Shown one piece after another: positions 1 through 17,677 of a DNA stretch of 17,677 nucleotides (its first letter is position 1; each line of letters opens with the position of its first letter). Source of the DNA: a virus. The notes beneath the pieces were generated by a model. The model did not search any database, was not told the origin of the DNA, and was given only the letters and a program-made list of their open reading frames with translations. The translations under genes were made by a program, and so were the position numbers. The stretch lies in UHGV virus genome UHGV-0132791. The stretch is one strand, 5' to 3'.

Positions 1-140
1 CACCACAGAGTGCACAGGCGCGCAGTGACACTGCGCTGGATCGTCTGATGCAGGGTGCACCGGCACCGCTGGCTGCAGGTAACCTGGCATCTGATACCAA
101 TAAAGAATTACTTAATACACCTGAAGCTTTACCGGTATAA
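1..140 (+). CDS. Capsid scaffold/protease (lambda Nu3/C-like), C-terminal fragment, truncated by window start
   Basis: Open frame (first full codon at 3) running to TAA at 138-140, ending 10 nt before the D start codon, as in the lambda Nu3/C-D arrangement. Identity inferred from position; the peptide (…LAAGNLASDTNKELLNTPEALPV*) was not independently verified. Confidence 0.55.
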   Translation, partial: PQSAQARSDTALDRLMQGAPAPLAAGNLASDTNKELLNTPEALPV

Positions 141-149
141 GAGGCAGTT

Positions 150-482
150 ATGGCGACAAAAGAAGAGTTTAACCATTACCAGCCGCTGGGTAACAGTGAT
201 CCGGCTCATACAGCAATTGCGCCTGGCGGATTGAGTGCGAAAACGCCTGCAATGACCCCGCTGATGCTGGATGGCACTACCCGTAAGCTGGTTGTGTGGG
301 ATGGCACCACCGACGGTGCAGCCGTTGGCATTCTGGCGGTTGCTGCTGACCAGACCAGCACCACACTGACGTTCTACAAGTCCGGCTCGTTCCGTTATGA
401 GGATGTGCTCTGGCCGGAGGCTGCCAGCGACGAGACTAAAAAACGGACCGCGTTTGCCGGAACGGCAATCAGCATCGTTTAA
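150..482 (+). CDS. D: Head decoration protein gpD (lambda D)
   Basis: 110-aa ORF; translation is near-identical to lambda gpD as I recall it ([30 protein letters not shown]…[35 protein letters not shown]). Confidence 0.95.
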
Positions 483-502
483 TCTTCCCCTTCATCAACA
501 AA

Positions 503-524
503 GGCCGCCTGTGCGGCTTTTTTT
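503..524 (+). terminator. GC-stem hairpin plus T7 run between D and E (terminator/attenuator-like)
   Basis: GCCGC(504-508) / loop CTGT / GCGGC(513-517) followed by TTTTTTT (518-524). Lies inside the late operon, so probably read through under antitermination. Confidence 0.45.
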
Positions 525-537
525 ATGGAAATAATTT

Positions 538-813
538 ATGTCTGTATATACAACCGCAGAATTACTGGCATCGACCCAGCATCACTTTAAGTTCGATCCG
601 CTGTTTCTGCGCCTGTTTTTCCGTGAAACCTATCCTTTCACCACGGAGAAAGTCTATCTCTCACAAATTCCGGGACTGGTAAACATGGCGCTGTACGTTT
701 CGCCGATTGTTTCCGGTGAGGTTATCCGATCCCGTGGCGGCTCCACCTCTGAATTTACGCCGGGTTATGTCAAACCCAAGCACTTAGCATGGCTTTCTGA
801 GGCTTTCGTGTAG
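538..813 (+). pseudogene. E: Major capsid protein gpE, 5' fragment (codons 1-82), interrupted by insertion; ends in 9 element-encoded codons and a stop
   Basis: Translation MSVYTTAELLA…FKFDPLFLRLFFRE.YPFTTEKVYLSQIPGLVNMALYVSPIVSGEVIRSRGGSTSEFTPGYVKPKH matches the lambda gpE N-terminus; similarity stops after codon CAC (781-783), followed by LAWLSEAFV* (TAG 811-813). Confidence 0.9.
773..782 (+). repeat. Left copy of 10-bp att core / target duplication (AACCCAAGCA)
   Basis: Exact 10-bp identity with 11397-11406, located exactly at the E breakpoint. Confidence 0.75.
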
Positions 814-892
814 TTGCTGGTTTTTACACTTAATCTTTTGATAATAAAGAATAAGTTTATCTGGTGCTTTCACTGAATTTTCCTCGTTATCT

Positions 893-930
893 GTGTGTTG
901 CAATCATCTCTGTATTGCAGCTTGTATTGC
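893..930 (+). repeat. Cluster of TGT(A/G)TTGCA direct repeats (candidate integrase arm-type sites), left end
   Basis: TGTGTTGCAA (895-904) and TGTATTGCAGCTTGTATTGC (911-930); a near-identical 20-mer (one mismatch) recurs at 11300-11319 near the right end. Confidence 0.5.
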
Positions 931-945
931 TTTTTGGGGCTAAAA

Positions 946-2181
946 ATGGCTGGCGAGAACAAACTGAGCGACAAAGCGCTTAAAGGATATCTGGGGAAAC
1001 CCAGAGAAAAGCAGATCACCATTGCTGATGGAAAGGGGCTTTCTATTCGTGTGAGTACTAAAGGGGCTGTGAGCTTTGTTTTCTTCTACAGGTTAGCAGG
1101 TGGCCGGGCTGCTCCGGTCTGGCTAACGTTGGGTAAATATCCTGATATGTCACTCAAACAGGCAAGGGAAAAGCGCGACGAGTGCCGTGGTTGGTTGGCT
1201 GACAAACGTGATCCGCGTATCCAGATTAAGATTCAGGCTGAAGAACGCTTAAAGCCGGTCACAGTGGAGGATGCACTAAATTACTGGTATGAAAATTACT
1301 GTAAGGTGCGTCGTAAAACTCATGCTGTAACGCTTGGCAGATTTCGAAAGCATATCTTTCCCTATATCGGTCATTTGCCCGTAAATGACACTCACCTATA
1401 TGAATGGCTGGACTGTTTTGACCGAATTAAACGTAATGCACCAGTTATGGCGGCGTATGTTTTTTCTGACACTAAATTAGCTCTTCGTTTTTGTCGGGTA
1501 CGCCAGTACGCGACGTGTGATGCTTTAAAGGATTTGCGCATGAGTGATGTGGGGCAGATTGCAGGTAAGCGGGATCGGGTTCTGGATGAAGCCGAACTCG
1601 GCCAGCTCTGGAAGGCAATTTTTGTCGAGCCTGATTTAAAACTAATGTCTGAATACACGCGAAAAATGTTTGTGCTTTGTACAGTATTTGGATGTCGAAT
1701 GAGTGAAGCCCGATTATCAGAATGGAGCGAATGGGATCTCGAAAGTTGGGTTTGGACTGTACCAAAAGATCACTCAAAAACTGGTGTTGAAATCGTCAGA
1801 CCAGTACCTGAAATTCTACGACAGTGGGTAACGGATGTTCACGAAGAGACAAAACATACTGGTTATGTGCTGGGAAGTCTGCGAATTAGAGAAAGCGTAA
1901 GCAAGATTGGGGGGAAAATCGGTAAACGTTTGGGCCATGAAAAACAATGGTCACTACACGACCTTAGAAGAACGCTATCTACTCATCTAAGTGATCTCGG
2001 TGTTGAATTTTATGTAGTAGAACAACTGTTAGGCCATGCGCTACCTGGCGTGGCAGGTGTTTACAACCGGAGTAAGTTTATGGCTAAAAAACTGGATGCT
2101 CTGGAACTCTGGACTACATATCTCAATAGCATCGCAGGTGCTGATTCAAAAGTGACAATCCTCAAACAAAAGGTTGGTTAA
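946..2181 (+). CDS. int: Tyrosine site-specific integrase, P4-like family
   Basis: ATG at 946 preceded by GGGG; N-terminal arm-binding-type region (…LSDKALKGY…DGKGLSIRVSTKGAVSFVFFYR…WLTLGKYPDMSLKQAR) and C-terminal catalytic motifs (LHDLRRT…LLGHA…GVYNRS). The ORF track starts at a GTG at 895; the ATG at 946 is preferred. Confidence 0.9.
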   Translation: MAGENKLSDKALKGYLGKPREKQITIADGKGLSIRVSTKGAVSFVFFYRLAGGRAAPVWLTLGKYPDMSLKQAREKRDECRGWLADKRDPRIQIKIQAEERLKPVTVEDALNYWYENYCKVRRKTHAVTLGRFRKHIFPYIGHLPVNDTHLYEWLDCFDRIKRNAPVMAAYVFSDTKLALRFCRVRQYATCDALKDLRMSDVGQIAGKRDRVLDEAELGQLWKAIFVEPDLKLMSEYTRKMFVLCTVFGCRMSEARLSEWSEWDLESWVWTVPKDHSKTGVEIVRPVPEILRQWVTDVHEETKHTGYVLGSLRIRESVSKIGGKIGKRLGHEKQWSLHDLRRTLSTHLSDLGVEFYVVEQLLGHALPGVAGVYNRSKFMAKKLDALELWTTYLNSIAGADSKVTILKQKVG

Positions 2182-2410
2182 CATGAAAAAAATGGCAATT
2201 GTTGATAAAAAGGGTCTGGAGTACATTCCTAACATTGACCGAATGATCCGTGAGAAAGAATGTCGGGAGCTAACCACTCTTGCGAACAGCACACGCTGGA
2301 AGCTGGAGAAGGAAGGAAAATTTCCTAAGCGGATCAAGATTGGTTCCACTGCTGTTGCATATCGTCTTTCAGAAGTGCAGGCATGGATTCGAGGTGAGTG
2401 GGTAGTTTAA
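2174..2410 (+). CDS. alpA: AlpA-family HTH protein (putative excisionase / transcriptional activator)
   Basis: Small ORF overlapping the int stop; …LTTLANSTRWKLEKEGKFPKRIKIGSTAVAYRLSEVQAWI is typical of the AlpA/Xis HTH family. ORF-track start is a TTG at 2174; the first ATG is at 2183. Confidence 0.7.
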   Translation: MVNMKKMAIVDKKGLEYIPNIDRMIREKECRELTTLANSTRWKLEKEGKFPKRIKIGSTAVAYRLSEVQAWIRGEWVV

Positions 2411-2435
2411 ATTATCTCAGAATAAAATATTATGA

Positions 2436-2471
2436 ATTACTGATTTGAGAATTTGTACTCAAATCAGTAAT
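2436..2471. terminator. 14-bp perfect inverted repeat between convergent genes (possible bidirectional terminator)
   Basis: ATTACTGATTTGAG (2436-2449) / loop 8 nt / CTCAAATCAGTAAT (2458-2471), between the alpA stop (2410) and the stop of the minus-strand gene (2480). AT-rich stem with no clean T-run, so weak. Confidence 0.35.
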
Positions 2472-2479
2472 AACATTCT

Positions 2480-3016
2480 TTATAAGAGATTAAATCCAAA
2501 TAAAGAGTAATCATATACCGGGGTGCATTGCATCCCACTGAATATGCTGATGTTTTTTTCTGTTTCTATCCTTTTTTCAATAAGTTGTTGTATATTTTTA
2601 CAGTACAATTTGTGTGTGATGTTATTATCGTAAGCCTGATATAGCAACGTCAATGTTGATGCTATGAAACATGCAGAAAGAAAATGAACTAGTACATGTG
2701 AGCGTTTTTTGGTTGTCCATGATGCATTCGCTTGTGAAATATAAATCATTCTGAGAATGATAATGATGATAGACAGTAACAGACCACTCAATAAAATAAG
2801 TATTGGGTTTGCGTATTTAATTAATGGTTGAGAGCAAAAAACTATTATAGCTCCTGTGACTGCGTATGAGAAAAAGGAGTAATTAAACTTCTTACTCCTT
2901 CTCTCAAGTATTTTAATTTCATCTTGTGTGGGGGGTTTAGATGCCTCCAATATAAGTTTATTAAATGTTTCTGTTATCTTGTTTTTTGTGTTTTTGGCTA
3001 TTTTTTTTAGATTCAT
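2480..3016 (-). CDS. Small membrane protein (two predicted hydrophobic helices), function unknown; AT-rich cargo gene
   Basis: 178-aa ORF with hydrophobic stretches (…AVTGAIIVFCSQPLIKYANPILILLSGLLLSIIIIILRMIYI… and …HVLVHFLSACFIASTLTLLYQAY…); visibly lower GC than its neighbours; GGAG-like SD upstream of the ATG (rc of 3014-3016). Confidence 0.6.
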   Translation of the reverse strand: MNLKKIAKNTKNKITETFNKLILEASKPPTQDEIKILERRSKKFNYSFFSYAVTGAIIVFCSQPLIKYANPILILLSGLLLSIIIIILRMIYISQANASWTTKKRSHVLVHFLSACFIASTLTLLYQAYDNNITHKLYCKNIQQLIEKRIETEKNISIFSGMQCTPVYDYSLFGFNLL

Positions 3017-3366
3017 AGCATTCTAACTCCCTTAACTTATTTATTACTTTCTCTTTATGATAAGAGAGGGGAATGACTTGGTAAAGTGATTTGTCATTAA
3101 TAATGATAATCCTTGCGATAAATATTTCTGCAAGTTATTTACCTGTTTGTTGCTATCTTGTTAAGCGTTGGGTGTGGTTTATGTTTGGAGCGACTTTATT
3201 TAATCGTGATTTTATGGATTTATATTTATATCCTGTAAGATAAGCGCATGTTAGTTCAGGAGTAGTGTCAGATAAAATTATTCGGAGTAGAACTACCTTT
3301 TCTGTTTATTGCCAGTATTTACATAGCAATGCGCCGTAGTTACTCACATCACGGCGCTGATACTAA

Positions 3367-3669
3367 TTATTCAGATTCTTTGGCTTTACGCCGCTGGAGT
3401 TCTTCACGAGCGACGGCTACGAGTTGCCCGATTTCCTCCGCTGCCTTGATGCCGATTTGTTCGACCTTAGCTAAGGCATCCAGTGAAGACACGAGGGGAT
3501 TTTCTCCGCTTCCTTCTGCCTGGCGGCGGGCGATCTCACCGCGCATGGCGGTTACTATGAATCCGGCGTTGCTTTCGCCGTCCAGTTTTACGGATTCCAT
3601 GCCCTCCATAACATCGTGGGGAACCCTGATCGTTGTCATTTGCGATTTTGCATTTTTGTATACAGACAT
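3367..3669 (-). CDS. Putative ribbon-helix-helix (Arc/CopG-like) transcriptional regulator; candidate element repressor
   Basis: 100-aa ORF; the N-terminus has an RHH-like pattern (β-strand TTIRVPHDV, helix, G-E-S-N turn, helix AGFIVTAMRGEIARR); transcribed divergently from the main element operon across a repeat-bearing intergenic region. Confidence 0.55.
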   Translation of the reverse strand: MSVYKNAKSQMTTIRVPHDVMEGMESVKLDGESNAGFIVTAMRGEIARRQAEGSGENPLVSSLDALAKVEQIGIKAAEEIGQLVAVAREELQRRKAKESE

Positions 3670-3877
3670 AGTTAATCACCAATTTGTTATGTGTATATCA
3701 CTATACACAAAAGTGAGATATAAAAACACTTGCAATGTATATCACCACAATATAATGTATATCTCATATTATGGTCGCTATGTATCTCACAATGATCGAT
3801 TCATAAAAACGACGAAACCCGGCAGTGCGCGAACACTAACCGGGCTTCTAACCAAACCGTTAAACGAGGTAACGATT
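3670..3877. promoter_or_regulatory. Divergent promoter/operator region with four ATGTATATC(A/T)C-type direct repeats
   Basis: TGTATATCAC at 3692-3701 and 3736-3745, TGTATATCTC at 3756-3765, TGTATCTCAC at 3781-3790; AT-rich; lies between the RHH gene start (3669) and the first gene of the plus-strand operon (3878). Confidence 0.5.
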
Positions 3878-4243
3878 ATGGCTGGAACACAGCATACCCA
3901 AACTCACCCTAAATTTATATACACCTTTCTGGCACTACACCACGACCGCATGGCAGATGGAGCAACTACGGTACATGTTGCCGCTGACACGCTGGTTGAT
4001 GCCCGCAAGATGGTTAAGGAGATGGGCTATACTGCGGCTTTCTGGAAAGGGCGTGAAGAAAACACGCTGTTTATTCAGAAATGCGAAAACAATTTCATCT
4101 GGCGTTTTATCGCCCTGAGCACCGCACAACCACGCGTAATACACATCGAGGCCGCCAGCGAACAGGAAGCCCGCCAACAATCCCCAACTGGCTGCGTGAT
4201 GATATTCGCCGCCCGTATTCGTCAGGAGGTATGCCGTGCTTAA
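3878..4243 (+). CDS. Hypothetical protein (first gene of element early operon)
   Basis: ATG at 3878 with GAGG 9-12 nt upstream. The ORF-track ORF 3329..4243 extends upstream antisense to the RHH gene; that extension is judged spurious. Confidence 0.55.
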   Translation: MAGTQHTQTHPKFIYTFLALHHDRMADGATTVHVAADTLVDARKMVKEMGYTAAFWKGREENTLFIQKCENNFIWRFIALSTAQPRVIHIEAASEQEARQQSPTGCVMIFAARIRQEVCRA

Positions 4244-4421
4244 AACCTTCCGTGTATTTGCTCGTGCGGTTAACCCACTAGGCCACACAATTGGTATCGC
4301 TCAGAACGTGAAGGCTGTTAATGTTCAGACGGCTATTGCTGCGGTGAGAAGCGAATCATCAGAATATGGCTTATCACAAGTCATTATTTCAGCAGTGTAT
4401 GAATTAAAAGAGGTGCATTAA
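4236..4421 (+). CDS. Hypothetical small protein
   Basis: GTG start at 4236 preceded by a strong AGGAGG (4224-4229); overlaps the upstream stop; 61 aa. Confidence 0.45.
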   Translation: MLKTFRVFARAVNPLGHTIGIAQNVKAVNVQTAIAAVRSESSEYGLSQVIISAVYELKEVH

Positions 4422-4612
4422 TGCAGGAAATTACATTACACGAAGCCGCTGAACGTGCGCACCAGACAGAAATTATTTGCCGCCTTCTTGAGGTATACCC
4501 GAACAAAATTACAGATGCTGATATATCCGCACTGGCGAGCCTACTGGCGCGTCTTTCGGGAAGTGTCGCTAGTTTTTTGATTGAGGAAGAAAGTAAGCTG
4601 GTGGGGGATTAA
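4421..4612 (+). CDS. Hypothetical small protein
   Basis: ATG overlapping the upstream stop (TAATG at 4419-4423), AGAGG SD; 63 aa. Confidence 0.5.
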   Translation: MQEITLHEAAERAHQTEIICRLLEVYPNKITDADISALASLLARLSGSVASFLIEEESKLVGD

Positions 4613-4834
4613 ATGAATACAGAACGGGAAGTCTTTTTTAAATTGTTAGCATGTGCAGAAAGTTCATTAACTTTAAATAATTCAGCAAAAGCAATATTAA
4701 ATATGTGGCTTGATTGCATAAATGACAATGAAGATGCAAATATTGCTTATGGCCTGTTGTCACTTATTGATGAAGCAGCAGAAAAACTCAATGACGCAAT
4801 AAATAGTGCCCTGCTATCAAATAAGTCGAGTTAA
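4613..4834 (+). CDS. Hypothetical small protein (AT-rich)
   Basis: ATG immediately after the preceding stop; 73 aa; lower GC than flanking genes. Confidence 0.45.
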   Translation: MNTEREVFFKLLACAESSLTLNNSAKAILNMWLDCINDNEDANIAYGLLSLIDEAAEKLNDAINSALLSNKSS

Positions 4835-4851
4835 GTCGAGGAATAAATAAT

Positions 4852-5151
4852 ATGGAAATGAAAAATTCTGGCTTTATTGCCAGCGGCCCCGCTCGGCCTG
4901 AATTTATGAACGGCGATATTTACCGCGATAAATACGGCGGCACGGTAACGATTAAAGGCGTGGCAGAACGGCGCATTACTTACCGCCGTGAGGGGTATAG
5001 CTATGACTGCGTGATGCCTGTTTATCAGTTCCGGCGTGATTTTTCCCTGGTATATGCCGCACCCCGCAGTAAGCCCATCAGCAGGGAAAAAGCGCGGGGA
5101 AACATCCAGAAAATGAAAAGCATGATTAACGCATTCAGGGGCAAAAAATGA
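4852..5151 (+). CDS. Hypothetical protein
   Basis: 99-aa ORF with GAGG SD; its stop overlaps the pri-rep start (ATGA at 5148-5151). Confidence 0.5.
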   Translation: MEMKNSGFIASGPARPEFMNGDIYRDKYGGTVTIKGVAERRITYRREGYSYDCVMPVYQFRRDFSLVYAAPRSKPISREKARGNIQKMKSMINAFRGKK

Positions 5152-6899
5152 AACTGGCACCGAACTTAAAAAAACAGCCACGCGACAGACTGACAGAGGT
5201 AATCATCTTTGCAGGTAGTGATGCGTGGAGCCATGCGAAAGAGTGGCAGGAATGGGCGGGTAAACATATTGCCGCCGACGATGTGCCGCCTGTCGTGCTG
5301 GCTGATGAGCAACTGAAAAATATCACCGATTACCGGATCATTGATGAAGATCGTCAGTGTGTGCGTGTTTACCGCGCAGGACATATCACAGAGCACAGCA
5401 TGACGCAGATTGTTACGTTATTGGCTGTGGCTGGAGTGAAGACCGTACACGAATACGCGGGGATTACTGACACCAGCCCCGTGGATTTATCCGACCAGTT
5501 GCCGCGACTCAAAGAGGAATGCGAGCGTGGGGAAAGTCTGGTGCTTAATCTTCCGACGAAGCAAAAGGCGCAACTTTCACAGATGGCAGACAGTGAACGT
5601 GCACAACTACTTGCCGATCGCTTTGATGGTGTGTGTGTTCATGCAGAAAGTGAAATCGTCCACGTATGGCGCGGCGGGGTATGGTGTCCGGTCAGCACAA
5701 TGGAGCTGAGCCGCGAAATGGTGGCGATCTATTCAGAGCACAGGGCCACATTCAGCAAGCGTGCAATTAATAACGCCGTGGAGGCGTTAAAAGTTATTGC
5801 CGACCCCATGGGGGAGCCGTCCGGTGATTTGCTACCGTTCGCCAATGGTGTGCTTGACCTGAAAACGGGGGAATTTTCCCCGCACTCGCCGGAGAACTGG
5901 ATCACCACGCACAACGGCATTGAGTACACGCCACCAGCACCAGGGGAGAACATCCGCGACAACGCGCCAAACTTTCATAAATGGCTTGATCACGCAGCCG
6001 GAAAAGACCCGCGCAAGATGATGCGTATATGTGCCGCGCTGTACATGATTATGGCGAACCGGTACGACTGGCAGATGTTTATTGAGGCCACCGGAGAGGG
6101 CGGTAGCGGTAAAAGTACATTCACACACATAGCCAGCCTTCTGGCAGGGAAACAGAACACGGTAAGCGCTGAAATGACATCGCTTGATGATGCTGGTGGA
6201 CGTGCGCAGGTTGTCGGGAGTCGTCTTATCGTCCTGGCTGACCAGCCGAAATATACAGGCGAAGGCACGGGCATCAAGAAAATCACGGGCGGCGACCCCG
6301 TGGAAATAAACCCGAAATATGAAAAGCGTTTTACGGCGGTAATCAGGGCGGTGGTGCTGGCTACCAACAATAACCCGATGATATTCACCGAACGGGCCGG
6401 AGGTGTGTCACGTCGTCGCGTAATTTTCCGCTTCGACAATATCGTTAGCGAGGCAGAAAAGGACAAGGATTTACCGGAGAAGGTCGCGGCTGAAATCCCC
6501 GTGATTATCCGCAGATTGCTGGCAAACTTTGCTGATCCAGAAAAGGCGCGACATTTGTTGATTGAACAGCGCGACGGTGAAGAAGCACTGGCGATAAAGC
6601 AACAGACGGATCCGGTTATTGAGTTTTGCCAGTTTCTGAATTTTCTGGAGGAAGCGCGCGGCCTGATGATGGGTGGCGGTGGCGATTCCGTGAAGTACAC
6701 GACCAGAAACAGCCTTTACCGCGTCTATCTGGCGTTTATGGCATACGCAGGCAGAAGCAAGCCGCTAAACGTGGCTGATTTCAGCAAGGCCATGAAGCCA
6801 GCGGCGAAAGTTTACGGATGTGAATATATAACGCGCAGGGTTAAAGGACTTACGCAAACCAATGTGACAACAACAGAGGATTGCGACGCGTTTTTATAA
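5148..6899 (+). CDS. Replication initiator, primase-helicase type (P4 alpha C-terminal / PICI Pri-Rep-like SF3 ATPase)
   Basis: 583 aa; Walker A GEGGSGKST (6093-6119), Walker B-like LIVLAD; overall pattern of the phage/plasmid primase P4-family C-terminal domain; followed directly by an iteron array. Confidence 0.85.
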   Translation: MKLAPNLKKQPRDRLTEVIIFAGSDAWSHAKEWQEWAGKHIAADDVPPVVLADEQLKNITDYRIIDEDRQCVRVYRAGHITEHSMTQIVTLLAVAGVKTVHEYAGITDTSPVDLSDQLPRLKEECERGESLVLNLPTKQKAQLSQMADSERAQLLADRFDGVCVHAESEIVHVWRGGVWCPVSTMELSREMVAIYSEHRATFSKRAINNAVEALKVIADPMGEPSGDLLPFANGVLDLKTGEFSPHSPENWITTHNGIEYTPPAPGENIRDNAPNFHKWLDHAAGKDPRKMMRICAALYMIMANRYDWQMFIEATGEGGSGKSTFTHIASLLAGKQNTVSAEMTSLDDAGGRAQVVGSRLIVLADQPKYTGEGTGIKKITGGDPVEINPKYEKRFTAVIRAVVLATNNNPMIFTERAGGVSRRRVIFRFDNIVSEAEKDKDLPEKVAAEIPVIIRRLLANFADPEKARHLLIEQRDGEEALAIKQQTDPVIEFCQFLNFLEEARGLMMGGGGDSVKYTTRNSLYRVYLAFMAYAGRSKPLNVADFSKAMKPAAKVYGCEYITRRVKGLTQTNVTTTEDCDAFL

Positions 6900-6904
6900 T
6901 TTTA

Positions 6905-7145
6905 GACAAAAGCCCTCTACCTCCTCTACCTAAAGAAAATAAATATATATTATTCAATATGATAAGAAGGTAGAGGGTCAGGTAGAAGGCAAATAAAAGC
7001 CCTCTACCTCCTCCACCATGATTAAGGTCATTTGTGAGGGGCGGGTAGAGGATGGGTAGAGGGCCCCGAAAGCCCTCTACCCATCTGAAAGCCGCGCCAT
7101 TACTGACCTGAAAGATGATTAGGTAGAGAGGTAGAGGAGGTGCAC
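6905..7145. repeat. Iteron array / putative element replication origin
   Basis: About 11 copies of CCTCTACC / GGTAGAGG in both orientations (e.g. 6913-6930, 6969-6989, 6999-7017, 7043-7063, 7073-7082, 7122-7140), including the inverted pair GGGTAGAGGGC…GCCCTCTACCC (7054-7082), flanking an AT-rich stretch (6931-6968); immediately 3' of the replication gene. Confidence 0.7.
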
Positions 7146-7185
7146 CACATTTCAAAACTTTTTAAACGAGGGGGTAAAAATAAAA

Positions 7186-7443
7186 ATGCACACATCAGGA
7201 AAACTGAACAAACATATAAAGCCACATTACCGCGCCCTTGATATGGCTGAACATTGGCTAAGGGTGGCGATTAAGGCAATAGATCGCAACGCCGGGGAAG
7301 GATACGCGAAAGCACATCCCGAACTGATAAGCGCATTCATGACAACGGCGGCTGCAAACTTTGCCACGCTGACCGAACGGGAGATTGCCGAAGCGGAGGA
7401 AGTGACAACCATCAATATTAAGTCCGGAGAGCAGGCAGCTTGA
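7186..7443 (+). CDS. Hypothetical protein
   Basis: 85-aa ORF, ATG at 7186 preceded by GAGGGGG; stop overlaps the start of the next gene. Confidence 0.5.
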   Translation: MHTSGKLNKHIKPHYRALDMAEHWLRVAIKAIDRNAGEGYAKAHPELISAFMTTAAANFATLTEREIAEAEEVTTINIKSGEQAA

Positions 7444-7850
7444 CGGCGCAAATAGCAGCTTACGGGCGGCTGGTGGACGACCCACAGGTAAAACATACCA
7501 GCAAGGGAGCACCCATGACACTGGCACGGATGACGGTATCTTTGCCATGCAGCCAGGCAGATGACGGAACGGCGACGATGTGGTTATCTGTCCTGGCGTT
7601 TGGCAGACAAGCCGACGCGCTGGCAAAGCATCACAAAGGCGAACTCCTGAGCGTGGCGGGTAATATGCAGGTGAGCCAGTGGAGCGGACAGAACGGTGAA
7701 ACGCGGCAGCGCTGGCAGGTTATCGCAGACAGCGTAATCAGTGCGCGAACGGTGCGACCTGGCGGGAACAGACGTAAAACCACAGGCACACAGGGCAACA
7801 CACCACCAGCGGGAGGGGATGATCTCTACGGTGACAATATTCCATTCTGA
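7440..7850 (+). CDS. ssb: Single-stranded DNA-binding protein (SSB-like, OB fold)
   Basis: Pattern resembling E. coli SSB (…GRLVDDPQV…, …WLSVLAFGRQADALAKHHKGELLSVAGNMQVSQWSGQNGETRQRWQVIAD…) and a C-terminal tip …DNIPF like the SSB DDDIPF tail. Start is a TTG at 7440 overlapping the upstream stop; exact start uncertain. Confidence 0.7.
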   Translation: MTAQIAAYGRLVDDPQVKHTSKGAPMTLARMTVSLPCSQADDGTATMWLSVLAFGRQADALAKHHKGELLSVAGNMQVSQWSGQNGETRQRWQVIADSVISARTVRPGGNRRKTTGTQGNTPPAGGDDLYGDNIPF

Positions 7851-7858
7851 ACGCACAG

Positions 7859-7878
7859 GCCGGAGAAATCCGGCTTTT
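7859..7878 (+). terminator. Rho-independent terminator downstream of ssb
   Basis: GCCGGA (7859-7864) / GAAA / TCCGGC (7869-7874) followed by TTTT (7875-7878). Confidence 0.6.
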
Positions 7879-8114
7879 ATCAGTTGAGTCCGTCACACCA
7901 CGCAAAAAAAAGGCCGGAATATTCCGACCCTTTCATCACCAAAGAGAATAATTTATGTCTTTGAACTTGTAACGCTGTACAGAATGACACGTAACGCCGG
8001 ATAAATAAACGAAGATTGAAACTTTGCACAATATTGCATAGCAATGCATAAAGATGCCGATCAAGGCAGATGATAAAATTAATACGACACTTTTACTAAG
8101 TATTAAGAGGTTAT

Positions 8115-9155
8115 ATGAGTGATTTATATTCGCCAGCGGAGTTAATACAGACTGTTAATGCTGAAGATATTCAATGGCAGATTAACTCTTTATTTATAAA
8201 CCTGTTTTTTAAGCGAGTCGTTACATTTGAGACGCGGGATATTGCGCTTGATATTATTGACGATCCAGACATCCCGATGGCTGCATTTTGTTCCCCTATG
8301 GTTGGTAGTAAAGTATCACGCGATGAAGGCTACGAATCAAAAGTAATTCGCCCTGGCTACATGAAGCCAAAAAGTAGTATAGACCCAAATAAAATAGCCG
8401 TTCGTCAACCAGGCGTATCACCGGAACAATTCAATGCATATTCATCACGCAATTTCAAAATAAAGCGAGCGATGGTAAGACAAGCGCAGGCCATTCGCGC
8501 ACGTATTGAATGGCTTGCTGTTCAGGCAATCACAACGGGGAAAAATATCATTGAGGGCGATGGCATTGAACGTTATGAACTGGACTGGAATATAAAACCA
8601 CAAAATATTATCACGCAGTCCGGCGGCACGGAGTGGAGCGGTAGAGATTTATCAACATTTGATCCAAATGATGACATCGAAGAGTACGCAGAAATCAGCG
8701 AAGGGACTACAAATATCATCGTAATGGGACGCAACGTATGGAAAAAATACCGCGCCTTTAAAGCAGTAAAAGATTGCCTTGATACTCGACGGGGATCTAA
8801 TTCCGTTCTTGAAACGGCCCTGAAAAATCTTGGGGATTCCGTCAGTTTTAAGGGTTACGTAGGCGATGTGGCTATTGTTGTGTATAGCGGACGTTATACC
8901 GACGAGGACGGAACAGAAAAATATTTCCTTGATCCTGATTTGATGGTTCTTGGCAATACATCACTTCAGGGCATCGTTGCATACGGTGGCATTCAGGATC
9001 CGGAGCTAATCCGAATGGGGCTGACTAAAGCCGAACTCGCACCGAAAAACTACATTGTGCCTGGAGATCCGGCTATTGAGTACGTACAAACGCACTCTGC
9101 ACCACAGCCAATACCGGCCCGCATCAATCGTTTTGTTACCGTTCGCATTGGTTAA
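8115..9155 (+). CDS. Element-encoded major capsid protein, lambda gpE paralogue
   Basis: 346 aa; clearly homologous but divergent from gpE (shared blocks PGYMKPK, ITQSGGTEWS.RD.ST.DP.DDIEEYA, KAVKD.LDTRRGSNS.LETA.K.LG..VS.KGY.GDVAIVVYSG.Y, MVLGNT); strong SD AAGAGG. Confidence 0.9.
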   Translation: MSDLYSPAELIQTVNAEDIQWQINSLFINLFFKRVVTFETRDIALDIIDDPDIPMAAFCSPMVGSKVSRDEGYESKVIRPGYMKPKSSIDPNKIAVRQPGVSPEQFNAYSSRNFKIKRAMVRQAQAIRARIEWLAVQAITTGKNIIEGDGIERYELDWNIKPQNIITQSGGTEWSGRDLSTFDPNDDIEEYAEISEGTTNIIVMGRNVWKKYRAFKAVKDCLDTRRGSNSVLETALKNLGDSVSFKGYVGDVAIVVYSGRYTDEDGTEKYFLDPDLMVLGNTSLQGIVAYGGIQDPELIRMGLTKAELAPKNYIVPGDPAIEYVQTHSAPQPIPARINRFVTVRIG

Positions 9156-9164
9156 GGGGGAGCA

Positions 9165-9506
9165 ATGGCTACTCATTACACTGAACTCATGGCTGGCACT
9201 GAAGCACTGGTTACTACGTTGGGGATATTTTCAGCTAATAAAGGGGTAATTCCTGCATTTACGCCACTGATGCAAGAAGATGCAACTGGTGCACTGGTGG
9301 TATGGGATGGAACGAGCGCAGGCAAAGCTGTTTATGTTTCCGCTGTACAAATCGATACAGCGACAAAAACGCAGGCTCAGGTTTATAAAACCGGCGTCTT
9401 AAATGTTGATGCTCTGAACTGGCCTGAGTCTGTAACACAACTATCAGCAAAAGTTGCTGCGTTTGTTGGCTCAGGTATTTCTGTTCAGCCGCTGGCACGT
9501 GTGTGA
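9165..9506 (+). CDS. Element-encoded head decoration protein, lambda gpD paralogue
   Basis: 113 aa; gpD-like blocks (TPLM…LVVWDGT…YKTG…WPE…) and length; immediately downstream of the capsid paralogue, with SD AAGGGGGAG. Confidence 0.8.
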   Translation: MATHYTELMAGTEALVTTLGIFSANKGVIPAFTPLMQEDATGALVVWDGTSAGKAVYVSAVQIDTATKTQAQVYKTGVLNVDALNWPESVTQLSAKVAAFVGSGISVQPLARV

Positions 9507-9515
9507 GGTACGAGA

Positions 9516-9860
9516 ATGATTGAAAGAGATAGTCAGCTACGAGAGCTATTAGATATCGATGACAAAATGCGCTTAAGCGAGCGTCTTGTCGATATGAATC
9601 AGGTGATGGAACTTACAACCCTGAGTCGCCGTACACTGCTAAACCTTGAGGCTCGTGGAGAGTTCCCTGAGCGTGTGCAGGTTACGGAAGGGCGTAAGGC
9701 TTGGTATTTAAGCGAGGTTGTTGAGTGGATTAACAATATCCCGCGAGCATCAAACTATTGCCTCGTACCCACACCGGAAAAACCTGATGCGGCGTTATGC
9801 CTCAAGATTGAACGCGCCAGGCGTAATGCCCTGAAAGGGCGCAATAAGTTGATTGGTTGA
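9516..9860 (+). CDS. Second AlpA-family HTH regulator
   Basis: 114 aa; …MNQVMELTTLSRRTLLNLEARGEFPERVQVTEGRKAWYLSEVVEWI… is AlpA/HTH_17-like; located between the decoration gene and the cos site. Confidence 0.7.
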   Translation: MIERDSQLRELLDIDDKMRLSERLVDMNQVMELTTLSRRTLLNLEARGEFPERVQVTEGRKAWYLSEVVEWINNIPRASNYCLVPTPEKPDAALCLKIERARRNALKGRNKLIG

Positions 9861-9868
9861 TGAAATTA

Positions 9869-9895
9869 GGGCCCGCTCTGGCTGGCGGGTCCTTT
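9869..9895 (+). terminator. GC-rich hairpin plus short T run after second AlpA-like gene
   Basis: GGGCCCGC (9869-9876) / 8-nt loop / GCGGGTCC (9885-9892) with one G·U pair, followed by TTT. Confidence 0.35.
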
Positions 9896-9913
9896 CCGGC
9901 AATCCGGCAGACT

Positions 9914-9950
9914 ACGGGGCGGAAGGCGCGCGGGTTTTCGCTATTTATGA
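9914..9950. other. cos-like site (cosN region) of the element
   Basis: ACGGGGCGGAAGGCGCGCGGGTTTTCGCTATTTATGA: flanks match the lambda cos left-end sequence as I recall it (…ACGGGGCGGCGACCTCGCGGGTTTTCGCTATTTATGA…), but the central hexamer differs (AAGGCG vs CGACCT); lies about 150 bp upstream of the Nu1-like TerS, as in lambda. Confidence 0.6.
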
Positions 9951-10076
9951 GCATTTTTAGGGGACTGGTGGTGGTTTTGTTGTTCGCTATATCTGTATGA
10001 ATAATAAGAGAAAAACACAATCAACACACCAACCTGAAACAGTAATTAAGTTGTGGTATCAATGAAATTGCACCTG

Positions 10077-10604
10077 ATGAACAAAAAAAACATGGCAAAA
10101 AGTTGCCGTGTAAGCGCCACTGCGTTCGATAAGTGGGGAGTGATTCCCGTCGAGCGTAAGGGCCGCGAGGCGTTTTATGATGTCGCCAGTGTAATAGATA
10201 ATCGGGTTAACAATGCAATCAGCCAGATTACAAACGAAACGGGCGAGATTGATGATGATGAACTCCTACGAGTCAGGATCAGATTGCTGACAGCACAGGC
10301 AGAGGCGCAGGAGCTTAAAAACGAGCGCGAACGCGGCGACGTTATTGATACAGCGTTTTGTATATACGTGCTTTCAAAACTGGCGAGTCAGATTTCTTCA
10401 ATCATGGACAGCCTGCCGCTTGCCATGACAAGGAAGTTTCCCGACATGAAGCCGTCTATGCTGGATGGACTGAAAAAAGAAGTTATCAGAGCCTGTAACG
10501 CATGCGCAAAACTTGACGAAAACATACCGCTGATGCTGTCCGATTATCTGATGGAAACTGCCGGAAACGTACCGGATAAGTTGCAGCTGAATAAAGATAA
10601 GTAA
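10077..10604 (+). CDS. Terminase small subunit, lambda Nu1-like
   Basis: Homology to lambda Nu1 (MNKKNMAKS…YDVASVID…LLTAQAEAQELKNERERGDVIDTAFCIYVLSKLASQISSIMDSLPLAMTRKFPDMK vs Nu1 …LTRAQADAQELKNARDSAEVVETAFCTFVLSRIAGEIASILDGLPLSVQRRFPELE). ORF track begins at a GTG at 10053; ATG 10077 is chosen by alignment with the Nu1 N-terminus. Confidence 0.85.
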   Translation: MNKKNMAKSCRVSATAFDKWGVIPVERKGREAFYDVASVIDNRVNNAISQITNETGEIDDDELLRVRIRLLTAQAEAQELKNERERGDVIDTAFCIYVLSKLASQISSIMDSLPLAMTRKFPDMKPSMLDGLKKEVIRACNACAKLDENIPLMLSDYLMETAGNVPDKLQLNKDK

Positions 10605-10615
10605 CGTAGTACGCT

Positions 10616-10897
10616 ATGACTGAATCCGAAATACTGCGATTAATCCGCCGTGCTTGTGGAATCAGCAAGCAGCATGACGAACAGGCCACGCAGCCGGACA
10701 GCGTGATCGCCGAAAATTACGCGCGTGTTGTTGCTGATGTGATGCGCCGTGATGGTATTGAGCTTAACGGCGTGGATATGCGCGACATACGGATCAGATT
10801 CCTTGAGTTGCTGGCATACCGTCGCCGTTCTCAACAACGAAGGGAGAGCGCGAAAAACACTTATCAGTGGAAGAAGCCGGAACGGTTGCGGCGGTAG
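10616..10897 (+). CDS. Hypothetical basic protein downstream of TerS
   Basis: 93-aa ORF, ATG at 10616 twelve nt after the TerS stop; no recognisable similarity to terminase large subunit. Confidence 0.45.
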   Translation: MTESEILRLIRRACGISKQHDEQATQPDSVIAENYARVVADVMRRDGIELNGVDMRDIRIRFLELLAYRRRSQQRRESAKNTYQWKKPERLRR

Positions 10898-11235
10898 ATT
10901 CCTGATATTCAGGAAAACCACGAATCCGGGGGTTTACTGGCGCGGTTACGGCGGTGACACACACCGAGGCAGAACAATTACCGTAGGTTAAAGCGACAGT
11001 ATTCACACCAAAGGCAGAAATTAGCTGTTAACGTAACTGACTGATATTTTCGGGAACAGCCAACGGCTGAGGCCGGAGCTATAAAAATAGCTTTGGGTAC
11101 AGTCCTCAGTTTTGAGGGATGTTAACCAACTGAATAATAAGCAAACCTCAAAATTGAGTTTTGTATCTGCCTGAGTTATTTCTGTGCTAACTTGCTGATA
11201 TTCCCGATAACGCAAAATTGCGTTGGCTGGTGGGT

Positions 11236-11255
11236 GAGTTGCAGATCTGCAACTC
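11236..11255. repeat. 20-bp perfect palindrome GAGTTGCAGATCTGCAACTC near right end of element
   Basis: Exact dyad symmetry over 20 bp, about 140 bp inside the right att core; contains the TTGCA motif shared with the arm-type repeats. Confidence 0.6.
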
Positions 11256-11299
11256 GGCTATGAAACTTAATAATCGAACAGCATGTAAATTCATTTCTG

Positions 11300-11320
11300 T
11301 GTATTGCAGCATGTATTGCA
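11300..11320 (+). repeat. TGTATTGCAGCATGTATTGCA direct repeats (candidate arm-type sites), right end
   Basis: Matches 911-930 (TGTATTGCAGCTTGTATTGC) with one mismatch, in the same orientation, about 77 bp inside the right core. Confidence 0.5.
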
Positions 11321-11396
11321 ACATAGTCATTCTGGTAGAGATTATGCTCTATTTTTCCTCTTATATCATTCACATACTTACGTCATTGACTCATGT

Positions 11397-11406
11397 AACC
11401 CAAGCA
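11397..11406 (+). repeat. Right copy of 10-bp att core / target duplication (AACCCAAGCA)
   Basis: Identical to 773-782; preceded by an in-frame TAA (11396-11398) that ends the element-side frame. Confidence 0.75.
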
Positions 11407-12187
11407 TGAGGTGAATCCGCAGATGACCCTGCGTCGCCTGCCGGATGAAGATCCGCAGAACCTGGCTGACCCGGCTTACCGTCGTCGCCGTATTATTCGG
11501 CAGAATATGCTGGATGAAAATCTGGCGATTGCCCAGGTCGAAGAGATGCAGGCAGTTTCTGCCGTGCTTAAGGGCAAATATACCATGACCGGTGAAGCCT
11601 TCGATCCGGTTGAGGTGGATATGGGCCGCAGTGAGGCGAATAACATCACGCAGTCCGGCGGCACGGAGTGGAGCAAGCGTGACAAGTCCACGTATGACCC
11701 GACCGACGATATCGAAGCCTACGCGCTGAACGCCAGCGGTGTGGTGAATATCATCGTGTTCGATCCGAAAGGCTGGGCGCTGTTCCGTTCCTTCAAAGCC
11801 GTCAAGGAGAAGCTGGATACCCGTCGCGGCTCTCATTCCGAGCTGGAGACAGCGGTAAAAGACCTGGGCAAAGCGGTGTCCTATAAGGGAATGTATGGCG
11901 ATGTGGCCATCGTCGTGTATTCCGGACAGTACGTGGAAAACGGCGTCAAAAAGAACTTCCTGCCGGACAACACGATGGTGCTGGGGAACACTCAGGCTCG
12001 CGGTCTGCGCACCTATGGCTGCATTCAGGATGCGGACGCACAGCGCGAAGGCATTAACGCCTCTGCCCGTTACCCGAAAAACTGGGTGACCACCGGCGAT
12101 CCGGCGCGTGAGTTCACCATGATTCAGTCAGCACCGCTGATGCTGCTGGCTGATCCTGATGAGTTCGTGTCCGTACAACTGGCGTAA
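11399..12187 (+). pseudogene. E: Major capsid protein gpE, 3' fragment (codons ~80-341), separated from its 5' part by the insertion
   Basis: Translation PKHEVNPQMTLRRLPDEDPQNLADPAYRRRRII…DEFVSVQLA* matches the lambda gpE C-terminal 260 residues almost exactly; there is no start codon or RBS of its own at the homology boundary (the ORF track starts at an internal GTG at 11411). Confidence 0.9.
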
Positions 12188-12189
12188 TC

Positions 12190-12214
12190 ATGGCCCTTCG
12201 GGGCCATTTCTCTC
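12190..12214 (+). terminator. Hairpin between E and FI (ATGGCCC-TTCG-GGGCCAT) followed by T-rich tract
   Basis: 7-bp stem with 4-nt loop at 12190-12207, then TTCTCTC; likely an attenuator-type structure inside the late operon. Confidence 0.35.
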
Positions 12215-12227
12215 GGTGGAGGAGTCC

Positions 12228-12623
12228 ATGACGAAAGATGAACTGATTGCCCGTCTCCGCTCGCTGGGTGAACAACTGAACCGTGATGTCAGCCTGACGG
12301 GGACGAAAGAAGAACTGGCGCTCCGTGTGGCAGAGCTGGAAGAGGAGCTTGATGACACGGATGACGCTGCCGGTCAGGACACATCTGTCAGCCCGGAAAA
12401 TGCGCTGACCGGACATGAAAATGAGGTGGTATCAGCGCAGCCGGATACCGTGACTGATACGGCTGATCTGGTCACGGTTGTGGCACTGGTGACGCTGCAT
12501 ACTGATGCACTTCACGCCACGCGGGATGAACCTGTGGCATTTGTGCTGCCGGGAACGGCGTTCCGTGTCTCTGCCGGTGTGGCAGCTGAAATGACAGAGC
12601 GCGGCCTGGCCAGAATGCAATAA
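12228..12623 (+). CDS. FI: DNA packaging protein FI
   Basis: MTKDELIARLRSLGEQLNRDVSLTGTKEELALRVAEL… …AFRVSAGVAAEMTERGLARMQ matches lambda gpFI (some substitutions mid-protein); ATG at 12228 with GGAGGAG SD. The ORF track starts upstream at 12159. Confidence 0.9.
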   Translation: MTKDELIARLRSLGEQLNRDVSLTGTKEELALRVAELEEELDDTDDAAGQDTSVSPENALTGHENEVVSAQPDTVTDTADLVTVVALVTLHTDALHATRDEPVAFVLPGTAFRVSAGVAAEMTERGLARMQ

Positions 12624-12634
12624 CGGGAGGCGCT

Positions 12635-12988
12635 GTGGCTGATTTCGATAACCTGTTCGATGCTGCCATTGCCCGCGCCGATGAAACGATACGCGGGTAC
12701 ATGGGAACGTCAGCCACCATGACATCCGGTGAGCAGTCCGGCGCAGTAATACGTGGTGTTTTTGATGACCCTGAAAATATCAGCTATGCCGGACAGGGCG
12801 TGCGCGTTGAAGGCTCCAGCCCGTCCCTGTTTGTCCGGACTGATGATGTGCGGCAGCTGCGGCGCGGCGACACGCTGACCATCGGTGAGGAAAACTTCTG
12901 GATAGACCGGATTTCGCCGGATGATGGCGGAAGCTGTCATCTCTGGCTTGGGCGGGGCGTACCGCCTGCCGTTAACCGTCGCCGCTGA
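12635..12988 (+). CDS. FII: Head-tail joining protein FII
   Basis: (GTG)ADFDNLFDAAIARADETIRGYMGTSAT…LWLGRGVPPAVNRRR matches lambda gpFII. Confidence 0.9.
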   Translation: MADFDNLFDAAIARADETIRGYMGTSATMTSGEQSGAVIRGVFDDPENISYAGQGVRVEGSSPSLFVRTDDVRQLRRGDTLTIGEENFWIDRISPDDGGSCHLWLGRGVPPAVNRRR

Positions 12989-12999
12989 AAGGGGGATGT

Positions 13000-13578
13000 A
13001 TGGCCATAAAAGGTCTTGAGCAGGCCGTTGAAAACCTCAGCCGTATCAGCAGAACGGCGGTGCCCGGTGCCGCCGCAATGGCCATTAACCGCGTTGCTTC
13101 ATCCGCGATATCGCAGTCGGCGTCACAGGTTGCTCGTGAGACAAAGGTACGCCGGAAACTGGTAAAGGAAAGGGCCAGGCTGAAAAGGGCCACGGTCAAA
13201 AATCCGCAGGCCAGAATCAAGGTTAACCGGGGGGATTTGCCCGTAATCAGGCTGGGTAACGCGCGGGTTGTCCTGTCCCGACGCAGGCGTCGTAAAAAGG
13301 GGCAGCGTTCATCCCTGAAAGGTGGCGACAGCGTGCTTGTGGTGGGAAACCGTCGTATTCCCGGCGCGTTTATTCAGCAACTGAAAAATGGCCGCTGGCA
13401 TGTCATGCAGCGTGTGGCCGGGAAAAACCGTTACCCCATTGATGTGGTGAAAATCCCGATGGCGGTGCCGCTGACCACGGCGTTTAAACAGAATATTGAA
13501 CGGATACGGCGTGAACGTCTTCCGAAAGAGCTGGGCTATGAGCTGCAGCATCAACTGAGAATGGTAATAAAGCGATGA
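13000..13578 (+). CDS. Z: Tail assembly/completion protein Z
   Basis: MAIKGLEQAVENLSRIS…[16 protein letters not shown] matches lambda gpZ; stop overlaps the U start. Confidence 0.9.
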   Translation: MAIKGLEQAVENLSRISRTAVPGAAAMAINRVASSAISQSASQVARETKVRRKLVKERARLKRATVKNPQARIKVNRGDLPVIRLGNARVVLSRRRRRKKGQRSSLKGGDSVLVVGNRRIPGAFIQQLKNGRWHVMQRVAGKNRYPIDVVKIPMAVPLTTAFKQNIERIRRERLPKELGYELQHQLRMVIKR

Positions 13579-13970
13579 AACATACTGAACTCCGTGCAGC
13601 CGTACTGGATGCACTGGAAAAACATGACACCGGGGCGACGCTTTTTGATGGTCGCCCCGCTGTTTTTGATGAGGAGGATTTTCCGGCAGTTGCCGTTTAT
13701 CTCACCGGCGCTGAATACACGGGCGAAGAGCTGGACAGCGATACCTGGCAGGCGGAGCTGCATATTGAAGTTTTCCTGCCTGCTCAGGTGCCGGATTCAG
13801 AGCTGGATTCGTGGATGGAGTCCCGGATTTATCCGGTGATGAGCGATGTCCCGGCACTGTCAGATTTGATCACCAGTATGGTGGCCAGTGGCTATGACTA
13901 CCGGCGCGACGATGATGCGGGCCTGTGGAGTTCAGCCGATCTGACTTATGTCATTACCTATGAAATGTGA
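13575..13970 (+). CDS. U: Tail terminator protein U
   Basis: [33 protein letters not shown]… matches lambda gpU. Confidence 0.9.
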
Positions 13971-13977
13971 GGACGAT

Positions 13978-14718
13978 ATGCCTGTACCAAATCCAGTAAT
14001 GCCGGTGAAAGGGGCCGGGACCACCCTGTGGGTTTATAAGGGGAACGGTGACCCTTATGCGAACCCGCTTTCAGACGTTGACTGGTCGCGTCTGGCTAAA
14101 GTTAAAGACCTGACGCCCGGCGAACTGACCGCTGAGTCCTATGACGACAGCTATCTCGATGATGAAGATGCGGACTGGACTGCGACCGGGCAGGGGCAGA
14201 AATCTGCCGGAGATACCAGCTTCACGCTGGCGTGGATGCCCGGAGAGCAGGGGCAGCAGGCGCTGCTGGCGTGGTTTAATGAAGGGGATACCCGTGCCTA
14301 TAAAATCCGCTTCCCGAACGGCACGGTCGATGTGTTCCGCGGCTGGGTCAGCAGTATCGGTAAGGCGGTGACGGCGAAGGAAGTGATCACCCGCACGGTG
14401 AAAGTCACCAACGTGGGACGTCCGTCGATGGCAGAAGATCGCAGCACGGTGACGGCGACAACCGGCATGACGGTGACACCCGCCAGTGCTTCCGTAGTGA
14501 AAGGGCAGAGCACTACGCTGACCGTGGCATTCCAGCCGGAGGGCGCAACCGACAAGAGCTTCCGTGCGGTGTCTGCGGATAAAACAAAAGCCACCGTGTC
14601 GGTCAGCGGTATGACCATCACCGTGAACGGCGTTGCTGCAGGCAAGGTCAACATTCCGGTTGTATCCGGTAATGGTGAGTTTGCTGCGGTTGCAGAAATC
14701 ACCGTCACCGCCAGTTAA
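13978..14718 (+). CDS. V: Major tail protein V
   Basis: [22 protein letters not shown]…[15 protein letters not shown] matches lambda gpV including the C-terminal Ig-like region. ORF track starts 30 nt upstream (13948); ATG 13978 preferred. Confidence 0.9.
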
Positions 14719-14733
14719 TCCGGAGAGTCAGCG

Positions 14734-15156
14734 ATGTTCCTGAAAACCGAATCATTTGAATATAACGGCGTGACCGTCACGCTTTCTGAACTGTCAGCCC
14801 TGCAGCGTATTGAGCATCTTGCCCTGATGAAACGGCAGGCAGAACCGGCGGGATCCGACAGCAACCGGCAGGTTACTGTGGAAGACGTCATCAGAACCGG
14901 CGCGTTTCTGGTGGCGATGTCCCTGTGGCATAACCATCCGAAGAAGACGCAGATGCCGTCCATGAATGAAGCCGTTAAACAGATTGAGCAGGAAGTGCTT
15001 ACCACCTGGCCCACAGAGGCAATTTCTCATGCTGAAAACGTGGTGTACCGGCTGTCCGGTATGTATGAGTTTGTGGTGAATAATGCCCCCGAACAGGCAG
15101 AGGACGCCGGGCCTGCAGAGCCTGTTTCTGCGGGAAAGTGTTCGACGGTGAGCTGA
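14734..15156 (+). CDS. G: Tail assembly chaperone G
   Basis: MFLKTESFE.NGVTVTLSELSALQRIEHLALMKRQAE… matches lambda gpG; ends at TGA 15154-15156. Confidence 0.9.
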   Translation: MFLKTESFEYNGVTVTLSELSALQRIEHLALMKRQAEPAGSDSNRQVTVEDVIRTGAFLVAMSLWHNHPKKTQMPSMNEAVKQIEQEVLTTWPTEAISHAENVVYRLSGMYEFVVNNAPEQAEDAGPAEPVSAGKCSTVS

Positions 15157-15572
15157 GTTTTGCCCTGAAACTGGCGCGTGAGATGGGGCGACCCGACTGG
15201 CGCGCCATGCTTGCCGGGATGTCATCCACGGAGTATGCCGACTGGCACCGCTTTTACAGTACCCATTATTTTCATGATGTTCTGCTGGATATGCACTTTT
15301 CCGGGCTGACGTACACCGTGCTCAGCCTGTTTTTCAGCGATCCGGATATGCATCCGCTGGATTTCAGTCTGCTGAACCGGTGTGAGGCTGACGAAGAGCC
15401 TGAAGGTGATGTGCTGATGCAGAAAGCGGCAGGGCTTGCCGGAGGTGTTCGTTTTGGTCCGGACGGGAATGAAGTTATCCCCGCCTCCCCGGATGTGGCG
15501 GACATGACGGAGGATGACGTAATGCTGATGACAGTATCAGAAGGGATCGCAGGAGGAGTCCGGTATGGCTGA
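14734..15572 (+). CDS. Tail assembly protein G-T fusion produced by programmed -1 ribosomal frameshift
   Basis: Slippery heptamer G GGA AAG at 15132-15138 near the 3' end of G; the -1 frame continues as …GKVFDGELSFALKLAREMGRPDWRAMLAG… to TGA 15570-15572, matching the lambda gpG-T arrangement. Confidence 0.8.
15132..15138 (+). other. -1 programmed frameshift slippery site (GGGAAAG)
   Basis: X XXY YYZ heptamer positioned as in lambda G/T; zero-frame codons GGA AAG. Confidence 0.8.
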
Positions 15573-17677
15573 ACCGGTAGGCGATCTGGTCGTTGATTTA
15601 AGTCTGGATGCGGCCAGATTTGACGAGCAGATGGCCAGAGTCAGGCGTCATTTTTCCGGTACGGAAAGTGATGCGAAAAAAACAGCGGCAGTCGTTGAAC
15701 AGTCAATGAACCGACAGGCGCTGGCTGCACAGAAAGCGGGGATTTCCGTCGGGCAGTATAAAGCCGCCATGCGTATGCTGCCTGCACAGTTCACCGACGT
15801 GGCCACGCAGCTTGCAGGCGGGCAAAGTCCGTGGCTGATCCTGCTGCAACAGGGGGGGCAGGTGAAGGACTCCTTCGGCGGGATGATCCCCATGTTCAGG
15901 GGGCTTGCCGGTGCGATCACCCTGCCGATGGTCGGGGCCACCTCGCTGGCGGTGGCGACCGGTGCGCTGGCGTATGCCTGGTATCAGGGTAACTCAACCC
16001 TGTCCGATTTCAACAAAACGCTGGTCCTTTCCGGTCATCAGTCGGGTCTGACGACAGATCGTATGCTGGTCCTGTCCAGAGCCGGGCAGGCGGCAGGGCT
16101 GACGTTTAACCAGACCAGCGAGTCACTCAGCGCACTGGTTAAGGCGGGGGTAAGCGGTGAGGCTCAGATTGCGTCCATCAGCCAGAGTGTGGCGCGTTTC
16201 TCCTCTGCATCCGGCGTGGAGGTGGACAAGGTCGCTGAAGCCTTCGGGAAGCTGACCACAGACCCGACGTCGGGGCTGACGGCGATGGCACGCCAGTTCC
16301 ATAACGTGACGGCGGAGCAGATTGCGTATGTTGCTCAGTTGCAGCGTTCCGGCGATGAAGCCGGGGCATTGCAGGCGGCGAACGAGGCCGCAACGAAAGG
16401 GTTTGATGACCAGACCCGACGCCTGAAAGAGAACATGGGCACGCTGGAAACCTGGGCAGACAGGACAGCACGGGCATTCAAATCCATGTGGGATGCGGTG
16501 CTGGATATTGGTCGTCCTGATACCGCTCAGGAGATGCTGATTAAGGCAGAGGCTGCGTTTAAGAAAGCGGACGACATCTGGAATCTGCGCAAGGATGATT
16601 ATTTTGTTAACGATGAAGCGCGGGCGCGTTACTGGGATGATCGTGAAAAGGCCCGTCTTGCGCTTGAAGCCGCCCGAAAGAAGGCTGAACAGCAGAGTCA
16701 ACAGGACAAAAATGCGCAGCAGCAGAGCGATACCGAAGCATCACGGCTGAAATATACCGAAGAGGCGCAGAAGGCTTACGAACGGCTGCAGACACCGCTG
16801 GAGAAATATACCGCCCGTCAGGAAGAACTGAACAAGGCACTGAAAGACGGGAAAATCCTGCAGGCAGATTACAACACGCTGATGGCGGCGGCGAAAAAGG
16901 ATTATGAAGCGACGCTGAAAAAGCCGAAACAGTCCGGCGTGAAGGTGTCTGCGGGCGATCGTCAGGAAGACAGTGCTCATGCTGCCCTGCTGACGCTTCA
17001 GGCTGAACTCCGGACGCTGGAGAAGCATGCCGGAGCAAATGAGAAAATCAGCCAGCAGCGCCGGGATTTGTGGAAGGCGGAGAGTCAGTTCGCGGTACTG
17101 GAGGAGGCGGCGCAACGTCGCCAGCTGTCTGTACAGGAGAAATCCCTGCTGGCGCATAAAGATGAGACGCTGGAGTACAAACGCCAGCTGGCTGCACTTG
17201 GCGACAAGGTTACGTATCAGGAGCGCCTGAACGCGCTGGCGCAGCAGGCGGATAAATTCGCACAGCAGCAACGGGCAAAACGGGCCGCTATTGATGCGAA
17301 AAGCCGGGGGCTGACTGACCGGCAGGCAGAACGGGAAGCCACGGAACAGCGCCTGAAGGAACAGTATGGCGATAATCCTCTGGCGCTGAATAACGTCATG
17401 TCAGAGCAGAAAAAGACCTGGGCGGCTGAAGACCTGCTTCGCGGGAACTGGATGGCAGGCCTCAGGTCCGGCTGGAGCGAGTGGAAAGAGAGTGCCACGG
17501 ACAGTATGTCGCAGGTTAAAAGTGCTGCCACGCAGACCTTTGATGGTATTGCGCAGAATATGGCGGCGATGCTGACCGGCAGTGAACAGAACTGGCGCAG
17601 CTTCACCCGTTCCGTGCTGTCTATGATGACAGAAATTCTGCTTAAGCAGGCAATGGTGGGGATTGTCGGGAGTATCG
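15565..17677 (+). CDS. H: Tail tape measure protein H, N-terminal ~704 codons, truncated by window end
   Basis: ATG at 15565 overlapping the T stop; MAEPVGDLVVDLSLDAARFDEQMARVRRHFSG… matches lambda gpH; the open frame continues to the end of the window. Confidence 0.9.
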   Translation, partial: MAEPVGDLVVDLSLDAARFDEQMARVRRHFSGTESDAKKTAAVVEQSMNRQALAAQKAGISVGQYKAAMRMLPAQFTDVATQLAGGQSPWLILLQQGGQVKDSFGGMIPMFRGLAGAITLPMVGATSLAVATGALAYAWYQGNSTLSDFNKTLVLSGHQSGLTTDRMLVLSRAGQAAGLTFNQTSESLSALVKAGVSGEAQIASISQSVARFSSASGVEVDKVAEAFGKLTTDPTSGLTAMARQFHNVTAEQIAYVAQLQRSGDEAGALQAANEAATKGFDDQTRRLKENMGTLETWADRTARAFKSMWDAVLDIGRPDTAQEMLIKAEAAFKKADDIWNLRKDDYFVNDEARARYWDDREKARLALEAARKKAEQQSQQDKNAQQQSDTEASRLKYTEEAQKAYERLQTPLEKYTARQEELNKALKDGKILQADYNTLMAAAKKDYEATLKKPKQSGVKVSAGDRQEDSAHAALLTLQAELRTLEKHAGANEKISQQRRDLWKAESQFAVLEEAAQRRQLSVQEKSLLAHKDETLEYKRQLAALGDKVTYQERLNALAQQADKFAQQQRAKRAAIDAKSRGLTDRQAEREATEQRLKEQYGDNPLALNNVMSEQKKTWAAEDLLRGNWMAGLRSGWSEWKESATDSMSQVKSAATQTFDGIAQNMAAMLTGSEQNWRSFTRSVLSMMTEILLKQAMVGIVGSI

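Follow-up and report, generated by a model that had tools for sequence, protein, structure and literature searches.

We propose that the 12-nt segment at 9917-9928 of the window, by which we mean the whole 17,677-nt stretch of viral DNA that was analysed (UHGV-0132791), is the cosN cohesive segment of a satellite of the 11capE family, representing a minority allele that is shared with phages, is served by the same terminase and differs from the helper's ends as a tolerated by-product; we give this reading a probability of about 0.6. Read directly, positions 9914-9941 of the window are ACG GGGCGGAAGGCG CGCGGGTTTTCGC. Column-for-column alignment places the canonical 12-mer, GGGCGGCGACCT, between the same flanks in phage 21 (M81255, with an annotated cos) and HK630, and lambda and phi80 cosN are printed as GGGCGGCGACCT in the supplement of Fillol-Salom et al. 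2018 (PMC6092414), by which the lambda overhang given in a preliminary description of this DNA proves to be correct. Against the canonical sequence the allele of the window, here termed V1, carries 7 C>A, 8 G>A, 9 A>G, 10 C>G and 12 T>G, while position 11 (C) is the same; positions 1-6 and 11 are identical to lambda, the left half being GGGCGG. That description had the flanks and the first six positions shared, as they are, and had all of the last six differing, where five of the six do and position 11 is unchanged.

As judged from the conservation of a cosQ-like sequence, the 12-bp spacing, both flanking CGs and an I2-like sequence (Table 1), the resemblance of this site to the lambda cos is not by chance. 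The distance from cosQ to the 12-mer is the same as in lambda-like phages, and the site falls between genes, in a gap of 200 bp with a Nu1-family gene downstream. By homology to lambda, the top strand is presumed to be nicked at 9916/9917 and the bottom strand at 9928/9929, and the 12 bases of V1 would form the cohesive overhang; no record of the phage collection begins at the V1 12-mer. To the right of TTATGA, from 9951 onward, a lambda-type cosB (R3-I1-R2-R1) is absent and the sequence is unrelated to the cosB of lambda, 21 and HK630. By a position argument from PMC9026076 the equivalent of R3 (bp 48-65 from the left end) corresponds to 9964-9981, and a search for R-like elements in the element cosB returned just weak two-copy matches. 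The element cosB is therefore probably private, as in Rpp-type PICIs.

Table 1. Features of the window relevant to the element and its cos site.
Feature	Position	Strand	Basis or remark
5' part of resident major capsid gene E	538..782	+	91-aa product with PF03864 Phage_cap_E; alignment with the intact E of prophage L006 extends to 782
attL core AACCCAAGCA, 10-bp identity block	773..782	+	alignment of attL, attR and intact E
Tyrosine integrase, 411 aa	946..2181	+	Pfam Arm-DNA-bind_3 and Phage_integrase
Primase/helicase	5148..6899	+	D5_N, DUF5906
Element gpE-family major capsid homologue	8115..9155	+	Pfam Phage_cap_E, E=3e-42
Element gpD-family head decoration homologue	9165..9506	+	Pfam HDPD, E=3e-16
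AlpA-family HTH protein, directly upstream of cos	9516..9860	+	Pfam Phage_AlpA
68-bp cos core cassette (cosQ, spacer, 12-mer, I2-like)	9883..9950	+	alignment to Rb-50 prophage
cosQ-like GGGTCCTTTCCG	9887..9898	+	invariant or near-invariant in cos sites examined
cosN, CG / GGGCGGAAGGCG / CG	9915..9930	+	CG/CG flanks and the 2/11 pair kept as in lambda (PMC4669245, PMC9026076)
12-mer, cosN allele V1, GGGCGGAAGGCG	9917..9928	+	differs from lambda at 7, 8, 9, 10, 12
I2-like TTTTCGCTATTTATGA	9935..9950	+	end of phage-shared segment; I2 annotated in phage 21 record
Element-specific cosB region	9951..10061	+	without similarity to lambda R3-I1-R2-R1; co-varies with TerS N-terminal domain
Element TerS, 180 aa, Nu1 family	10062..10604	+	Pfam Phage_Nu1, E=1e-24
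93-aa ORF, downstream of TerS	10616..10897	+	no Pfam hit; conserved in related elements (L027-L034)
attR core AACCCAAGCA	11397..11406	+	same alignment as attL
3' part of resident gene E	11407..12187	+	followed by FI, FII, Z, U, V, G/T and H tail genes to the window end

The gene E insertion, the 10-bp att core, the integrase, alpA, the primase, the gpE and gpD homologues, the cos and the TerS (PMC10111431) together identify, at the level of sequence, the element as a helper-embedded PICI of ~10.6 kb that belongs to the published 11capE family and lies inside gene E of a lambda-like prophage. The AACCCAAGCA block matches the 10-bp block reported for 11capE (PMC10111431), and the ORF of the interrupted 5' part of E extends into element sequence to 813. 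The PICI gene set is complete (integrase, alpA, pri and an own capsid homologue), a length of 10.6 kb lies within the 10-20 kb range of such elements, and the other element genes comprise alpA and those for an Icd-like protein, DUF4222 and SSB. The identical integrase protein is indexed in thousands of assemblies, with insertion in gene E in every contig inspected, and the shared site and synteny suggest that it belongs to the HE clade. The closest described relative, Eco567.11capE in prophage 50icd of E. coli NRG857c (Barth et al. 2023, PMC10111431), occupies the same gene E site with the same 10-bp att core, also in a lambda-like host prophage, and has the same order of int, alpA, Icd-like gene, DUF4222, primase, SSB, gpE and gpD homologues, AlpA-like gene and cos. 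It was, however, described without terS and with a cos region of ~258 bp that is 90% identical to the helper's, including a lambda-type cosB, whereas the element of the window has its own TerS and a private cosB; cosN and the cohesive ends go unmentioned for 11capE in that paper. The element is, on these features, a TerS-plus-private-cosB member of the helper-embedded PICI family.

Several observations were made on the variable parts of this and related elements, whose contigs are cited by our locus numbers (L). Cargo hotspots are found after alpA and between cos/TerS and attR, and their contents in relatives (L007:20345-21106, L008:19204-20346, L011:19271-20987, L025:11910-12785) include TIR, CAP12-PCTIR, Abi_C, putAbiC, HEPN/GmrSD and DUF2971 proteins, which are candidate anti-phage defences. 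In the window the first hotspot holds genes for a 178-aa predicted membrane protein and a YlcI/YnfO-like protein, at 2480-3016 and 3367-3669, both on the minus strand, and the second is empty. The SSB (window 7440-7850) is called as 136, 111 or 149 aa across the contigs of near-identical relatives, and in L027:14165-15556 the capsid and decoration genes of the element are fused in one 463-aa ORF. The contig L029 (13193-20366) matches the left 6.9 kb of the window at 98.9% and then carries a different capsid/cos module with the canonical 12-mer and a phage-21-like flank, CGCGCG TTTTCAC; it runs into chromosomal genes (pertactin, response regulator, CcmH) and not into the 3' part of E, which reflects a rearrangement or else chimeric assembly of the metagenome.

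The window ends ~5.6 kb short of the resident cos, and the allele of the resident prophage is inferred from six near-identical contigs. Contigs with 99.8-99.94% identity to the window were reached through exact-protein look-ups, L030 showing 9 mismatches over 14,243 bp; no complete E. coli genome came closer than 95%. All six contigs with both sites (L027, L028, L030-L033) have the canonical GGGCGGCGACCT and a lambda-type cosB at the resident cos and GGGCGGAAGGCG at the element cos. In a wider set of 29 embedded loci, which are related by descent so that the counts describe this sample alone, the resident cos is canonical in 28, V1 in one and V2 (GGGCGTCAGGCG) in none, and the element cos is canonical in three, V1 in eight and V2 in 18, with element and resident 12-mers differing in 26 of the 29. 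The proposal in the preliminary description that element genomes have ends different from the helper's thus holds, for presumptive ends, in each of the six near-identical contigs and in 26 of the 29 loci. Its alternative, simple lineage variation with the same variant in the resident helper, stands in part: the resident is canonical, but the same allele is present in real lambda-like phages. The further idea in that description, that differing ends could prevent mixed concatemer packaging, is imprecise. In our reading it is cosB and TerS, and not the sequence of the overhang, that determine which DNA is cut or packaged, and a mismatch of overhangs would at most block the cyclizing of satellite/helper hybrid chromosomes or of mixed end-joins. 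In a chromosome that combines a satellite end with a helper end, five of the 12 positions would be mismatched; this is far worse than a 2-bp end mismatch, which already lowers the yield about 4-fold (Feiss et al. 2015, PMC4669245).

The TerS of the element scores 87 bits against Phage_Nu1 (cutoff 30) and is 38% identical to the resident Nu1 over 180 aa (BLASTP, E=1e-36), in an alignment that is nearly full length and reaches the C-terminal residue of Nu1. Identity to the resident Nu1 rises to ~49% in the C-terminal half, and the N-terminal region with the DNA-binding recognition helix is divergent. When elements are compared, this N-terminal region co-varies perfectly with the type of cosB: elements with a lambda-type cosB have a TerS N-terminus identical to that of Nu1, and those with the private cosB have the divergent N-terminus of the window. 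The same private TerS/cosB is found with canonical, V1 and V2 12-mers, and the 12-mer allele is therefore uncoupled from the type of TerS and cosB. A PDB sequence search for solved-structure relatives of the element TerS gave no match at E≤0.01. An identity of the protein downstream of cos as Rpp, a short protein without the C-terminal TerL-binding region of TerS, was considered and ruled out by its 180 aa, the full length of Nu1, and its Phage_Nu1 domain. A separate, 183-aa TerS is encoded in some embedded elements with a lambda-type cosB (L015:19014-19565, L026:19663-20214); its first ~105 residues are essentially those of the helper Nu1 and its C-terminal third is divergent, and it might be a decoy or competitor for the helper TerS rather than a specificity switch.

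The arrangement in the window has parallels in two other groups of satellites. Cos PICIs of the EcCICFT073 type (Fillol-Salom 2018/2019; Feiss review 2022) likewise combine phage-like cosQ and cosN with a private cosB, are packaged by the lambda-type TerL of the helper and have their specificity set by the gene downstream of cos. The cos1 of EcCICFT073 differs in having the canonical 12-mer and a short Rpp that heterodimerises with the phage TerS, where the window has a non-canonical 12-mer and a full-length TerS of 180 aa. SaPI-type satellites with their own TerS follow the same logic, a small terminase redirecting the helper large terminase, but in a pac/headful system of Gram-positive cocci, in contrast to the cos system of the window with its defined 12-nt ends (background knowledge and PMC6092414).

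The preliminary description had further suggested that the variant overhang might reflect co-evolution with a different helper terminase, a suggestion that finds no support in the ~99% identity of gpA across classes, in the independence of the allele from TerS and cosB or in published work on lambda (PMC4669245). In all-against-all comparison the gpA proteins of three variant-cos phages and of five canonical-cos prophages show 98.9-99.8% identity, and among these eight no position separates the variant-cos from the canonical-cos class. Changes at bp 7-12 leave the lambda TerL unaffected, the lambda and N15 terminases give equal yields with a lambda or an N15 cosN, and the cosN change G2C is severe where the symmetric C11G is silent (PMC4669245). 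TerS, acting at cosB, sets the position of the bottom-strand nick (Feiss et al. 2015, PMC4669245; PMC12315714; PMC9026076). Natural cosN variants all lie within bp 7-12, at bp 9 and 12 in N15 and phiD326, at bp 8, 9 and 11 in Gifsy-1 and at bp 9 and 10 in mEp213/LLS (PMC4669245, PMC12315714). No special terminase would be needed for V1, because its changes lie in the half of cosN that is not read by TerL; the published tolerance tests span one to three cosN changes, and V1 has five. Lambda cos and its natural variants share with the window the architecture and spacing, GGGCGG, the flanking CG/CG, G2 and C11, and vary in the right half as the window does; the window, however, changes five of the six right-half positions at once, more than in any described variant that we found, and has a cosB unrelated to that of lambda.

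V1 is a bona fide, naturally occurring minority phage allele of the lambda-type cosN. It is present exactly in the phages PhiR46_1 and YDC107_1, ahead of ordinary Nu1 and gpA genes, and an intact lambda-like prophage of E. coli Rb-50 has a cos core that matches the 68-bp core of the window at 100%, beyond which the sequences are unrelated on either side. Counted by an allele-specific 46-mer (megablast also seeds on V2 elements through the shared right side, with 90-95% matches), V1 has 166 sites, spread over 155 of the 5,426 complete E. coli genomes; 16 of these sites are on plasmids of ~46-68 kb. The canonical allele has 8,601, which makes ~98% of the lambda-type cos sites canonical. Among IMG/VR contigs an exact match to V1 is found on 61 in a phage context and on four in an element context, and V2 in 51 element and three phage contexts. 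Twenty IMG/VR contigs have the cos type of the window, eight with V2, seven with the canonical 12-mer, four with V1 and one with a fourth allele, GGGCGGCTGACG; their changes all fall within positions 6-12, and the alleles are reassorted against variants of the cosQ-cosN spacer. G2, C11 and the flanking CG/CG are kept in every allele seen. The cos type of the window was found in none of the GTDB species representatives scanned, and a full-text literature search with both 12-mers and their reverse complements returned unrelated papers alone, V1 being printed in no phage paper found.

The same data bear on the idea that the true helper is a different lambda-like phage with a GGGCGGAAGGCG cos, to which the core of the element has been matched. 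The perfect identity of the 68-bp core to that of an intact variant-cos prophage would fit such a helper, as would the predominance of V1 in phages over elements and the reasonable abundance of variant-cos phages, ~46-kb phage-plasmids among them. Since variant-cos and canonical-cos phages have in effect one and the same gpA, though, matching would bring no advantage in cutting, and the element in any case supplies its own TerS and cosB. The lineage of the window is moreover found with a canonical-cos prophage in at least six independent isolates and metagenomes, and the embedded configuration itself points to the embedding prophage as helper (PMC10111431), so that we consider a different helper improbable. 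Still less credible, to the point of being rejected, is that V1 represents a decayed cos whose changes are the erosion of a site no longer cut. Five substitutions within 6 bp could be taken as erosion, and the resident prophage is defective in some relatives (a portal pseudogene in L005, a split gpA in L011). The cosQ, the spacing, the left half, the flanking CG and I2 are nevertheless intact, the changes are confined to positions that vary among functional phages, the site is 100% conserved in relatives from independent samples, and the deposited complete genomes of PhiR46_1 and YDC107_1 use the identical 12-mer.

Some details of the allele distribution are recorded here in their own right. 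V2 differs from V1 only at positions 6 and 7, position 6 belonging to the "conserved" left half; it is the commonest allele of the embedded satellites (18/29), being found at the element cos sites of L008-L026 and L176 (e.g. L011:18794-18860) and in the IMG/VR loci L037-L093, and the V2 12-mer is absent from the 50,697 phage records searched. The fourth allele lies on an element-type cos framework at about 9054-9097 of L181 (IMGVR_UViG_2534682158_000020). V1 is also the cos allele of E. coli plasmids of ~46-68 kb that resemble N15-type phage-plasmids (e.g. NZ_CP055252.1 and NZ_CP101200.1, ~46 kb), and differs there from the published ends of N15, which depart from lambda at bp 9 and 12; YDC107_1 (L001) is classified in Ravinvirus. 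Between L005:23910-23975 and L025:18870-18935 the flanks are identical and the difference is confined to the 12-mer, and in L021:19340-19410 a left half of the window type (spacer and V1) is joined to a right flank and cosB of the kind usual in V2 elements. Such fine-scale cos mosaics are the products that would be expected if alleles swap via the heteroduplex cohesive ends of hybrid chromosomes, by analogy with the mismatch experiments of Feiss.

In the mechanism that we favour for the satellite, its Nu1-like TerS would bind the satellite-specific cosB, and the conserved C-terminal half of this TerS would recruit the gpA of the helper. The gpA would then nick at the usual positions, guided by the spacing from cosB, the conserved left half and the flanking CGs. 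Satellite DNA would thereby receive self-complementary GGGCGGAAGGCG ends, allowing it to cyclize yet providing no match to the ends of the embedding helper. V1 most likely reached the satellite as a module, either the 68-bp core or the 12-bp overhang itself, in an exchange between satellites and phages of the variant-cos type. We take the V1 allele to be probably neutral; what pure neutrality would not obviously lead one to expect is that the lambda-type cos sites of E. coli are almost uniformly canonical, whereas satellites carry at least four alleles at intermediate frequencies. This diversity of satellite alleles may reflect history together with relaxed constraint, or selection for private ends in elements that share the DNA molecule of the helper.

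The latter possibility leads to a reading in which embedded satellites have been selected for cohesive ends that are unable to anneal to those of the helper. Chromosomes running from the satellite cos to the helper cos of the unexcised composite (or the reverse), as well as mixed end-joins after injection, would then fail to cyclize or ligate, and the two replicons would stay separate. This would account for 12-mers that differ in 26 of the 29 embedded loci, the six near-identical relatives of the window among them, for the dominance in satellites of non-canonical alleles that make up ~2% of lambda-type cos sites overall, for the 51:3 ratio of V2 between elements and phages in IMG/VR and for the coexistence of several alleles on identical flanks; with a 2-bp mismatch already causing a ~4-fold loss of yield (PMC4669245), five mismatches should be far worse. 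Set against this, residents are ~97% canonical and elements ~90% non-canonical, so that the rate of mismatch equals that of independent assortment and no co-variation is shown. Canonical ends are moreover found in three of the 29 embedded elements and in seven of the 20 elements with the cos type of the window, and the model PICI EcCICFT073, which shares the canonical 12-mer with its helpers, transfers well (PMC6092414). A satellite has no evident gain in fitness from the killing of hybrids, and the samples are related by descent. We therefore regard adaptive incompatibility of ends as rather unlikely. Comparably doubtful is a stronger form, in which diversifying selection would have made the satellite 12-mer a hypervariable identity tag, with 12-bp cassettes being exchanged through heteroduplexes of the ends; if it were true, satellite/helper hybrid chromosomes packaged from cos to cos would be dead on arrival, a kind of post-packaging isolation that has not been described before.

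On the reading that we prefer, V1 as a shared minority allele served by the common terminase, a 12-mer that departs from lambda's at a lambda-type cos is no sign of another packaging enzyme. Two further points, neither of which we found in the literature examined, are that the sticky ends of a satellite and of the helper in which it is embedded are usually non-matching, and that satellites carry far more sticky-end alleles than lambda-like phages do. Finally, the cosN alleles are usable as markers of the exchange of cos modules between phages and satellites.

Follow-up and report, generated by a model that had tools for sequence, protein, structure and literature searches.

The stretch of DNA analysed here, 17,677 bp in length and called the window below, is the late region of a lambda-like prophage (genes D, E, FI, FII, Z, U, V, G and T) whose major capsid gene, E, is interrupted by a 10.6-kb satellite. 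The satellite carries genes for a tyrosine integrase that has an arm-binding domain, for AlpA and a second AlpA-like protein, for a D5-type primase and an SSB, for a capsid protein of its own from the E family, for a decoration protein of the D family and for a small terminase of the Nu1 family, as well as orf93. It is a helper-embedded PICI of the '11capE' type, a known kind of element for which Tommasini, Mageeney and Williams (2023) described 201 members at this capsid site, a 10-bp identity block shared by attL and attR, and a doubled motif, tgTGTATTGCantgTGTATTGCa, that flanks the attP centre on both sides, at 81 bp upstream and at 132 bp downstream (PMC10111431). In the window, the right copy of the identity block, AACCCAAGCA, lies at positions 11397–11406 on the plus strand, within prophage gene E, and its left copy at 773–782. 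The doubled arm motif of helper-embedded PICIs, here TCTGTGTATTGCAGCATGTATTGC, occupies 11296–11319 on the plus strand, 81 bp from the attP centre, with its left copy at 907–930 (repeat family D19). Both the satellite type and its arm motif are already published.

The last satellite gene, orf93 (phrog_1561; 10616–10897, plus strand), has 963 homologues, of which those listed are all unnamed or 'hypothetical', and its structural model, of moderate confidence (pLDDT 71), contains three helices and a basic tail. A protein-anchored scan of genome contigs with orf93 gave no match. A repeat array begins at its stop codon, and the 499-bp tract between that stop and the block AACCCAAGCA contains no credible gene. 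Within this tract, at 11236–11255, lies a 20-bp perfect palindrome, GAGTTGCAGATCTGCAACTC, preceded by a hairpin, AACGCAAAATTGCGTT (11209–11224), and by a Chi octamer, GCTGGTGG (11226–11233, plus strand), 2 bp upstream of it.

Sequence, natural variants and folding of the palindrome

The sequence GAGTTGCAGATCTGCAACTC equals its own reverse complement. No other perfect palindrome of at least 14 bp occurs in the window, where the runners-up are five 12-mers. The analytic expectation for a perfect palindrome of 20 bp is 0.017 per window, and this length was reached in 2% of 1,000 first-order Markov simulations. The preliminary description of the locus had reported an exact dyad, far from random, in a non-coding location between the last satellite gene and the right core, and both observations stand. 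Because the dyad is real, non-random and, as described below, conserved in relatives, it is reasonable to propose that the palindrome may act in cis, either as a protein-binding site or as a stem-loop.

Among close relatives, the 7-bp arms GAGTTGC and GCAACTC are constant and the central 6 bp vary, reading AGATCT, TGATCT, AGATTT, TGATTT, AAATCT or AAATTT. The centre of the window's palindrome, AGATCT, thus includes a Dam GATC, but several natural variants are missing it, which rules out the Dam site as the key feature. A one-base variant with broken symmetry, GAGTTGCTGATCTGCAACTC, is present in four capsid-site loci (L004–L006 and L010). In KE47 (loci L292 and L207), where the surrounding sequence module has 76% identity, the palindrome reads GAATTGCAAATTTGCAACTC; here a double change, G9A and C12T, preserves the central pair, and a third change, G3A, is uncompensated.

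The copy in FDAARGOS_1296 is also imperfect, without the GTTGCA-N4-TGCAAC core. This E. coli locus (L294, 16407–20870) is a nearly identical composite of satellite and helper, with an IS66 in the satellite primase gene and several helper late genes that are pseudogenes; its satellite copy is probably immobile.

When folded, the palindrome gives a hairpin with an 8-bp stem and a 4-nt loop, with a predicted free energy of −10.1 kcal/mol as RNA and −6.8 kcal/mol as DNA. The RNA hairpins of the most diverged copies reach only −3.9 and −6.5 kcal/mol. Fold z-scores are −5.1 for the full module of satellite L001 and −2.0 for the relic of it that is found in the window.

A non-coding tail module in PICI satellites

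In other PICI types, the palindrome is always the first part of the same block, which runs from the palindrome into GACCATGAAACTACGGAAACTACCCGTAGTTTGGGTAGTAAGAGTAACACCCAGATTTTGGGG and onward, and this block has at least four different left contexts and at least three right contexts. We collected the block independently with a 24-nt anchor taken from inside it, the palindrome being excluded from the anchor. All 73 of the 73 complete contexts obtained in this way carry the palindrome, with both 7-bp arms invariant; as they were collected without it, this independently supports that the palindrome is not a matter of chance. The conserved core of this tail module is ~85 nt and evenly conserved throughout, its flanks vary, and the full module measures ~85–145 bp. 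The stem of the hairpin that comes next after the palindrome is retained through three different loop indels.

The module occurs in 664 of 5,426 complete E. coli genomes, at 755 places and at up to six per genome, and is nearly always unannotated. Its E. coli copies are very alike, the KE47 copy being the single diverged one found. In every locus whose gene content was inspected, a minority of the 755 E. coli places, the element lies inside a PICI-type satellite; the module was not found in the phage collection. Among 80 IMG/VR loci anchored on orf93, every late-module class of PICI has the exact palindrome. Neither the palindrome nor the module is mentioned in Rfam or in the PICI literature examined, including PMC10111431, and this sequence-conserved non-coding element of about one-eighth of complete E. 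coli genomes appears to be new.

The window retains 42 bp of the module (11226–11267, plus strand), made up of Chi, the palindrome and 12 further base pairs, as judged by homology to satellites L001 and L002 and by comparison with the full module. L001 and L002 are relatives in the late module that lie at another site, beside tRNA-Ile/mug; a further relative of this kind, the capsid-forming PICI L003, lies beside phoQ. The window and L001/L002 are homologous at the nucleotide level through the late genes and the tail, palindrome included, up to 11267/11265, which is 10–12 bp past the palindrome and at the start of an arm of the helper-embedded type; the int–alpA region is unshared. As a description of the locus, it is very probable that the palindrome is the front end of a PICI tail module, of which a 42-bp relic has been fused to the helper-embedded arm. 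The palindrome would then be the first element of a non-coding module that follows the last late-zone gene in many enterobacterial PICIs, and a past swap of the integration module would have left Chi, the palindrome and 12 bp joined to a helper-embedded att arm. On this account, the palindrome seems near the right attachment site because the truncated module is joined directly to the att arm.

The truncation also bears on whether the palindrome in this satellite does anything at all. It could be a functionless relic, a recombination scar that persists because the lineage is young and because Chi focuses crossovers. The 42 bp that remain of an ~85–145-bp module agree with such a scar, as do the two breakpoints, the left one at Chi (relative to the L004 tail type) and the right one 12 bp past the palindrome. 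Most capsid-site relatives do not have the palindrome at this position, and its symmetry is broken by GAGTTGCTGATCTGCAACTC in L004–L006 and L010 and imperfect in FDAARGOS_1296. However, the complete module is both common and strongly conserved, and in other genera the palindrome turns up again in another zone of the satellites, which speaks for the element as such having a function, if not necessarily in this copy. We regard a mere scar as unlikely, and accept that this particular copy may be without any function.

Outside Escherichia, exact-pattern matches were found in PICI-like elements of Pantoea rodasii, Pluralibacter gergoviae and Rahnella perminowiae. In all three, the palindrome is located ~1.0–1.2 kb downstream of alpA, in a hairpin-dense gap where two early genes converge, one of the Bro type reading rightward and one ylcI/ynfO-like reading leftward. 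It has the same 7-bp arms, and its flanks are unrelated to the E. coli tails. The remaining exact-pattern matches are scattered in unrelated MAGs in about the number expected by chance, and those inspected lie in ordinary terminator-like contexts.

Two further arrangements of the module were seen. In L063 (3632–4090) and L078 (3331–3790), it is duplicated as direct repeats ~434 bp apart, and it is also duplicated in L105, L116, L129 and L146. The block between the repeats contains three TTGCGGGTTA iterons, an A/T-rich stretch and three inverted copies of TAACCCGC, and it looks like a replication origin placed in the tail. In the capsid-site satellites L207 and L292 (KE47), ~1 kb of extra DNA lies between the palindrome module and the att arm, which suggests that the late zone ends at the module and that cargo can be taken up beyond it.

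Relation of the palindrome to the attachment site, integrase and AlpA

The preliminary description placed the palindrome near the right attachment site and saw in it a candidate site for a dimeric protein (a recombination directionality factor, a regulator or a host factor), to be checked with the integrase and the two AlpA-like proteins. As an arm-region site for the satellite's AlpA-like directionality factor or integrase, the palindrome would act in excision. It does lie on the int-distal arm, ~150 bp from the crossover region, and the int-distal arm is also where lambda has its Xis sites. It also has TTGCA in common with the doubled arm motif, TGTATTGCA; this shared sequence, noticed from the start, is present, but a mere 5-mer is too short to be given weight. 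Against these two points stand the partners with which the palindrome co-occurs, its variable position and the published attP analysis, and together they make such a site highly improbable.

The palindrome is found with distant integrases and with unrelated proteins at the alpA position, and far from the att sites of those satellites. Between the window and L001/L002, the integrases share 28% identity, at the N-terminus only, and the alpA-position proteins are unrelated. L001 has a candidate doubled arm motif of its own, GGTATCCTATAGGTATCCT, located beside int (1719–1737) and again just before the tRNA-Ile gene; its palindrome is ~500 bp from that gene, and the motifs of the palindrome are missing from its int-proximal arm. 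In L293, a 10.8-kb circular PICI record, the palindrome lies ~400 bp from a candidate doubled motif consisting of two copies of GGTGTAGTTAAT. An arm site for integrases of the tRNA-Ile or phoQ type was rejected on the same observations, namely their own apparent doubled motifs near the island ends and an int-proximal arm without the palindrome's motifs. GAGTTGC is missing from the int-proximal arm of the window's satellite (the nearest copy is at 3421), and TGTATTGC is on both arms.

The position of the palindrome relative to the core is not fixed. Its offset among capsid-site elements is −151 in the window, L004 and L010, and −1156 in L207 and L292; four others (L176, L191, L251 and L278) have no palindrome to place relative to the core. 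One arm type (L207) is like the window's inner arm from ~8 bp before the doubled motif. By scanning for the doubled motif, we found more capsid-site right arms with the same core and spacing from which the palindrome is missing within 130 bp, and it is also missing from 16 helper-embedded loci that have the doubled motif at another late-gene site. The junction between palindrome and arm is present in 5 of the 46 complete E. coli genomes that carry a capsid-site right arm of this type. The conservation check in related elements, to which the preliminary description had attached its proposal, thus went against that proposal, with the palindrome shifted or missing in capsid-site relatives.

A comparison with the published arm motif leads to the same place. 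The palindrome and tgTGTATTGCantgTGTATTGCa belong to the same satellite family and the same arm, with the palindrome 45 bp upstream and TTGCA in common. Unlike the palindrome, the doubled motif keeps a fixed distance to the core and is present on both arms and in every element (PMC10111431), whereas the palindrome is found on one side only, at a variable distance or not at all, and also with other integrases. In the published attP analysis, which covered more than 500 elements of this kind, the doubled motif is reported and no palindrome is mentioned (PMC10111431).

The gene content of 48 full-length satellites was compared with the presence of the palindrome. Only orf93 tracks it (30/31 vs 5/17), probably because of physical linkage. 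In these satellites, the palindrome showed no association with int, with either AlpA-like gene, with TerS or with the YlcI-like gene, and a site for the first or second AlpA-like protein, TerS or the YlcI-like protein was discarded for this lack of co-occurrence. Another helper-embedded type (L007) has a TGCA-N4-TGCA palindrome upstream of its arm, a feature that we set aside as not general across types. On these sequence comparisons, the palindrome is not part of this satellite's att site, and in excision studies of capsid-embedded satellites it should not be counted as a part of attP.

Doubled motifs on both sides of the att region also appear to be present in PICIs with other integrases, as with GGTATCCTATAGGTATCCT in L001. 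L293 has a candidate doubled motif, GGTGTAGTTAATGGTGTAGTTAAT, at ~10697–10720 and again ~140 bp before int, and the tails of L003 and L024 appear to be of this kind too. Because these PICIs appear to have motifs of their own, the doubled-arm architecture is perhaps not peculiar to helper-embedded PICIs; what is peculiar to them may be the sequence of the motif.

Neighbouring hairpins, IHF-consensus units and Chi

Arrays of a ~45-bp unit follow orf93 in many PICIs, at 10895–11224 in the window and in the tails of L003, L007, L024, L063 and L078. Each unit comprises an IHF-consensus site, then a short G+C hairpin whose loop is A/T, and a G-rich end, GGCTGG; the first of them overlaps with the stop codon of orf93. 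In the window, the repeat unit TAACTTGCTGATATT is located at 11188–11202 and reads TATCAGcaagTTA on the minus strand, with copies at 11034–11048 and 10895–10909 (2 mismatches to the unit pattern). The IHF consensus is WATCAANNNNTTR, and TATCAGcaagTTA differs from it by one base, a G for the last core A, making it a candidate site. More generally, the opposite strand of the tail unit TAACnnnnYTGATWnT matches or nearly matches WATCAANNNNTTR. The unit pattern is enriched, with five matches against 1.08 expected, a number reached in none of 200 shuffles.

A short G+C stem closed by an A/T loop comes after each unit, and exact and near matches to WATCAANNNNTTR lie beside hairpins. A perfect stem of at least 5 bp was present at the expected place in 48% of candidate units, compared with 9% in shuffles, and ~30 different stem sequences were found; the hairpins of the units thus keep their structure and not their sequence. 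Where the window has the hairpin AACGCAAAATTGCGTT, ahead of the palindrome, the hairpins of other satellites differ in sequence. The palindrome is unlike these neighbours in that its arm sequence is fixed.

The Chi octamer at 11226 is the point at which similarity between the window's tail and the other capsid-site tail type (L004) begins, and Chi precedes the palindrome in 14 of 37 distinct contexts. Six Chi sites are present in the window, at 4597, 6192, 7469 and 11226 on the plus strand and at 5931 and 7803 on the minus strand. All are within the satellite; 0.71 are expected, and six were reached in none of 200 shuffles.

Chi is dense in other satellites as well. Its density is 5.6–8.3 per 10 kb in the window element, L001 and L293, compared with a random expectation of 0.31, and 7.7 per 10 kb over 38 IMG/VR satellite contigs, with the orientation skewed toward the late genes (223:125). 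The Gam-encoding lambda-like helper has 0–0.8 per 10 kb. Chi richness could protect Gam-less satellites from RecBCD. We found no report of it for satellites in the literature searched.

Known element classes

We compared the palindrome and its tail with several known classes of element. As an intrinsic terminator, the palindrome would offer a stable, G+C-containing stem-loop. However, no U-tract follows the stem, which is succeeded by GGCTATGAAACT on the plus strand and by ACCCACCAGCC on the minus strand, and a terminator scan of 10898–11420 returned nothing. Because the U-run is missing on either strand and the scan was empty, it is not a canonical intrinsic terminator. Rfam covariance models gave nothing at gathering score, and nothing meaningful at E ≤ 5, for either the window tail or the L001 module.

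Promoters were considered in two forms. A sigma-54 promoter, which could be read from CTGG-N9-TTGCA in the window, was dropped when its spacing proved not to be kept in other left contexts. No sigma-70 promoter was found at the palindrome, and the sole sigma-70-like match in 10500–11500 lies at 11369–11341 on the minus strand. Below the threshold of that scan, one can still draw a weak promoter with its own operator, with a −35 of TTGCAG inside the palindrome, a 17-bp spacer and a −10 of GAAACT, directed rightward across the att arm; in full modules, such a promoter would drive a small RNA made of the downstream hairpins. The segment retained in the window ends directly after the putative −10, and the downstream part of the module is hairpin-rich, as this proposal would have it. 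Yet the match covers 7 of 12 consensus positions, the module has no Rfam match and no terminator downstream, and the diverged copy has lost the outer stem of the third hairpin downstream. We consider this promoter very improbable.

A cos site in the tail was discarded, since a cos-like sequence, ACG GGGCGGAAGGCG CGCGGGTTTTCGCTATTTATGA, is located instead at ~9917–9950, within 9910–9950, upstream of the Nu1-family gene. Compared with the lambda left end, its flank is identical and the 12-nt cohesive-end positions differ at five (GGGCGGCGACCT in lambda). A weaker cosN-like sequence, GGTTACGGCGGTGAC, is present at 10944–10958. L002 has the palindrome and is missing window positions 10919–11187. 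The placing of the cos-like sequence before the Nu1-family gene corresponds to the cos–rpp arrangement known from PICIs (PMC9026076). Published 11capE elements are said to be without terS (PMC10111431); unlike them, the window element has a Phage_Nu1 match (E = 1.4e-24). We rejected orf93 as an Rpp because Rpp proteins are winged-HTH proteins of 139–154 aa.

Proteins that might bind the palindrome were also considered. The operators of the helper repressor and Cro are of a different type, ATAGCAAT..TATT, and these proteins were set aside. The model of orf93 (pLDDT 71) shows no recognisable DNA-binding fold, and on this moderately confident model orf93 was set aside as a binder.

A possible stem-loop or operator

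We now turn to what the element may do. We propose that, where it is active, it serves as a stem-loop or boundary element at which a transcription unit ends: behind the late operon in E. coli, and between convergent early genes in Pantoea, Pluralibacter and Rahnella. The hairpin would form in read-through transcripts, where it would either shield their 3′ end or, in the circular satellite, limit how much transcription runs on through attP into int. With Chi beside it, the element would be a preferred crossover point and a hot spot for module exchange, a preference that would fit the palindrome's position at mosaic junctions. Taken as a whole, as the front end of a tail module and a boundary stem-loop, this is our best explanation of the palindrome, held tentatively and a little short of what we would call probable. 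The stem-loop or boundary mechanism, judged by itself, is possible and somewhat doubtful.

The natural variants bear on this mechanism in both directions. Most of the variation falls in the central 6 bp, where the loop would be, and the KE47 double change keeps a pair, both of which are consistent with a stem-loop. However, no U-tract follows the stem, which counts against this mechanism, the diverged copies lose much stability without compensating changes in the outer stem, and the arm sequence is the same across genera while the stems of the neighbouring hairpins change. Arms that are fixed beside neighbours that drift suggest that the sequence itself is recognised, rather than just the structure. 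Part of this invariance is an ascertainment effect, because the distant copies were found by sequence.

Recognition of this kind leads to a second explanation, in which the palindrome is a double-stranded operator for a sequence-specific protein that is shared among Enterobacterales or their lambdoid helpers and binds as a dimer or as a dimer of dimers. Such a protein would contact TTGC/GCAA half-sites placed 10 bp apart across an A/T-rich spacer, with GTTGCA, which is present twice and inverted, as a candidate motif. The 4+6+4 geometry of the half-sites is typical of HTH dimers, and GTTGCA is the recognition motif of the ribbon-helix-helix domain of PutA. Exact dyad symmetry, conserved half-sites and a concentration of variation in the central spacer are in keeping with an operator, and so are arms that stay identical in E. 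coli, Pantoea, Pluralibacter and Rahnella despite unrelated flanks while the neighbouring hairpins drift. The K-12 putA–putP control region contains six GTTGCA/TGCAAC in 422 bp, compared with 0.2 expected, which fits the PutA motif. The likeness to PutA, however, is a 6-mer picked post hoc among many motifs; the flanks are unlike put sites, and nothing evident links the two biologically. Of the satellite genes, the neighbouring orf93 alone co-occurs with the palindrome, and its model has no recognisable DNA-binding fold; the helper repressor and Cro operators are different, and no sigma-70 promoter overlaps. The partial ascertainment of the arms counts here as well. An operator is somewhat unlikely, and we give it a place as the main alternative.

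The same motif allows a bolder proposal that we consider improbable: the satellites would have in the palindrome a dedicated cis element whose sequence is read by a conserved factor of the host or the helper, such as a ribbon-helix-helix protein that lands on the inverted GTTGCA. This landing site would lie within a host-factor pad, made up of IHF sites and Chi, that borders the two fast-changing zones of the satellites. If true, the physiology of the host or the state of the helper could thereby be coupled to transcription, replication or module exchange of the satellite.

Comparison with known systems

Returning to the boundary stem-loop, its surroundings appear most comparable to extragenic palindromes of the REP/BIME type, including the IHF-binding RIP/BIME-1. 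As in these, the palindrome is extragenic and lies at operon 3′ ends or between convergent genes; it forms stem-loop-capable units without a U-tract, present at several places per genome and at points of mosaicism; and candidate IHF sites, recognized by their match to the consensus, adjoin it. It differs from REP in having no similarity to the REP consensus, and unlike REP, which is spread chromosome-wide, it lies in PICI satellites at all inspected loci, a minority of the 755 places. Also unlike REP/BIME, the palindrome keeps its sequence while its neighbours keep structure only, and Chi is often attached.

Lambda sib offers a second comparison. Like sib, the palindrome would here be a stem-loop beside attP whose transcriptional neighbours differ between the integrated and circular forms; for the palindrome, read-through from the late operon would cross it and attP into int in the circular form only. 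Unlike sib, which is downstream of int and is an RNase III site, the palindrome is upstream of int and is not linked to att in relatives. The operators of dimeric regulators, such as the 434-type ACAA-N6-TTGT and the GTTGCA sites of PutA, resemble the palindrome in their dyad, in 4-bp half-sites 10 bp apart and in an A/T-rich spacer, and PutA sites resemble it further in the two inverted GTTGCA. Unlike such operators, the palindrome has no overlapping promoter, no co-occurring regulator gene, no match to the helper operators and no link to the put regulon.

The element is found repeatedly along the edges of the satellites' variable zones. Should it be a boundary stem-loop with an attached Chi, it would help to explain how integration and packaging modules are swapped so freely. 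If it binds a factor, it would provide a handle on how helper and host control Gram-negative PICIs.

Additional features of the satellite

Iteron-like repeats are located at 6908–7098, directly downstream of the primase gene, and consist of two copies of AAAAGCCCTCTACCTCCTCYACC and an inverted pair of GGGTAGAGG (repeat families D3 and I3); this is the position where a PICI origin is expected. At 3811–3883 on the minus strand, between the YlcI-like gene and an Icd-like region, the window matches the family of the SymR antitoxin RNA below threshold, scoring 35.3 bits where the gathering score is 61 (E = 4e-4).
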